From: a virus | Taxonomy: Duplodnaviria > Heunggongvirae > Uroviricota > Caudoviricetes | Length of the DNA: 13,194 bases | Strand: one strand, 5' to 3' | Virus record (IMG/VR): IMGVR_UViG_2690316066_000016 | Coordinates: 1 to 13,194 of that record | Part shown: piece by piece, positions 1-13,194 of the stretch | How the letters are laid out: every line of letters starts with the position of its first letter | Numbering within the stretch: position 1 is the stretch's first letter | Made by a program: the position numbers and the translations under genes | Notes under the pieces: generated by a model | The model's input: the letters and a program-made list of their open reading frames with translations, nothing else | The model's database searches: none | What the model was told of the DNA's origin: nothing

Positions 1-1
1 C

Positions 2-691
2 GCTGAGCTTACCGCTGAGCTTAACATGCGTAAAAAACAATACAACTACTATCGCGACCAGTTATTTAGTTTTGGTGCCCACGATGTTAAACGTCTGAAA
101 TTAGGAGAGCTATGTGTAATTGGAGACGGTTTGCATGGTACTCCAGAATATGACGCCAACGGTGATTATTTCTTTATCAATGGAAACAATTTAGGCTATC
201 AAAAAATATCATTTAACGATAACACAAAAAAGGTTAATGATTCTATGTTTAAAAAACACGGAATTCATTTTGACCCAATAAATACTGTTTTCCTGTCAAT
301 TAATGGCACAATTGGAAATGTTTCCTTTTACAATAATGAGAAGATCGTACTCGGTAAGTCTGTGGCCTATTTTAAAATTAAATCACCTGAACTCCACACT
401 AGATATCTTTTCTATTTCCTGCAGACCAATTACGCAAAACAGTATTTTGAAAATCAAAAAACAGGTTCAACTATTAAAAACTTAGGTTTAAAATCGTTGA
501 GAGCATTTGAAATACCTATCCCATCATACGATGAACAACTTTATATCGTCGCCACGATGGATAAATTTTACAACCTGACAAACTCCATCACCGAAGGTCT
601 CCCGCGTGAAATCGAGTTGCGCCAGAAACAATACGAATACTACCGTGATTTACTGTTCAGTTTCCCGAAACCTGAAACTGTCAGTAATTAA
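2..691 (+). CDS. hsdS: Type I restriction-modification specificity subunit HsdS, 5'-truncated by the window edge (C-terminal target-recognition domain plus conserved tail)
   Basis: Frame opens at the window edge with [22 protein letters not shown] (central conserved region) and ends ...[20 protein letters not shown], the duplicated conserved motif typical of HsdS. The ATG at 26 is internal, not the true start. hsdR follows on the same strand. Confidence 0.8.
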
Positions 692-813
692 TTGACCATT
701 GCTACCGATCGGGCCACCTTAACACCCGGTCAGTATATAGACTATTTTTTTACGCGCCGGAAGTCACTCTTAACGCCCTTCCGGCTCTTGCCAGGCGGCA
801 CAAAGGATGCGCT

Positions 814-3800
814 ATGACTCATCAAACACACACCATTGCTGAATCCAATAACTTTATCGTCCTTGATAAGTACATCAAAGCTGAGCAAACAAGCGACAGC
901 TACCAGAGCGAATCGGACCTGGAACGTGAACTGATTCAGGACCTGCGGAATCAGGGTTATGAATTTATTTCGGTAAAATCACAGTCAGCGATGCAGGCCA
1001 ACGTTCGGGAACAGCTTCAGAGCCTCAATGGTGTGGTGTTTAATGACAGCGAGTGGCGGCGTTTCACGGAGCAGTATCTGGATAACCCGAGCGATGGCAT
1101 TCTGGATAAGACCCGTAAAATCCATATCGACTATATTTGCGACTTTATTTTTGATGACGAGCGTCTTGAGAACATCTATTTGATAGATAAAAAGAATCTC
1201 ATGCGCAATAAGGTGCAGATTATCCAGCAGTTTGAGCAGGCGGGTTCTCATGCTAACCGTTATGACGTCACGATCCTGGTTAATGGCTTACCACTGGTAC
1301 AAATCGAACTGAAAAAGCGCGGCGTGGCGATTCGTGAGGCTTTCAACCAGATACATCGTTACAGTAAAGAGAGTTTTAACAGCGAAAATTCCCTGTTTAA
1401 GTATCTGCAACTGTTTGTCATTTCTAACGGCACCGATACCCGTTACTTTGCCAACACCACAAAGCGCGATAAAAACAGTTTTGACTTCACCATGAACTGG
1501 GCGAAATCAGACAACACGCTGATTAAAGACCTCAAAGATTTTACCGCTACCTTTTTCCAGAAACATACTCTGCTTAATGTTCTGGTGAACTACAGCGTGT
1601 TCGATATTAGCCAGACGCTACTGGTGATGCGACCGTACCAGATTGCCGCTACCGAACGGATCTTATGGAAAATCAACAGTTCCTATAAAGCGAAAAACTG
1701 GTCTAACCCCGAAAGCGGTGGCTTTATCTGGCACACTACCGGTTCCGGTAAAACACTGACCAGCTTTAAAGCCGCGCGCCTGGCAACAGAACTGGACTTT
1801 ATTGATAAAGTCTTCTTTGTGGTCGACAGGAAAGACCTCGATTACCAGACGATGAAGGAATATCAGCGTTTTTCCCCAGACAGCGTCAACGGCTCGGAAA
1901 ATACCGCAGGCCTTAAACGAAATCTGGATAAGGACGATAACAAAATTATCGTCACCACTATTCAGAAACTTAATAACCTGATGAAAGCAGAAAGCGACCT
2001 GCCTGTATACAATCAGCAAGTGGTGTTTATATTTGATGAATGTCACCGCAGCCAGTTTGGAGAAGCGCAGAAAAATCTGAAGAAGAAATTCAAACGCTAT
2101 TATCAGTTTGGTTTTACCGGCACACCTATTTTCCCGGAAAACGCTTTAGGCTCAGAAACGACCGCCAGCGTATTTGGTCGTGAATTGCATTCATATGTGA
2201 TTACCGATGCGATTCGTGATGAAAAAGTGCTCAAATTCAAGGTGGACTATAACGATGTGCGGCCCCAGTTTAAATCTTTAGAGACAGAAACCGACGAGAA
2301 AAAACTGAGTGCGGCTGAAAATCAGCAGGCGTTTCTTCATCCCATGCGTATACAGGAAATTACGCAATATATTCTGAATAACTTCCGCCAGAAGACCCAC
2401 CGTACTTTCCCAGGTTCCAAAGGCTTTAATGCCATGCTGGCAGTGAGTAGCGTGGATGCCGCGAAAGCCTATTACGCGACGTTTAAACGGTTACAAGAGG
2501 AAGCAGCTAATAAATCGGCTACCTATAAACCGCTGCGTGTTGCGACAATCTTCTCCTTTGCCGCCAATGAAGAACAAAATGCCATTGGTGAAATTTCCGA
2601 TGAAACTTTTGATACCAGCGCAATGGACAGCAGTGCTAAAGAGTTTCTTGACGCTGCAATTCGTGAGTATAACAGCTATTTTAAAACTAACTTCAGCACC
2701 GACAGTAACGGTTTTCAGAACTACTATCGTGATTTAGCCCAACGGGTTAAAAATCAGGATATCGATCTGTTAATTGTCGTTGGGATGTTTTTAACCGGCT
2801 TCGACGCTCCAACATTGAACACGCTATTCGTCGATAAAAACTTGCGTTTTCACGGCCTGATGCAGGCATTCTCCCGCACCAACCGCATTTATAACGCCAC
2901 TAAAACCTTCGGTAACATCGTCACTTTCCGGGATCTGGAACGCTCAACCATTGATGCCATAACGCTGTTTGGTGATAAAAATACCAAAAATGTAGTGTTA
3001 GAAAAGAGTTATGCAGAGTATATGGAAGGCTTTACTGATGCTGCCACTGGTGAAGCTAAACGCGGCTTTATGGCAGTAGTTTCAGAACTGGAACAACGGT
3101 TCCCTGACCCTGCCAGTATTGAAAGTGAAAAAGAGAAGAAAGACTTCGTTAAACTGTTTGGTGAATACCTGCGTGCCGAGAACATCCTGCAAAACTATGA
3201 TGAATTTGCCACGCTGAAAGCCCTGCAACAAATCGATCTTAGCGATCCTGTTGCGGTAGAAAAATTCAAAGAAGAACATTATGTGGATGATGAAAAGTTC
3301 GCTGAATTACAAACGATTCGTCTCCCTGCTGAACGCAAGATTCAGGATTATCGTTCTGCCTATAACGATATTCGTGACTGGCAGCGCCGCGAGAAAGAGG
3401 CTGGCAAAAAAGAAAAGTTAACTACTGACTGGGATGACGTGGTTTTTGAAATCGATTTGCTGAAGTCTCAGGAAATAAACCTGGATTATATCCTTGGACT
3501 GATTTTCGAACACAACAGACAAAACAAAGGTAAGGGCGAAATGACCGAAGAGGTCAAGCGCTTAATTCGTTCGAGCCTTGGGAACCGTGCCAAAGAAGGT
3601 CTGGTGGTCGATTTTATTCAACAAACAAACCTGGATGATTTGCCGGATAAAGCCAGCATCATTGACGCGTTTTTTACCTTTGCTCAACGCGAACAGCAAC
3701 GTGAAGCAGAAGCATTGATCAAAGAAGAAAATCTCAATGAAGAGGCGGCGAAACGCTATATTCGCACGTCTTTAAAACGCGAATACGCCACCGAAAATGG

Positions 3801-3930
3801 CACGGAATTAAACGAGACATTGCCAAAACTCAGTCCGTTAAATCCGCAATATAAGACGAAAAAACAGACGGTTTTCCAGAAGATCGTCGCGTTTATTGAG
3901 AAGTTTAAAGGTGTAGGCGGGCAGATATAA
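814..3930 (+). CDS. hsdR: Type I restriction enzyme R subunit HsdR (1038 aa), EcoR124I-like (type IC) by length and context
   Basis: N-terminal PD-(D/E)xK-like nuclease region ([19 protein letters not shown]), helicase motif I HTTGSGKT, motif [12 protein letters not shown] (DExH). AAGGA sits 6 nt upstream of the ATG. The 1038-aa length matches my memory of EcoR124I HsdR (not verified here). Confidence 0.9.
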
Positions 3931-3944
3931 TGTATTAATCCGAA

Positions 3945-3974
3945 CCTGATCTGGCAGATAGCTGTCAGATCAGG
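3945..3974. repeat. Imperfect 13-bp-stem inverted repeat immediately downstream of hsdR (CCTGATCTGGCAG-ATAG-CTGTCAGATCAGG)
   Basis: Read directly from the sequence; one mismatch in the stem and no T-tract after it, so it is not a canonical intrinsic terminator. Possibly an mRNA 3' stabiliser or protein-binding site. Confidence 0.4.
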
Positions 3975-4114
3975 ACTGAGCTAATACAAATTAATATCGA
4001 ACCGAAAATACCAACGCCTGTACCAACATTTTTCGTTTGCGATGGGTTGGAATTGGTTAGCCCTGAGAGAGTTAAAATAGCGAGAAAGATAGGTAACTAA
4101 CGGATTTCAGACAC

Positions 4115-4137
4115 AAAAAAAGCCGCTCTTGAGCGGC
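4115..4137 (-). terminator. Rho-independent terminator on the minus strand, downstream of the tRNA-Leu 3' fragment
   Basis: Plus strand AAAAAAA-GCCGCTC-TT-GAGCGGC; on the minus strand this is a GC hairpin followed by a T7 run, 17 nt after the tRNA-like CCA end. Confidence 0.6.
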
Positions 4138-4154
4138 TCGATTTGCATACGATG

Positions 4155-4185
4155 TGGTGCCGAAGGCCGGACTCGAACCGGCACG
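4155..4185 (-). other. 31-nt 3'-terminal fragment of a tRNA-Leu gene (T-arm, acceptor 3' strand, CCA); putative att core of an integrated element
   Basis: Minus strand reads CGTGCCGGTTCGAGTCCGGCCTTCGGCACCA, matching from memory the 3' end of E. coli tRNA-Leu (leuX-type). Upstream sequence has no matching 5' acceptor strand (no GCCGAAG...), so this is not an intact tRNA. An integrase gene starts 134 nt away. Confidence 0.6.
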
Positions 4186-4318
4186 GGTTATAGCGACTTA
4201 GCTTGCTTCAACAATCATCGTTAACTTGTTGAACTAGTTAGACTAAAGCTCATGACCCCGGCACATTTCACAGACTGTTTAGCCATGAAAAAGCCCCGAC
4301 AACATAACCGGGGTTTGT

Positions 4319-5527
4319 ATGAGTTTCAAGAGAGATCGTTATCTAGTTTTAGATCCCTGCGGGAATTACCTCGTGCGGATAGCTATCCCCAACTACATGC
4401 GCCACCTGTTCCAAGGGAAGCGCTACTTTATGAAAAGCACAGGGACACGCGATGTACGCCAAGCGCGATTGTTTCGGGATGCTATTGCTCTGGAATGGAC
4501 TCGCTTACGGAATCTGCTAAAGCCGCAAGGCGGCTCGTCTGTAGATCAAATCATTGATGAGCTACGCCGTGTCAGTGTGTACGCCAAGGAAGCCCCCACA
4601 TCATTTGGTGCATCAGTTCAGTCTTGCCCTTCCCTACTTAAAATGCGCGATCTGTATCTTCTCCAATACAGCGAGAAGAGAAAGCTAACGACGCTATCCA
4701 AGACCAACAAAGCCGTAGAGATGCTGTTAACCCACCTGAAAAAGAAAGATGTTCAGTTGCGGGATATAAACCGAACCATAGTTACAGGCTGGTTAGATAA
4801 GCTCAAAACTGAGCGAGCGCCCCAAACTATCCAAAACTATATAAGCGCACTGGCACAGATATGGGACCTGGCACGCAATCGCTATCACGATGCGCCACAA
4901 GACAATCCTTGGCGCGGTCATGCGCTCGAAGCAAAAAGCAGCAAGGTCAGCTATGAAGTCTTCGCACCGGGTGAGCTGGCAAAGGTCTATGCTTTGCTTG
5001 ATGACGAGATGAAAGCGGTAACGGCTATTGGTGCATACAGCGGTATGCGGATCAATGAAATATGTACCCTACGTGAAAGCAGTATTAAAACTATCGAGGG
5101 AGTTTTGTGCTTTGAGATCACCGAGGGGAAGACCAAGAGCGCGGCGCGAATCGTCCCAGTACACAGCAAGCTAATCCCCCTCGTGAAATCATTGCTCAAA
5201 ACCACACATAGCGGTTTTCTGTTCTATCACGCATCAATTACAGACCGGGCCGATGGGAAGCGCTCAACGTGGCATACGCAGCAATTCACGCGAGCAAAGC
5301 GTAAAGCTCTTGGCGAGCTTGCCGCAGAGAGAAAAGTGTTTCACTCACTCCGCCATGCTTTTGTGCAACAGCTCGACCGCGCTCAAGTGCAAGAGGATAG
5401 AATCGCGCTACTGGTAGGCCATGAGCGTGGAAGTACAGAAAGTTTCAAAACCTATTCACGAAATAGCGCCTCAACGATTGAACTTAAAAAATACGTCGAA
5501 TTGTTGTCATATAAAGACATCAGGTAG
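4319..5527 (+). CDS. Tyrosine-type site-specific integrase (phage/island integrase)
   Basis: C-terminal catalytic signature: Arg in GMRINEICTLR, HxxR box HSLRHAF, LVGHE, and a Tyr in KTYSRNS about 35 aa after HxxR. Lies next to the tRNA-Leu att-like fragment. The start is uncertain; downstream Met codons are possible. Confidence 0.85.
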   Translation: MSFKRDRYLVLDPCGNYLVRIAIPNYMRHLFQGKRYFMKSTGTRDVRQARLFRDAIALEWTRLRNLLKPQGGSSVDQIIDELRRVSVYAKEAPTSFGASVQSCPSLLKMRDLYLLQYSEKRKLTTLSKTNKAVEMLLTHLKKKDVQLRDINRTIVTGWLDKLKTERAPQTIQNYISALAQIWDLARNRYHDAPQDNPWRGHALEAKSSKVSYEVFAPGELAKVYALLDDEMKAVTAIGAYSGMRINEICTLRESSIKTIEGVLCFEITEGKTKSAARIVPVHSKLIPLVKSLLKTTHSGFLFYHASITDRADGKRSTWHTQQFTRAKRKALGELAAERKVFHSLRHAFVQQLDRAQVQEDRIALLVGHERGSTESFKTYSRNSASTIELKKYVELLSYKDIR

Positions 5528-5578
5528 ATAAAAAACACTTGCGAAATGGATTAATTTTTCACTTAAATTATTTGAGCA

Positions 5579-5605
5579 GGCTGCGCTATTAATTCAAGCG
5601 CAGCC
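5579..5605. terminator. Perfect 9-bp-stem hairpin (GGCTGCGCT-N9-AGCGCAGCC) between the convergent integrase and TIR genes; candidate bidirectional terminator
   Basis: Inverted repeat read from the sequence, located in the 83-bp gap between two convergent stop codons (5527 and 5611). Flanks are not strongly T-rich, so terminator function is inferred from position only. Confidence 0.35.
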
Positions 5606-5610
5606 AATCG

Positions 5611-6225
5611 TTACCATAGTCTAGGTTTAGCTCGGATAGCAGGAACTGTATCTGCATTTCTTTTAACAGCAGGATTCATAATTGCTCGCTTATTAAATGC
5701 TTCATCAATATATGTTTCGCAATCAGCAATAAAATCGGAATACCTTACCACTGCACAATACACTTCCTCATCGGTGTAATGCGGAACTGTTTTTTGAAGA
5801 CGATGATTACCTTGTACCAGATAAGGAAGATATAGTGTATAACCAGTAGAAATCTGCCTTAAACTCACTCCGCAGTTACATCGAAAGTCAGAACATACAG
5901 CATCGGTAAAAACTTCATTCCAGATTTCATCTCTGACGACACCTATCAATCCCGCTGGATTTTCACCCCATAGAGATGCTTGAATTTCTGAGTTCACAAA
6001 TGGACGTTGGGCGGTCTCTCTCCCGATAAGCACAACAGTAACTGTAGTATCAGCGAGATATTCCTCGCGTATCTTACGCATGATGTATTCTTCACTTACA
6101 TCAGTACTAATGTCACCGTCGCTTACGGATTTATCGATAAAAGATTCCCCACCATACGTCTCTATTATACTATCTTTTAAATCCTGTTCATTAGCATGAT
6201 GATAACTTAGAAATGTTTTATGCAT
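5611..6225 (-). CDS. TIR-like domain protein, ThsB-like (DUF1863-type); likely start at the Met codon 6225-6223, with an alternative in-frame ATG at 6237
   Basis: N-terminus KTFLSYHHANEQDL and core TVTVVLIGRETAQRPFVNSEIQASLWGENPAGLIGVV follow the ThsB/TIR-like pattern as I remember it (F-[ILF]-S-[YF]-H...D, then VLIG..T..R.[WF]V..EI with the conserved Glu). GGAG sits 6 nt upstream of the 6225 ATG. Its start overlaps the upstream gene's stop as TAATG. Confidence 0.7.
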   Translation of the reverse strand: MHKTFLSYHHANEQDLKDSIIETYGGESFIDKSVSDGDISTDVSEEYIMRKIREEYLADTTVTVVLIGRETAQRPFVNSEIQASLWGENPAGLIGVVRDEIWNEVFTDAVCSDFRCNCGVSLRQISTGYTLYLPYLVQGNHRLQKTVPHYTDEEVYCAVVRYSDFIADCETYIDEAFNKRAIMNPAVKRNADTVPAIRAKPRLW

Positions 6226-6962
6226 TAGTTGCTCCATTTATCCATGTCAATACTAAACTGGCTGGCAACACTATCTTGAAAGAATTTATTCAGCTCAGTG
6301 AAATCATTAACAAGTTTATTAAAATGATAATAGTAAGTCTGAATTTTACCGATTGGTGTCAGATGATACCTAAGAACAATTGCTTCACCATCAGGTTTCT
6401 CGTCAATTTTAACTTCATCTTTATCTGAGACGTATTTATGCCAGCGCCTATAATTATTTTGGTGCTCAGTCAGAAATGCATTTAGTTTTTTGAGCATAGT
6501 ATTCGCCAACATATATAACTCAAGATCTTTTTTCCTTTTAATATTCAGAACTCGCATCTCAACACGAATAAACTGATAGACCTCGTAGTAAGAATTAAAT
6601 ACCTCATCAAAAGCATCCTGCTGAACGTTTATTTTAAAAAGCGTCCTTTTCGTGTCGAGAAAATTCTGTATAGACTTTATGAAAAGGGCATCAGAGTTAT
6701 CAAAAAGAATATTTAAACCGCCAAAATTAAGCCGTTCAACTTTAAACGAATATTTTCTATTCATCATGCCATCTAATAGAAAGATAGCCACAATGATTAA
6801 TACAACTACAGAAAGTAGAGAACTAAGTACCCCAATATTTTGAAGTAAACGCTTACCGAAGGTTATATCTTCCGACGTTGGTAACTGAACAGTTCCCAAG
6901 AGCGCAATAACAACTATGCAAACAGACCCCCACACAACCCATCTCTTGTACATAAGCATCAT
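6225..6962 (-). CDS. Membrane protein with two N-terminal TM helices and a roughly 180-aa cytoplasmic domain of unknown family; candidate effector/partner of the TIR protein
   Basis: Hydrophobic stretches WVVWGSVCIVVIALLGTV and NIGVLSSLLSVVVLIIVAIFLL, with positive residues before TM1 and after TM2 (N-in/C-in). No family motif recognised in the C-terminal domain. Start ambiguous among three ATGs (6962, 6959, 6953); AGGA is best spaced for the 6953 ATG. Very AT-rich. Confidence 0.6.
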   Translation of the reverse strand: MMLMYKRWVVWGSVCIVVIALLGTVQLPTSEDITFGKRLLQNIGVLSSLLSVVVLIIVAIFLLDGMMNRKYSFKVERLNFGGLNILFDNSDALFIKSIQNFLDTKRTLFKINVQQDAFDEVFNSYYEVYQFIRVEMRVLNIKRKKDLELYMLANTMLKKLNAFLTEHQNNYRRWHKYVSDKDEVKIDEKPDGEAIVLRYHLTPIGKIQTYYYHFNKLVNDFTELNKFFQDSVASQFSIDMDKWSN

Positions 6963-6981
6963 CCTAAAACGCAGTTTAAAA

Positions 6982-7010
6982 ACTATACAACGATGTTTTT
7001 AAGAGTGGAA
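6982..7010 (-). promoter_or_regulatory. Candidate sigma70 promoter for the 2-TM/TIR operon (-35 TTCCAC, 17-nt spacer, -10 TATAGT on the minus strand)
   Basis: Hexamers read by eye on the minus strand upstream of the operon start; the -35 is weak (3 of 6 matches). Not experimentally supported. Confidence 0.3.
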
Positions 7011-7035
7011 GTCCTAGTTATCAGACACATTCTGC

Positions 7036-7066
7036 TTAGCCTACGCATCTCTATTGTGTAGGCTAA
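7036..7066. repeat. Perfect 9-bp inverted repeat (TTAGCCTAC-N13-GTAGGCTAA) between the phage genes and the TIR/TM operon
   Basis: Read from the sequence. Lies 20 nt downstream of the endonuclease VII-like gene stop and just upstream of the candidate promoter: either a terminator hairpin for the phage gene or an operator. Confidence 0.4.
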
Positions 7067-7086
7067 TGCAATGAACTTAAGCCCAG

Positions 7087-7533
7087 CTAAGTAAGTTGCT
7101 CAGTTTTATGGGGATAGATAACTCCTATCCCCTTGTACTGGCGTCGGTAACTTACCAACATTACGCTCATACTGTCGTGGGCCAGTCCACATAAACTTCC
7201 TGCATAATAGCCTCCCTCGGCAGCGTTAGCAGATCGATGCACCACAGCACGCACGCGCCCGGTTCGGTGGCAGTGATCCAGCACGGCAGACCCAAGGCGC
7301 AGCGGCTTACCTGTCACTGCACAGCGTCGGTATTGATAATTCCACAAGAAGACACGGACAGTAGCCACATCAGCGCGACGCAGCTCCAGCCGTCCTGAAC
7401 CATTCAACAGGAAGTGATACACATCATCGAACGCAGCAGAATTTTTAATGCGTTCAGGCAACGGCGTATTGCCGAGATATTCCAGATATCCCCGCATCGC
7501 TTTTCTTAGTAGTTGGTCTGTCCGTGTAACCAT
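7087..7533 (-). CDS. Phage endonuclease VII-like (HNH-superfamily) protein, apparently degenerate in the zinc-ligand positions
   Basis: Motif CAVTGKPL...AVLDHCHRTGRVRAVVHRSANAAEG resembles the endonuclease VII signature (CxxC ... DHxHxTGxxRGxLCxxCN..G), but with CxxT and HxxA where the Cys pairs are expected. GGAG lies 10 nt upstream of the ATG. Confidence 0.5.
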   Translation of the reverse strand: MVTRTDQLLRKAMRGYLEYLGNTPLPERIKNSAAFDDVYHFLLNGSGRLELRRADVATVRVFLWNYQYRRCAVTGKPLRLGSAVLDHCHRTGRVRAVVHRSANAAEGGYYAGSLCGLAHDSMSVMLVSYRRQYKGIGVIYPHKTEQLT

Positions 7534-7805
7534 GATTCAAAGTCTCCACTGTCAGATGCAGCCCGTTTGCAGGCTTCGTATTCTTCGCGCTGGCGTTGGC
7601 ATACCAGAGCATAAAGCTCGACGGCCATCGCATTAACACGTTCGTCACTGATACCATTGCGGCGCATCAGCCCCAGCAGCTTACGAAATTTAGCTTCAAG
7701 CTCAGGCTCTCCGGTATCCATTACCCACTGTTTCAGGTCAGCGAGTGCGCCAGTCATTGGCGGCGGCTCGATGTACCGCCACCTTAATTTAATCGTGGTT
7801 ATCAT
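7506..7805 (-). CDS. Hypothetical phage protein (about 99 aa from the RBS-supported start; the ORF extends to 7853)
   Basis: Open frame with GAGAGGA 8 nt upstream of the ATG at 7805-7803, which overlaps the 3' end of the upstream gene (stop at 7789). No recognisable family. Confidence 0.45.
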   Translation of the reverse strand: MITTIKLRWRYIEPPPMTGALADLKQWVMDTGEPELEAKFRKLLGLMRRNGISDERVNAMAVELYALVCQRQREEYEACKRAASDSGDFESWLHGQTNY

Positions 7806-8214
7806 CTTCTTTATCCTCTCTGTAAGCCGGGTGCATTGCTCGGTATTGCTCAATGGTCAAACCCTCGCTGGCCGCTGCAAACCGTTCCTTTTGCTTACCC
7901 GCCAATCGCAAGGCGCTGTCTCTCCAGCAGAGCAGAAAGAAGATGGTCAGCACCTGTTTACTCAAGCCATCCAGAAGATCGCCAAGTCCTTGCTCAAGCA
8001 GACAGGCACGCCATGCAGCGGCGTGCTCAGTCATCGCACCTACTATCGGGACAGGTGCGCCGAGCATTGTCGCAAGCTGACTCATAACACTATTAGCATC
8101 GCCCGGATGCAGCCGGGGAATAGTCATGCGGCCAGCCTGCGCCAACAGCTCGTCGTACCGCTGGCGGCGTGGGTCATCACCTGCCAGCGACCTAATCGGC
8201 TTTTCATCAGCCAT
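7789..8214 (-). CDS. Hypothetical phage protein (141 aa)
   Basis: Open frame with a strong RBS (GGAGG 8 nt upstream of the ATG at 8214); co-directional and tightly packed with neighbouring phage genes; no family recognised. Confidence 0.5.
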   Translation of the reverse strand: MADEKPIRSLAGDDPRRQRYDELLAQAGRMTIPRLHPGDANSVMSQLATMLGAPVPIVGAMTEHAAAWRACLLEQGLGDLLDGLSKQVLTIFFLLCWRDSALRLAGKQKERFAAASEGLTIEQYRAMHPAYREDKEDDNHD

Positions 8215-8232
8215 TAATGGAACCTCCGAGGA

Positions 8233-8742
8233 TTAGGCAGCCTGCAATAAATCGGCTGGCGTTGAGGGATGGTATCTGGCTTTAGCTTTCAGGTACGCAA
8301 CACGCGCCGCAGCTTCGGTAGTGAATAAGCCAAGGTGATGACGTACACCATCAACACGAATATAAGCCTCCCATTTACTACTACCCTTATTCCAGCTATA
8401 CCCTCTTGCCCTGCGTCGATTCTGGTCGTTTTCCCGCTGCGTAACCAATCGCAGATTGCATAAGCGGTTGTCGTCACGGATACCGTTGATGTGATCGATC
8501 TGCATACCGTGGGGAATAGCACCATGCGCAAGAATCCACGCCACGCGATGGGCTTTTAGCTGGTACTGCTTGCCATCAAGTCGCAGGGCAACTTGACGAT
8601 AGCCATCAGCTCGACGGGTGGAGTCGGCATAGGTGCCAACCTTAACCCGGCGTCGGTTAGCTTTATGTTGCAGGCGGCCTGTCACCGGGTCATATAGGAA
8701 AAGGGAGAGCAGTAGCTCAGGGGCGTAAGCATCATTAACCAT
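8233..8742 (-). CDS. HNH homing endonuclease with a C-terminal AP2-like DNA-binding domain (phage-type)
   Basis: HRVAWILAHGAIPHGMQIDHINGIRDDNRLCNLRLVTQRENDQN is a classic phage HNH (HNH_3-type) motif; C-terminal SKWEAYIRVDGVRHHLGLFTTEAAARVAYLKA resembles an AP2 domain. Confidence 0.8.
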   Translation of the reverse strand: MVNDAYAPELLLSLFLYDPVTGRLQHKANRRRVKVGTYADSTRRADGYRQVALRLDGKQYQLKAHRVAWILAHGAIPHGMQIDHINGIRDDNRLCNLRLVTQRENDQNRRRARGYSWNKGSSKWEAYIRVDGVRHHLGLFTTEAAARVAYLKAKARYHPSTPADLLQAA

Positions 8743-8758
8743 GACTCAGCCCCTCCAG

Positions 8759-9754
8759 TTACACAGCTTGTCGGAAATTGATAACGCAGTCAGGACGACG
8801 CAGCCCAACGTTGAACAGGCGATATGAGTCCATCACCATTGTCATTTCGCGCTCATCATCCCACTGGCGATTAATGACGCTCTGCGCTTCGACCGTCAGC
8901 AGCACAGAGGAAGGTTTAAATAGCGTCGCCCTCGTCAGCGCTTCCTCTGCGGTAACATCATAATCAGCGCCCAGTTCATGCCCGGTGATGGCTTCCTGCG
9001 GGTAACTGTTGAGTTCAATGACTCGCACCCCAGCGACATAGCCAACGCGACGCCATGCGTAATCGTTGCCACTATCCCGGCTGTAACGGACGTTCATCAG
9101 CTTCTTATGCTCCATCAGGATGCTGAACCAAGCCGGGTCGATAAGCAGTACCAGCTCCGCCACCGGAATATCTTTCTCAGTCAGGAATCGATTAACAGCA
9201 GCTTTAATAGCGTGAACCAGCTCATTTGCTGCGTCCTCTTCACTACCCGTGGTCAGGTTGAGCGGGACAACGTTATCCGTAAGCGGGTTAAACGTTGGTT
9301 GCAGTGTCGGCGGTGGTACAAAGTCAGTCGCTTTGATTAGCTGGGTGGTGTGCGCTTCGTCGTAGAATTTAGCGTGAGCAGTACCCATATTGCGGCTCAG
9401 TTCTGCGCGAAAGGTGGGCGCTGTCCAGTCGTCCTGATAGTCAATCGGGACGCGGATATAGCTCAGCGTATCCACAGAGATAACCAACTTGTCCGACTTA
9501 ACGGCGGTAGGCTCCAGCGATTGCCCTGCGGTTCTGCCCTTCACCTCAAGATCACCACCTAGGCGATCAATGCGGTATTGGTTGCTGTTTTTCAGCGGCT
9601 TGTATGTGCTTAGCCCCTCTGCGAGAAAGACGCTCTTTGCCTCAAGGCGGGTCTGAACGTCCCGATCATACGCTTCAATGTGAATGTCGTTGTCAGCATC
9701 CACACCGCCCCAGTGCGGGCGGAATTGGTCAGGGGTATAAACATTGTCAGTCAT
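8759..9754 (-). CDS. Phage major capsid protein, T7 gp10-like (HK97 fold), putative
   Basis: Blocks KSDKLVISVDTLSYIRVPIDY, IKAAVNRFLTEKDIPVAELVLLIDPAWFSILME and RVGYVAGVRVIEL align by eye with T7 gp10 regions as I remember them (KVITIDGLL..., LTKNYVPAADRVFYCDPDSYSAILAA, NVMGFEVVEVPHL). GGAG lies 8 nt upstream of the ATG. Homology is from memory, not a search. Confidence 0.5.
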   Translation of the reverse strand: MTDNVYTPDQFRPHWGGVDADNDIHIEAYDRDVQTRLEAKSVFLAEGLSTYKPLKNSNQYRIDRLGGDLEVKGRTAGQSLEPTAVKSDKLVISVDTLSYIRVPIDYQDDWTAPTFRAELSRNMGTAHAKFYDEAHTTQLIKATDFVPPPTLQPTFNPLTDNVVPLNLTTGSEEDAANELVHAIKAAVNRFLTEKDIPVAELVLLIDPAWFSILMEHKKLMNVRYSRDSGNDYAWRRVGYVAGVRVIELNSYPQEAITGHELGADYDVTAEEALTRATLFKPSSVLLTVEAQSVINRQWDDEREMTMVMDSYRLFNVGLRRPDCVINFRQAV

Positions 9755-9821
9755 AGAAATAGCTCCAGCGCCAGCAGTAGCCAGCGTGATTTATGAAAAG
9801 AGAAAGAGAGAATGGGAGGAA

Positions 9822-10169
9822 TCAGGCAGCAGCTTTTTCAGCAGCCACCTCAAGAATCAGGCCGATAAGCGCGAAAGCGGGCCATTGGGGATTAAGCTCG
9901 TGCAGGTGCGCAACGCCTCCACCAAAAGCATCGCGCATGTCAGCACCAGAGATGCCAGAGCGTTTGGCCGCCCGCCGCAGCAATCGCAGCTCAGAGCTGG
10001 GAACATACGCCGAGGGCATACGCACGCCAAAGCGTGAGGCGAGCCGCCGCCAGTGAGTTTCATCAGCAAAGTCTTGTTTAAGCTGGCTGGCGTTGGCTTT
10101 CCAGTGTTCAATCTTTGCTCTACGGGCAGCCCTAGCCGCTGCCACGTTTTCAGGTGTCAGTAAGGTCAT
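9822..10169 (-). CDS. Hypothetical phage protein (115 aa)
   Basis: Open frame co-oriented with the phage module and preceded by a 160-bp intergenic gap; weak RBS; no family recognised. Confidence 0.4.
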   Translation of the reverse strand: MTLLTPENVAAARAARRAKIEHWKANASQLKQDFADETHWRRLASRFGVRMPSAYVPSSELRLLRRAAKRSGISGADMRDAFGGGVAHLHELNPQWPAFALIGLILEVAAEKAAA

Positions 10170-10329
10170 TGTCAGATCTCAATGCAAAATGGGTTTATGT
10201 GTGGTGTTTGAGAGGTAATTTCGCGTTTTACAGGCGCAGGTATACGAATGCACATCTGGCGATGTACAACGCGATTCAGGCTCTAAAACATAAGGTTAAG
10301 ACGTGGGGAAGACAGGACAGGGCAATTGC

Positions 10330-11409
10330 TTAGCGGCCAGCGCGCTTGCCAGCGGAGCGCTGCGCAACCAGATCGCGGTATTGTTCGTCGTACTGGCGAT
10401 GACCGGGGCCATACCCCGATTGCAGCGCCCACTGCGAAAGCTGGTCATACGCTGCAATAAATTCAGCATGAGACATCCCGACAGGTTGCGCGGTAGGCTG
10501 GCCATGCTGGGCATAACCAGTTTGTGAACCGCCAGCCATACGCTCTTGCAGATACTGAACCGCCCGCTGCATCTGAGCAGGGTCGCCAGACATAACCATC
10601 CGCTCAAGGGTAGATTGCGTCCCGGCATCGAGCGTGCCAGCATATTGCAACATCGCGTCAACTGTACCCTGCCCTAACTGACTTTCTATGGACTGTTGAA
10701 ACTGCCCCATTAACCCTTGCAGCTCGGCGGTATACTCGACAGCCGTCCAGCCATCTTTCATGGTGCGGATCTCTTTTTTACCCGCGTTGACCATTGGCTC
10801 GATGGTGAACGTCATCCCAGGTTTCAGTACGACGTTGGTTTCACGGGAGTCATAGTGCAGCACCTGCGGTTCTTCATGGAAGCCGCGACCAATACCGTGT
10901 CCACAATATTCACGAACGACGGAGAAGCCTTCTGCTTCGACAAACTTCTGAATCGCCGCACCGATTTCGCGCAGGTTAATGCCTGGTTTGACCATGCGCA
11001 GCGCCAGGTACAGGCTTTCTTGCGTGATGCGGCACAGACGTTCGCCCATGATGGTCGGCTTACCGACGATAAACATTTTCGAGGTATCGCCGTGGAAACC
11101 ATCTTTGATTACGGTGACATCAATGTTAACGATATCGCCATCTTTCAGCAGCTTCGCATCGTCCGGGATACCGTGGCACACCACTTCATTAATAGAGATG
11201 CAAACGGATTTCGGATAGCCGTGATAGCCGAGGCAGGCAGAAACCGCGTGTTGTTCATTAACAATGTAATCATTACAGATGCGATCCAGCTCGCCGGTGC
11301 TGACGCCCGGTTTAACATACGGTTCGATCATCTCCAGCACTTCGGCAGCCAGTCGGCCAGCGACGCGCATTTTTTCGATATCTTCTGGGGTCTTGATTGA
11401 GATAGCCAT
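10330..11409 (-). CDS. map: Chimeric ORF: methionine aminopeptidase Map residues 1-222 fused in frame to 137 aa of unrelated (phage-like) sequence; native Map C-terminus (42 aa) missing
   Basis: Translation matches E. coli Map from MAISIKTPEDIEKMRVAG... through ...KKEIRTMKDGWT, then diverges to AVEYTAELQGLMGQFQQ... Nucleotide homology to map stops at about 10743. Position divergent from rpsB matches the known map-rpsB arrangement. Confidence 0.85.
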   Translation of the reverse strand: MAISIKTPEDIEKMRVAGRLAAEVLEMIEPYVKPGVSTGELDRICNDYIVNEQHAVSACLGYHGYPKSVCISINEVVCHGIPDDAKLLKDGDIVNIDVTVIKDGFHGDTSKMFIVGKPTIMGERLCRITQESLYLALRMVKPGINLREIGAAIQKFVEAEGFSVVREYCGHGIGRGFHEEPQVLHYDSRETNVVLKPGMTFTIEPMVNAGKKEIRTMKDGWTAVEYTAELQGLMGQFQQSIESQLGQGTVDAMLQYAGTLDAGTQSTLERMVMSGDPAQMQRAVQYLQERMAGGSQTGYAQHGQPTAQPVGMSHAEFIAAYDQLSQWALQSGYGPGHRQYDEQYRDLVAQRSAGKRAGR

Positions 11410-11554
11410 TAATTCTGTCCATCAGCGTCGGTGATACCGACAATATATATGTAAGTGCCGTCAATGGTATCACACCCGGGCAAATTGAGAATCATTCTGA
11501 ATTTCGCCAAACGTGCCACTGAACGTTTTCTATAATAGAAAATTCAACGTCTGA

Positions 11555-12502
<948 letters not shown>

Positions 12503-12676
12503 TAAGGCTTGATAACTCCCCCAAAATAGTTCGAGTTGCAGAAAGGCGGCAAGCTCGAGAATTCCCGGGAGCTTACATCAGTAAGTGACCGGGATGAGCG
12601 AGCGAAGATAACGCATCTGCGGCGCGAAATATGAAGGGGGAGAGCCCTTATAGACCAGGTAGTACACGTTTGGTTA

Positions 12677-12702
12677 GGGGGCCTGCATATGGCCCCCTTT
12701 TT
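12677..12702 (+). terminator. rpsB-tsf intergenic hairpin with T-tract (GGGGGCC-TGCATAT-GGCCCCC-TTTTT); attenuator or partial terminator
   Basis: Perfect 7-bp GC stem followed by five T residues, between rpsB and tsf as expected for the rpsB-tsf operon. Confidence 0.6.
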
Positions 12703-12759
12703 CACTTTTATATCTGTGCGGTTTAATGCCGGGCAGATCACATCTCCGAGGATTTTAGA

Positions 12760-13137
12760 ATGGCTGAAATTACCGCATCCCTGGTAAAAGAGCTGCGTGA
12801 GCGTACTGGCGCAGGCATGATGGATTGCAAAAAAGCACTGACTGAAGCTAACGGCGACATCGAGCTGGCAATCGAAAACATGCGTAAGTCCGGTGCTATT
12901 AAAGCAGCGAAAAAAGCAGGCAACGTTGCTGCTGACGGCGTGATCAAAACCAAAATCGACAGCAACTACGGCATCATTCTGGAAGTTAACTGCCAGACTG
13001 ACTTCGTTGCAAAAGACGCTGGTTTCCAGGCGTTCGCAGACAAAGTTCTGGACGCAGCTGTTGCTGGCAAAATCACTGACGTTGAAGTTCTGAAAGCACA
13101 GTTCGAAGAAGAACGTGTTGCGCTAAACACAGCCTGA
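12760..13137 (+). pseudogene. tsf: Elongation factor Ts, truncated: only the N-terminal ~122 codons are tsf-like, then three unrelated codons and a stop
   Basis: Translation [43 protein letters not shown]...[11 protein letters not shown] matches E. coli EF-Ts (283 aa), then reads NTA-stop. Nucleotide homology ends at about 13124; the remaining roughly 70 nt are of unknown origin. Confidence 0.85.
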
Positions 13138-13194
13138 ATAAACGGACTGTAGCTGTCGATATCAGCCACCATCACGATGATGTCGCGCGGAGTA

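Follow-up and report, generated by a model that had tools for sequence, protein, structure and literature searches.

The 13,194-nt stretch of DNA analysed here (hereafter the window) opens inside an array of 12-bp units, each encoding Thr-Ala-Glu-Leu (TAEL), in the hsdS gene of a type IC restriction-modification system, and among close E. coli relatives this array holds between one and six units. The explanation that we consider highly probable as a whole is that this is a type IC TAEL array subject to gain and loss of whole units, with each unit expected to lengthen the spacer of the recognition site by about 1 bp, in a lineage whose system is probably inactive. That specificity depends on TAEL number is textbook material dating from 1987-1992, and RefSeq already contains the protein. 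The new element is modest: population evidence for one chromosomal allele whose flanks hardly vary while its unit number ranges from 1 to 6.

The first 12 nucleotides of the window (CGCTGAGCTTAC, 1-12) are identical to the next 12 (CGCTGAGCTTAA, 13-24) at 11 of 12 positions, in agreement with the first-pass annotation, which had described two near-identical 12-mers translating as AEL-TAEL. That translation is correct in frame 2 (from nucleotide 2), which is open through 229 codons to a stop at 689-691. Tandem Repeats Finder (TRF) places a repeat of period 12 at 1-23, with 1.9 copies, 100% matches and a score of 46. In codon register the unit encoding Thr-Ala-Glu-Leu is ACCGCTGAGCTT, and the 3' end of the array occupies 1-22 on the plus strand as CGCTGAGCTT, a unit without its first 2 nt, followed by a complete ACCGCTGAGCTT; the array of the window is thus (AC)CGCTGAGCTT plus ACCGCTGAGCTT, read as (T)AEL-TAEL in frame 2. 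This proves at least two units, since a one-unit allele would have AACTGCACTT at positions 1-10, which is not the case, and a single non-repeated TAEL is contradicted by the window itself. Further copies had been suspected upstream, and the closest relatives do carry them, with three to six units in total; in the closest genomes three perfect units are preceded by a degenerate T-A-L. One part of the initial description was mistaken: hsdS does not begin with the repeats, as the window starts in mid-gene and contains the final 229 codons of a gene that has 401 in its three-copy form. Taken alone, a 1.9-copy 12-mer is weak evidence. The 11-mer CGCTGAGCTTA occurs in the window at positions 1 and 13 only (chance expectation 0.28; two or more occurrences in 6 of 200 shuffles), and two other 1.9-copy arrays in the window exceed the same TRF threshold. 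The array is significant because of its reading frame, its conserved context and the one to six perfect units in relatives. ON/OFF phase variation was considered and rejected, as a 12-bp unit preserves the reading frame.

On sequence comparison the assignment of the system to type IC (the EcoR124 family) is secure, because HsdS, HsdR and HsdM all match their EcoR124 counterparts. Type I families are defined by high HsdR and HsdM identity, hybridisation and complementation. The hsdS fragment matches Pfam Methylase_S (7.1e-23, residues 28-205 of the fragment) and the PADLOC type I specificity subunit (4.8e-70). Several complete E. coli chromosomes match window positions 1-4185 with few or no differences, and in these the gene encodes a 401-aa 'restriction endonuclease subunit S' (WP_001292892.1) with hsdM before it and hsdR after it; hsdM of the identical relatives, which lies outside the window, is directly upstream and overlaps hsdS by 4 nt, giving the order hsdM-hsdS-hsdR. 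The full HsdS of these relatives aligns with EcoR124 HsdS (7bst_A) at E=6.7e-69; near-identity covers an N-terminal block, a central block (beginning IPIPCPENPEKSLAIQSEIVRILDKFTAL) and the final 38 residues, both target recognition domains (TRDs) are divergent, and the sole internal gap, of 4 residues, falls exactly at TAEL. Of the conserved blocks, the window includes the C-terminal one and part of the central one. The window's hsdR (814-3930, plus strand) encodes an EcoR124-family restriction/translocase subunit of 1038 aa, in agreement with the RefSeq annotation of identical copies, and aligns with EcoR124I HsdR (PDB 2w00) over residues 1-1038 on 1-1038 with 2250.7 bits; ~97% of the residues are identical where the alignment was printed. 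For HsdM, the protein of the relatives scores 1147 bits against that of EcoR124 (7bst_D). A tandem tetra-amino-acid repeat in HsdS has been named as characteristic of the type IC family (PMC10030836); the locus combines such a repeat in the central region with HsdR, HsdS conserved regions and an upstream HsdM of this family. These comparisons of HsdR, HsdS and HsdM uphold the type IC-like identity proposed at first pass, and the near-identity of the conserved blocks to those of EcoR124 contradicts a placement of HsdS outside type IC.

Downstream of the array, a segment of hsdS (23-73, plus strand) has one difference from EcoR124 HsdS (L to F) and is conserved across phyla. It is followed by TRD2, the C-terminal TRD, at 74-505 (plus strand), with approximate boundaries based on the Pfam Methylase_S match and on low identity to EcoR124. 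This domain differs from the RTCG domain of EcoR124I, and the same TRD2 is found joined to other TRD1s on plasmids; apart from generic Methylase_S matches, structure and Pfam searches returned nothing solved or characterised that is homologous to either TRD. The distal (C-terminal) conserved region of HsdS (506-691, plus strand, including the stop codon) is the coiled-coil partner helix; it has a single, unrepeated counterpart of the TAEL region, and its last 38 residues are those of EcoR124 HsdS. The 122-bp intergenic spacer between hsdS and hsdR (692-813, plus strand) contains one sigma-70-like site at 719-748, a consensus match only (one found against 0.4 expected), which is a candidate for the promoter of its own that hsdR typically has in type IC systems.

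Unit numbers among E. coli relatives were obtained from the span of megablast hits, followed by direct reading of the loci. Three units are present in 12 complete genomes with the same TRD1 and TRD2 (hsdS span 1206 nt), and four in two complete genomes from one study, Z1322HEC0001 and Z1323HEC0009 (span 1218 nt; locus L003 read directly). Two units were found in loci L014-L024 and also in a more divergent 97% allele (L004; complete genome Z1322HEC0006), one unit in L025-L030, and five and six units in L013 and L011, respectively, from one draft assembly each, GCA_012568405.1 and GCA_016683935.1; the L011 array is reported by TRF as 6.3 copies with a score of 152. Draft contigs that were found via the window's integrase gene (4319-5527) and share the window's own arrangement (L008, L010, L011, L012, L013 and L014) hold 3, 3, 6, 3, 5 and 2 units. 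The first five of these, with 3, 3, 6, 3 and 5 units, show no substitution relative to the window over ~10.7 kb, and a single 12-nt indel outside the array. Across near-identical loci, hsdM, hsdS and hsdR (~6 kb) carry 0-2 substitutions and from 1 to 6 units, and none of the loci read has a broken hsdS or hsdR.

These loci display directly a perfect in-frame 12-bp array in the TRD-linking helix and the natural gain and loss of whole units. Unit number changes much faster than point mutations accumulate, as 1 to 6 units occur on near-invariant flanks and in combination with no fewer than four hsdM backgrounds; in the absence of recombination, the distribution implies at least eight independent copy-number changes. 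The comparison of related strains that the first-pass annotation had proposed as a check therefore finds one and the same pair of TRDs combined with anything from 1 to 6 units, and its suggestion of a potentially variable array is borne out by alleles of 1, 2, 3, 4, 5 or 6 units on near-identical flanks. Sampling was aimed at particular alleles, with the one- and two-unit proteins sought specifically, and allele frequencies are not inferable from it. The two-unit protein (P0001) is indexed in 403 collection blocks and the one-unit protein (P0004) is present on 15 contigs from independent samples. The 401-, 409- and 413-aa forms of HsdS had no exact match in the protein collection, and the best 120 matches of an HsdS homology search contained 1-2 strict TAEL units only, whereas RefSeq genomes and contigs hold 3-6. 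Because the protein collection misses forms of three or more units that are present in the DNA collections, protein-database counts were not used for allele frequencies.

The state of hsdM varies among the same loci. Full-length hsdM (518 aa) is accompanied by one unit (L027), two units (L015, L016, L017, L020 and L022) or three units (L002 and ten complete genomes). Strains with full-length hsdM include GCA_002511555.1 with one unit, GCA_012181745.1 and GCA_049311835.1 with two, and AMSHJX01 and S42 with three. An 8-bp deletion at 1405-1412 (AGCAGCTA; del8@1405, hereafter del8; carried for instance by O111:H21 strain 15A) is found with 1, 2, 3, 5 and 6 units, a 1-bp deletion at 498 (del1@498) with 1 and 2, a 1-bp deletion at 442 (del1@442) with 4, a nonsense mutation at codon 28 (G83A) with 2, and a nonsense mutation at codon 307 (G921A) with 1. 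One nearly invariant hsdMSR allele has thus acquired at least five independent hsdM knock-outs (L001, L003, L008-L030), an apparent number that is inflated by a look-up that prefers places with differing neighbour proteins. For del1@442, which falls in an A-run of complete genomes that come from one study, a long-read error is possible; del1@498 and del8 lie outside homopolymers. Forms with four or more units occur only beside broken hsdM, in three lineages, which are too few to test. The strong form of this association, that departures from three units occur only with broken hsdM, was rejected, as one- and two-unit alleles are found beside full-length hsdM.

The window begins inside the array and does not include hsdM; its own unit count and hsdM state come from haplotype matching. 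It has no differences from 10 of 11 del8 loci (one from L014) and at least one from every non-del8 locus, and all seven loci that share its hsdR-integrase junction (L008, L010-L014 and L024) carry del8. From this haplotype match and the shared junction we infer that the window's genome has a frameshifted hsdM, encoding 473 aa instead of 518 and lacking the C-terminal tail. In a model of the EcoKI methyltransferase, the HsdM tail (residues ~470-529) contacts the HsdS coiled coil and is thought to be central to assembly (PMC2647291). The del8 product would lose the tail that docks HsdM on this coiled coil; this frameshift and loss of the tail have probably left the window's lineage with an inactive system and a drifting array, and the spread of 1, 2, 3, 5 and 6 units in the del8 lineage is probably unconstrained neutral drift.

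As the units are perfect DNA copies of one another, replication slippage or unequal crossing-over would be expected to add or remove whole 12-bp units in frame, a molecular route that is assigned here by analogy. Each unit would displace the two domains by roughly 1 bp of DNA; two, three and four units would then correspond to bipartite sites with N6, N7 and N8 spacers. By the same kind of analogy, the spacer of the present enzyme would grow by 1 bp per unit with its half-sites unchanged, and the one-, five- and six-unit forms may be inactive or imprecise. PMC3874165 gives two units and the site GAAN6RTCG for EcoR124I, three units and GAAN7RTCG for EcoR124II, and unequal crossing-over as the origin of the switch. 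One unit is described there as just over one helical turn, which adds 0.34 nm to the distance between the domains and turns them through 36 degrees; how the coiled coil accommodates a change in one helix only is, according to the same source, not understood.

The present locus shares with EcoR124I and EcoR124II its gene order, an HsdR that is ~97% identical over the full length, an HsdM match of 1147 bits, near-identical HsdS conserved regions and a TAEL unit at the same position. It differs in both TRDs, which have low identity to those of EcoR124, and because both differ the half-sites here are not GAA and RTCG. EcoR124I and EcoR124II are encoded on plasmid R124, whereas the present locus is chromosomal, in a defence island by tRNA-Leu; its natural series runs from 1 to 6 units as against 2 and 3, and in the window's lineage hsdM appears to be frameshifted, unlike in the EcoR124 system. 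EcoDXXI and EcoPrrI (three TAEL units, N7) belong to the same family and have the same conserved regions, and their three units are the commonest complete-genome form of the present allele; the TRDs are different, and the 122-bp hsdS-hsdR gap here contains no prrC-type anticodon nuclease gene. With a fourth unit, EcoDXXI is said to have an N8 spacer and relaxed spacer discrimination. In hybrids of EcoDXXI and EcoR124I with an engineered unit number, the spacer changed as predicted (Gubler et al., 1992, as reported in PMC3874165). NgoAV of Neisseria gonorrhoeae, another type IC system, likewise carries a repeat of four amino acids centrally in HsdS that varies naturally among strains, and its natural LEAT-repeat variants have methylomes of GACN6TGC and GACN7TGC (PMC6789123). 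It differs from the present system in organism and in having LEAT as the repeat, and a downstream frameshift that shortens HsdS is a further determinant of its specificity, a feature that was not seen here.

The repeat is a family-wide feature. A scan with the central conserved region, using a two-unit query and one genome per species, recovered the motif in Gammaproteobacteria, Betaproteobacteria, Alphaproteobacteria, Cyanobacteria, Planctomycetes, Bacteroidota and others. Among species representatives there were two units in ~51 cases, three in ~20, one in a single case (L107) and five in a single case (L080, a Thiothrix MAG), a ranking that favours two units because the query had two. Extreme unit numbers are therefore not confined to E. 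coli. At the DNA level the units are identical within 50 of 78 loci; units of one locus differ by 0.45 on average and units of different loci by 1.43, and none of 2000 shuffles reaches the observed value; this within-locus homogeneity would fit continuing duplication and loss, with genome-specific codon bias as an uncontrolled factor.

The evidence bears unequally on three other readings. That the two 12-mers are a chance duplication without a role, with AEL-TAEL a coincidence, would accord with the 1.9 copies visible in the window and with the two further 1.9-copy arrays above the TRF threshold, but it has next to no probability: the repeat is in frame in a 229-codon Methylase_S ORF, its position is precisely that of the TAEL repeat in EcoR124, and two or three TAEL units are conserved in at least 70 species across phyla. 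The match in position, the cross-phylum conservation and the Methylase_S ORF rule it out. It is also very improbable that the differences in copy number are sequencing or assembly artefacts around a true array fixed at three units. Several variants do come from draft short-read assemblies, and the window, which looks chimeric or concatenated, starts inside the array; however, arrays of only 12-72 bp lie well within single reads, the 403 blocks with the two-unit protein and the 15 independently sampled contigs with the one-unit protein are hard to reconcile with error, two-, three- and four-unit forms are present in complete genomes, and the same polymorphism has been demonstrated experimentally between EcoR124I and EcoR124II (PMC3874165).

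A more serious competitor, unlikely but carrying real weight, holds that the window's strain has an active system in which the array is a working, reversible specificity switch, a contingency locus altering the target of methylation and restriction through 1-bp spacer steps. The one-, two- and three-unit alleles beside full-length 518-aa hsdM, together with intact hsdS and hsdR in all loci read, speak for it, and working variants plausibly coexist in the species as EcoR124I and EcoR124II do. Against this, the window's haplotype is that of the del8 hsdM lineage, with the deletion in 7 of 7 loci sharing its junction, forms of four or more units accompany broken hsdM only, and there is no sign of reversibility within a single strain. 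We thus favour the reading in which whole units are gained and lost in a type IC array that, in the window's own lineage, probably belongs to an inactive system. A further proposal, which we consider speculative and rather improbable, links the hypermutable array causally to the repeated hsdM knock-outs, making the array a self-destruct route and not only a generator of diversity. If this were true, slippage of the array would create a new specificity and leave the chromosome unprotected, selection would favour loss of hsdM, with which restriction and modification both disappear, and after that loss the array would drift freely to 4-6 units.

The TAEL array is a classic case in which a restriction target is altered through the length of a protein spacer and not through a DNA-contacting residue. 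E. coli strains with an 'identical' type IC HsdS can recognise different sites if their unit counts differ, and because the unit count can change the site, specificity is not transferable by protein similarity without counting units. The series of 1 to 6 units constitutes a natural strain set in which the rule of one unit per base pair could be tested by methylomes, and it is equally useful for the question of how a one-sided change in the coiled coil is accommodated, which is unexplained according to PMC3874165.

The window as a whole is a mosaic of unlinked E. coli segments: an hsd/integrase island up to ~10743, map-rpsB-tsf at 10743-13124, which is 100% identical to all E. coli, and part of recC at 13125-13194, the last 70 nt. 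None of the complete E. coli genomes covers more than 60% of the window, and the best draft relatives match it up to ~10743. A 359-aa ORF at 10330-11409 (minus strand) is a chimera in which an N-terminal part of Peptidase_M24 is fused to an island ORF. Because unlinked pieces of the chromosome are joined, the arrangement suggests concatenated contigs or a misassembly, and if so, a contig break at the repeat may be why the window starts within the TAEL array. A 12-nt indel (GCCAGCGCGCTT, 10336-10347), close to the 3' end of an island ORF, adjoins a GCCAGCG direct repeat; the window and L011 have it, L008, L010, L012, L013 and L014 lack it, and it constitutes a second in-frame, slippage-type length polymorphism.

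In relatives that lack the island, a tRNA-Leu occupies the position corresponding to window 4155-4238 and homology to the window stops at 4185; ARAGORN found no tRNA in the window. The island, which encodes a tyrosine integrase (4319-5527), thus appears to have integrated at the end of tRNA-Leu, and it resembles a phage satellite, as it also carries HNH, endonuclease VII-like and capsid-annotated genes. It contains a ThsB-type TIR gene at 5611-6237 (minus strand; Pfam ThsB_TIR 1.3e-14, PADLOC ThsB 1.2e-10) that overlaps a 245-aa ORF without a family match at 6225-6962 (minus strand). No ThsA is visible, and the two genes may form a Thoeris-like or other TIR defence pair of the integrase island. 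In relatives the type IC system is part of a defence cluster: upstream of hsdM, loci L001, L002 and L015-L027 carry an AbiEii toxin, DUF6088 (AbiEi-like), DUF4942 and the remnant of a ScoMcrA-like phosphorothioate-dependent nuclease.

What the first reader, a model, noticed from the sequence alone, without database searches (positions are those of the whole stretch)
4115..4318. tRNA-Leu 3'-end fragment with its terminator beside an integrase gene: att-like island boundary
A 31-nt exact-looking copy of a tRNA-Leu 3' end (through CCA) lacks the 5' half of the tRNA and is followed on the minus strand by a terminator. An integrase starts 134 nt away on the other strand. Established knowledge: tyrosine integrases recombine within tRNA 3' ends and leave such partial copies at one junction. 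The intact tRNA and the second repeat are not in this window.
Basis: partly seen in the sequence, partly recalled or inferred. Interest (0 to 1): 0.5.

Follow-up and report, generated by a model that had tools for sequence, protein, structure and literature searches.

The report
Mobile-element junction in leuX tRNA gene

Summary
Confirmed and ordinary. Window 4155-4185 is an exact 31-nt copy of the 3' end of E. coli leuX (tRNA-Leu CAA), minus strand. It has no 5' half and is followed by a terminator (4139-4120). A tyrosine integrase starts at 4319.

In E. coli genomes without the insert, an intact leuX sits exactly here, and identity to the window stops at 4185. In genomes carrying the same element (99.9% identical over window 1-10755), intact leuX lies 14,660 bp away. 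The same 31-mer is the direct repeat, with no extra identity on either side.

Integrase relatives at 73-95% identity, some in otherwise unrelated elements, keep the same 31-mer 133-163 nt upstream of their start codon. So this is the integrase-proximal att junction: the displaced native tRNA 3' end, its terminator, and the element's P arm.

Caveats. The window is a whole 13,194-bp draft contig that is chimeric. It joins bluntly to map-rpsB-tsf at 10743/10744 and to recC at 13124/13125, so the far junction cannot be seen in this assembly. Excision and integration activity is inferred, not shown.

The element itself is more interesting than the att site. It carries a T7-like (Autographiviridae) capsid gene and a variable defence-gene slot, and may be an undescribed phage satellite.

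The parts
814..3930 (+). hsdR (type I restriction subunit). This is the chromosomal, B'-side flank and part of the variable leuX-anchored defence region.
   Evidence: Annotated as HsdR in matching genomes. It directly abuts intact leuX in empty-site genomes.
4113..4139 (-). Intrinsic terminator (stem-loop 4139-4120 plus T tract) downstream of the tRNA fragment. It is the native leuX terminator of this lineage.
   Evidence: Terminator scan. The same sequence follows intact leuX in the empty site L002.
4155..4185 (-). 31-nt att core / direct repeat, equal to leuX positions 55-85 (T arm, 3' acceptor strand, ACCA). It is the displaced 3' fragment of the tRNA gene.
   Evidence: The exact copy also sits at the far junction in L013, L015 and L003.
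4186..4318 (.). Integrase-proximal arm (P arm) of the element. It contains halves of two 10-nt inverted repeats shared with the other arm (4233-4242 and 4285-4294). It also contains a conserved hairpin (4294-4313) immediately before the int start codon.
   Evidence: Homology with elements in other flanking contexts starts at 4155/4156. Repeats in the reconstructed attP. Hairpin.
4319..5527 (+). Tyrosine integrase of 402 aa (DUF6538 N-terminus plus Phage_integrase catalytic domain). Candidate catalytic residues are R244, K271/K273, H342, R345, H368 and Y379.
   Evidence: Pfam and PHROG matches. Alignment to XerC-like/XerA structures. Translation and motif positions.
5611..6962 (-). Variable cargo slot next to int: a ThsB-like TIR protein (5611-6237) and a 245-aa partner with no family match (6225-6962). 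GC content is low (33-38%).
   Evidence: The slot holds AbiTii in E2348/69, and this gene pair has no match in L021.
7087..10743 (-). Remainder of the element present in the contig: endonuclease VII-like, two small ORFs, HNH endonuclease, major head protein (8759-9754), a 115-aa protein, and the 3' part of a scaffold-like gene, cut off at 10743.
10744..13194 (.). Not part of the element. These are chimeric additions: map (3'-truncated), rpsB and tsf (10743/4-13124), then 70 nt of recC (13125-13194).

Best explanation
Window 4113-4318 is the integrase-proximal attachment junction of a ~14.7-kb integrative element inserted into the E. coli leuX (tRNA-Leu CAA) gene.

Proposed mechanism:
- The element's tyrosine integrase (4319-5527) recombined an attP site carrying a 31-nt copy of the leuX 3' end with the chromosomal leuX gene.
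- The exchange happened somewhere inside the 31-nt identity block. The most likely place is the 7-nt T loop, flanked by the inverted 5-bp T-stem halves.
- The element-borne copy now completes an intact leuX at the far, integrase-distal end.
- The original chromosomal 3' end, with its terminator and the hsdR flank, was pushed ~14.7 kb away. It survives here as a promoterless 31-nt fragment.

Shown here: the repeat, the empty site, the regenerated tRNA in sister genomes, and the linkage between integrase and fragment across relatives.

Inferred only: the position of strand exchange, current excision competence, and the roles of the arm repeats and the hairpin before int.
For: - The 31-mer is unique in the window and is an exact leuX 3' end.
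- Empty-site genomes have intact leuX here. The left flank is identical (120/120 nt) and divergence begins exactly after 4185.
- Window 1-10755 is 99.86-99.97% identical to natural draft genomes.
- In L013 and L015 the same element ends at an intact leuX beside ahr. The 31-mers are 14,660 bp apart, with 0 nt of additional identity on either side.
- leuX is identical (85/85 nt) in occupied and empty sites.
- E2348/69 and E. coli 1094 show the same geometry in complete chromosomes, and 1094 and L013 have different left flanks.
- 56 of 5,426 complete E. coli genomes carry the repeat plus P-arm junction, one chromosomal copy each.
- Integrase relatives at 95, 75, 74 and 73% identity keep the identical 31-mer 133-163 nt upstream of int. 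A 65% relative has a different tRNA 3' fragment in the same position. The elements with the 65-75% relatives share no other gene with this one.
- The integrase has the tyrosine-recombinase catalytic domain and motifs.
- Literature: islands split a tRNA gene and regenerate it, and the regenerated target and the displaced fragment mark the island's ends (PMC4383910 abstract). leuX is a recognised integration and defence-island hotspot (PMC7545054; PMC12707154).
Against: - The partner junction and intact leuX are not in this contig. They cannot be, because the contig is chimeric from 10744. For this particular isolate the full structure is inferred from near-identical copies.
- No excisionase was recognised among the small ORFs.
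- The 10-nt arm inverted repeats are not conserved in the E2348/69 far arm.
- There is no experimental evidence of integration or excision.
- The integrase lies beside the displaced fragment rather than beside the intact tRNA, which is the opposite of the P4-like arrangement seen at the same locus. This does not contradict the model but is less usual.
Confidence: 0.93

Rival explanations
1. The junction was made by a different recombinase or belongs to a neighbouring island. In this reading the fragment is an internal boundary of a tandem island array at leuX, generated by the P4-like integrase of an adjacent island or by the element's small serine recombinase, and the adjacent integrase is a bystander.
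For: leuX does carry tandem islands. A P4-like integrase follows the distal repeat in L013, and an AlpA-bearing island with a 24-nt partial repeat lies on the other side in L011. The element also encodes a 189-aa resolvase/invertase-type serine recombinase.
Against: - In the window's own context the flank is hsdR, with no P4-like integrase. The same flank abuts intact leuX in empty-site genomes.
- Integrase relatives at 65-75% identity sit in elements with no other shared gene. All four lack a close homologue of the serine recombinase; L024 has only a 29%-identical match. All four nevertheless keep a tRNA 3' fragment at the same distance from int.
- Small resolvase/invertase-type serine recombinases are not known to integrate into tRNA genes (established knowledge).
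Confidence: 0.04
2. The truncated tRNA is an assembly artefact of this chimeric draft contig.
For: The contig has two blunt joins between unlinked chromosomal regions, at 10743/10744 and 13124/13125. The resulting fusion ORF is found on this contig only.
Against: The identical fragment-arm-integrase junction is present in 56 complete E. coli chromosomes. It is also present in the eight independent draft assemblies inspected (L004-L010, L013), and the exact integrase is indexed in 68 collection blocks.
Confidence: 0.01
3. The fragment is a decayed tRNA pseudogene left by a deletion and is unrelated to site-specific integration.
For: Only 31 nt of the tRNA remain, and nothing in the window itself shows a second copy.
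Against: - The break coincides to the base with the end of homology to empty-site genomes and with the start of homology to the element in other flanking contexts.
- The far end of the element carries the same 31 nt within an intact leuX.
- The fragment is 100% identical to leuX despite being non-functional.
Confidence: 0.02

Closest known systems
tRNA-gene genomic islands as defined by Islander (tyrosine-integrase islands that split and regenerate a tDNA)
   Same: A displaced 3' tRNA fragment at one end and a regenerated intact tRNA at the other. There is an exact direct repeat, an adjacent tyrosine integrase, and empty sites in sister genomes (PMC4383910 abstract seen).
   Different: Nothing essential. 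The integrase lies beside the displaced fragment rather than beside the regenerated tRNA.
Satellite phage P4 and P4-like islands integrated at leuX (for example KpLE2 intB in K-12, PAI II of strain 536)
   Same: The same target gene and the same 3'-end region of leuX. P4-like islands occur in tandem with this element (leuX islands listed in PMC7545054). P4's use of leuX is from my own knowledge of Pierson & Kahn 1987 and was not re-read here.
   Different: - The integrase family differs: DUF6538 N-terminus here, versus the Arm-DNA-bind_3 domain of the P4-like neighbour.
- The P4-like integrase lies directly downstream of the tRNA sequence in the same orientation, whereas this one diverges from the displaced fragment.
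- The repeat is 31 nt here, versus 24 nt at the neighbouring island's boundary.
E. coli defence-island hotspot #37 anchored by leuX
   Same: The window shows type I R-M (hsdS, hsdR) plus an integrase element carrying a TIR defence gene at leuX, as described for this hotspot (PMC12707154).
   Different: The review describes the mobilising integrase at the tRNA anchor. Here a second, distinct integrase element is nested between leuX and the R-M genes.
Capsid-forming phage satellites (cfPICI) and other capsid-size-redirecting satellites
   Same: A small (14.7 kb) integrase-bearing element with a major head protein, a scaffold-like protein, an HNH endonuclease, a helicase and a defence cargo slot.
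   Different: - No portal, protease, terminase, AlpA or primase was recognised.
- The capsid is of the virulent Autographiviridae (Bonnellvirus) type, 57% identical.
- Satellite behaviour is untested.

Membership tests
tRNA-gene att junction of a tyrosine-integrase island | Displaced fragment identical to the 3' end of a tRNA gene through CCA, lacking the 5' part | tested here: met
   31/31 identity to leuX positions 55-85. No tRNA called by ARAGORN or Rfam. The next 54 nt match at only 20/54.
tRNA-gene att junction of a tyrosine-integrase island | Regenerated intact tRNA gene with the same direct repeat at the other end of the element (tested in near-identical copies) | tested here: met
   L013 and L015 (the same element), L003 (E2348/69) and L019 (E. 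coli 1094) all have an intact tRNA-Leu(CAA) at the far end. The exact 31-mer sits at both junctions in L013, L015 and L003. The repeats are 14,660 bp apart in L013.
tRNA-gene att junction of a tyrosine-integrase island | Regenerated tRNA and second repeat present in the same genome as this window | not testable with these tools
   The window is a complete 13,194-bp contig that becomes chimeric at 10744. The other contigs of GCA_001373235.1 could not be retrieved.
tRNA-gene att junction of a tyrosine-integrase island | Unoccupied target (attB) in related genomes, with the break exactly at the repeat | tested here: met
   L002 (ESBL 15) and seven other listed genomes (H13-H20 in all) have intact leuX here. 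The left flank is identical at 120/120 nt and there are 0 identical nt to the right of the core.
tRNA-gene att junction of a tyrosine-integrase island | Adjacent tyrosine recombinase with the catalytic domain and R..K..HxxR..H..Y motifs | tested here: met
   PF00589 at 2.3e-16 and phrog_1 at 4e-34. Alignment to XerC-like/XerA structures covers R244, H342, R345, H368 and Y379.
tRNA-gene att junction of a tyrosine-integrase island | Integrase and att fragment co-inherited when the cargo differs | tested here: met
   L022, L023, L025 (73-75% identity) and L024 (65%) share only int with this element. L022, L023 and L025 keep the leuX 31-mer; L024 has another tRNA's 3' fragment. In all four the fragment sits at the same distance from int.
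tRNA-gene att junction of a tyrosine-integrase island | Demonstrated excision or integration (circular attP form, restored attB) | not testable with these tools
   Needs PCR or long reads on cultures, or a recombination assay.
P4-like integrase island / satellite P4 | P4-type integrase with the Arm-DNA-bind_3 (PF13356) N-terminal domain, placed directly downstream of the tRNA in the same orientation | tested here: not met
   The integrase has a DUF6538 N-terminus and no PF13356 hit. It is transcribed away from the displaced fragment. A genuine P4-like integrase with PF13356 is seen next door in L013.
cfPICI / PICI phage satellites | Integrase plus AlpA, a replication module (primase/rep) and a packaging module; for cfPICI also capsid, protease, portal, head-tail connectors, HNH and terminase | tested here: inconclusive
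   Present: integrase, major head protein, scaffold-like protein, HNH and a RecQ/DpdF-like helicase. Not detected: AlpA, primase, portal, protease and terminase, apart from one sub-threshold PF11123 hit at E=0.0028.
Thoeris defence system (cargo gene) | ThsB TIR protein together with a ThsA (SIR2 or Macro/SLOG) effector | tested here: inconclusive
   The ThsB_TIR domain is met (PF08937 at 1.3e-14; PADLOC ThsB at 1.2e-10). The 245-aa neighbour matches nothing in Pfam, PHROGs, PADLOC or NCBIfam.

The most novel reading that the evidence does not exclude
The element bounded by this att site may be an undescribed family of phage satellites that parasitise virulent T7-like (Autographiviridae, Bonnellvirus-type) coliphages.

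- It is 14.66 kb, about 0.35 of the 42.3-kb Lidtsur genome. That is the classic one-third size ratio of capsid-redirecting satellites.
- It encodes its own Bonnellvirus-like major head protein (57% identity) and a scaffold-like protein. No portal, terminase or tail genes were recognised.
- It carries a swappable defence slot next to int (ThsB-TIR pair, or AbiTii).

I found no paper describing it.
Probability: 0.3. Interest if true: 0.6.

Novelty: new member of a known kind. Interest (0 to 1): 0.15.

Why it matters
As an att site it matters little. It is a clean worked example of the textbook rule that a displaced tRNA 3' fragment beside an integrase marks an island end, and it sits at leuX, one of the best-known integration and defence hotspots of E. 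coli.

It has three practical uses:
- It defines the ends and the 31-nt core of a ~14.7-kb element present in about 1% of complete E. coli genomes, including the reference EPEC strain E2348/69.
- It flags the source contig as chimeric.
- It points to an element with a T7-like capsid gene and a variable defence slot. If that element proved to be a satellite of virulent podoviruses, it would be of real interest.

Tried and rejected
- BLAST suggested a 13-nt microhomology at the element/map join (10743-10755). Base-by-base comparison shows only 1 ambiguous nt, so I retract that earlier notebook note.
- I asked whether the P arm just inside the 31-mer is a decayed copy of the leuX anticodon arm, which would suggest an ancestral 65-nt block. 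Identity is 14/35 in fixed register, p about 0.04-0.14, so this is not convincing.
- I asked whether relatives with 65-66-nt blocks use the anticodon loop while this element uses the T loop (a sublocation switch). A plasmid-borne relative has a 44-45-nt block ending in the variable arm. The block's inner boundary is therefore simply variable. The parsimonious reading is that all relatives exchange strands within the shared 31 nt. This remains unresolved.
- I tried to obtain the far junction of the L022-type element. The IMG/VR contig ends before it.
- Arm-type repeats: two 10-nt inverted pairs occur in the reconstructed attP, but the far-arm halves are not conserved in E2348/69. They are not claimed as binding sites.
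- I looked for a terminator after the regenerated leuX inside the element. None was found by the simple scan.
- Literature searches for a description of this element, its integrase family (DUF6538), or a leuX satellite with a capsid returned nothing relevant. The E2348/69 genome paper and Williams 2002 are not held in the library.
- Only the capsid, plus a weak endonuclease VII match, is shared with phage Lidtsur at the BLAST level.

Full report
**1. What is in the sequence**

- Window 4155-4185 reads TGGTGCCGAAGGCCGGACTCGAACCGGCACG. On the minus strand this is CGTGCCGGTTCGAGTCCGGCCTTCGGCACCA.
- That sequence is positions 55-85 of the 85-nt E. coli leuX tRNA-Leu(CAA). It covers three bases of the variable arm, the T arm (GCCGG-TTCGAGT-CCGGC), the 3' acceptor strand, the discriminator base and CCA.
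- The 31-mer occurs once in the window even with three mismatches allowed. None was expected in 200 shuffles.
- ARAGORN calls no tRNA in the window, and Rfam gives no tRNA match at E<=1. The 54 nt where the 5' part of the tRNA should be match leuX at only 20/54 positions.
- Downstream of the fragment, on the minus strand, is a terminator-like hairpin with a T tract at 4139-4120.
- A 402-aa ORF starts at 4319 on the plus strand. It has a Phage_integrase catalytic domain (PF00589, 2.3e-16), a DUF6538 N-terminus and a strong PHROG integrase match.
- Alignment to solved XerC-like and XerA recombinases covers the conserved R244, H342/R345, H368 and Y379 positions.
The only refinement is that the repeat spans 4155-4185.

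**2. Where it comes from**

- The window is E. coli. Positions 1-4185 (hsdS, hsdR, terminator and the 31-mer) are 100% identical, or differ at a single base, to the best-matching complete E. coli genomes listed.
- In eight of those listed genomes (H13-H20) an intact tRNA-Leu is annotated exactly where the match ends.
- In strain ESBL 15 the order is hsdM-hsdS-hsdR, terminator, leuX, ahr, yjgR, lptG, lptF, pepA.
- Aligning this empty site with the window gives 120/120 identical bases to the left of the core, 31/31 in the core, and zero to the right. Something has been inserted into leuX precisely at the inner edge of the 31-mer.

**3. The inserted element and its other end**

- The exact integrase protein is indexed in 68 blocks of the public assembly collection; 24 contigs were read. 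Window 1-10755 is 99.86-99.97% identical to several natural draft genomes.
- I fetched the region around the window's 115-aa protein in those genomes. In two contigs (L013, L015) the element runs from the 31-mer beside the integrase to an intact tRNA-Leu(CAA) next to ahr.
- The 31-mer is present exactly twice in each of those two loci. In L013 the copies are 14,660 bp apart.
- The two junctions share no identity beyond the 31 nt on either side.
- leuX is identical at 85/85 positions in the occupied and empty configurations. The element-borne copy therefore restores the gene perfectly.
- The related element of EPEC E2348/69 (about 90-96% identical over the aligned segments) shows the same geometry in a complete chromosome, with the 31-mer at both ends.
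- E. coli 1094 also shows it. There the left flank is different, and homology to the window begins at 4156.
- In L013 the flank beyond the fragment is different again: a P4-like integrase island.
- 56 of 5,426 complete E. coli genomes carry the repeat plus arm junction, always as one chromosomal copy.

**4. Is the adjacent integrase responsible?**

- A scan of viral contigs found five relatives of the integrase.
- Those at 95, 75, 74 and 73% identity all have the identical 31-mer 133-163 nt upstream of the start codon. Again no intact tRNA is nearby.
- The 65% relative has a different tRNA-like 3' end (T arm, acceptor strand, CCA) in the same position.
- The elements carrying the 65-75% relatives share no other gene with this one. 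The integrase and the tRNA fragment therefore travel together as a module.
- This is the strongest available argument, short of an experiment, that this integrase made this junction. It argues against the element's small serine recombinase and against a neighbouring P4-like integrase.

**5. Mechanism**

Established knowledge is that tyrosine-integrase islands split a tRNA gene and regenerate it from island sequence. The regenerated gene and the displaced fragment then mark the island's ends (Islander paper PMC4383910, abstract seen). Exchange usually happens at the symmetric anticodon loop or T loop, or at the asymmetric 3' end (bioRxiv 10.1101/2020.11.02.365908).

Here the identity block begins three bases 5' of the T stem and runs to CCA.
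- *Inference:* strand exchange occurs within this block. The most likely place is the 7-nt T loop between the inverted T-stem halves.
- *Shown:* the fragment in the window is the original chromosomal 3' end, still attached to its terminator and the hsdR flank. The regenerated leuX is at the integrase-distal end.
- The integrase therefore diverges from the displaced fragment. This is the reverse of the P4-like arrangement (tRNA followed directly by int in the same orientation) seen at the same locus.

Relatives have longer identity blocks: 44-45 nt on plasmid pCP53-92k and 65-66 nt in three viral contigs. The 31-mer is the common denominator. I considered a switch of sublocation between subfamilies but cannot support it.

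Other features of the arm are recorded but not interpreted:
- The reconstructed attP has two 10-nt inverted repeat pairs across the arms. They are not conserved in E2348/69.
- A hairpin (4294-4313) followed by TTTnnATG directly precedes the int start codon and is conserved in all relatives. It could affect integrase expression, but this is speculation.

**6. Caveat about the window**

- The window is the entire contig CDRY01000009.1 (13,194 bp) of assembly GCA_001373235.1.
- From 10743/10744 it switches, with at most one ambiguous base, from the element's scaffold-like gene to the middle of map. It continues through rpsB into tsf at 100% identity to the E. coli core genome.
- At 13124/13125 it switches bluntly into recC.
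- These three regions lie far apart on E. coli chromosomes. The resulting 359-aa fusion ORF exists on this contig only.
- The Rfam hits t44 and CssrA belong to the map-rpsB-tsf piece.
- The contig is almost certainly chimeric. The element's remaining ~8.4 kb and the regenerated leuX cannot be seen for this isolate.
- The att junction itself is not an artefact, because it recurs in 56 complete genomes.

**7. Comparison with what is known, and novelty**

- leuX is one of the most frequently used tRNA integration sites in E. coli (PMC7545054). It anchors defence-island hotspot #37, which often contains type I R-M systems (PMC12707154). The window's hsdS-hsdR flank and the TIR cargo fit that picture.
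- The junction passes every testable criterion for a tRNA-gene att site.
- It is not a P4-like island. The integrase has a different N-terminal domain and the opposite placement.
- I found no publication describing this element or its integrase family. It is a new member of a very well-known kind, and I score interest at 0.15.

**8. What may deserve a second look**

The element itself is odder than its att site.
- Gene content: a major head protein 57% identical to that of virulent Autographiviridae coliphages of the genus Bonnellvirus; a scaffold-like protein; HNH and endonuclease VII-like nucleases; a RecQ/DpdF-like helicase; and a small serine recombinase.
- Cargo slot: next to int there is a variable slot. 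It holds a ThsB-TIR gene with an unknown partner in this contig and in E. coli 1094, and AbiTii in E2348/69. That gene pair has no match in L021.
- Size: 14.66 kb is 0.35 of the 42.3-kb Bonnellvirus genome.
- A satellite of virulent T7-like phages is a reading the data do not exclude. I give it probability about 0.3. It needs the experiments listed under next steps.

Noticed in passing
window 10743-13194: The window is a whole draft contig (CDRY01000009.1, GCA_001373235.1) with two blunt joins between unlinked E. coli regions. At 10743/10744 the element's scaffold-like gene joins a 3'-truncated map, giving a 359-aa fusion ORF at 10330-11409. At 13124/13125 tsf joins recC. It is probably a chimeric assembly or library artefact. 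The Rfam hits t44 (11663-11749) and CssrA (12588-12697) belong to the map-rpsB-tsf piece.
   Followed up: yes
window 5611-6962 (minus strand): A low-GC (33-38%) two-gene cargo lies directly after int: a ThsB-like TIR protein (208 aa) and a 245-aa protein with no match in Pfam, PHROGs, PADLOC or NCBIfam. The same slot holds an AbiTii gene in E2348/69, and this gene pair has no match in L021. This suggests a swappable defence hotspot, possibly a Thoeris-like system with a novel effector.
   Followed up: partly
window 7087-10743; full element L013 1356-16015: The 14.66-kb element encodes a major head protein 57% identical to that of virulent Autographiviridae (Bonnellvirus, e.g. phage Lidtsur, 42.3 kb). 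It also encodes a scaffold-like protein, HNH and endonuclease VII-like nucleases, a RecQ/DpdF-like helicase and a small serine recombinase. No portal, terminase or tail genes were recognised. It may be an undescribed satellite of T7-like phages; no paper was found.
   Followed up: partly
L022 9838-9902, L023/L025 9808-9873, L047 2501-2545: Relatives of the integrase carry longer leuX-identical blocks: 65-66 nt in three viral contigs and 44-45 nt on E. coli plasmid pCP53-92k, where the block sits between two divergent integrase genes. The window type has 31 nt. The inner boundary of the identity block is therefore variable within one integrase family.
   Followed up: partly
L013 15985-17451; L011 1332-1355: Islands are stacked in tandem at leuX. 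In L013 a P4-like integrase (Arm-DNA-bind_3 domain) follows the distal 31-mer. In L011, L012, L014 and L016 another island lies between leuX and this element, and the boundary is a 24-nt partial repeat, GTTCGAGTCCGGCCTTCGGCACCA. An AlpA gene was called in that island in L011, L014 and L016.
   Followed up: partly
window 4294-4313: A hairpin (CCCC..GGGG) followed by TTTnnATG lies immediately before the int start codon. It is conserved in all integrase relatives aligned (73-96% identity). On the minus strand of the window type it also reads as a terminator. It may regulate int expression or block antisense read-through.
   Followed up: no
L019 about 9990-10030: In E. coli 1094 the displaced leuX fragment carries a threefold tandem duplication of an 8-nt unit (GGTGCGAA) inside the acceptor-stem part. 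This is consistent with the fragment being non-functional and free to drift.
   Followed up: no
L013 1356-1900: No terminator-like site was found downstream of the regenerated leuX inside the element. The native terminator stays with the displaced fragment, so leuX 3' processing or termination in lysogens may depend on element sequence.
   Followed up: partly

Follow-up and report, generated by a model that had tools for sequence, protein, structure and literature searches.

Two genes, thsG and thsB, lie on the minus strand of the window, by which we mean the whole stretch of DNA that was analysed (13,194 nucleotides, positions 1 to 13,194 of the IMG/VR virus record IMGVR_UViG_2690316066_000016). 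They are co-oriented, with a stop and a start that overlap in the list of open reading frames, and are enclosed by an integrase gene on one side and by phage-type genes on the other. The features of the locus, from left to right, are the following:

4319..5527, plus strand: tyrosine integrase, left border of the cargo slot (Pfam PF00589; PHROG 1 integrase)
5579..5605, minus strand: perfect 9-bp inverted repeat (GGCTGCGCT / AGCGCAGCC), 5 nt past the thsB stop codon
5611..6225, minus strand: thsB, predicted TIR-domain signal synthase and phage sensor, 204 aa (the mechanical open reading frame reaches 6237)
6225..6953, minus strand: thsG, predicted type VI Thoeris effector, 242 aa (the mechanical open reading frame reaches 6962)
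6954..7086, minus strand: intergenic region upstream of thsG, containing a hairpin with a 9-bp stem at 7036-7066
7087..10742, minus strand: conserved island backbone, right border of the cargo slot (Pfam and PHROG matches)

The mechanical open reading frames, 5611-6237(-) of 208 aa and 6225-6962(-) of 245 aa, have 13 nt in common. For thsG the most likely start is an internal ATG at 6953 (MYKRW...), with AGGA 8 nt upstream, and for thsB the better-supported start is likewise an internal ATG, at 6225 (MHKTF...), with GGAG 7 nt upstream. These starts reduce the overlap between the thsG stop and the thsB start to 1 nt, TAATG, with the ribosome-binding site of thsB falling within the 3' end of thsG, and in two E. 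coli genomes RefSeq annotates identical starts for both genes, giving products of 242 aa and 204 aa. The pair is more AT-rich than its flanks, with GC contents of 0.344 for thsG and 0.389 for thsB (34-39%) against 0.488 for the integrase (49%) and 0.536 for the phage-type genes (54%). A preliminary description of this DNA had drawn attention to the co-orientation and overlap of the two genes, to their position between an integrase and phage genes, and to their base composition, and it was correct in each of these respects. Because the effector family is conserved (E-values as low as 1e-154 in the homology search) and the TIR gene adjoins an effector homologue in all seven contexts examined, namely two E. 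coli satellite-like islands, a P2-like prophage, Alicyclobacillus, Bacillus paralicheniformis, an Acinetobacter multi-TIR island and a metagenomic Bacillus contig, thsG and thsB can be taken as real genes and not as chance open reading frames.

The native promoter of the pair presumably lies within 6954..7086, since the preprint discussed below states that the closely similar system of E. coli S1 kept its native promoter in the clone; the promoter scan called no sigma-70 consensus site over these positions. The hairpin at 7036-7066 is located just 3' of the stop codon of the endonuclease VII-like gene (-17.7 kcal/mol, z -6.3). At the opposite end of the pair the inverted repeat at 5579..5605 (-17.9 kcal/mol, z -3.6) separates the convergent thsB and integrase genes and is also kept in E. 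coli S1. It is a possible terminator, though one that has no T-run, and it was not called by the terminator scan. Over the intergenic regions the promoter and terminator scans produced nothing that exceeds the shuffled expectation.

The integrase is found in the same position in islands L001, L002 and L005. The backbone on the other side of the pair, comprising an endonuclease VII-like gene, two small open reading frames, an HNH endonuclease, a major head protein (8759-9754) and others, is collinear with islands of E. coli LT883142, S1 and E2348/69. The satellite-like island to which these elements belong is roughly 12 kb in size and adjoins hsdR; its order is integrase, cargo, the backbone genes just named from endonuclease VII-like gene to major head protein, DEAD/DEAH helicase and recombinase, and islands of this type are found repeatedly across many E. 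coli genomes. The copy in the window is truncated, with a junction to map. The islands start to diverge close to the 3' end of the integrase gene, and a YafO toxin-antitoxin gene is among the features under the match in other island copies. Because related islands carry other cargo in the slot, as does that of E2348/69, also beside hsdR, where it is filled by an AbiTii-domain gene, the AT-rich pair is exchangeable defence cargo of a satellite-like island, and the system is documented here as swappable between the integrase and the endonuclease VII-like gene. A tblastn search with ThsG gave no match in 50,697 phage records and so does not show that sequenced free phages carry it.

Identity to the E. 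coli S1 system

Type VI Thoeris was named, and the system of E. coli S1 was cloned, in a December 2025 preprint by Yirmiya et al. (bioRxiv 10.64898/2025.12.03.692087). For E. coli S1, Table S2 of that work gives a TIR protein with IMG number 2719191281 and an effector, 2719191282, described as 'DUF6650 and TM' and assigned to type VI, and Table S1 labels IMG gene 2719191281 (E. coli S1) 'DUF6650 - Type VI'; defence by the S1 system in E. coli MG1655 is entered as 'Yes', and SECphi18 activates ThsB (bioRxiv 10.64898/2025.12.03.692087).

A 1.7-kb region of the window matches two of the 5,426 complete E. coli genomes, S1 (NZ_CP010226) and NZ_LT883142, at 95.6-96.5% identity, and in both of them the same gene pair has an integrase on one side and these phage-type genes on the other. 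For S1 the DNA identity is 95.6% over the 1.7 kb. At the protein level 198 of the 204 residues of ThsB are identical to those of RG64_RS19475 from S1 (97%) and 238 of the 242 residues of ThsG to those of RG64_RS19480 (98%). Compared with the TIR domain that Table S1 prints for 2719191281, the window ThsB has 178 identities over 181 aa, and RG64_RS19475 has the printed residues at all three sites where the window departs. On the strength of the 198/204 and 238/242 identities we regard the window pair as an allele of the experimentally validated type VI Thoeris system of S1. Phage protection by the window allele would be expected by analogy with the S1 system, 97-98% identical, for which it is reported.

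These identities bear out the earlier suggestion that the pair is a Thoeris-like defence system in which a TIR protein signals to a membrane effector, and the further suggestion, that it was possibly a variant not yet described, has been overtaken by the preprint of December 2025. The system was already known, having been cloned, shown to defend and named before, and with a 97-98% identical system already validated and named the locus carries little weight as a discovery.

The TIR protein and the membrane effector

The product of the downstream gene matches Pfam PF08937, ThsB_TIR, with an E-value of 1.3e-14 and 54.8 bits against a cut-off of 21.2, as expected in the preliminary description from its TIR/ThsB-like pattern. 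Six PADLOC ThsB models match it as well at E < 1e-6 (best E 1.2e-10), so that the PADLOC check suggested at that stage came out positive for the TIR half of the system and negative for the effector half, which has no match. Tools of the 2023 era thus miss the system: PADLOC-DB v2 and Pfam see the TIR half alone, and it would therefore be scored as an orphan ThsB. In a PHROG search ThsB matches phrog_13658. The match to the B. cereus ThsB structures 6LHY and 9B7D is weak but collinear, and places the glutamate of VNSEIQ in the window protein opposite that of WVRYEI in 6LHY, the catalytic residue (E85). The glutamate of VNSEIQ, presumed to be catalytic too, is invariant across the 9 ThsB proteins from type VI-like operons that were aligned.

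In ThsG two N-terminal transmembrane helices, as had been noticed at the outset, are followed by a helical cytoplasmic domain. The Kyte-Doolittle peaks of the 242-aa protein, at about residues 4-27 and 35-67 and with K/R-rich flanks, agree with AlphaFold2 helices at 2-22 and 35-67 (monomer, pLDDT 74.9), and the membrane anchor is predicted to be N-in/C-in, both ends being cytoplasmic. The cytoplasmic domain is predicted by AlphaFold2 to be helical with one beta-hairpin. Invariant residues of ThsG include the basic K105, R106, R133, R172, R173 and K242, as well as W174; the basic residues are compatible with a basic pocket but are no proof of one.

The PDB sequence search with the effector returned chance-level matches alone (E>=0.5). 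When 1.84 billion representatives were searched with a profile built from 45 members of the window family, 272 proteins were retrieved at E<=1e-3, and the weaker of these matches cover the C-terminal domain alone, in proteins without transmembrane helices or with other N-terminal regions. The validated Bacillus-scaffold type VI system was recovered by way of its published TIR domain, for which a 100% identical match was found with a 170-aa gene immediately downstream. A phmmer search with this 170-aa Bacillus-scaffold ThsG leads to the same intermediates, P0244 among them (E 2.8e-19). With hhalign the window family and an alignment that includes the Bacillus ThsG were matched with a probability of 98.2% and an E-value of 6e-14 over 114 columns, from window ThsG residues 101-229 to Bacillus ThsG residues 37-150, in a comparison that is not fully independent because 6 of the 9 aligned sequences had been taken from the window-family profile search; against the single Bacillus ThsG sequence the match is weak (E 0.073). 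The motifs common to both ThsG groups are T-[KR], a conserved Ser, an Arg and LN, with QxxFRRW present in the intermediates. Judged by these comparisons, the window effector is best described as a transmembrane variant of ThsG.

The preprint gives ThsG the label of Pfam DUF6650 and calls its domain 'DUF6650-like'. This label (PF20355) cannot be used as a HMMER criterion for membership, because the validated reference ThsG fails it too. With hmmscan at E<=10 the domain was absent in the window protein, in 27 relatives, in three ThsG proteins that lack transmembrane helices, including that of Bacillus, and in the SMEK protein discussed below, and at E<=0.01 it was absent in 20 remote relatives. 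One relative, P0029, bears a precomputed PF20355 tag that hmmscan did not reproduce. As DUF6650 was never matched, membership in ThsG was assigned through the identity to S1 and the profile searches. The label in the preprint probably goes back to cluster representatives that were annotated by profile-profile comparison, a procedure described as noisy by the authors themselves (bioRxiv 10.64898/2025.12.03.692087). The SMEK protein of DefensePredictor DS-27, for which HHpred gave 0.88 to DUF6650 in the DefensePredictor paper, was considered as a relative of ThsG and dropped, HMMER showing no relation to the ThsG family.

Mechanism and alternative readings

We are highly confident that 5611-6953(-) is a two-gene type VI Thoeris system in the cargo slot of an island; a mechanism of four steps is proposed for it. 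Phage infection would switch on ThsB, a TIR protein whose presumed catalytic glutamate is intact, and ThsB would then turn NAD+ into a second messenger derived from ADP-ribose. The messenger would be bound by the helical cytoplasmic domain of ThsG, whose two N-terminal transmembrane helices would convert binding into membrane damage, with the consequence that the infected cell would stop growing and phage replication would be left unfinished. The identity of the signal in this subfamily, the formation of hexamers and the disruption of the membrane are elements of the scheme that we infer.

In homologous type VI systems ThsB alone makes 2'cADPR, and only upon infection; the compound was detected for 3 of 5 type VI TIRs tested, with the remaining 2 giving no detectable product, and an AlphaFold3 model of ThsG is a homo-hexameric ring in which basic pockets lie between the protomers (bioRxiv 10.64898/2025.12.03.692087). 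Exogenous 2'cADPR leads to growth arrest in cells with a homologous type VI system, and the sponges Tad1 and MoTad2, along with the enzyme XopQ, abolish homologous type VI defence. Transmembrane variants of ThsG have been proposed to breach the membrane. The 2'cADPR experiments that have been described were all performed on the Gammaproteobacteria-scaffold and Bacillus-scaffold systems.

It is conceivable, though on balance unlikely, that the ThsB of the S1/ACN001 subfamily makes an ADPR derivative other than 2'cADPR and that the transmembrane ThsG is tuned to that molecule. The authors of the preprint raise a different signal themselves, and S1 and ACN001 are likely to be the two type VI systems that yielded no detectable 2'cADPR; the preprint, however, leaves the two failing systems unnamed, their names being given neither in its text or supplements nor in the later papers that were consulted. 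Weak production, under the detection limit, would account for the result equally well, because the TIRs of S1 and ACN001 had native promoters and not pBAD. The toxicity of 2'cADPR and the sponge and cleavage tests are reported just for the Gammaproteobacteria and Bacillus scaffold systems, and the window ThsB is only 44% identical, across 101 aa, to the Gammaproteobacteria-scaffold TIR, yet the TIRs of S1, ACN001 and the Gammaproteobacteria scaffold share one TIR cluster in Table S1. Two further differences would fit a separate messenger. The C-terminal half of the window ThsB has a Cys-rich segment that is absent from Bacillus-scaffold TIRs, and the QxxFRRW segment of the window ThsG family is absent from Bacillus ThsG. 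Within the enterobacterial S1/ACN001 subfamily these regions take the form of a transmembrane ThsG with QNNYRRWH and a ThsB with conserved Cys-x5-Cys-x-Cys...His...Cys. A more specific proposal, in which the subfamily is that 2'cADPR-negative pair and signals via another TIR-derived molecule, and in which the Cys-rich segment is a metal-binding phage sensor, is offered tentatively, and we consider it rather doubtful.

A further alternative, in which a diffusible signal plays no part, is that the TIR protein itself depletes NAD+ as the effector and the membrane protein serves as a sensor or an anchor. NADase effectors are common among bacterial TIRs, the preprint concedes the possibility for TIR operons that are unverified, and the S1 system has no explicitly reported signal. 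We nonetheless consider this very unlikely, given that for three homologous type VI systems infection leads the TIR, without its partner, to make 2'cADPR, and that 2'cADPR alone renders ThsG toxic. The ThsG domain is, in addition, common to variants with and without transmembrane helices, and the invariant basic and aromatic residues of ThsG are as expected of a ligand receptor.

The location of the pair in the accessory slot of a satellite-like island, where related islands have AbiTii and where a YafO toxin-antitoxin gene appears among the match features, might also point to a module for satellite interference or maintenance (toxin-antitoxin, superinfection exclusion or helper-phage manipulation) in place of general anti-phage immunity. 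That the S1 pair protects against unrelated lytic coliphages when moved into the MG1655 chromosome, and that the pair is not confined to satellites, occurring also in a P2-like prophage and in Firmicutes chromosomal loci, makes such a role highly improbable. Type II Thoeris with its 2-TM plus Macro effector sensing His-ADPR, the nearest model in the preliminary description, is superficially alike in having two N-terminal transmembrane helices and a cytoplasmic domain beside a ThsB-type TIR, but its chances are negligible and it is ruled out by the predicted fold, helical with one beta-hairpin and not the alpha/beta/alpha fold of a Macro domain, and by the homology of the cytoplasmic domain to ThsG; no Macro or other Pfam match at E<=10 and no PADLOC match was found in the effector, and the preprint detected no His-ADPR in lysates from any new TIR.

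Comparison with known systems

With types V (DUF2270/ThsF) and VII (SLATT/ThsH) the window system shares the combination of a TIR protein and a small membrane effector, and the effectors of these types are predicted oligomers with basic ligand pockets. They nevertheless belong to effector families that are unrelated to that of the window, and their signals are 3'cADPR and canonical cADPR, respectively. DUF2270 has no match in the window effector (Pfam), and SLATT is absent from the Pfam matches of 21 effector-family members at E<=10; assignment to type VII was rejected on this test of the defining domain. Type II Thoeris is alike in that its TIR protein is paired with a 2-TM effector, both helices being N-terminal, and in defending by abortive infection or growth arrest via the membrane, as is proposed for the window system. 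The type II effector (renamed ThsC; signal His-ADPR) senses by a Macro domain, whereas that of the window would do so by the helical ThsG domain.

Within type VI, the Bacillus-scaffold system has a homologous ThsG domain and a ThsB-type TIR with the same invariant glutamate. Unlike in the window, its ThsG is without transmembrane helices and thsB precedes thsG, and its TIR, which shares only 17-19% identity with that of the window, falls into a different cluster and carries an additional segment at the N-terminus.

The validated ACN001 type VI system is closer, having a 2-TM ThsG followed by an overlapping ThsB as in the window. Its ThsG is 50% identical to the window protein and the TIR domain of its ThsB 70% identical, and it sits, unlike the window pair in its island, in a P2-like prophage between DinI-like and gpU genes. 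The paralogous pair in a P2-like prophage that emerged from the homology search is this same ACN001 system, the locus being 99.9% identical in ACN001. Among complete E. coli genomes the ACN001 type is the commoner of the two, with 42/5426 against 2/5426 for the S1 type. The subfamily raises the questions of which messenger is used and of how a ThsG with two transmembrane helices would link the binding of its ligand to growth arrest.

The closest relative is the type VI Thoeris system of E. coli S1, with the same two genes in the same order, the same 1-nt overlap and the same island backbone, and with 6 amino acid differences from the window in ThsB and 4 in ThsG. The site of the island differs as well: in the window and in E2348/69 it is beside hsdR, whereas in S1 and LT883142 it is near fim/nan.

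The cargo slot and its surroundings

The satellite-like island of the window carries a cargo slot between its tyrosine integrase and an endonuclease VII-like gene, occupied here (5528-7086) by thsG-thsB, the type VI Thoeris pair encoding the transmembrane (TM) effector ThsG and the TIR protein ThsB; in E. coli E2348/69 (locus L005, 11560-12462) the same slot holds an AbiTii-domain gene, and a YafO toxin-antitoxin gene is among the features listed under the match in other copies of the island. The slot behaves as a hotspot for defence cargo. Restriction genes precede the island:

26-3930 (+), 3' part of hsdS and complete hsdR, directly upstream of the island integrase

A complete hsdR and the 3' part of hsdS, a type I restriction-modification specificity gene, immediately precede the integrase, which places the Thoeris cargo next to the immigration-control region of E. 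coli. The arrangement in E2348/69 is the same: the island copy there also abuts hsdR, and McrBC and hsdM are close by as well.

Strong hairpins flank the cargo on both sides, one at 7036-7066 (-17.7 kcal/mol, z -6.3) and the other at 5579-5605 (-17.9 kcal/mol, z -3.6), neither of which is followed by a T-run. Both hairpins could act as terminators or could mark the boundaries of cargo exchange.

The end of the island

At its other end the island runs into a fused reading frame:

10330-11409 (-), fused ORF of 359 aa, N-terminal portion of map followed by the C-terminal portion of an island protein

In this ORF, residues 1 to ∼221 derive from methionine aminopeptidase (map) and continue in frame into the C-terminal part of the island protein, with map homology starting at 10743 and island homology stopping at 10755. 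Since homology switches at ∼10743-10755 and no match across this junction exists among 5,426 complete E. coli genomes, the island in the window is cut short there and continues directly into the map-rpsB-tsf region, reflecting either a genuine rearrangement in which a copy of an essential gene, map, was destroyed or an assembly chimera.

Variation in ThsB and ThsG

One segment of ThsB stands out by its conserved residues:

5611-5920 (-), C-terminal half of ThsB (residues about 105-185), conserved Cys/His pattern

The pattern, Cys-x5-Cys-x-Cys ... Pro-His ... Tyr-Cys, is common to the ThsB partners of TM-containing ThsG from E. coli, Alicyclobacillus and Bacillus, is missing in the Acinetobacter and Bacillus-scaffold TIRs, and may form a metal-binding or sensor module.

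Some ThsG loci lie within multi-TIR clusters. An Acinetobacter sp. locus (L012, 1-4630) places one ThsG amid four TIR-domain genes, and in the Bacillus scaffolds (L006/L008, 4151-5594) the type VI pair is immediately followed by a second, convergent TIR_2 gene and a gene of about 213 aa.

Among the proteins recovered with the ThsG profile, P0218, P0229, P0232, P0240 and P0252 carry the ThsG domain at the C-terminus of soluble ∼300-aa chains. Because their N-terminal regions (about 150-190 aa) are unrelated, the domain combines with three or more kinds of N-terminus: no extension at all, transmembrane helices, or an uncharacterised soluble module.

Follow-up and report, generated by a model that had tools for sequence, protein, structure and literature searches.

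The window analysed here, a stretch of 13,194 nucleotides that makes up positions 1 to 13,194 of the virus record IMGVR_UViG_2690316066_000016 (Caudoviricetes), encodes on its complementary strand a TIR-like protein. This locus raises the question of whether that protein is an enzyme that generates a signal or a degenerate scaffold, and of the system to which it belongs. A preliminary description, made by eye, had placed the glutamate of its NSEI motif at the position of the catalytic glutamate of the ThsB-type TIR NADases. We examined the reading frame, the family and the fold of this protein, the gene located directly upstream of it and the genomic context of the pair.

Reading frame and start codon of thsB

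The features of the thsB gene and of its junction with the upstream gene are as follows.

5611 to 6225, minus strand: thsB, ThsB-type TIR protein, 204 amino acids from the ATG at 6225
5986 to 5988, minus strand: GAA codon of the putative catalytic glutamate of ThsB (E80 from the ATG at 6225, E84 from the ATG at 6237)
6223 to 6227, minus strand: stop/start overlap TAATG of thsG and thsB, read from the sequence, with the same one-base overlap in RefSeq

The open reading frame noted earlier (5611 to 6237, minus strand) contains TVTVVLIGRETAQRPFVNSEIQASL and encodes 208 amino acids from an ATG at position 6237, which is 12 nt further upstream than the ATG at position 6225. The second ATG is most likely the start codon of thsB. 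It is favoured because it and the stop codon of the upstream gene overlap in the sequence TAATG, a GGAG being located 7 nt 5' of the ATG, because the RefSeq orthologues from two E. coli genomes are 204 amino acids long and show the one-base overlap with the upstream gene, and because the N-terminus MHKTF is common to all homologues in our alignment of 47 sequences. The glutamate of NSEI was thus correctly numbered as residue 84 when counted from the ATG at 6237, and is E80 when counted from the likelier start. The TAATG overlap joins thsG to thsB in an arrangement that suggests translational coupling.

Family, fold and catalytic glutamate of ThsB

The Pfam family PF08937 (ThsB_TIR, DUF1863) matched residues 9-101 of the 208-amino-acid reading frame with a score of 54.8 bits (E=1.3e-14), the gathering cutoff of this family being 21.2 bits, and six ThsB models of PADLOC matched the TIR of the window, with a lowest E-value of 1.2e-10. 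A phmmer search of the PDB sequences aligned VVLIGRETAQRPFVNSEI of the window protein to VLIGSQTFNRRWVRYEI of the Bacillus cereus ThsB (BcThsB; 6lhy and 9b7d). The alignment spans residues 6-93, includes the block VLIG..T..R..V..EI and has a weak pairwise E-value (0.07). Since there are no gaps in the aligned block, the glutamate of NSEI is paired with the glutamate of YEI of BcThsB. This glutamate is residue 87 of the 6lhy chain, which we take to be E85 of BcThsB on the assumption that the chain carries two extra N-terminal residues. The E85Q substitution of BcThsB abolished both defence and NAD depletion (bioRxiv 10.1101/2021.01.06.425286).

The profile built from the 47 homologues gave the identical pairing of the two glutamates against BcThsB, with an E-value of about 1e-6. 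Against 9vyl (BdThsB1 with NAD), the same profile aligned over residues 14-183 (E=9e-12) and paired the glutamate with that of WEI. E80 is among the 13 invariant columns of the alignment of 47 sequences, in which the identity goes down to 30% and the mean column identity is 48%; other invariant residues are F5, S7, Y8, H9, H10, G68, T71 and R74. The alignment and the invariance of the glutamate are far beyond what chance would produce.

The AlphaFold2 model of ThsB (pLDDT 91.2, pTM 0.88) showed alternating strands and helices, with E80 within a predicted helix (75-85) that comes straight after a strand (62-67). In TIR domains, the helix that follows the third strand bears the catalytic glutamate, and the location of E80 in the model fits this arrangement. 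A Foldseek search of the PDB with the model returned as best matches the ThsB crystal structures 9vyl, 8wcf, 9b7d and 6lhy; TIRs from plants and animals came next.

These results bear out the placement of a glutamate at the catalytic position of ThsB, through both the phmmer and the profile alignments and through its invariance in the 47 homologues. The motif given for ThsB in the preliminary description (VLIG..T..R.WV.YEI) proved accurate on alignment to BcThsB, and the profile alignment that it had called for set the glutamate of NSEI on the glutamate of YEI in BcThsB and of WEI in 9vyl. The flavodoxin-like TIR fold, the part of the proposed structural check that concerned the fold, was recovered as well, with a pLDDT of 91.2 and with ThsB structures as the top Foldseek matches. 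The proposal that this ThsB-type TIR generates a signal, and is not a degenerate scaffold, is thus supported by the Pfam match, the fold and the invariant glutamate, and by the near-identity of the operon to that of E. coli S1 described below. From this evidence, the ThsB of the window is likely to be catalytically active through E80.

An insertion rich in cysteine and histidine in ThsB

5758 to 5928, minus strand: insertion within the TIR at residues 100-156 or thereabouts; C111, C116, C118, H149 and C157 are conserved

This insertion of about 55 residues is present in 36 of the 47 homologues and absent from a short subfamily. Its cysteines and histidine are kept in 32 to 36 of the 36 sequences that have it. 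The ACN001 TIR also has an insertion, and 9vyl aligned with a similar one, CNC motif included, in the profile alignment. It is possible, from this conservation, that the insertion forms a metal site or a sensor module.

The partner gene, thsG

The features of the gene located upstream of thsB are as follows.

6225 to 6953, minus strand: thsG, effector, 242 amino acids, stop codon (6227-6225) included, directly upstream of thsB
6762 to 6941, minus strand: two predicted transmembrane (TM) helices of ThsG, residues about 5-25 and 38-64 (Kyte-Doolittle and AlphaFold2)
6228 to 6758, minus strand: cytoplasmic helical domain of ThsG, residues about 66-242 (AlphaFold2)

The Kyte-Doolittle windows of the two TM segments exceeded 1.6, and the AlphaFold2 model has helices at residues 2-21 and 40-64. 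From residue 90 on, the pLDDT of this model is mostly 87-97 and the protein is almost all-helical, with long helices and a short beta-hairpin. The cytoplasmic helical domain is presumably the ligand-sensing domain. No match to the ThsG of the window was found in Pfam, PADLOC or NCBIfam, and searches of the PDB with the fold of the model returned generic four-helix-bundle matches only, with nothing specific. According to Yirmiya et al. (bioRxiv 10.64898/2025.12.03.692087), ThsG is unlike any domain whose function is known, and our unspecific fold matches agree with that description.

The family PF20355 (DUF6650) was absent by hmmscan at E<=10 from the ThsG of the window, from 23 close homologues and also from the validated ThsG of the Bacillus metagenomic scaffold, and it was absent from 20 distant relatives of ThsG at E<=0.01 or E<=1. 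This family does not discriminate with hmmscan because the validated ThsG is also without a match. The DUF6650 annotation of Yirmiya et al. was probably obtained with a more sensitive method or from cluster representatives.

The HMMER profile of the family of the window ThsG found 181 representatives among 1.84 billion proteins. The validated Bacillus-scaffold ThsG, which lacks TM helices, was recovered beside the exact published TIR, and BLASTP linked it to many distant members of the family with E-values down to 1e-18. Comparison by hhalign of a profile led by this validated ThsG with the window family gave a probability of 98.9% and an E-value of 3.8e-17 over 146 columns, in a comparison that is partly circular, the intermediates having been fetched by the profile of the window family, while their BLASTP link to the validated ThsG is independent. 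The match covers residues 66-227 of the window ThsG. When the validated ThsG was used as a single sequence against the window family, the hhalign result was insignificant (E=0.1). Taken at the level of these profiles, the effector of the window is homologous to the validated ThsG. Scanning of genome contigs for a Bacillus type VI locus gave as its sole match a Vibrio oxidase, which is a false positive due to the shared word EETKNSWW, and scanning of metagenome contigs for such a locus gave nothing.

Identity of the operon

The pair of genes is kept in the same order and with overlapping frames in distant bacteria, namely Enterobacteria, Bacillus and Streptococcus. In Bacillus mycoides, the partner gene directly precedes the TIR gene, and the partner is 41% and the TIR 62% identical to those of the window; the arrangement is the same in Streptococcus suis, where the partner is 40% identical. 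The conservation of the pair across such distant bacteria therefore indicates a functional two-gene module.

Type VI Thoeris consists of a ThsB TIR and a ThsG effector, the latter a DUF6650 protein with or without N-terminal TM helices (Yirmiya et al., bioRxiv 10.64898/2025.12.03.692087). The system of Escherichia coli S1 is listed in Table S2 of that paper as type VI, 'DUF6650 and TM', with defence 'Yes' in E. coli MG1655, where the cloned operon protected against phage (bioRxiv 10.64898/2025.12.03.692087). It has the same two genes as the window (ThsB, IMG 2719191281; ThsG, IMG 2719191282), in the same order and with the one-base overlap, and its operon occupies the same slot of an island of the same backbone, between the integrase and endonuclease VII. 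The ThsB proteins of the window and of E. coli S1 are identical at 198 of 204 positions (97%) and the ThsG proteins at 238 of 242 (98%); the few amino-acid substitutions between them include none at invariant columns. The nucleotide identity is 95.6% over the 1.7-kb stretch from 5400 to 7100, and this whole stretch was found in only two complete E. coli genomes, one of which is S1. The TIR sequence given in Table S1 under IMG 2719191281 is the protein encoded at the E. coli S1 locus, and the ThsB of the window differs from it at 3 of 181 aligned positions. The island adjoins hsdR in the window, whereas it adjoins the fim region in E. coli S1. Near-identity to the tested S1 operon therefore means that the operon of the window is an allele of a system validated by experiment. 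By these sequence comparisons, the operon of the window is an already known one, a near-identical allele of the type VI Thoeris described in 2025.

Three other Thoeris types were considered and rejected. For type I, no SIR2, SLOG or ThsA match was found in the neighbouring genes with Pfam, PADLOC and NCBIfam. For type II, no Macro or PADLOC ThsA match was found in the partner, although it does have two TM helices, and its cytoplasmic domain is predicted to be almost all-helical and not an alpha/beta macro fold. For type VII, no SLATT family was found in the partner or its 23 homologues with Pfam at E<=10.

Genomic context of the operon

The genes that surround the operon are as follows.

26 to 3930: type I restriction-modification system, hsdS and hsdR, directly left of the island
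4319 to 5527, plus strand: tyrosine integrase of the island (Pfam Phage_integrase, E=2.3e-16; PHROG integrase, E=4e-34)
7087 to 9754, minus strand: rest of the phage-like island backbone, comprising the following three genes
7087 to 7533, minus strand: endonuclease VII (PHROG, 1.9e-15)
8233 to 8742, minus strand: HNH endonuclease (PHROG, 5e-56)
8759 to 9754, minus strand: major head protein (PHROG, 1.9e-69)

The thsG-thsB pair sits between the tyrosine integrase and the block formed by endonuclease VII, the HNH endonuclease and the major head protein, and its GC content is 34-39%, compared with 49-55% in the flanks. The backbone of the island is also found in E. coli 1094, S1 and E2348/69. Judging from gene content and base composition, the island is a small, phage-like integrative element of the type of the capsid-encoding satellites, and it carries the operon as low-GC cargo. 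E. coli E2348/69 has the same island at the same place beside hsdR, with an AbiTii-domain gene in the slot instead of thsG-thsB; the slot is therefore an exchangeable position for defence cargo. A scan for promoters and terminators gave background level only, and no tRNA gene marking the ends of the island was found within the window.

Comparison with other Thoeris systems

The type VI system of the metagenomic Gammaproteobacteria scaffold (Ga0209396_1000232), in which signalling by 2'cADPR was demonstrated, has a TIR of the ThsB type that belongs to the same protein cluster (2741407742) and keeps the glutamate at the same position (WEI); its effector bears the annotation 'DUF6650 and TM'. However, this TIR is only 42% identical to the ThsB of the window over the first 101 residues, and it is without the Cys-rich insertion (residues 100-156 of the window ThsB). 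The ThsB of Bacillus cereus MSX-D12, from a type I system (6lhy, 9b7d), has the Pfam family, the fold and the VLIG..T..R..V..EI block in common with the ThsB of the window at about 18-19% identity; its partner is a SIR2-SLOG ThsA and its product is 3'cADPR, whereas the TIR of the window adjoins no SIR2, SLOG or Macro gene. BdThsB1 (9vyl, crystal with NAD, 'putative cyclic ADP-D-ribose synthase TIR1') is the closest solved structure by both the profile and Foldseek (TMq 0.63), with about 20% identity. It presumably comes from a type I system and would then pair with a different effector.

Signal, mechanism and alternative explanations

Production of 2'cADPR, and only after infection, was seen for three of five validated type VI TIRs, while the other two gave no detectable 2'cADPR, which the authors ascribed to weak production or to a different signal (bioRxiv 10.64898/2025.12.03.692087). 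The text of that paper names neither of the two 2'cADPR-negative TIRs and contains no catalytic-residue mutant of any type VI TIR. Exogenous 2'cADPR, and not 3'cADPR or cADPR, arrested the growth of cells carrying type VI, and the sponges Tad1 and MoTad2 cancelled type VI defence (bioRxiv 10.64898/2025.12.03.692087), as did XopQ, a 2'cADPR hydrolase (later preprint). The systems used in the 2'cADPR response assays were those of the Gammaproteobacteria and Bacillus scaffolds, and not S1 (bioRxiv 10.64898/2025.12.03.692087; later preprint). AlphaFold3 predicted for ThsG a tube of six protomers, with pockets of positive charge between them, and membrane damage was proposed by the authors for the ThsG proteins that bear TM helices (bioRxiv 10.64898/2025.12.03.692087).

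It is highly probable, in our view, that the locus is a type VI Thoeris operon, thsG-thsB, carried as island cargo, whose TIR makes a nucleotide through Glu80 and whose ThsG acts on the membrane. Phage infection would trigger ThsB, the active site of which, with Glu80 as the catalytic residue, would cleave NAD+ and cyclise the ADP-ribose. The resulting nucleotide signal, most likely 2'cADPR, would bind the cytoplasmic helical domain of ThsG, and ThsG, anchored by its two TM helices, would act as an oligomer to cause membrane damage and growth arrest, such that the phage could not complete its cycle. By analogy with the characterised type VI systems, the product of the window ThsB is likely to be 2'cADPR, and the modelled TM helices suggest that its ThsG acts on the membrane.

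The least probable of the readings that we weighed, and one to which we give almost no credence, makes the TIR a catalytically dead scaffold in which the glutamate is kept for structure only. The activity of the window ThsB is a prediction, which leaves some room for such a scaffold, but the invariance of the glutamate together with F5, S7, Y8, H9, H10, G68, T71 and R74 in homologues down to 30% identity argues against it, as does the function in defence of the near-identical S1 operon. It is also very improbable that the TIR is itself the killing effector, depleting NAD+ as the TIR effectors of CBASS, Pycsar and pAgo systems do, with the membrane protein as sensor or regulator. A catalytic glutamate is equally needed for plain NADase activity, and Yirmiya et al. 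concede that there could be effectors that deplete NAD+ among the predicted Thoeris TIRs (bioRxiv 10.64898/2025.12.03.692087). Their caveat, however, concerned unverified types; the growth arrest by exogenous 2'cADPR is confined to cells carrying type VI, defence is abolished by the sponges or by XopQ, and the characterised members of the ThsB family are signal synthases.

The nature of the signal leaves more room for doubt. The ThsB of the S1/ACN001 type, with its Cys-rich insertion, could make a signal other than 2'cADPR that is sensed by its own variant of ThsG, which we consider unlikely though worth weighing. The two of five type VI TIRs without detectable 2'cADPR speak for it, the authors having themselves raised a different signal, but S1 may be among the producers, since the non-producers are not named. 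Weak production below the detection limit is moreover the explanation that the authors put first, and the expression of S1 and ACN001 from their native promoters favours a low yield. The experiments on the response to 2'cADPR that are named in the text were all done on other type VI systems, and the S1-type TIR has the insertion of about 55 residues that the Gammaproteobacteria-scaffold TIR is without. The remoteness of the S1-type ThsG from the Bacillus-scaffold ThsG, seen in the insignificant single-sequence hhalign comparison, also favours a separate signal, whereas the homology of the effector domains in the profile comparison goes against it. A branch of the S1 type that is 2'cADPR-negative, that signals with another derivative of NAD+ and in which the insertion binds metal and senses the phage is just as unlikely.

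Significance

The current RefSeq names of the two proteins are 'TIR domain-containing protein' and 'hypothetical protein', and the PADLOC models of the 2023 era recognise only the TIR. The reading preferred here allows the locus to be annotated as thsG-thsB, a type VI Thoeris operon that occupies the cargo position of a phage-like island. The significance of this result lies mainly in correct annotation and extends little beyond it, the system being a real but ordinary one.

Cys/His-rich insertion of ThsB

Comparison of the window ThsB with its homologues showed that it carries the following insertion:
5758-5928, minus strand: TIR insertion, ThsB residues ~100-156, with C111, C116, C118, H149 and C157.
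Each of these five residues was kept in 32 to 36 of the 36 homologues that bear the insertion, and the aligned insertion of PDB 9vyl likewise contains CNC. The insertion is present in the window ThsB, whereas it is absent from the Gammaproteobacteria TIR linked to 2'cADPR and from the rest of the short subfamily. Its role may be to bind zinc or to sense phage.

Automatic annotation of the operon

DUF6650 (PF20355) is the Pfam family assigned to ThsG in the type VI Thoeris paper (bioRxiv 10.64898/2025.12.03.692087). hmmscan gave no hit to this family for the validated ThsG of the Bacillus scaffold (L008 3598-4110), for the window ThsG (6225-6953) or for any of 43 relatives, so type VI effectors will escape automatic annotation based on Pfam only. 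The window TIR (5611-6237, minus strand) had a further PADLOC match, to the candidate model PDC-M50B (E=6.3e-10); the product of its partner, thsG, hit none of the PADLOC models. A related TIR system may have been predicted computationally before under the name PDC-M50.

Cargo slot and flanks of the island

The island has an exchangeable cargo position, bounded by the integrase and endonuclease VII genes (window 5528-7086). In the window, as in E. coli S1 and 1094, it is occupied by thsG-thsB; E. coli E2348/69 has a gene with an AbiTii domain there instead (L011 5973-7003). The GC content of the cargo is 34-39%, as against 49-55% for the island backbone. The two flanks of the island hold the following features:
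26-3930, plus strand: type I restriction-modification specificity subunit and HsdR nuclease, directly left of the island integrase.
10330-11409, minus strand: fused ORF of 359 aa, in which ~222 codons of methionine aminopeptidase (map) are joined to island-derived sequence.
Since the restriction-modification genes adjoin the integrase, the Thoeris operon lies in a defence-gene neighbourhood. On the right, the match to island sequence ends at 10755, within a hypothetical island gene, and the match to the E. coli map gene starts at 10743; 13 bp (10743-10755) are therefore common to both. Among 5426 complete E. coli genomes, not one spans this junction. Methionine aminopeptidase is essential, and hsdR and map normally lie at distant positions in E. 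coli. The junction looks like an assembly chimera or a rearrangement by illegitimate recombination.

TIR genes near related operons

The validated operon of the Bacillus scaffold is adjoined, on the opposite strand, by a conserved set of three genes (L008 4151-6582, minus strand), encoding a TIR_2 protein of ~263 aa and proteins of ~213 and ~410 aa. Priestia aryabhattai likewise carries this set (L010 4237-6585, minus strand), which may be a second TIR-based system. In Bacillus mycoides (L002 1-2799 and 6640-7407), the gene after the thsG-thsB pair encodes a multi-pass membrane protein of 255 aa that is not related to ThsG. The presence near this gene of more TIR_2/LD_cluster2 genes and of a ThsB_TIR fragment indicates a TIR-rich defence island.

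Follow-up and report, generated by a model that had tools for sequence, protein, structure and literature searches.

Gene organization of the thsG–thsB locus

The locus lies within a window of 13,194 nucleotides (the whole stretch of viral DNA that was analysed) and consists of two genes on the minus strand: thsG at 6225..6953, assigned here as a type VI Thoeris effector gene, and thsB at 5611..6225, assigned as the gene of a TIR-domain sensor and signal synthase. The longest open reading frame at the thsG position, 6225-6962 on the minus strand, encodes 245 residues up to an ATG at 6962 and is a real, conserved gene. As read from the nucleotide sequence, its start is most likely the ATG at 6953, the fourth codon of that frame, which yields a product of 242 residues plus stop, because the lengths of homologs and RefSeq models and an AGGA motif 9 nt upstream agree on this position; the fourth-codon start is seen in 27 of 27 aligned homologs and in the RefSeq models of two near-identical E. 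coli loci. Public records annotate ThsG as 'hypothetical protein'. The G+C content of the pair is 35-38%, compared with 43-56% on the flanks. A consensus promoter scan upstream of thsG returned nothing convincing, with counts equal to the shuffled expectation.

The thsB product, 204 residues plus stop, is a ThsB_TIR protein that matches PF08937 (E = 1.3e-14) as well as several PADLOC ThsB models. The thsG stop and the thsB start share one base (TAATG), and a GGAG motif is positioned 8 nt upstream of the thsB ATG, an arrangement that indicates translational coupling of the two genes. The conserved glutamate of TIR domains is catalytic; in ThsB it can be read from the sequence as E80 within the motif FVNSEIQ (codon at 5986..5988, minus strand), where it aligns with the glutamate in VDWEIS of the Gammaproteobacteria type VI TIR, and by this analogy E80 is expected to be the catalytic residue. 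Beyond the operon, 5 nt past the thsB stop, the sequence contains a perfect 9-bp inverted repeat (5579..5605, minus strand) composed of GGCTGCGCT, a 9-nt loop and AGCGCAGCC, which may act as the operon terminator. A consensus terminator scan did not report this repeat because it has no T-run and its loop is longer than 8 nt.

The association of the two genes extends well beyond the window. Among 23 loci that carry a thsG homolog, 22 have thsB directly downstream in the same orientation, either abutting thsG or overlapping it, and these comprise P2-like prophages, 18 IMG/VR viral contigs, a satellite-like island and an Alicyclobacillus chromosome; the question raised in the preliminary description, whether homologs always stand next to a TIR gene, is thereby answered in favour of linkage. 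The lone exception is an IncF plasmid with IS1 at the thsB position (NZ_MT648288, locus L014), in which an orphan or decayed thsG homolog of 47% identity at 2986-3696 is followed by the insertion sequence. In all, thsG homologs, every one annotated as hypothetical, are present on 140 plasmids of Klebsiella, Escherichia, Enterobacter and Citrobacter. A tblastn search of GenBank phages matched nothing, though IMG/VR viral contigs and P2-like prophages carry the pair.

Genomic context of the operon

The operon forms the integrase-proximal cargo of a mobile island, sitting between the tyrosine integrase of that island (4319..5527, plus strand; PF00589 and DUF6538) and a set of phage-type genes. 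The same DNA, at 95-97% identity, was found in LT883142 and S1 and in no other of 5426 complete E. coli genomes, and in both the order integrase, thsB, thsG is the same. On the opposite side of the operon, the island cargo at window positions 7087-10169 includes two nuclease genes (endonuclease VII and an HNH endonuclease) as well as two small unknown genes and genes for a major head protein (phrog_267) and a phrog_21723 protein; neither a terminase nor a portal gene was found within the window. The island in LT883142 runs on to a DEAD/DEAH helicase gene and looks like a phage satellite.

The two ends of the island differ in character. Directly upstream of the integrase lie a type I restriction-modification hsdS fragment and hsdR (26-3930), and the hsdR–integrase junction (3300-5200) is natural, occurring in eight complete genomes including E2348/69, so that the island is located in a defence-rich region. 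At the far end, an open reading frame at 10330-11409 joins residues 1 to ~224 of methionine aminopeptidase (Map) to an island protein of ~135 residues. Island-like DNA extends to 10755 and map DNA begins at 10743, leaving a 13-bp overlap; map would be shortened by ~40 residues at its end, and the island is shorter here than in LT883142. None of the 5426 complete E. coli genomes contains this map–island junction, and the fusion is due to an unusual rearrangement or, alternatively, to chimeric assembly.

Membrane topology and predicted fold of ThsG

A Kyte-Doolittle scan with 19-residue windows detects two hydrophobic segments in the N-terminal part of ThsG, the windows being centred on residues 16-21 and 47-61, in agreement with the pair of transmembrane (TM) helices that the preliminary description had placed at about residues 8-25 and 42-63. 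Specifically, TM helix 1 spans residues ~8-27 in the numbering of the 245-residue frame (6882..6941, minus strand) and is defined by hydropathy together with an AF2 helix at 2-23, while TM helix 2 spans residues ~43-64 (6771..6836, minus strand), with a hydropathy peak of 3.13 and an AF2 helix at 43-67. Beyond residue 75 the scan never exceeds 0.78 and reveals no further hydrophobic segment. Flanking charges of +2 both at the N-terminus and past TM helix 2, against 0 in the loop, fit an N-in/C-in topology and thus place the C-terminal domain in the cytoplasm.

This cytoplasmic domain, residues ~66-245 (6228..6767, minus strand), is delimited by the clade alignment, the AF2 model and hhalign; it comprises ~180 residues, and signal binding and oligomerisation are presumed to take place here. 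The AF2 model, a monomer built from the family alignment, has a mean pLDDT of 80.5 and exceeds 90 over residues ~90-240. Structurally, it adopts a helical bundle (residues 90-102, 118-138, 144-181 and 214-236) decorated by a single β-hairpin at residues 183-198. The hairpin, EVKIDEKPDGEAIVLR (about 6369-6416), is a clade-specific insertion with no counterpart in the broader ThsG family when the profiles are aligned. Within the C-terminal region, the pLDDT of the monomer model falls below 50 at residues 71-86 only, which suggests that this stretch may acquire order solely upon oligomerisation or ligand binding. It overlaps the segment ERLxFGGxNILFDNSD at residues 76-91 (about 6690-6737), the most conserved motif of the window ThsG clade.

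Domain searches agree with the earlier reading of the ~180-residue domain as free of Macro, SIR2 and SLOG domains. ThsG has no match in Pfam (including the Macro, SIR2, SLOG and SLATT models), PADLOC 2.0, PHROGs or NCBIfam. No Macro domain, the mark of type II, was detected C-terminal to the TM helices; the SIR2 and SLOG domains of type I ThsA gave no Pfam or PADLOC match, and the model is all-helical; and the SLATT Pfam models that mark type VII Thoeris and CBASS effectors were unmatched in 27 members at E <= 10. A Pfam scan of the 27 close homologs at this same threshold returned scattered chance matches, with none to Macro, SIR2, SLOG, SLATT or DUF6650. Profile searching of PDB sequences with ThsG produced only chance-level matches (E >= 0.13); a hit to the BRD4 bromodomain (E = 0.13) over a 43-residue helical stretch was treated as chance.

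Correspondence to published type VI Thoeris

By sequence identity, the window pair is a type VI Thoeris system composed of ThsB and ThsG, and as such already known from a preprint of December 2025 in which Yirmiya et al. name the type VI effector ThsG (bioRxiv 10.64898/2025.12.03.692087). Window ThsB is identical at 178 of 181 residues to the E. coli S1 type VI TIR (IMG 2719191281, Table S1 of the preprint), and window ThsG is identical at 238 of 242 residues to the effector encoded by the adjacent S1 gene; the Table S1 TIR in turn matches the TIR in CP010226 (E. coli S1) at 181 of 181 residues. In that preprint, Table S1 labels IMG 2719191281 as 'DUF6650 - Type VI' from E. coli S1, Table S2 lists this TIR with effector 2719191282 as 'DUF6650 and TM', type VI, and the S1 pair in E. 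coli MG1655 is recorded as Defense Yes, with SECphi18 as activating phage. It is the near-identity to this validated pair that establishes type VI membership. A second tested system, that of E. coli ACN001, also defends E. coli MG1655 (Yirmiya et al.); its TIR is identical at 173 of 173 residues to the TIR beside P0021, a protein of the same family that is encoded in a P2-like prophage and is 50% identical to window ThsG. A 2024 survey of E. coli TIR systems designates them TIR-I to TIR-IX (PMC11350192).

The preliminary description had proposed a Thoeris-like operon with a new signal-sensing domain coupled to a membrane-disrupting effector. Its operon assignment holds, given the adjoining ThsB_TIR gene and the near-identical S1 pair, and so does the Thoeris membrane effector, with sensing presumed; the claim of novelty falls, since a 98%-identical pair is published. 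The system is a known Thoeris subtype, an outcome that the preliminary description had itself named as contradicting its proposal, though the domain is none of those that it had listed.

The published domain label 'DUF6650 (PF20355)' could not be reproduced here. With hmmscan, PF20355 was matched neither by window ThsG (E <= 0.1), nor by distant ThsG homologs (10, then 101, at E <= 0.01), nor by the effectors beside Bacillus type VI-like TIRs (E <= 10), and these non-matches, like that of the close homologs above, are to be read with the proviso that the Pfam copy scanned may not contain PF20355. Precomputed Pfam domains were absent from the top 120 of at least 3738 proteins of the broader ThsG family. 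The resulting doubt touches the label, not type VI membership.

The ThsG family and its conserved residues

The close ThsG family comprises 28 clusters at 90% identity with 33 invariant columns, drawn mostly from Enterobacterales with one Alicyclobacillus member. The domain is characterized by the motifs FGGxNILF, LDTKR, DxFDEVxNSYY, LNxFLTxHQNNYRRWH and HLTPIGxIQ. A set of mainly basic and aromatic residues, K105, R106, R133, Q168, R172, R173 and W174, is invariant or almost so. The Alicyclobacillus hesperidum locus (L002, 1232-2562) contains a thsG–thsB pair that is 38% identical to the enterobacterial clade and stands beside gatCAB; this pair implies a cross-phylum transfer of a cognate thsG–thsB unit.

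When the clade profile was run against 1.84 billion representative proteins, 183 relatives were retrieved at E <= 1e-3, and the more distant of them possess one, two or no TM helices. The soluble branch was reached by using the Bacillus type VI TIR of Table S1 as query and then examining the genes beside its relatives: the related TIRs are 72-86% identical to the query, and the adjoining effectors, of 170-171 residues, match the same distant ThsG set directly (phmmer). Aligned by hhalign, the window clade and the broader ThsG family give a probability of 98.7% (E = 1.6e-16, 150 columns), while the alignment of the clade to a single Bacillus effector is not significant (E = 0.18). Residues shared with the broader family, in window numbering, are T104-K105-R106, D116, E120, N123-S124-Y125-Y126 and R133, together with L160-N161, L164-T165, Q168, Y171-R172, W174, P203 and Q208. 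As judged by these profile comparisons, the window effector domain is homologous to the ThsG of 2'cADPR-signalling members, including soluble Bacillus ThsG.

The broader family counts no fewer than 3738 bacterial and archaeal proteins, among them proteins of Methanococcus maripaludis, Altiarchaeales, Methanophagales and Vibrio cholerae. Two Bacillus/Priestia type VI-like loci (L011, 4237-6585; L012, 4151-6582) are arranged back-to-back with a second operon, which encodes a TIR_2 protein of 263-265 residues and proteins of 213-214 and 409-413 residues, both without Pfam match, and which may be another TIR-based system. On a Logan metagenome contig (L009, 1641-2857), a one-TM ThsG-like gene (224 residues) with its own ThsB lies beside a second, divergently oriented ThsB_TIR gene; the contig encodes a TIR identical to one of Ruminiclostridium papyrosolvens.

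Proposed mechanism and alternative explanations

The explanation that we regard, as a whole, as highly probable is that thsG encodes a type VI effector, is coupled at the level of translation to its cognate TIR gene thsB, and acts by a signal-triggered membrane damage that stops growth. ThsB would detect phage infection, and NAD processing by its TIR domain would generate a cyclic ADP-ribose isomer, which is 2'cADPR in characterised type VI systems. This signal would be bound by the helical cytoplasmic domain of ThsG, in a pocket of conserved basic and aromatic residues. ThsG probably assembles into a ring-shaped homo-oligomer whose basic pockets lie at the subunit boundaries, and this oligomer would change shape on binding. 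The two N-terminal TM helices would then damage the inner membrane, so that growth would stop with phage replication unfinished.

Published work on type VI systems provides the framework for this scheme. Type VI TIRs yield 2'cADPR only after infection, production having been reported in three of five such systems; the growth of system-carrying cells is arrested by added 2'cADPR and by neither 3'cADPR nor cADPR, a toxicity reported for the Gammaproteobacteria and Bacillus scaffold systems only; and phages engineered with the sponges Tad1 or MoTad2 overcome type VI defence (bioRxiv 10.64898/2025.12.03.692087). In the same preprint, AF3 predicts a ring of six identical ThsG subunits with positively charged inter-protomer pockets, and some ThsG proteins are described as having N-terminal TM helices that 'may ... 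breach membrane integrity'. A 2026 follow-up preprint describes ThsG as membrane-spanning and 2'cADPR-activated, and reports that the 2'cADPR-cleaving XopQ abolishes type VI defence. For the window protein, we infer a ThsG hexamer, a binding pocket and membrane damage. The putative role of 2'cADPR as signal of the window and E. coli clade is carried over by analogy from other type VI members, because the toxicity data come from the two scaffolds named above; window ThsB and the Gammaproteobacteria scaffold TIR, which belongs to a 2'cADPR-responsive system, share 42% identity over about 100 residues.

The same TIR-signal and membrane-effector logic could operate in the Enterobacterales two-TM clade with a TIR product other than 2'cADPR, a variant that we rate as rather unlikely. 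The E. coli systems (S1 and ACN001) may be the two tested type VI systems in which 2'cADPR was not detectable, since toxicity was assayed with other scaffolds and the E. coli TIRs were on native promoters; should the clade indeed be that pair, another TIR-derived signal would be conceivable at similarly low probability. Consistent with this variant are the restriction of the growth-arrest data to the two scaffolds, the traits that set the clade apart (the β-hairpin insertion, TKR in place of TRK, and HQNNYRRWH in place of HLTKWQAxFRxW) and the divergence of window ThsB from the 2'cADPR-linked Gammaproteobacteria TIR past about residue 100. Yet the preprint's authors first explain the non-detection by production too weak to be detected; the E. 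coli TIRs were expressed from native promoters and not from pBAD; the E. coli and Gammaproteobacteria TIRs fall into one TIR cluster, 2741407742; and the residues conserved across the superfamily are retained in the clade. If another signal were used, the β-hairpin and the FGGxNILFDNSD segment could be what alters ligand specificity.

Many bacterial TIR proteins are NADase effectors, and a reversal of roles can therefore be envisaged: the TIR protein would be toxic through NAD depletion and so act as the effector, with the membrane protein serving as a sensor or anchor. The limitations section of the preprint allows this for non-verified configurations (bioRxiv 10.64898/2025.12.03.692087), and the signal assignment for the exact clade is made by analogy. 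Such a reversal is nevertheless improbable: the characterised type VI TIR alone makes 2'cADPR on infection, exogenous 2'cADPR is toxic only when the system is present, and window ThsB is a short, ThsB-type protein resembling the signalling TIRs of Thoeris. Moreover, TM-less ThsG homologs also adjoin TIR genes, so that ThsG is not simply a membrane anchor. That thsG might be a phage moron with another membrane function (holin-like or superinfection exclusion) and a TIR neighbour by chance, as could be imagined for a small two-TM protein on prophages and satellites, is effectively refuted by the conserved linkage, in that the gene order is fixed in 22 of 23 loci, which range from P2-like prophages through a satellite-like island to a Firmicute chromosome, and by the published defence assay of a near-identical pair.

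With thsG read as a signal-activated type VI effector, little is added as discovery, since the system class and the name of its effector are already public, as is a tested example of 98% identity. ThsG is, however, missed by Pfam, PADLOC 2.0, PHROGs and NCBIfam, and type VI Thoeris is therefore under-reported in annotation and in defence-system counts. The conserved ThsG residues listed above are ready targets for mutagenesis.

Comparison with known systems

The closest counterparts are the type VI systems of E. coli S1 and ACN001, which share with the window the two-gene operon and its gene order, a two-TM protein with the ThsG domain followed by the ThsB TIR. The window differs from S1 by four ThsG residues and by three of the compared 181 ThsB residues, and the genomic neighbours differ, the window having hsdR on one side and a truncated island on the other.

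The Gammaproteobacteria scaffold (TM-containing ThsG) and the Bacillus scaffold (soluble ThsG) resemble the window in having a homologous effector domain and a TIR partner. Window ThsG is only about 17-25% identical to scaffold ThsG, while the motifs T-[KR]-[KR], DxxxE..NS[WY]Y, LNxxL.x.LTxxQxx[FY]RxW and PxxIQ are common to them. The number of TM helices varies, being two in the window clade, none in Bacillus effectors and one in many relatives, and compared with the scaffolds the window clade alone has the hairpin at ~183-198 and a strongly conserved FGGxNILFDNSD.

The type II effector (two TM helices and a Macro domain; ThsA, renamed ThsC by Yirmiya et al.) shares the general architecture of two N-terminal TM helices, a cytoplasmic ligand-sensing domain and a ThsB TIR, together with abortive or growth-arrest defence. 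In contrast to type II, the cytoplasmic domain in the window is an all-helical bundle and not a Macro fold, and the signal of type II is His-ADPR, as opposed to 2'cADPR in type VI. Finally, type VII ThsH and the SLATT effectors of CBASS are likewise small, nucleotide-activated membrane effectors, for which both oligomerisation and a breach of the membrane are predicted; their helices are arranged otherwise, whereas window ThsG carries its TM pair at the extreme N-terminus.

What the first reader, a model, noticed from the sequence alone, without database searches (positions are those of the whole stretch)
7087..10742. Compact phage remnant with a T7 gp10-like capsid gene, two HNH-superfamily nucleases and a 5'-truncated first gene
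Six co-oriented, tightly packed GC-rich genes (several with overlapping stop and start) include a putative HK97-fold capsid protein and an HNH-AP2 endonuclease. The upstream-most gene survives only as its C-terminal 137 codons, fused to map. A lone capsid gene next to an integrase and defence cargo resembles degraded prophages or capsid-encoding satellite-like elements, but I cannot tell which.
Basis: partly seen in the sequence, partly recalled or inferred. Interest (0 to 1): 0.4.

Follow-up and report, generated by a model that had tools for sequence, protein, structure and literature searches.

The report
Capsid-carrying leuX island, likely phage satellite
The six genes are not a decaying prophage but half of a conserved 15-kb mobile island of enterobacteria that carries its own T7-family capsid and scaffold genes, most likely a so far undescribed phage satellite; its truncation against map is probably an assembly artefact.

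Summary
Window 7087-10742 has six intact, co-oriented, GC-rich minus-strand genes: an endonuclease VII-like protein, orf99, orf141, an HNH_3 nuclease, a 331-aa capsid protein and orf115b. Next come the last 137 codons of a scaffolding gene, fused in frame to map.

The interpretation needs revising. The block is the integrase-proximal half of a 14.5-15.2 kb element inserted in tRNA-Leu(CAA) leuX, with a 31-bp att repeat at window 4155-4185. The same gene order occurs in 59 of 5,426 complete E. coli genomes and in Enterobacter, Kosakonia, Kluyvera and Trabulsiella. It persists in lineages only 35-63% identical.

All window genes have dN/dS of 0.06-0.30. Element capsids form one clade next to Autographivirales capsids (57% identity to phage Lidtsur). 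No copy has portal, terminase, tail or RNA polymerase genes. A slot beside the integrase holds changing defence cargo: TIR, AbiTii or a restriction-modification pair.

My best reading is a phage satellite of T7-family phages that builds its own shell. This is inferred; no helper phage is known.

The map fusion sits in a three-piece chimeric draft contig that also truncates essential tsf against recC. It is absent from all the other genomes searched.

The parts
4155..4185 (-). 31-bp att core, the 3' end of tRNA-Leu(CAA) leuX; left boundary of the element
   Evidence: An exact copy of TGGTGCCGAAGGCCGGACTCGAACCGGCACG flanks the element in complete copies, 15,061 bp apart in E2348/69. The tRNA is Leu(CAA). 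In genomes without the element, window 1-4185 runs straight into the tRNA (H58-H61).
4319..5527 (+). Tyrosine integrase (DUF6538 plus Phage_integrase domains)
   Evidence: Pfam and PHROG matches. It sits next to att in every copy. dN/dS 0.08-0.11.
5611..6237 (-). Cargo: ThsB-like TIR protein
   Evidence: Pfam ThsB_TIR E 1.3e-14; PADLOC ThsB models. It occupies the variable slot between the endoVII-like gene and the integrase.
6225..6962 (-). Cargo: 242-245-aa protein with hydrophobic N-terminal segments, partner of the TIR gene; function unknown
   Evidence: No family match. Found together with the TIR gene in L001 and L102. Low GC.
7087..7533 (-). Endonuclease VII-like protein, a core gene
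   Evidence: Pfam PF02945 27.4 bits (cutoff 23.6); PHROG 423 E 1.9e-15. It is 38-58% identical to endonuclease VII genes of Autographivirales contigs. Two of four putative zinc ligands are replaced in all element copies. dN/dS 0.16-0.21.
7506..7805 (-). orf99, a core gene of unknown function
   Evidence: Conserved in all copies, including L004 and L006 at 38-40% identity. No family hit. dN/dS 0.15-0.30.
7789..8214 (-). orf141, a conserved gene of unknown function; predicted all-helical
   Evidence: Homologues were found only in Enterobacteriaceae; no match in the divergent L004. AF2 model pLDDT 76, with no fold match in BFVD. dN/dS 0.12-0.24.
8233..8742 (-). HNH_3 homing-type endonuclease, accessory
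   Evidence: Pfam HNH_3 E 2.8e-19; PHROG 99 E 5e-56. AP2 is sub-threshold only. It is absent from this position in L004 and L006 and lies elsewhere in L004. Homologues are scattered in Autographivirales contigs.
8759..9754 (-). Major capsid protein (HK97 fold, Autographivirales type)
   Evidence: PHROG 267 E 1.9e-69. Full-length match to solved capsid proteins, including Shigella phage Buco gp37. 57% identity to the Lidtsur capsid. Monophyletic with other element capsids. dN/dS 0.06-0.13.
9822..10169 (-). orf115b (PHROG 21723), an alternative occupant of a second variable slot; function unknown
   Evidence: PHROG 21723 E 5.5e-50. Few homologues, nearly all in this element family. Replaced by a 137-aa HTH protein in E2348/69 and others. 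AF2 pLDDT 81, helical; it resembles only uncharacterised phage proteins.
10330..10742 (-). C-terminal 137 codons of the element's scaffolding-like gene (full length 226-232 aa elsewhere)
   Evidence: PHROG 1018 E 5.7e-7. Profile-profile match of element scaffolds to the C-terminal ~100 aa of phage scaffolding proteins: probability 97.5%, E 8.6e-12. dN/dS 0.10-0.11.
10743..11409 (-). Not part of the element: the first 222 codons of E. coli map, joined in frame to the scaffold fragment (contig junction 1)
   Evidence: 100% identical to E. coli map-rpsB-tsf from 10743 to 13124. Junction alignment. No other genome searched has the junction.

Best explanation
**What it is (shown).** Window 4155-10742 is the integrase-proximal ~6.6 kb of a conserved ~15-kb integrative element of Enterobacteriaceae. 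It inserts into the 3' end of tRNA-Leu(CAA) leuX using its own tyrosine integrase. Complete copies read, in order:
- att, then integrase
- a variable defence-cargo slot
- endonuclease VII-like gene, orf99, orf141
- (HNH)
- capsid
- orf115b or an HTH protein
- a short scaffolding protein
- six small genes, several with HTH motifs
- a RecQ-like SF2 helicase
- a ~1.3-kb gene-poor stretch
- a serine recombinase plus variable genes, then the tRNA

The capsid, the C-terminal domain of the scaffold and the endonuclease VII-like gene derive from T7-order (Autographivirales) phages. The element has no portal, terminase, tail, internal-core or RNA polymerase genes.

**How it most likely works (inferred).** It is a phage satellite.
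1. A T7-order phage infects the cell, and the element excises and replicates.
2. It expresses its own capsid and a shortened scaffold. The scaffold keeps the capsid-binding C-terminus but has a different N-terminal half.
3. These proteins assemble a shell on the helper's portal.
4. The helper's terminase fills the shell with element DNA, and the helper's tail is attached.

At one third of the 42-45 kb helper-type genome, the element fits either a smaller shell or three copies per full-size head. Diverting assembly would also lower helper yield. The cargo slot adds unrelated anti-phage genes.

**The window copy.** The truncation against map is most likely an assembly or library chimera, not biology.
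For: **Family and boundaries**
- A 31-bp att repeat flanks the element, with the integrase beside it.
- The order is the same in E2348/69, LT883142, an IMG/VR contig, three Logan contigs and eight species representatives from five genera.
- The order is kept in E. hormaechei L004 at 35-63% protein identity and in L006.
- 59 of 5,426 complete E. coli genomes carry it. All copies are single and chromosomal.

**Selection**
- dN/dS is 0.06-0.30 for all six genes, the scaffold fragment and the integrase. All ORFs are intact.
- In an NJ tree of 96 capsids, the 17 element capsids form one clade with three deep branches.

**Phage origin of only some parts**
- In all 79 phage contigs the capsid is flanked by some combination of portal, scaffold, tail tubular A/B and RNA polymerase genes.
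- No element locus has any of these.
- The scaffold's C-terminal ~100 aa is homologous to phage scaffolds.
- The endoVII-like protein is 38-58% identical to phage copies.

**Satellite hallmarks**
- att-to-att sizes are 15,061, 14,713, 14,627, 15,158 and 14,837 bp; three further copies on Logan contigs are about 14.5, 14.8 and 15.2 kb. This holds despite different cargo. Phage relatives are 41-45 kb.
- Uniform compact size is stated to be typical of classical satellites (PMC12772148).
- The slot beside the integrase holds TIR plus partner, AbiTii, a REase plus C5-methylase pair, or nothing.
- A satellite-encoded capsid homologue that redirects assembly has a precedent in SaPIbov5 Ccm (PMC8569155).

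**Chimera**
- The window is the whole 13,194-bp draft contig CDRY01000009.1.
- It joins leuX-island, map-rpsB-tsf and recC segments at points with at most ~2 nt of homology.
Against: - No helper phage, excised or packaged form, or transfer has been shown. Everything about mobilisation is inferred.
- The nearest phage capsids are only 57% identical, so the true helper is not among sequenced phages.
- No similarity to phage DNA exists outside the capsid gene, so no pac or terminal-repeat mimic was found.
- No terminase small subunit or packaging-redirection gene was identified. The 69-aa ORF gives only sub-threshold hints: Pfam DNA_Packaging_2 E 3e-4, below cutoff; tblastn to Lidtsur TerS E 0.04; no match in the phage collection.
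- No AlpA, Pri-Rep or repressor of known satellite type was found.
- The helicase also matches a PADLOC 'DpdF' model very strongly, so it could be defence rather than replication.
- The endoVII-like protein lacks two putative zinc ligands.
- orf99, orf141 and orf115b remain without function.
- The NJ tree has no support values.
- The chimera verdict rests on gene essentiality and absence elsewhere, not on read data.
Confidence: 0.55

Rival explanations
1. Assembly-interference defence island. The element is an integrase-borne island whose capsid and shortened scaffold are expressed to co-assemble with, and poison, the proheads of infecting T7-order phages. The element itself is never packaged.
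For: - The capsid and the scaffold C-terminus are homologous to the phage proteins they would have to interact with.
- The scaffold N-terminal half is unrelated to the phage one.
- The island carries other defence genes.
- No packaging gene or pac site was found.
Against: - Poisoning would not explain the tightly conserved total size of 14.5-15.2 kb despite changing cargo.
- It would not explain the co-conserved helicase, endoVII-like gene and regulators.
- It would not explain ≥93% identical capsids across five genera, which points to efficient horizontal transfer.
- Known satellites also interfere with their helper, so interference does not exclude packaging.
Confidence: 0.2
2. Cryptic, decaying prophage remnant. 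These would be leftovers of an integrated T7-like phage with no present function.
For: - Several genes derive from Autographivirales phages.
- The window copy lacks the first part of the scaffold gene.
Against: - The same gene set and order occur in every copy and in lineages down to 35-63% identity.
- dN/dS is 0.06-0.30 with intact ORFs.
- The capsids are monophyletic and the size is uniform.
- Most element genes have no counterpart in the phages.
- The truncation is a contig chimera, not decay.
Confidence: 0.05
3. An integrative island that moves by other means, such as generalised transduction, conjugative mobilisation or transformation. The capsid and scaffold would serve a non-viral role, for instance a protein compartment.
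For: - No helper or packaging signal was identified.
- HK97-fold shells are used as encapsulins in bacteria (my own knowledge).
Against: - The capsid aligns over its full length with bona fide phage capsids at 57% identity and with solved virion capsid proteins.
- A phage-type scaffold C-terminal domain lies upstream of it, as in phages.
- No relaxase, oriT-type gene or encapsulin cargo was seen in the family scans.
Confidence: 0.08
4. The map::scaffold fusion is a real chromosomal rearrangement in the source strain, not an artefact.
For: - The fusion is in frame.
- The contig is deposited in a public assembly.
Against: - The fusion cuts map at residue 222 of 264, removing the C-terminal part of the M24 domain. 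By my own knowledge this includes the metal ligand E235.
- The same contig cuts tsf at about codon 122 and joins it to recC. Both genes are essential in E. coli (my own knowledge).
- Three loci from distant map positions are joined with at most ~2 nt of homology.
- The junction is absent from 5,426 complete E. coli genomes, GTDB species representatives and JGI metagenome contigs.
Confidence: 0.15

Closest known systems
Capsid-forming PICIs (cf-PICIs) of Enterobacteriaceae and other bacteria
   Same: Both are integrase-borne islands of about 15 kb that encode their own HK97-fold capsid protein instead of remodelling the helper's. Both have a uniform compact size and spread across genera.
   Different: cf-PICIs encode a complete head and packaging set: portal, protease, head-tail connectors, TerS, TerL and HNH. 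They steal only tails (bioRxiv 10.1101/2022.09.08.507074; PMC13612085). This element has only a capsid and a short scaffold, so it would also need the helper's portal and terminase. No AlpA or Pri-Rep was found. Its capsid is of T7-order type.
SaPIbov5-type cos SaPIs (Ccm capsid homologue)
   Same: In both, a satellite carries a homologue of the helper's major capsid protein, and that homologue changes the shell that is built (PMC8569155). Both rely on the helper for portal, terminase and tail.
   Different: SaPIbov5 is a Gram-positive element with a siphovirus helper. There is no sequence relationship. Ccm works together with the helper capsid protein, whereas here a matching scaffold is also supplied. 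The mechanism is not tested here.
P4-like satellites of Enterobacterales
   Same: Both use the same integration target (leuX tRNA-Leu; my own knowledge for P4). Both are about one third of the helper genome in size. Both have a hotspot of variable anti-phage cargo next to conserved genes (PMC8628076; PMC11464382 for PARIS in such hotspots).
   Different: No Sid, Psu, Delta, alpha primase or cos homologues were detected in any scan. The integrase is of the DUF6538 type. P4 remodels the P2 capsid with an external scaffold and has no capsid gene. P4's helper is a temperate myovirus.
Autographivirales phages (Bonnellvirus Lidtsur, J8-65, Bucovirus Buco)
   Same: The capsid is 57% identical (40% to Buco). 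The scaffold-upstream-of-capsid order is shared. The scaffold C-terminal domain and the endonuclease VII-like gene are homologous.
   Different: The element lacks RNA polymerase, DNA polymerase, portal, tail tubular, internal virion, terminase and lysis genes. It is 15 kb rather than 41-45 kb, and it is integrated with a tyrosine integrase.
PLE of Vibrio cholerae and PICMIs of Vibrionaceae
   Same: These are satellites of virulent phages, which is the likely situation here because known Autographivirales coliphages are virulent.
   Different: PLE uses the helper's coat with its own external scaffold TcaP (PMC10945586). PICMIs encode no capsid-remodelling genes and package concatemers in full-size heads (PMC10803314). 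There is no gene homology with either.

Membership tests
HK97-fold major capsid proteins of Autographivirales (PHROG 267) | Full-length sequence match to the family profile and to solved virion capsid proteins | tested here: met
   PHROG 267 E 1.9e-69 over residues 1-328. PDB 23sf_I E 3.6e-78 and 8eld (Buco gp37) E 5.9e-74 over residues 1-329. 57% identity to the Lidtsur capsid.
T7 gp10 in the narrow sense | Clear sequence similarity to T7 gp10A itself | tested here: inconclusive
   No chain of gp10A's 345-aa length appears among the eight PDB hits at E ≤ 1. This indicates remote, collinear similarity only.
Complete or decaying Autographivirales prophage | Presence, or scattered remnants, of RNA polymerase, portal, tail tubular A/B and terminase large subunit genes | tested here: not met
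   tblastn with the Lidtsur proteins finds portal, scaffold, tail tubular and RNA polymerase genes in all 79 phage contigs. It finds none of the five in any of the element loci. Pfam and PHROG scans of all E2348/69 element genes show no further structural gene.
Phage scaffolding protein (PHROG 1018) | Homology to phage scaffolding proteins, with the gene located upstream of the capsid | tested here: met
   PHROG 1018 E 5.7e-7 for the window fragment. hhalign of element against phage scaffold alignments gives probability 97.5%, E 8.6e-12, restricted to the C-terminal ~100 aa. Full-length copies alone give no PHROG hit at E ≤ 0.01.
cf-PICI | Own portal, prohead protease, head-tail connectors, TerS and TerL in addition to the capsid | tested here: not met
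   None was detected in any complete copy.
cf-PICI / classical PICI | Integrase plus AlpA-type regulator plus Pri-Rep replication module | tested here: not met
   The integrase is present. No AlpA or primase/Rep family hit was found. The only replication-type protein is a RecQ-like SF2 helicase with an unassigned 260-aa N-terminus.
P4-like satellite | Sid, Psu, Delta, alpha primase-helicase and a cos site | tested here: not met
   No Pfam or PHROG hit to any of these in window or E2348/69 element proteins. Only the integration site, leuX, is shared.
Phage satellite (generic) | Integrated element with att sites and its own integrase, lacking a full virion gene set | tested here: met
   See for att and the integrase, and for the missing virion genes.
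Phage satellite (generic) | Compact, uniform size that is a fraction of the helper genome | tested here: met
   Eight copies measure 14.5-15.2 kb, against 41-45 kb for phages with related capsids. The criterion is as stated in PMC12772148.
Phage satellite (generic) | Helper-dependent induction, packaging and transfer | not testable with these tools
   This needs infection experiments or virion-DNA sequencing. No helper was identified.
Recombination endonuclease VII (PF02945) | Pfam match above the gathering score, with conserved His-Me finger and zinc ligands | tested here: inconclusive
   Score 27.4 against a cutoff of 23.6. DHxH and Asn are kept. All element copies have CxxT and S-A-N where phage homologues have CxxC and S-C-N.
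HNH-AP2 homing endonuclease | HNH_3 domain plus AP2 DNA-binding domain | tested here: inconclusive
   HNH_3 E 2.8e-19. AP2 gives only E 0.17, 12.6 bits against a cutoff of 33.3. PHROG 99 covers residues 9-159.
Dpd (7-deazaguanine) defence system | DpdF helicase together with dpdA/B/C and other dpd genes | tested here: not met
   The helicase of complete copies (outside the window) hits PADLOC model PDLC02858 'DpdF' at E 1.9e-277. NCBIfam DpdF gives 124 bits against a cutoff of 550. No other dpd gene is in the element.

The most novel reading that the evidence does not exclude
These leuX islands would be the first described satellites of T7-order (Autographivirales) phages, which as far as known are virulent. 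They would represent an intermediate level of structural autonomy: supplying their own capsid and scaffold, perhaps to build a one-third-capacity shell, while taking portal, terminase, core and tail from the helper. They would also carry a swappable anti-phage cargo slot.
Probability: 0.4. Interest if true: 0.8.

Novelty: new variant of a known kind. Interest (0 to 1): 0.6.

Why it matters
Known satellites fall into three groups:
- those that remodel a stolen capsid (P4, SaPIs, PLE);
- those that build the whole head themselves (cf-PICIs);
- those that do neither (PICMIs).

An element carrying just a capsid and a matching short scaffold would fill the gap between the first two groups. It would also extend satellite parasitism to T7-family phages, which are workhorses of phage therapy and molecular biology.

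About 1% of complete E. coli genomes carry it, including the reference EPEC strain E2348/69, as do several other enterobacterial genera. It could therefore affect the outcome of T7-like phage infection and spread defence genes between genera.

It is directly testable, because a complete copy sits in a widely held laboratory strain.

For genome scanning there are two practical lessons. A 'lone capsid gene' near an integrase can mark a conserved element rather than debris. A striking gene fusion can be a contig chimera.

Tried and rejected
1. **Siphovirus origin.** My first guess, from the phage names alone, was Dhillonvirus-type siphoviruses. The annotated records show Autographiviridae, genus Bonnellvirus.
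2. **'13-bp microhomology' at the map junction.** This came from BLAST coordinates. Direct alignment shows only ~1-2 nt.
3. **Source of the junction.** The exact 44-mer is absent from GTDB species genomes and JGI metagenomes. The exact-protein look-up showed that the window is the draft contig CDRY01000009.1.
4. **Phage RNA-polymerase promoters.** A repeat search of the Lidtsur genome gave no promoter-like family, so no motif was available to search for in the element. The sigma-70 and terminator scan of the block was at or below shuffle expectation.
5. **pac or terminal-repeat mimicry.** Sensitive blastn of three element copies against 80 phage loci matched only the capsid gene.
6. **TerS candidate (69-aa ORF of complete copies).** Only sub-threshold hints were found, with no tblastn match in 50,697 phage records.
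8. **Circular or excised forms.** The 14.5-15.2 kb Logan contigs simply break at the 31-bp att repeat, which I suspect equals the assembler's k-mer length. They are not evidence of excision.
9. **Rfam.** Only the backbone sRNAs t44 and CssrA were found.
10. **Literature.** Six full-text searches, including RefSeq protein accessions of the E2348/69 copy, found no description of this family.

Full report
**1. Observation**

The window has six intact minus-strand genes between 7087 and 10169, followed by a 359-aa ORF at 10330-11409. The public contig's own gene calls agree.
- **7087-7533, 148 aa.** Passes Pfam Endonuclease_7 (27.4 bits, cutoff 23.6) and PHROG 423.
- **8233-8742, 169 aa.** HNH_3, E 2.8e-19. 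Its AP2 domain is only sub-threshold, E 0.17.
- **8759-9754, 331 aa.** PHROG 267 'major head protein', E 1.9e-69. It aligns over its full length with solved capsid proteins (E 3.6e-78; Shigella phage Buco gp37, E 5.9e-74).
- **10330-11409, 359 aa.** Peptidase_M24 (map) over residues 12-212 and PHROG 1018 'head scaffolding protein' over residues 238-358.

Gene overlaps are 28 and 17 nt, and gaps are 16-160 nt. GC is 51-57%, against 33-42% in the neighbouring cargo. The description is therefore accurate. The truncated gene is a scaffolding gene.

**2. The window is a chimeric draft contig**

The fusion protein is on record once. It lies on contig CDRY01000009.1 of assembly GCA_001373235.1, which is 13,194 bp long, so that contig is the window. 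The contig has three segments:
- **1-10742:** matches the leuX region of other E. coli.
- **10743-13124:** 100% identical to map-rpsB-tsf of many E. coli.
- **The last ~75 bases:** recC.

Direct alignments place the joins at 10742/10743 and 13124/13125, with at most 1-2 nt of shared sequence.

The first join removes the last ~42 residues of map. The second removes more than half of tsf. Both genes are essential in E. coli by established knowledge.

None of 5,426 complete E. coli genomes has the first junction. The exact 44-mer across it is also absent from the GTDB species genomes and from JGI metagenome contigs. I judge the fusion an assembly or library artefact, with roughly 0.8 confidence. 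Read data would settle it.

**3. What the block belongs to**

*Boundaries.* Window 4155-4185 is the last 31 nt of tRNA-Leu. In genomes that lack the element, hsdR runs straight into that tRNA. In E2348/69 the same 31-mer occurs twice, 15,061 bp apart, and the distal copy is the 3' end of an intact tRNA-Leu(CAA).

*Gene order.* The E2348/69 copy and the LT883142 copy read, from att to the tRNA:
- integrase
- cargo
- endoVII-like gene, orf99, orf141
- HNH
- capsid
- orf115b or a 137-aa HTH protein
- a 226-231-aa scaffold-like protein
- six small ORFs
- a 614-aa DEAD/RecQ-like helicase
- about 1.3 kb with few genes
- a serine recombinase and variable genes

*Distribution.* The same order is found in one IMG/VR contig, three Logan contigs and eight species representatives. 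These come from Enterobacter, Kosakonia, Kluyvera and Trabulsiella, with capsids 93-96% identical to the window's.

*Divergent lineages.* Two divergent lineages were found.
- E. hormaechei L004 keeps the order with proteins only 35-63% identical to the window-type ones.
- L006, a 4.6-kb partial contig, keeps the order of the integrase-proximal genes at 33-59% identity.
- Both have no HNH beside the capsid and no cargo.

*Frequency.* 59 of 5,426 complete E. coli genomes carry the block, always once and on the chromosome.

**4. Not a decaying prophage**

- **Selection.** Window genes compared with two to four other copies give dN/dS of 0.06-0.30 for endoVII-like, orf99, orf141, HNH, capsid, orf115b and integrase. 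The scaffold fragment gives 0.10-0.11. All ORFs are intact.
- **Monophyly.** In an NJ tree of 96 distinct capsid sequences, the 17 element capsids form one clade with three deep branches (59-61% identity between branches). No phage sequence falls inside it. The tree has no support values.
- **Missing phage genes.** tblastn with Lidtsur portal, scaffold, tail tubular A/B, RNA polymerase and terminase finds portal, scaffold, tail tubular and polymerase genes around the capsid in all 79 phage contigs. It finds none in any element locus. Element genes other than capsid, endoVII-like and HNH are found in no phage contig.
- **No further structural genes.** Pfam and PHROG scans of every E2348/69 element gene show none.

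A single old acquisition followed by conservation fits these facts. Independent decay does not.

**5. Which phages the parts come from**

- The nearest phage DNA and protein matches are Autographiviridae of genus Bonnellvirus (Lidtsur, J8-65 and relatives). In these the order is portal, scaffold, capsid, tail tubular A and B.
- Capsid identity is 57% to Lidtsur and 40-42% to Bucovirus-type phages.
'T7 gp10-like' is correct at the level of the order, not the genus.
- An alignment of element scaffolds matches an alignment of 68 phage scaffolds with probability 97.5% and E 8.6e-12. The match covers only the C-terminal ~100 residues. The element protein is about half the phage length (226-232 against 282-411 aa) and has an unrelated Q/N/G-rich N-terminal half.
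- By analogy with other phages, where the scaffold C-terminus binds the coat protein (established knowledge for P22 and others), the element keeps the coat-binding end and has changed the rest.
- The window retains exactly this conserved C-terminal domain.
- The endoVII-like protein is 38-58% identical to endonuclease VII genes of other Autographivirales contigs. All element copies replace two of the four putative zinc ligands, add about 45 N-terminal residues and lack the basic tail.
- The HNH gene is mobile within the family. It is present, absent or elsewhere in different copies, which is typical of a homing endonuclease.

**6. Satellite-like properties**

- **Size.** att-to-att lengths are 15,061, 14,713, 14,627, 15,158 and 14,837 bp. 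Three Logan contigs give about 14.5, 14.8 and 15.2 kb. LT883142 is 16.4 kb and includes an IS3 insertion. That is one third of the 41-45 kb genomes of phages with related capsids. Uniform compact size is cited as typical of classical satellites (PMC12772148).
- **Cargo slot.** The slot between the endoVII-like gene and the integrase holds different contents in different copies:
  - a ThsB-like TIR protein plus a partner (window, L001, L102);
  - AbiTii, Pfam E 4.3e-44 (E2348/69);
  - an NmeDI-like nuclease plus a C5 methylase (L088, L089);
  - nothing (L004, L006, L092).
  This resembles the hotspots of P4-like satellites and PICIs.
- **Cross-genus spread.** Near-identical capsids occur across five genera.
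- **Precedent.** A capsid homologue inside a satellite that redirects assembly is known from SaPIbov5 Ccm (PMC8569155). cf-PICIs build whole heads (bioRxiv 10.1101/2022.09.08.507074).

**7. Proposed mechanism and its status**

*Shown:*
- element boundaries, integrase and integration site;
- conserved gene set and purifying selection;
- phage origin of the capsid, the scaffold C-terminus and the endoVII-like gene;
- absence of other virion genes;
- the size constraint and the cargo slot.

*Inferred:*
- infection by a T7-order phage triggers excision and replication;
- the element's capsid and short scaffold assemble on the helper's portal;
- the helper's terminase packages element DNA, either as a monomer in a smaller shell or as three copies in a full-size head;
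- the helper's tail completes the particle, and helper yield drops.

*Not found:*
- a helper phage;
- a packaging signal;
- a convincing small terminase;
- a known satellite regulator or Pri-Rep;
- phage-type promoters.

orf99, orf141 and orf115b stay unassigned. The AF2 models are helical, with pLDDT 76 and 81, and give no informative fold match.

The helicase of complete copies matches a PADLOC 'DpdF' model at E 1.9e-277. It fails the NCBIfam DpdF and RecQ cutoffs and has no dpd neighbours.

**8. Rivals**

- **Pure assembly-interference island** (confidence ~0.2). It uses the same parts but does not explain the size constraint or the cross-genus spread.
- **Cryptic prophage remnant** (~0.05). 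Contradicted by section 4.
- **Non-viral shell or another transfer route** (~0.08). No support beyond the missing helper.

**9. Comparison and novelty**

The element fails the defining gene sets of the known families:
- cf-PICIs: no portal, protease, connectors or terminases;
- classical PICIs: no AlpA or Pri-Rep;
- P4-like satellites: no Sid, Psu, Delta, alpha or cos;
- complete Autographivirales phages.

It works most like a cross between SaPIbov5 (own capsid homologue) and cf-PICIs (own shell). Its likely helper type has no described satellite.

Six full-text searches, including RefSeq accessions of the E2348/69 proteins, found no description of it. A December 2025 overview of satellite families lists nothing like it (PMC12772148). 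The library does not cover all journals, so prior description cannot be excluded.

I rate it a new variant of a known kind, phage satellites. Interest is 0.6. It is a coherent, testable candidate present in a standard laboratory strain, but every step of mobilisation is still inference, and the window copy itself is cut by an artefact.

Noticed in passing
window 13116-13194: The contig ends with ~75 bases of recC joined to tsf at 13124/13125, truncating tsf at about codon 122. This is a second non-homologous junction in the same 13-kb contig.
   Followed up: yes
window 1-4154: hsdS' and hsdR of a type I restriction system lie directly outside the att site. In several E. coli genomes this stretch is 100% identical and abuts an uninterrupted tRNA-Leu, giving the empty-site configuration.
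   Followed up: partly
window 5611-6962; L002 10955-11857; L088 11528-13679: The slot between the endoVII-like gene and the integrase holds different anti-phage cargo in different copies: ThsB-like TIR plus a 242-245-aa partner, AbiTii, or an NmeDI-like nuclease plus a C5 methylase. In some lineages it is empty. The TIR partner has no family match and may be a new effector.
   Followed up: partly
window 9755-10329; L002 14546-15317: A second variable slot lies between the scaffold and the capsid. It holds orf115b (PHROG 21723) in some copies and a 137-aa protein in others. That protein has a weak HTH_23 match and a weak 'late transcriptional activator' PHROG 836 match.
   Followed up: partly
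window 7087-7533 and homologues: All element endoVII-like proteins have CxxT and S-A-N where phage homologues have CxxC and S-C-N, so two putative zinc ligands are lost. They also carry an extra ~45-aa N-terminus and lack the basic C-tail, yet dN/dS is about 0.2. This may be a repurposed nuclease.
   Followed up: partly
L002 17901-19745 (outside the window): The element's 614-aa helicase matches one PADLOC 'DpdF' model at E 1.9e-277 although no other dpd gene is nearby. That PADLOC model may have been built from this element family. The 260-aa N-terminus has no family match.
   Followed up: partly
L002 17220-17429 (outside the window): A conserved 69-aa ORF gives sub-threshold similarity to T7 gp18-type small terminase: Pfam DNA_Packaging_2 E 3e-4, and tblastn to Lidtsur TerS E 0.04. 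It finds nothing in the phage collection.
   Followed up: yes
L002 20150-20310 and L101 2770-2880 (outside the window): GACAG-rich 20-23-nt direct repeats at 28-nt spacing, plus an exact 11-nt repeat, lie in the gene-poor ~1.3 kb upstream of the helicase. They could be iterons or operators. They are not seen in L102.
   Followed up: no
L001 24052-25172: The LT883142 copy carries an IS3-family (ISSen4) insertion in its tRNA-proximal region, making it 16.4 kb.
   Followed up: no
L101, L102, L088 ends: Logan contigs carrying the element start or end exactly in the 31-bp att core, presumably because the repeat equals the assembler's k-mer length. Contigs of element length are therefore not evidence of excised circles.
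   Followed up: yes
L092 12683-13900: The E. bugandensis copy has window-type core genes but an integrase only 38% identical, and no leuX att core. This suggests integrase-module exchange and a different insertion site.
   Followed up: no
window 11663-11749 and 12588-12697: Rfam finds the backbone sRNAs t44 (upstream of rpsB) and CssrA (between rpsB and tsf). These are ordinary E. coli features.
   Followed up: yes

What the first reader, a model, noticed from the sequence alone, without database searches (positions are those of the whole stretch)
10330..11409. Essential gene map is interrupted after codon 222 and fused in frame to unrelated sequence
Map identity ends abruptly after ...MKDGWT (at about 10743) and the ORF continues for 137 aa of unrelated, GC-rich sequence. 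The missing 42-aa C-terminus includes a conserved metal-ligand glutamate (about E235 in E. coli Map), so this product should be inactive. Either the genome has another map copy, this is a captured or duplicated core fragment, or it is an assembly chimera.
Basis: partly seen in the sequence, partly recalled or inferred. Interest (0 to 1): 0.7.

Follow-up and report, generated by a model that had tools for sequence, protein, structure and literature searches.

The report
Chimeric contig, not a broken map gene
The truncated, fused methionine aminopeptidase gene is really in the sequence, but it sits at one of two blunt joins between distant E. coli chromosome pieces in a small draft-assembly contig, so it is most likely a sequencing or assembly chimera rather than biology.

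Summary
The ORF at 10330-11409 (-) encodes E. coli Map residues 1-222 followed by 137 unrelated residues, and the metal ligand E235 is lost. The tail is the C-terminal 137 codons, 100% identical, of a 226-aa gene of a leuX-integrated, phage-satellite-like island. That gene lies just upstream of the island's capsid gene.

The window is a whole 13,194-bp contig (CDRY01000009.1) of a draft assembly. It is a mosaic of three pieces:
- hsdS/hsdR plus the left part of the island (1-10742).
- map'-rpsB-tsf' (10743-13124). In a complete genome this lies about 304 kb away in inverted orientation.
- 70 nt of recC (13125-13194), from megabases away.

Both joins are blunt, with 1 and 0 nt of microhomology, and each cuts an essential gene (map, tsf). 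The fusion protein is a singleton among about 15 billion proteins. None of 5,426 complete E. coli genomes has either junction. The predicted reciprocal fusion is absent. A sister assembly shares the tsf|recC contig end but has an intact map.

The best explanation is a chimeric contig, at about 0.8. A real rearrangement on a redundant copy is not excluded, at about 0.13. Interest is low.

The parts
1..691 (+). 3' part of a type I R-M hsdS gene. The contig starts inside the gene.
   Evidence: It is 100% identical to L010 and 1 mismatch from ESBL 15, with annotation. The first 140 nt lie in a conserved hsdS segment that also matches 561 places on plasmids, so a repeat plausibly caused the contig break.
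814..3930 (+). hsdR (1038 aa)
4155..4185 (-). 31-nt copy of the 3' end of tRNA-Leu (leuX), the distal att repeat of the island
   Evidence: The match to island-free ESBL 15 ends 31 nt into its tRNA-Leu. No tRNA gene is present in the window.
4186..10742 (.). Left 6.5 kb of a leuX-integrated, satellite-like island. It carries int (4319-5527 +), a ThsB-like TIR gene (5611-6237 -), an EndoVII-like gene (7087-7533 -), HNH (8233-8742 -), the major head protein (8759-9754 -) and a 115-aa gene (9822-10169 -).
   Evidence: Window 1-10742 is 100% identical to the intact island copies L010 and L015.
10330..10742 (-). Last 137 codons plus stop of the island's 226-aa gene, a putative scaffold gene just upstream of the capsid gene. 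This is the 'unrelated tail' of the fusion ORF.
   Evidence: It is identical to residues 90-226 of the native protein encoded at L010:9160-9840. That exact native protein occurs on 32 contigs.
10742..10743 (.). Junction 1, island gene | map. It is a blunt join with 1 nt (G) of microhomology.
   Evidence: The parental sequences are map ..GGACGG|TAAAA and island ..GGAACTG|CTGTCGAG. In ESBL 15 the two sides lie 304 kb apart in inverted relative orientation.
10743..11409 (-). map codons 1-222 with the native upstream region
   Evidence: It is 100% identical to many E. coli genomes. The 222-residue prefix is identical to native Map.
11777..12502 (+). rpsB, intact (241 aa)
12760..13124 (+). tsf codons 1-122. 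It carries the lineage variant G68S and is cut off at junction 2.
13124..13125 (.). Junction 2, tsf | recC. It is a blunt join with 0 nt of microhomology.
   Evidence: The parental sequences are tsf ..GCGCT|GGTAGC and recC ..GCTACC|AAACAC. No complete genome has it.
13125..13194 (-). 70 nt from inside recC, running to the contig end
   Evidence: It is 100% identical to recC in E. coli genomes. In strain PV15-279, tsf is at 195,822 and this recC piece is at 3,783,057.

Best explanation
The window is a chimeric contig, and the map fusion is not a gene of a living cell. Three E. coli chromosome segments that are not neighbours were joined end to end into one 13.2-kb contig: hsd plus the left part of the leuX island; map'-rpsB-tsf'; and a 70-nt piece of recC. 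The most likely cause (inferred) is chimeric DNA molecules or reads, formed by blunt ligation of sheared fragments during library preparation. The assembler then followed them where the true path was weak or had been clipped. The fusion is in frame only because both genes happened to be cut in the same codon phase, which has a 1 in 3 chance. The long open 'tail' is simply the native reading frame of the island gene. What is shown: the mosaic structure, the identity of all three pieces, the blunt junctions, and the uniqueness of the junction. What is inferred: that the junctions arose in vitro or in silico rather than in the cell.
For: (1) The window equals the whole contig CDRY01000009.1 of draft assembly GCA_001373235.1.
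(2) Positions 1-10742 are 100% identical to contigs where the island gene is intact. Positions 10743-13194 are 100% identical to CCBW01000148.1, where map is intact.
(3) A second abrupt junction lies 2,382 bp from the first, tsf|recC at 13124/13125. Two essential genes (map, tsf) are therefore truncated within 2.4 kb.
(4) The junctions have 1 nt and 0 nt of microhomology. An overlap-based misjoin or homologous recombination would not give this, but blunt fragment ligation would.
(5) The joined loci are 304 kb apart and inverted, and megabases apart for tsf and recC.
(6) Neither junction is present in 5,426 complete E. coli genomes. The fusion protein is a singleton on 1 contig among about 15 billion proteins.
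(7) The predicted reciprocal fusion is absent, and no N-terminal-only relative turned up.
(8) The contig stops exactly 70 nt into recC, as expected when a chimeric path merges into the true recC path of an assembly graph (inference).
Against: No reads or other contigs of the assembly could be inspected, so the chimera is inferred and not demonstrated. The tsf|recC junction, with the very same contig end, is also present in a second assembly, GCA_000939035.1. If that assembly comes from an independent library of a related isolate, junction 2 would have to be real. A real junction 2 would raise the odds that junction 1 is real too. A unitig-type assembler should break at a branch rather than run through a weakly supported chimeric link, so the join must have had notable support or the true paths must have been lost.
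Confidence: 0.8

Rival explanations
1. The junction is a real rearrangement on a redundant copy or in a subpopulation. The strain would carry an extra copy of the dgt-...-map-rpsB-tsf' region, such as a large duplication or a tandem-inversion-duplication-type structure whose end is joined to recC. That dispensable copy would then have been joined to the leuX island by homology-independent end joining, while intact map and tsf persist elsewhere.
For: The tsf|recC junction is shared by two separately accessioned assemblies, with an intact map in one. That pattern would fit stepwise, inherited rearrangements. The contig runs uninterrupted through both junctions. The junctions interrupt essential genes, which is tolerable only on a spare copy.
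Against: If identical intact copies existed, a short-read assembler would see branches at both junctions and would not give 13-26 kb contigs through them. Blunt joins with 0-1 nt of microhomology are uncommon for E. coli, which lacks classical NHEJ (own knowledge). Neither junction is seen in any of 5,426 complete genomes. No reciprocal or second-copy product was found.
Confidence: 0.13
2. The junction comes from a real, clonal, reciprocal inversion of about 310 kb between map codon 222/223 and the island gene. This would leave the cell with only the fusion protein as its MetAP.
For: The two sides are in inverted orientation about 304 kb apart, as an inversion junction would be. The fusion is in frame and keeps the map promoter.
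Against: The fusion lacks E235 and the end of the Peptidase_M24 domain (PMC2807865). map is essential in E. coli (Chang et al. 1989, cited in PMC2807865). The predicted reciprocal fusion is not in the collection. An inversion does not explain the second junction in essential tsf.
Confidence: 0.02
3. The fusion is a functional or conserved Map variant, or host DNA captured by the island as cargo.
For: The reading frame stays open and the map promoter is native.
Against: All 63 relatives of the tail protein are stand-alone proteins of about 222-231 aa or fragments of them. Only this one sequence combines the tail with PF00557. All intact island copies carry the full gene. To the right of map, the contig never returns to island sequence.
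Confidence: 0.02

Closest known systems
Chimeric or misassembled contigs in draft bacterial assemblies (library insert chimeras carried into contigs)
   Same: The contig joins non-adjacent single-copy loci at abrupt points inside genes, with 0-1 nt of overlap. It holds more than one such junction and is unique to one small contig. One end carries a short foreign tail of 70 nt.
   Different: Read-level proof is missing. One of the two junctions recurs in a second accessioned assembly, which is unusual unless the two share a strain library or reads.
E. coli type I methionyl aminopeptidase (Map, Peptidase_M24)
   Same: Residues 1-222 are identical to native Map. The native upstream region is kept, and ligands D97, D108, H171 and E204 are present.
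   Different: The last 42 residues, including ligand E235, are replaced by an unrelated tail from an island protein. The product is not expected to be an active MetAP.
Microhomology-independent or alternative end-joining rearrangements, and tandem inversion duplications, in enterobacteria
   Same: Such events can give an inverted-orientation junction between distant loci with little or no homology.
   Different: There is no evidence for a duplicated copy and none for selection. Two essential genes are hit, and the whole structure sits in an orphan 13-kb contig.

Membership tests
Type I methionyl aminopeptidase (functional Map) | Complete Peptidase_M24 'pita-bread' domain | tested here: not met
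   PF00557 matches residues 12-212, covering model positions 1-196 of 208. Native Map is 264 aa and only 222 residues are retained.
Type I methionyl aminopeptidase (functional Map) | Five metal ligands: D97, D108, H171, E204 and E235 | tested here: not met
   D97, D108, H171 and E204 are present, but E235 lies in the deleted part. The ligand list comes from PMC2807865.
Chimeric contig (artefact) | The two sides of the junction map to non-adjacent places in related complete genomes | tested here: met
   In ESBL 15, the map break is at 3,985,810 and leuX att is at 4,289,841, on opposite strands. In PV15-279, tsf is at 195,822 and the recC piece is at 3,783,057.
Chimeric contig (artefact) | The junction is not reproduced in independent genomes or assemblies | tested here: met
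   For junction 1, none of 5,426 complete genomes has it, and the fusion protein is a singleton on 1 contig. Junction 2 recurs in one other assembly, so this feature is met for the junction in question only.
Chimeric contig (artefact) | The native arrangement of both parents exists in the same lineage | tested here: met
   An intact map lies on CCBW01000148.1, which is identical over 10743-13194. An intact island gene lies on L010 and L015, which are identical over 1-10742.
Chimeric contig (artefact) | Few or no independent reads span the junction, and intact loci are present in the same read set | not testable with these tools
   Neither the reads nor the other contigs of GCA_001373235.1 are accessible.
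Reciprocal chromosomal inversion | A reciprocal junction is present (island gene 5' part joined to map 3' part) | tested here: inconclusive
   The predicted 131-aa reciprocal product is not in the 15-billion-protein collection. No N-terminal-only hit of that kind appeared. However, the exact sequence had to be assumed from L010, and gene calling at contig edges is imperfect.
Reciprocal chromosomal inversion | The rearranged genome is viable | tested here: not met
   The inversion would leave only a Map lacking E235, and the same contig also truncates tsf at codon 122. The essentiality of map is taken from the literature (PMC2807865, citing Chang 1989). The essentiality of tsf is from own knowledge.

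The most novel reading that the evidence does not exclude
The mosaic is real. In this E. coli lineage, a spare copy of the map-rpsB-tsf region would have been joined by homology-independent end joining, first to recC and later to a capsid-encoding satellite island at leuX. That would create a map-promoter-driven Map(1-222)::scaffold(90-226) fusion upstream of the satellite's capsid genes.
Probability: 0.1. Interest if true: 0.4.

Novelty: not a real feature. Interest (0 to 1): 0.07.

Why it matters
If the fusion were real, a cell living with a truncated essential MetAP, or carrying a stepwise end-joined mosaic of core genes and a phage satellite, would be noteworthy for E. coli genome plasticity. 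As it stands, the value is practical. Contig CDRY01000009.1 should be treated as chimeric. The 359-aa 'Map' and the 125-aa 'Tsf' derived from it are database artefacts that should not be used for annotation or for gene-fusion inference.

Tried and rejected
(a) I first read BLAST overlaps as a 13-nt microhomology at 10743-10755. Alignment with the 100%-identical native island showed only 1 shared nt plus a gapped, imperfect resemblance, GATGG..AC.G, so I rejected this.

(b) I looked for restriction-site signatures at the four fragment ends and saw none (reading).

(c) I searched papers for the accessions CDRY01, CCBW01, CCQX01 and the GCA numbers, and nothing relevant came up. The neighbouring WGS prefixes belong to unrelated organisms, so the project and sequencing technology remain unknown.

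(d) I tried to look up the native island protein's contigs to find a second copy in the same assembly.

(e) The RpsB look-up, meant to find sister contigs, was uninformative because the protein is in 67,692 blocks.

(f) I searched for internal repeats in hsdS to explain the left contig end and found none. The end does lie in a segment shared with plasmid hsdS genes.

(g) PHROGs and Pfam give no function for the tail donor. The label 'scaffold' rests on gene order and on one source's name for a homologue.

(h) A Tsf G68S exact look-up showed a lineage variant present on 193 contigs, so it is not diagnostic for a second copy in this assembly.

Full report
**The observation**

The ORF at 10330..11409 on the minus strand exists and encodes 359 aa.
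- Its first 222 residues are identical to E. coli Map (264 aa), and identity ends after ...MKDGWT.
- At the DNA level, 5,425 of 5,426 complete E. coli genomes match the window from 10743 rightwards. None continues to the left of it.
- The remaining 137 codons are more GC-rich, at 57.6% against 51.9%.
- The lost 42 residues contain E235. E235 is one of the five conserved metal ligands D97/D108/H171/E204/E235 of E. coli MetAP (PMC2807865).
- Pfam Peptidase_M24 is matched only to model position 196 of 208.

**What the tail is**

The window is collinear with a leuX-integrated island up to 10742. The layout is:
- hsdS', then hsdR.
- A 31-nt copy of the tRNA-Leu 3' end at 4155-4185.
- An integrase, a ThsB-like TIR gene, an EndoVII-like gene, an HNH gene, a major head protein (PHROG 267) and a 115-aa gene.

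Intact copies of the island were recovered through exact look-ups of the 115-aa and capsid proteins. Two of them, L010 (CCQX01000002.1) and L015, are 100% identical to window 1-10742.

In those copies the next gene encodes a 226-aa protein, MSEQ...PLMDGT|AVEYTAEL...KRAGR. Its last 137 residues are exactly the 'unrelated tail'. That native protein occurs on 32 contigs. It has 63 relatives, all stand-alone proteins of about 222-231 aa or fragments of them. Only the window's protein combines it with a Peptidase_M24 domain. No Pfam or PHROG family covers it. Its position directly upstream of the capsid gene, and one source's name for a homologue ('Scaffolding protein'), suggest a scaffold role. 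That is an inference.

**The junction itself**

BLAST overlaps first suggested 13 nt of shared sequence at 10743-10755. Alignment with the identical native island shows otherwise:
- map reads ..GATGGCTGGACGG|TAAAA.
- The island reads ..GATGGAACTG|CTGTCGAG.

Only a single G can be assigned to either parent, so the join is essentially blunt. Both genes are cut in the same codon phase, which is why the frame stays open. That has a 1 in 3 chance.

In the complete genome of strain ESBL 15, the map breakpoint is at 3,985,810 and the leuX attachment point is at 4,289,841. ESBL 15 matches both flanks with a single mismatch each (100% over the map portion itself). The two window halves match opposite strands of that genome. 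The junction therefore joins loci 304 kb apart in inverted orientation.

**A second junction**

Comparing the right half with ESBL 15 showed that identity stops at 13124, inside tsf. The last 70 nt of the contig (13125-13194) are 100% identical to an internal piece of recC. The join has no shared base at all: tsf ..GCGCT|GGTAGC and recC ..GCTACC|AAACAC.

In strain PV15-279 the two pieces lie at 195,822 and 3,783,057. None of 5,426 complete genomes has this junction. Tsf is truncated at codon 122.

The contig is thus a three-piece mosaic:
- Piece A: 10,742 bp of hsd plus island.
- Piece B: 2,382 bp of map'-rpsB-tsf'.
- Piece C: 70 bp of recC.

Two essential genes are cut within 2.4 kb.

**Provenance and uniqueness**

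The window is the entire contig CDRY01000009.1 (13,194 bp) of draft assembly GCA_001373235.1. The fusion protein is a singleton cluster seen on one contig among about 15 billion proteins. The predicted reciprocal product is not in that collection, and no such fragment appeared among the homologues. That product would be the island gene's N-terminal 89 aa joined to the Map C-terminal 42 aa.

The truncated Tsf occurs on exactly two contigs. One is this contig. The other is CCBW01000148.1 of GCA_000939035.1, which ends at the same base 70 nt into recC. That contig carries the normal dgt-degP-cdaR-dapD-glnD-map-rpsB order with an intact 264-aa Map. It is 100% identical to window 10743-13194.

So within this lineage both parental arrangements exist intact, and only this contig has the map|island join. 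No paper or project information could be found.

**Interpretation**

The most economical reading is that the contig is chimeric. Blunt joins of randomly broken fragments from distant loci are what ligation chimeras formed during library preparation look like. A contig that ends a fixed short distance after entering foreign sequence is what happens when a chimeric path merges into the true path of an assembly graph. Both points are inferences. The left contig end lies in a conserved hsdS segment that is also common on plasmids, which fits a repeat-caused break in a short-read assembly.

A clonal reciprocal inversion is excluded biologically, for three reasons. It would leave only a MetAP without E235, although map is essential (Chang et al. 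1989, via PMC2807865). It does not explain the truncated tsf. Its reciprocal junction was not found.

What cannot be excluded is a real junction on a spare, duplicated copy or in a subpopulation. The recurrence of the tsf|recC end in a second accessioned assembly is the one observation that points that way. It counts as independent evidence only if the two assemblies do not share a library or reads, which I could not determine. Against it, identical spare and intact copies would create graph branches, and those should have broken the contigs at the junctions.

**Verdict**

- A real rearrangement on a redundant copy stands at about 0.13.
- Other readings are at 0.02 or less each.

This is not a new biological feature. 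Its practical consequence is that the 359-aa 'Map' and the 125-aa 'Tsf' from this contig should be flagged as artefacts. Read mapping or PCR across 10742/10743 would settle the matter.

Noticed in passing
window 13124/13125 and 13125-13194: A second abrupt junction. tsf is cut after codon 122 and followed by 70 nt of recC up to the contig end, with no microhomology. The same junction and the same contig end occur in CCBW01000148.1 (GCA_000939035.1).
   Followed up: yes
window 4186-10742; intact copies L001:13150-28160, L006-L017: A leuX-integrated island of about 15 kb with its own major head protein (PHROG 267). It also carries a putative scaffold gene, HNH and EndoVII-like nucleases, a ThsB-like TIR gene and an integrase. 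In intact copies it additionally has a DEAD/DEAH helicase, a resolvase and AlpA. No recognisable terminase or portal is present. It looks like a capsid-encoding phage satellite that does not fit the usual cf-PICI gene set.
   Followed up: partly
window 9339-9496: The island's capsid gene shares 77-83% nucleotide identity over about 150 nt with the major capsid genes of about 42-kb E. coli siphophages such as Lidtsur, glasur and J8-65. This hints at the helper phage type.
   Followed up: no
window 1-3929: The chromosomal type I R-M genes hsdS and hsdR are about 95% identical to genes carried by the roughly 90-kb phages phi456 and vB_EcoM-673R5. The same R-M system therefore circulates on phage genomes.
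   Followed up: no
window 1-140: The contig's left end lies in a conserved hsdS segment that matches 561 places on E. coli plasmids. This is a likely repeat-caused contig break.
   Followed up: partly
window 12961: Tsf carries G68S relative to the 11 other E. coli copies examined (ESBL 15 and L021-L030). The intact G68S protein is seen on 193 contigs, including a 5,207,197-bp genome, so it is a lineage marker.
   Followed up: partly
L006:9172-9840 vs L010:9160-9840: The island's scaffold-like gene exists as 222-aa and 226-aa alleles that differ by a 12-nt indel, in otherwise near-identical islands.
   Followed up: no
window 10743-11600: Three of the 5,482 map-region matches in complete E. coli assemblies lie on plasmids, so fragments or copies of the map region do occasionally sit on plasmids.
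   Followed up: no

Follow-up and report, generated by a model that had tools for sequence, protein, structure and literature searches.

Large tandem duplications are reportedly found in Salmonella and E. coli, and those known have mostly arisen between rrn operons, IS elements or REP repeats. A housekeeping gene can also have its homology interrupted by integration, as with e14 and phage 21, which insert in the 3' part of icd and supply a replacement end. In E. coli, alternative end-joining is furthermore said to proceed with capture of genomic fragments, and draft assemblies of short reads may contain chimeric contigs and misjoins, caused by chimeric fragments in the library or by wrong paths in the graph that stop at a branch.

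The window considered here, i.e., the whole stretch of DNA analyzed, corresponds to contig CDRY01000009.1 (13,194 nt; assembly GCA_001373235.1) in its entirety, as established by an exact look-up of its 125-aa product. It is a mosaic of three blocks (1-10743, 10744-13124 and 13125-13194) which, in finished E. coli genomes, map to widely separated regions of the chromosome. The first block, read on the plus strand and 100% identical to CCQX01000002.1, contains a partial hsdS (hsdS'), hsdR, 31 nt of a tRNA-Leu gene (att, 4155-4185) and, of a satellite integrated at leuX, the left 6.6 kb. The second block, 100% identical to E. coli, runs from a truncated map through rpsB to a truncated tsf: the 5' part of map lies on the minus strand (10744-11409; codons 1-222 of the 264 of MetAP, the C-terminal 42 codons being missing), rpsB is intact on the plus strand (11777-12502), and the 5' part of tsf follows on the same strand (12760-13124; codons 1-121 of EF-Ts and two bases of codon 122, with the G68S allele). 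The third block is an internal fragment of recC on the minus strand, antisense to tsf, which covers codons 404-426 plus 1 nt and reaches the physical end of the contig. A search of the window against Rfam retrieved the t44 leader (11663-11749) and CssrA in the rpsB-tsf spacer (12588-12697), both intact and in their usual E. coli placement; nothing else was found around rpsB, and no feature coincided with the 70-nt tail. Strain 15A is 100% identical to the contig in both the hsd piece (1-4185) and the tsf piece (12400-13124).

The left end of the contig (window 1-25) falls inside a 12-bp tandem repeat, (ACCGCTGAGCTT)x3, encoding TAEL in hsdS. The identical cut HsdS product occurs on five contigs in all, and at least one Logan assembly contig (SRR28368731, 4,184 nt) begins at the first base of the window and stops at the att boundary (4184). 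A k = 31 graph would be expected to pass through a 28-nt repeat unbroken, so heterogeneity in the number of repeats may be involved in the contig end within hsdS.

When compared with the systems introduced above, the contig shares with draft short-read misjoins a join no further than about one k-mer or read length from where the contig ends, sides that are colinear with distant single-copy loci and ~100% identical to the references, the lack of this join in finished genomes, the cutting of essential genes and a second misjoin nearby; unlike such misjoins, it displays an identical join with an identical end in a second assembly, and a flush 7-nt complementarity at the breakpoint. Large enterobacterial duplications have in common with it the head-to-tail polarity, and a duplication would here too leave intact gene copies and give truncated extra ones at the join, whereas a tsf-recC junction with 0-nt overlap, placed inside two genes and requiring an arc of ~1.9 Mb that includes oriC, sets it apart from them. 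As in the case of e14 and phage 21, homology to a housekeeping gene stops abruptly in mid-gene, yet antisense recC takes the place of a substitute 3' end of tsf, a stop follows after 3 codons, and neither an att repeat nor an integrase is found at the junction. Alternative end-joining would match the blunt or 1-nt joins and the discrete 2.4-kb chromosomal fragment held between unrelated sequences; it differs in that nothing points to a break having been repaired or to the sequence resuming at its original locus, and in that a second contig has the tsf-recC junction without the upstream one.

The interruption of tsf is unambiguous in the deposited sequence. In a megablast comparison with window positions 12400-13194 as query, the best matches spanned query bases 1-725, and in 5,426 of 5,426 complete E. 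coli genomes the DNA identity of tsf ended at 13124, inside codon 122. Read base by base, tsf proceeds as ...GTTGCGCT|GGTAGCGAAAA, the bases past the breakpoint beginning with GGTAGCG, while ...GTTGCGCT|AAACACAGCC stands in the window, where codon 122 (CTA, Leu) takes its third base from the recC piece. The resulting chimeric ORF (12760-13137, plus strand) encodes 125 aa, namely EF-Ts residues 1-122 followed by N-T-A and a stop codon at 13135-13137, and its precomputed match to the Pfam family EF_TS is weak. The original prediction had placed the cut in tsf after about 122 codons, with divergence and a stop three codons later, and both statements proved accurate; the continuation of a full-length tsf, which would have contradicted them, was looked for and was not seen in CDRY01000009.1. 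Only 122 of 283 codons are kept, and the contig lacks the full-length 283-aa EF-Ts with its N-terminal domain, core and C-terminal module. Since both flanks match known loci exactly, the break is a genuine property of the sequence as deposited and not due to chance.

The retained EF-Ts residues (1-122) are identical to those of K-12 at 121 of 122 positions, G68S being the sole difference. The codon concerned (12961-12963) changes from GGC to AGC, and the allele is rare. Among the top-scoring complete genomes, G68S is common only to E. coli O111:H21 strain 15A, to which the tsf part of the window is 100% identical at the DNA level, and in the protein collection full-length EF-Ts with G68S was recorded on 193 contigs, the complete strain 15A included. 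The lineage normally carries a full-length tsf.

The last 70 nt (13125-13194), which had been described as unrelated to tsf and of unrecognized source, are indeed foreign to it and match the inside of recC, encoding the gamma subunit of exonuclease V. The fragment has a single location in 5,425 of the 5,426 complete E. coli genomes and is 100% identical in 3,722 of them; in strain 600468 it is antisense to recC, and it ends exactly at the boundary of codon 426. No match was obtained in the phage collection, and in the few records listed as plasmids (0.36-4.9 Mb) matches were restricted to the tsf part of the query. A base-by-base comparison of the junction gave a 0-nt overlap, and neither terminal repeats nor a target duplication. 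The possibility that the sequence downstream of tsf marks a rearrangement breakpoint holds as a description: a new join of loci ~1.9 Mb apart is present, and a second one lies at 10743|10744, but a chimera is likelier than a rearrangement of the genome.

The two junctions are similarly poor in shared sequence. At the tsf-recC junction (13124..13125) 0 nt are shared, and at the junction between the satellite gene and map (10743..10744) 1 nt is common to both sides (C at 10743), so that at neither was found the shared sequence of at least 2-3 nt that marks MMEJ or template switching. Local similarity within 20 nt on either side of both junctions was unremarkable (local-alignment test, p ~0.1). 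Joins sharing 0 and 1 nt fit blunt chimeras and not recombination at repeats. A direct 6-nt match, TGCGCT, is also observed at the tsf-recC junction, with its two copies offset by 3 nt. Flush with each breakpoint is a 7-nt stretch that the join removed, GGTAGCG from tsf and CGCTACC from recC, and these two are exact reverse complements (window 13118-13131). This arrangement, which was noticed after the fact, has p ~8e-5 for a random join; blunt ligation gives no explanation for it, and nothing similar occurs at the junction with map.

With respect to geometry, strains 600468, 300709 and 214-4 each show tsf and the recC piece aligning to the window in a common orientation, which corresponds to head-to-tail polarity. 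The distance from tsf to recC on the shorter arc is ~1.95 Mb in strain 300709, roughly 40% of the chromosome, and the breakpoints fall on opposite replichores, 0.949 Mb and 1.001 Mb away from oriC (NZ_CP025903.1, positions 358,879, 3,285,062 and about 4,285,980). This near-symmetry about oriC may be a coincidence, having roughly a 2% chance.

The junction between the satellite gene and map lies 2.38 kb upstream of that between tsf and recC. It creates an in-frame fusion ORF of 359 aa (10330-11409, minus strand), in which a satellite gene encoding 226 aa in relatives is joined to MetAP codons 1-222, and the fusion protein was found on CDRY01000009.1 only. In relatives that are 99.9-100% identical the satellite is intact, and in CCQX01000002.1 the copy runs on to leuX and ahr. 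Its genes encode an integrase, a ThsB-like TIR protein, an endonuclease VII, an HNH endonuclease and a major head protein (phrog_267). The interrupted gene shows a 12-nt indel (GCCAGCGCGCTT; window 10336-10347) with respect to a related copy, which accounts for the 222-aa or 226-aa versions in relatives. As for the cargo of the satellite (4155-10743), the ThsB-like TIR protein (5611-6237) adjoins a 245-aa protein without a family match, and the two could constitute a Thoeris-like defence pair with an undescribed partner.

The tsf-recC join was found in 0 of 5,426 complete E. coli genomes, tsf being present in all of them and the recC piece in 5,425, and it was absent from plasmid and phage records; scans with the exact 38-nt junction gave no match in viral, genome-representative and JGI metagenome contigs. 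Seen from the other side, a protein consisting of RecC up to residue 426 and a 52-aa antisense-tsf tail was absent among ~15 billion proteins, hence no assembly on record reads through the junction from recC. The exact 125-aa product was on record on two contigs only, CDRY01000009.1 and CCBW01000148.1, and not in the relative CCQX, which is 100% identical to the first block. CCBW01000148.1 (26 kb, GCA_000939035.1) carries the tsf-recC junction, ends at the same base 70 nt past the join, and shows 100% identity with window positions 10743-13194. Further upstream it has the normal context, from dgt to glnD and on to a full-length map, without the junction seen upstream in CDRY01000009.1.

Partial proteins expected at matching contig ends were searched for in the collection, in which cut products are not always recorded, a limit that applies to all these look-ups including the one derived from a k = 71 prediction: absent were EF-Ts 100-283 and 123-283 and RecC 1-426 (with a guessed allele), together with G68S EF-Ts 1-120, 1-121 and 1-122, MetAP 1-221 and 1-222, and the C-terminal 136 or 137 aa of the satellite gene. 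A hotspot of contig breaks in tsf was considered as well, given contigs of other E. coli assemblies that start at EF-Ts residues 112-136 and one that ends at residue 120, breaks that seemed to cluster around residues 101-136; it was rejected, since the spread of the start points resembles random breaks across very many assemblies.

Taken together, we consider that the truncation of tsf probably reflects a chimeric or misassembled contig end and not a feature of a living genome. Both tsf and map are essential in E. coli according to the Keio collection, and the essentiality of map has reportedly been shown elsewhere too. The truncated tsf (122 of 283 codons) and map (222 of 264) cannot for this reason be the only copies in the cell. 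A chimera of assembly or library origin is likelier than a rearrangement because the join is placed 70 nt from the end of the contig, an essential gene is cut, and none of the 5,426 finished genomes has the join; two blunt joins in mid-gene, less than 2.4 kb apart, are moreover what concatenated or mis-threaded fragments give, and this favours an artefact. According to this explanation, the contig would string together three unlinked pieces of the chromosome of one E. coli lineage. The tsf-recC join would have its origin in chimeric DNA molecules or reads of the library, or else in the assembler taking a wrong path in its graph, and the contig would stop 70 nt further on, where the chimeric path meets ordinary recC; the 70-nt tail would equal the k-1 overlap if a de Bruijn assembler had been run with k = 71. 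In the real genome tsf, map, recC and the satellite would all be expected to be intact, read support for the join would be poor, and intact copies of the genes would be present in the same isolate.

Some observations count against a chimera. The join is identical in two deposited assemblies, a recurrence that is unlikely for a random chimeric read as it needs both assemblies to stem from the same DNA or reads, and both assemblers chose the path from tsf into recC over the rest of tsf, suggesting that the join was not a rare read. The consensus is also error-free on either side of the junction.

These observations bear on a first alternative, which we regard as unlikely though deserving serious attention, namely that the tsf-recC junction is a real junction of the duplication type, fixed in the lineage, with intact tsf, map and recC in the other copy or, in a variant, an excised circle spanning recC, oriC and tsf. 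The assembler would then have collapsed the duplicated DNA and halted where the path of the join meets normal recC, and the junction between the satellite gene and map would represent a further rearrangement inside the redundant copy. The base-for-base recurrence of the junction in two assemblies, one of which has a normal upstream context, and the threading of tsf into recC by both assemblers are in line with this possibility, as are the same-strand arrangement of tsf and the recC piece in the three strains, i.e., the polarity of a tandem duplication, and the flush 7-nt complementarity, improbable under a random chimera; a duplication would also leave the essential genes with intact copies. 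It needs, however, an arc of ~1.95 Mb, about two fifths of the strain 300709 chromosome, and not one of the 5,426 finished genomes has the join. At the edge of a duplication, contigs are expected to break at 13124 and not 70 nt beyond. No recorded contig ends at 13124, none begins at the matching overlap positions tested for this allele, and read-through products are likewise missing from the records. Only 2.4 kb away, a further blunt rearrangement of independent origin would be required as well.

Very unlikely, in our judgement, is a capture of fragments in vivo, in which a double-strand break in the satellite or elsewhere would have been repaired by E. coli alternative end-joining, the mosaic existing beside the normal loci. 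The discrete 2.38-kb block enclosed by a blunt and a 1-nt join would suit this process, and the pieces fit one lineage, the hsd and tsf pieces both being 100% identical to strain 15A, while the recC piece is uninformative on lineage because it is 100% identical in most genomes. A single captured fragment nevertheless misfits CCBW01000148.1, where the tsf-recC junction occurs on an uninterrupted 26-kb native context without the upstream junction; such captures are very rare in natural isolates, and there is no sign of the mosaic's return to the chromosome.

Highly improbable, too, appears a real tsf-recC junction arising from a template switch between sister replication forks. The nascent leading strand of the clockwise fork would have switched to the lagging-strand template of its sister, in agreement with the observed polarity, and the two template strands could pair through the flush 7 nt, the product being a duplication centred on oriC or a circle. 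The similar distances of the two breakpoints from oriC in strain 300709, on opposite arms, also enter into this speculative reading.

The suggestion that the tail is the end of an inserted element, be it an IS, a transposon or a prophage in tsf, has nothing in its favour other than the abrupt loss of homology inside tsf and can be rejected outright, since BLAST of the 70 nt gave the interior of recC, a core gene, at 100% identity and at a single place in 5,425 of 5,426 genomes, with no phage match, Rfam feature, terminal repeats or target duplication, and since tsf is essential.

If the chimeric contig end is the correct explanation, CDRY01000009.1 is not evidence for a disrupted tsf or map, for a rearranged satellite or for a 359-aa MetAP fusion, and the 125-aa and 359-aa "proteins" in public collections are spurious. 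If, instead, the join is true, it would be a rare illegitimate duplication join, independent of repeats, that interrupts two essential genes in an E. coli lineage found in nature, and it would have a modest bearing on how large duplications form.
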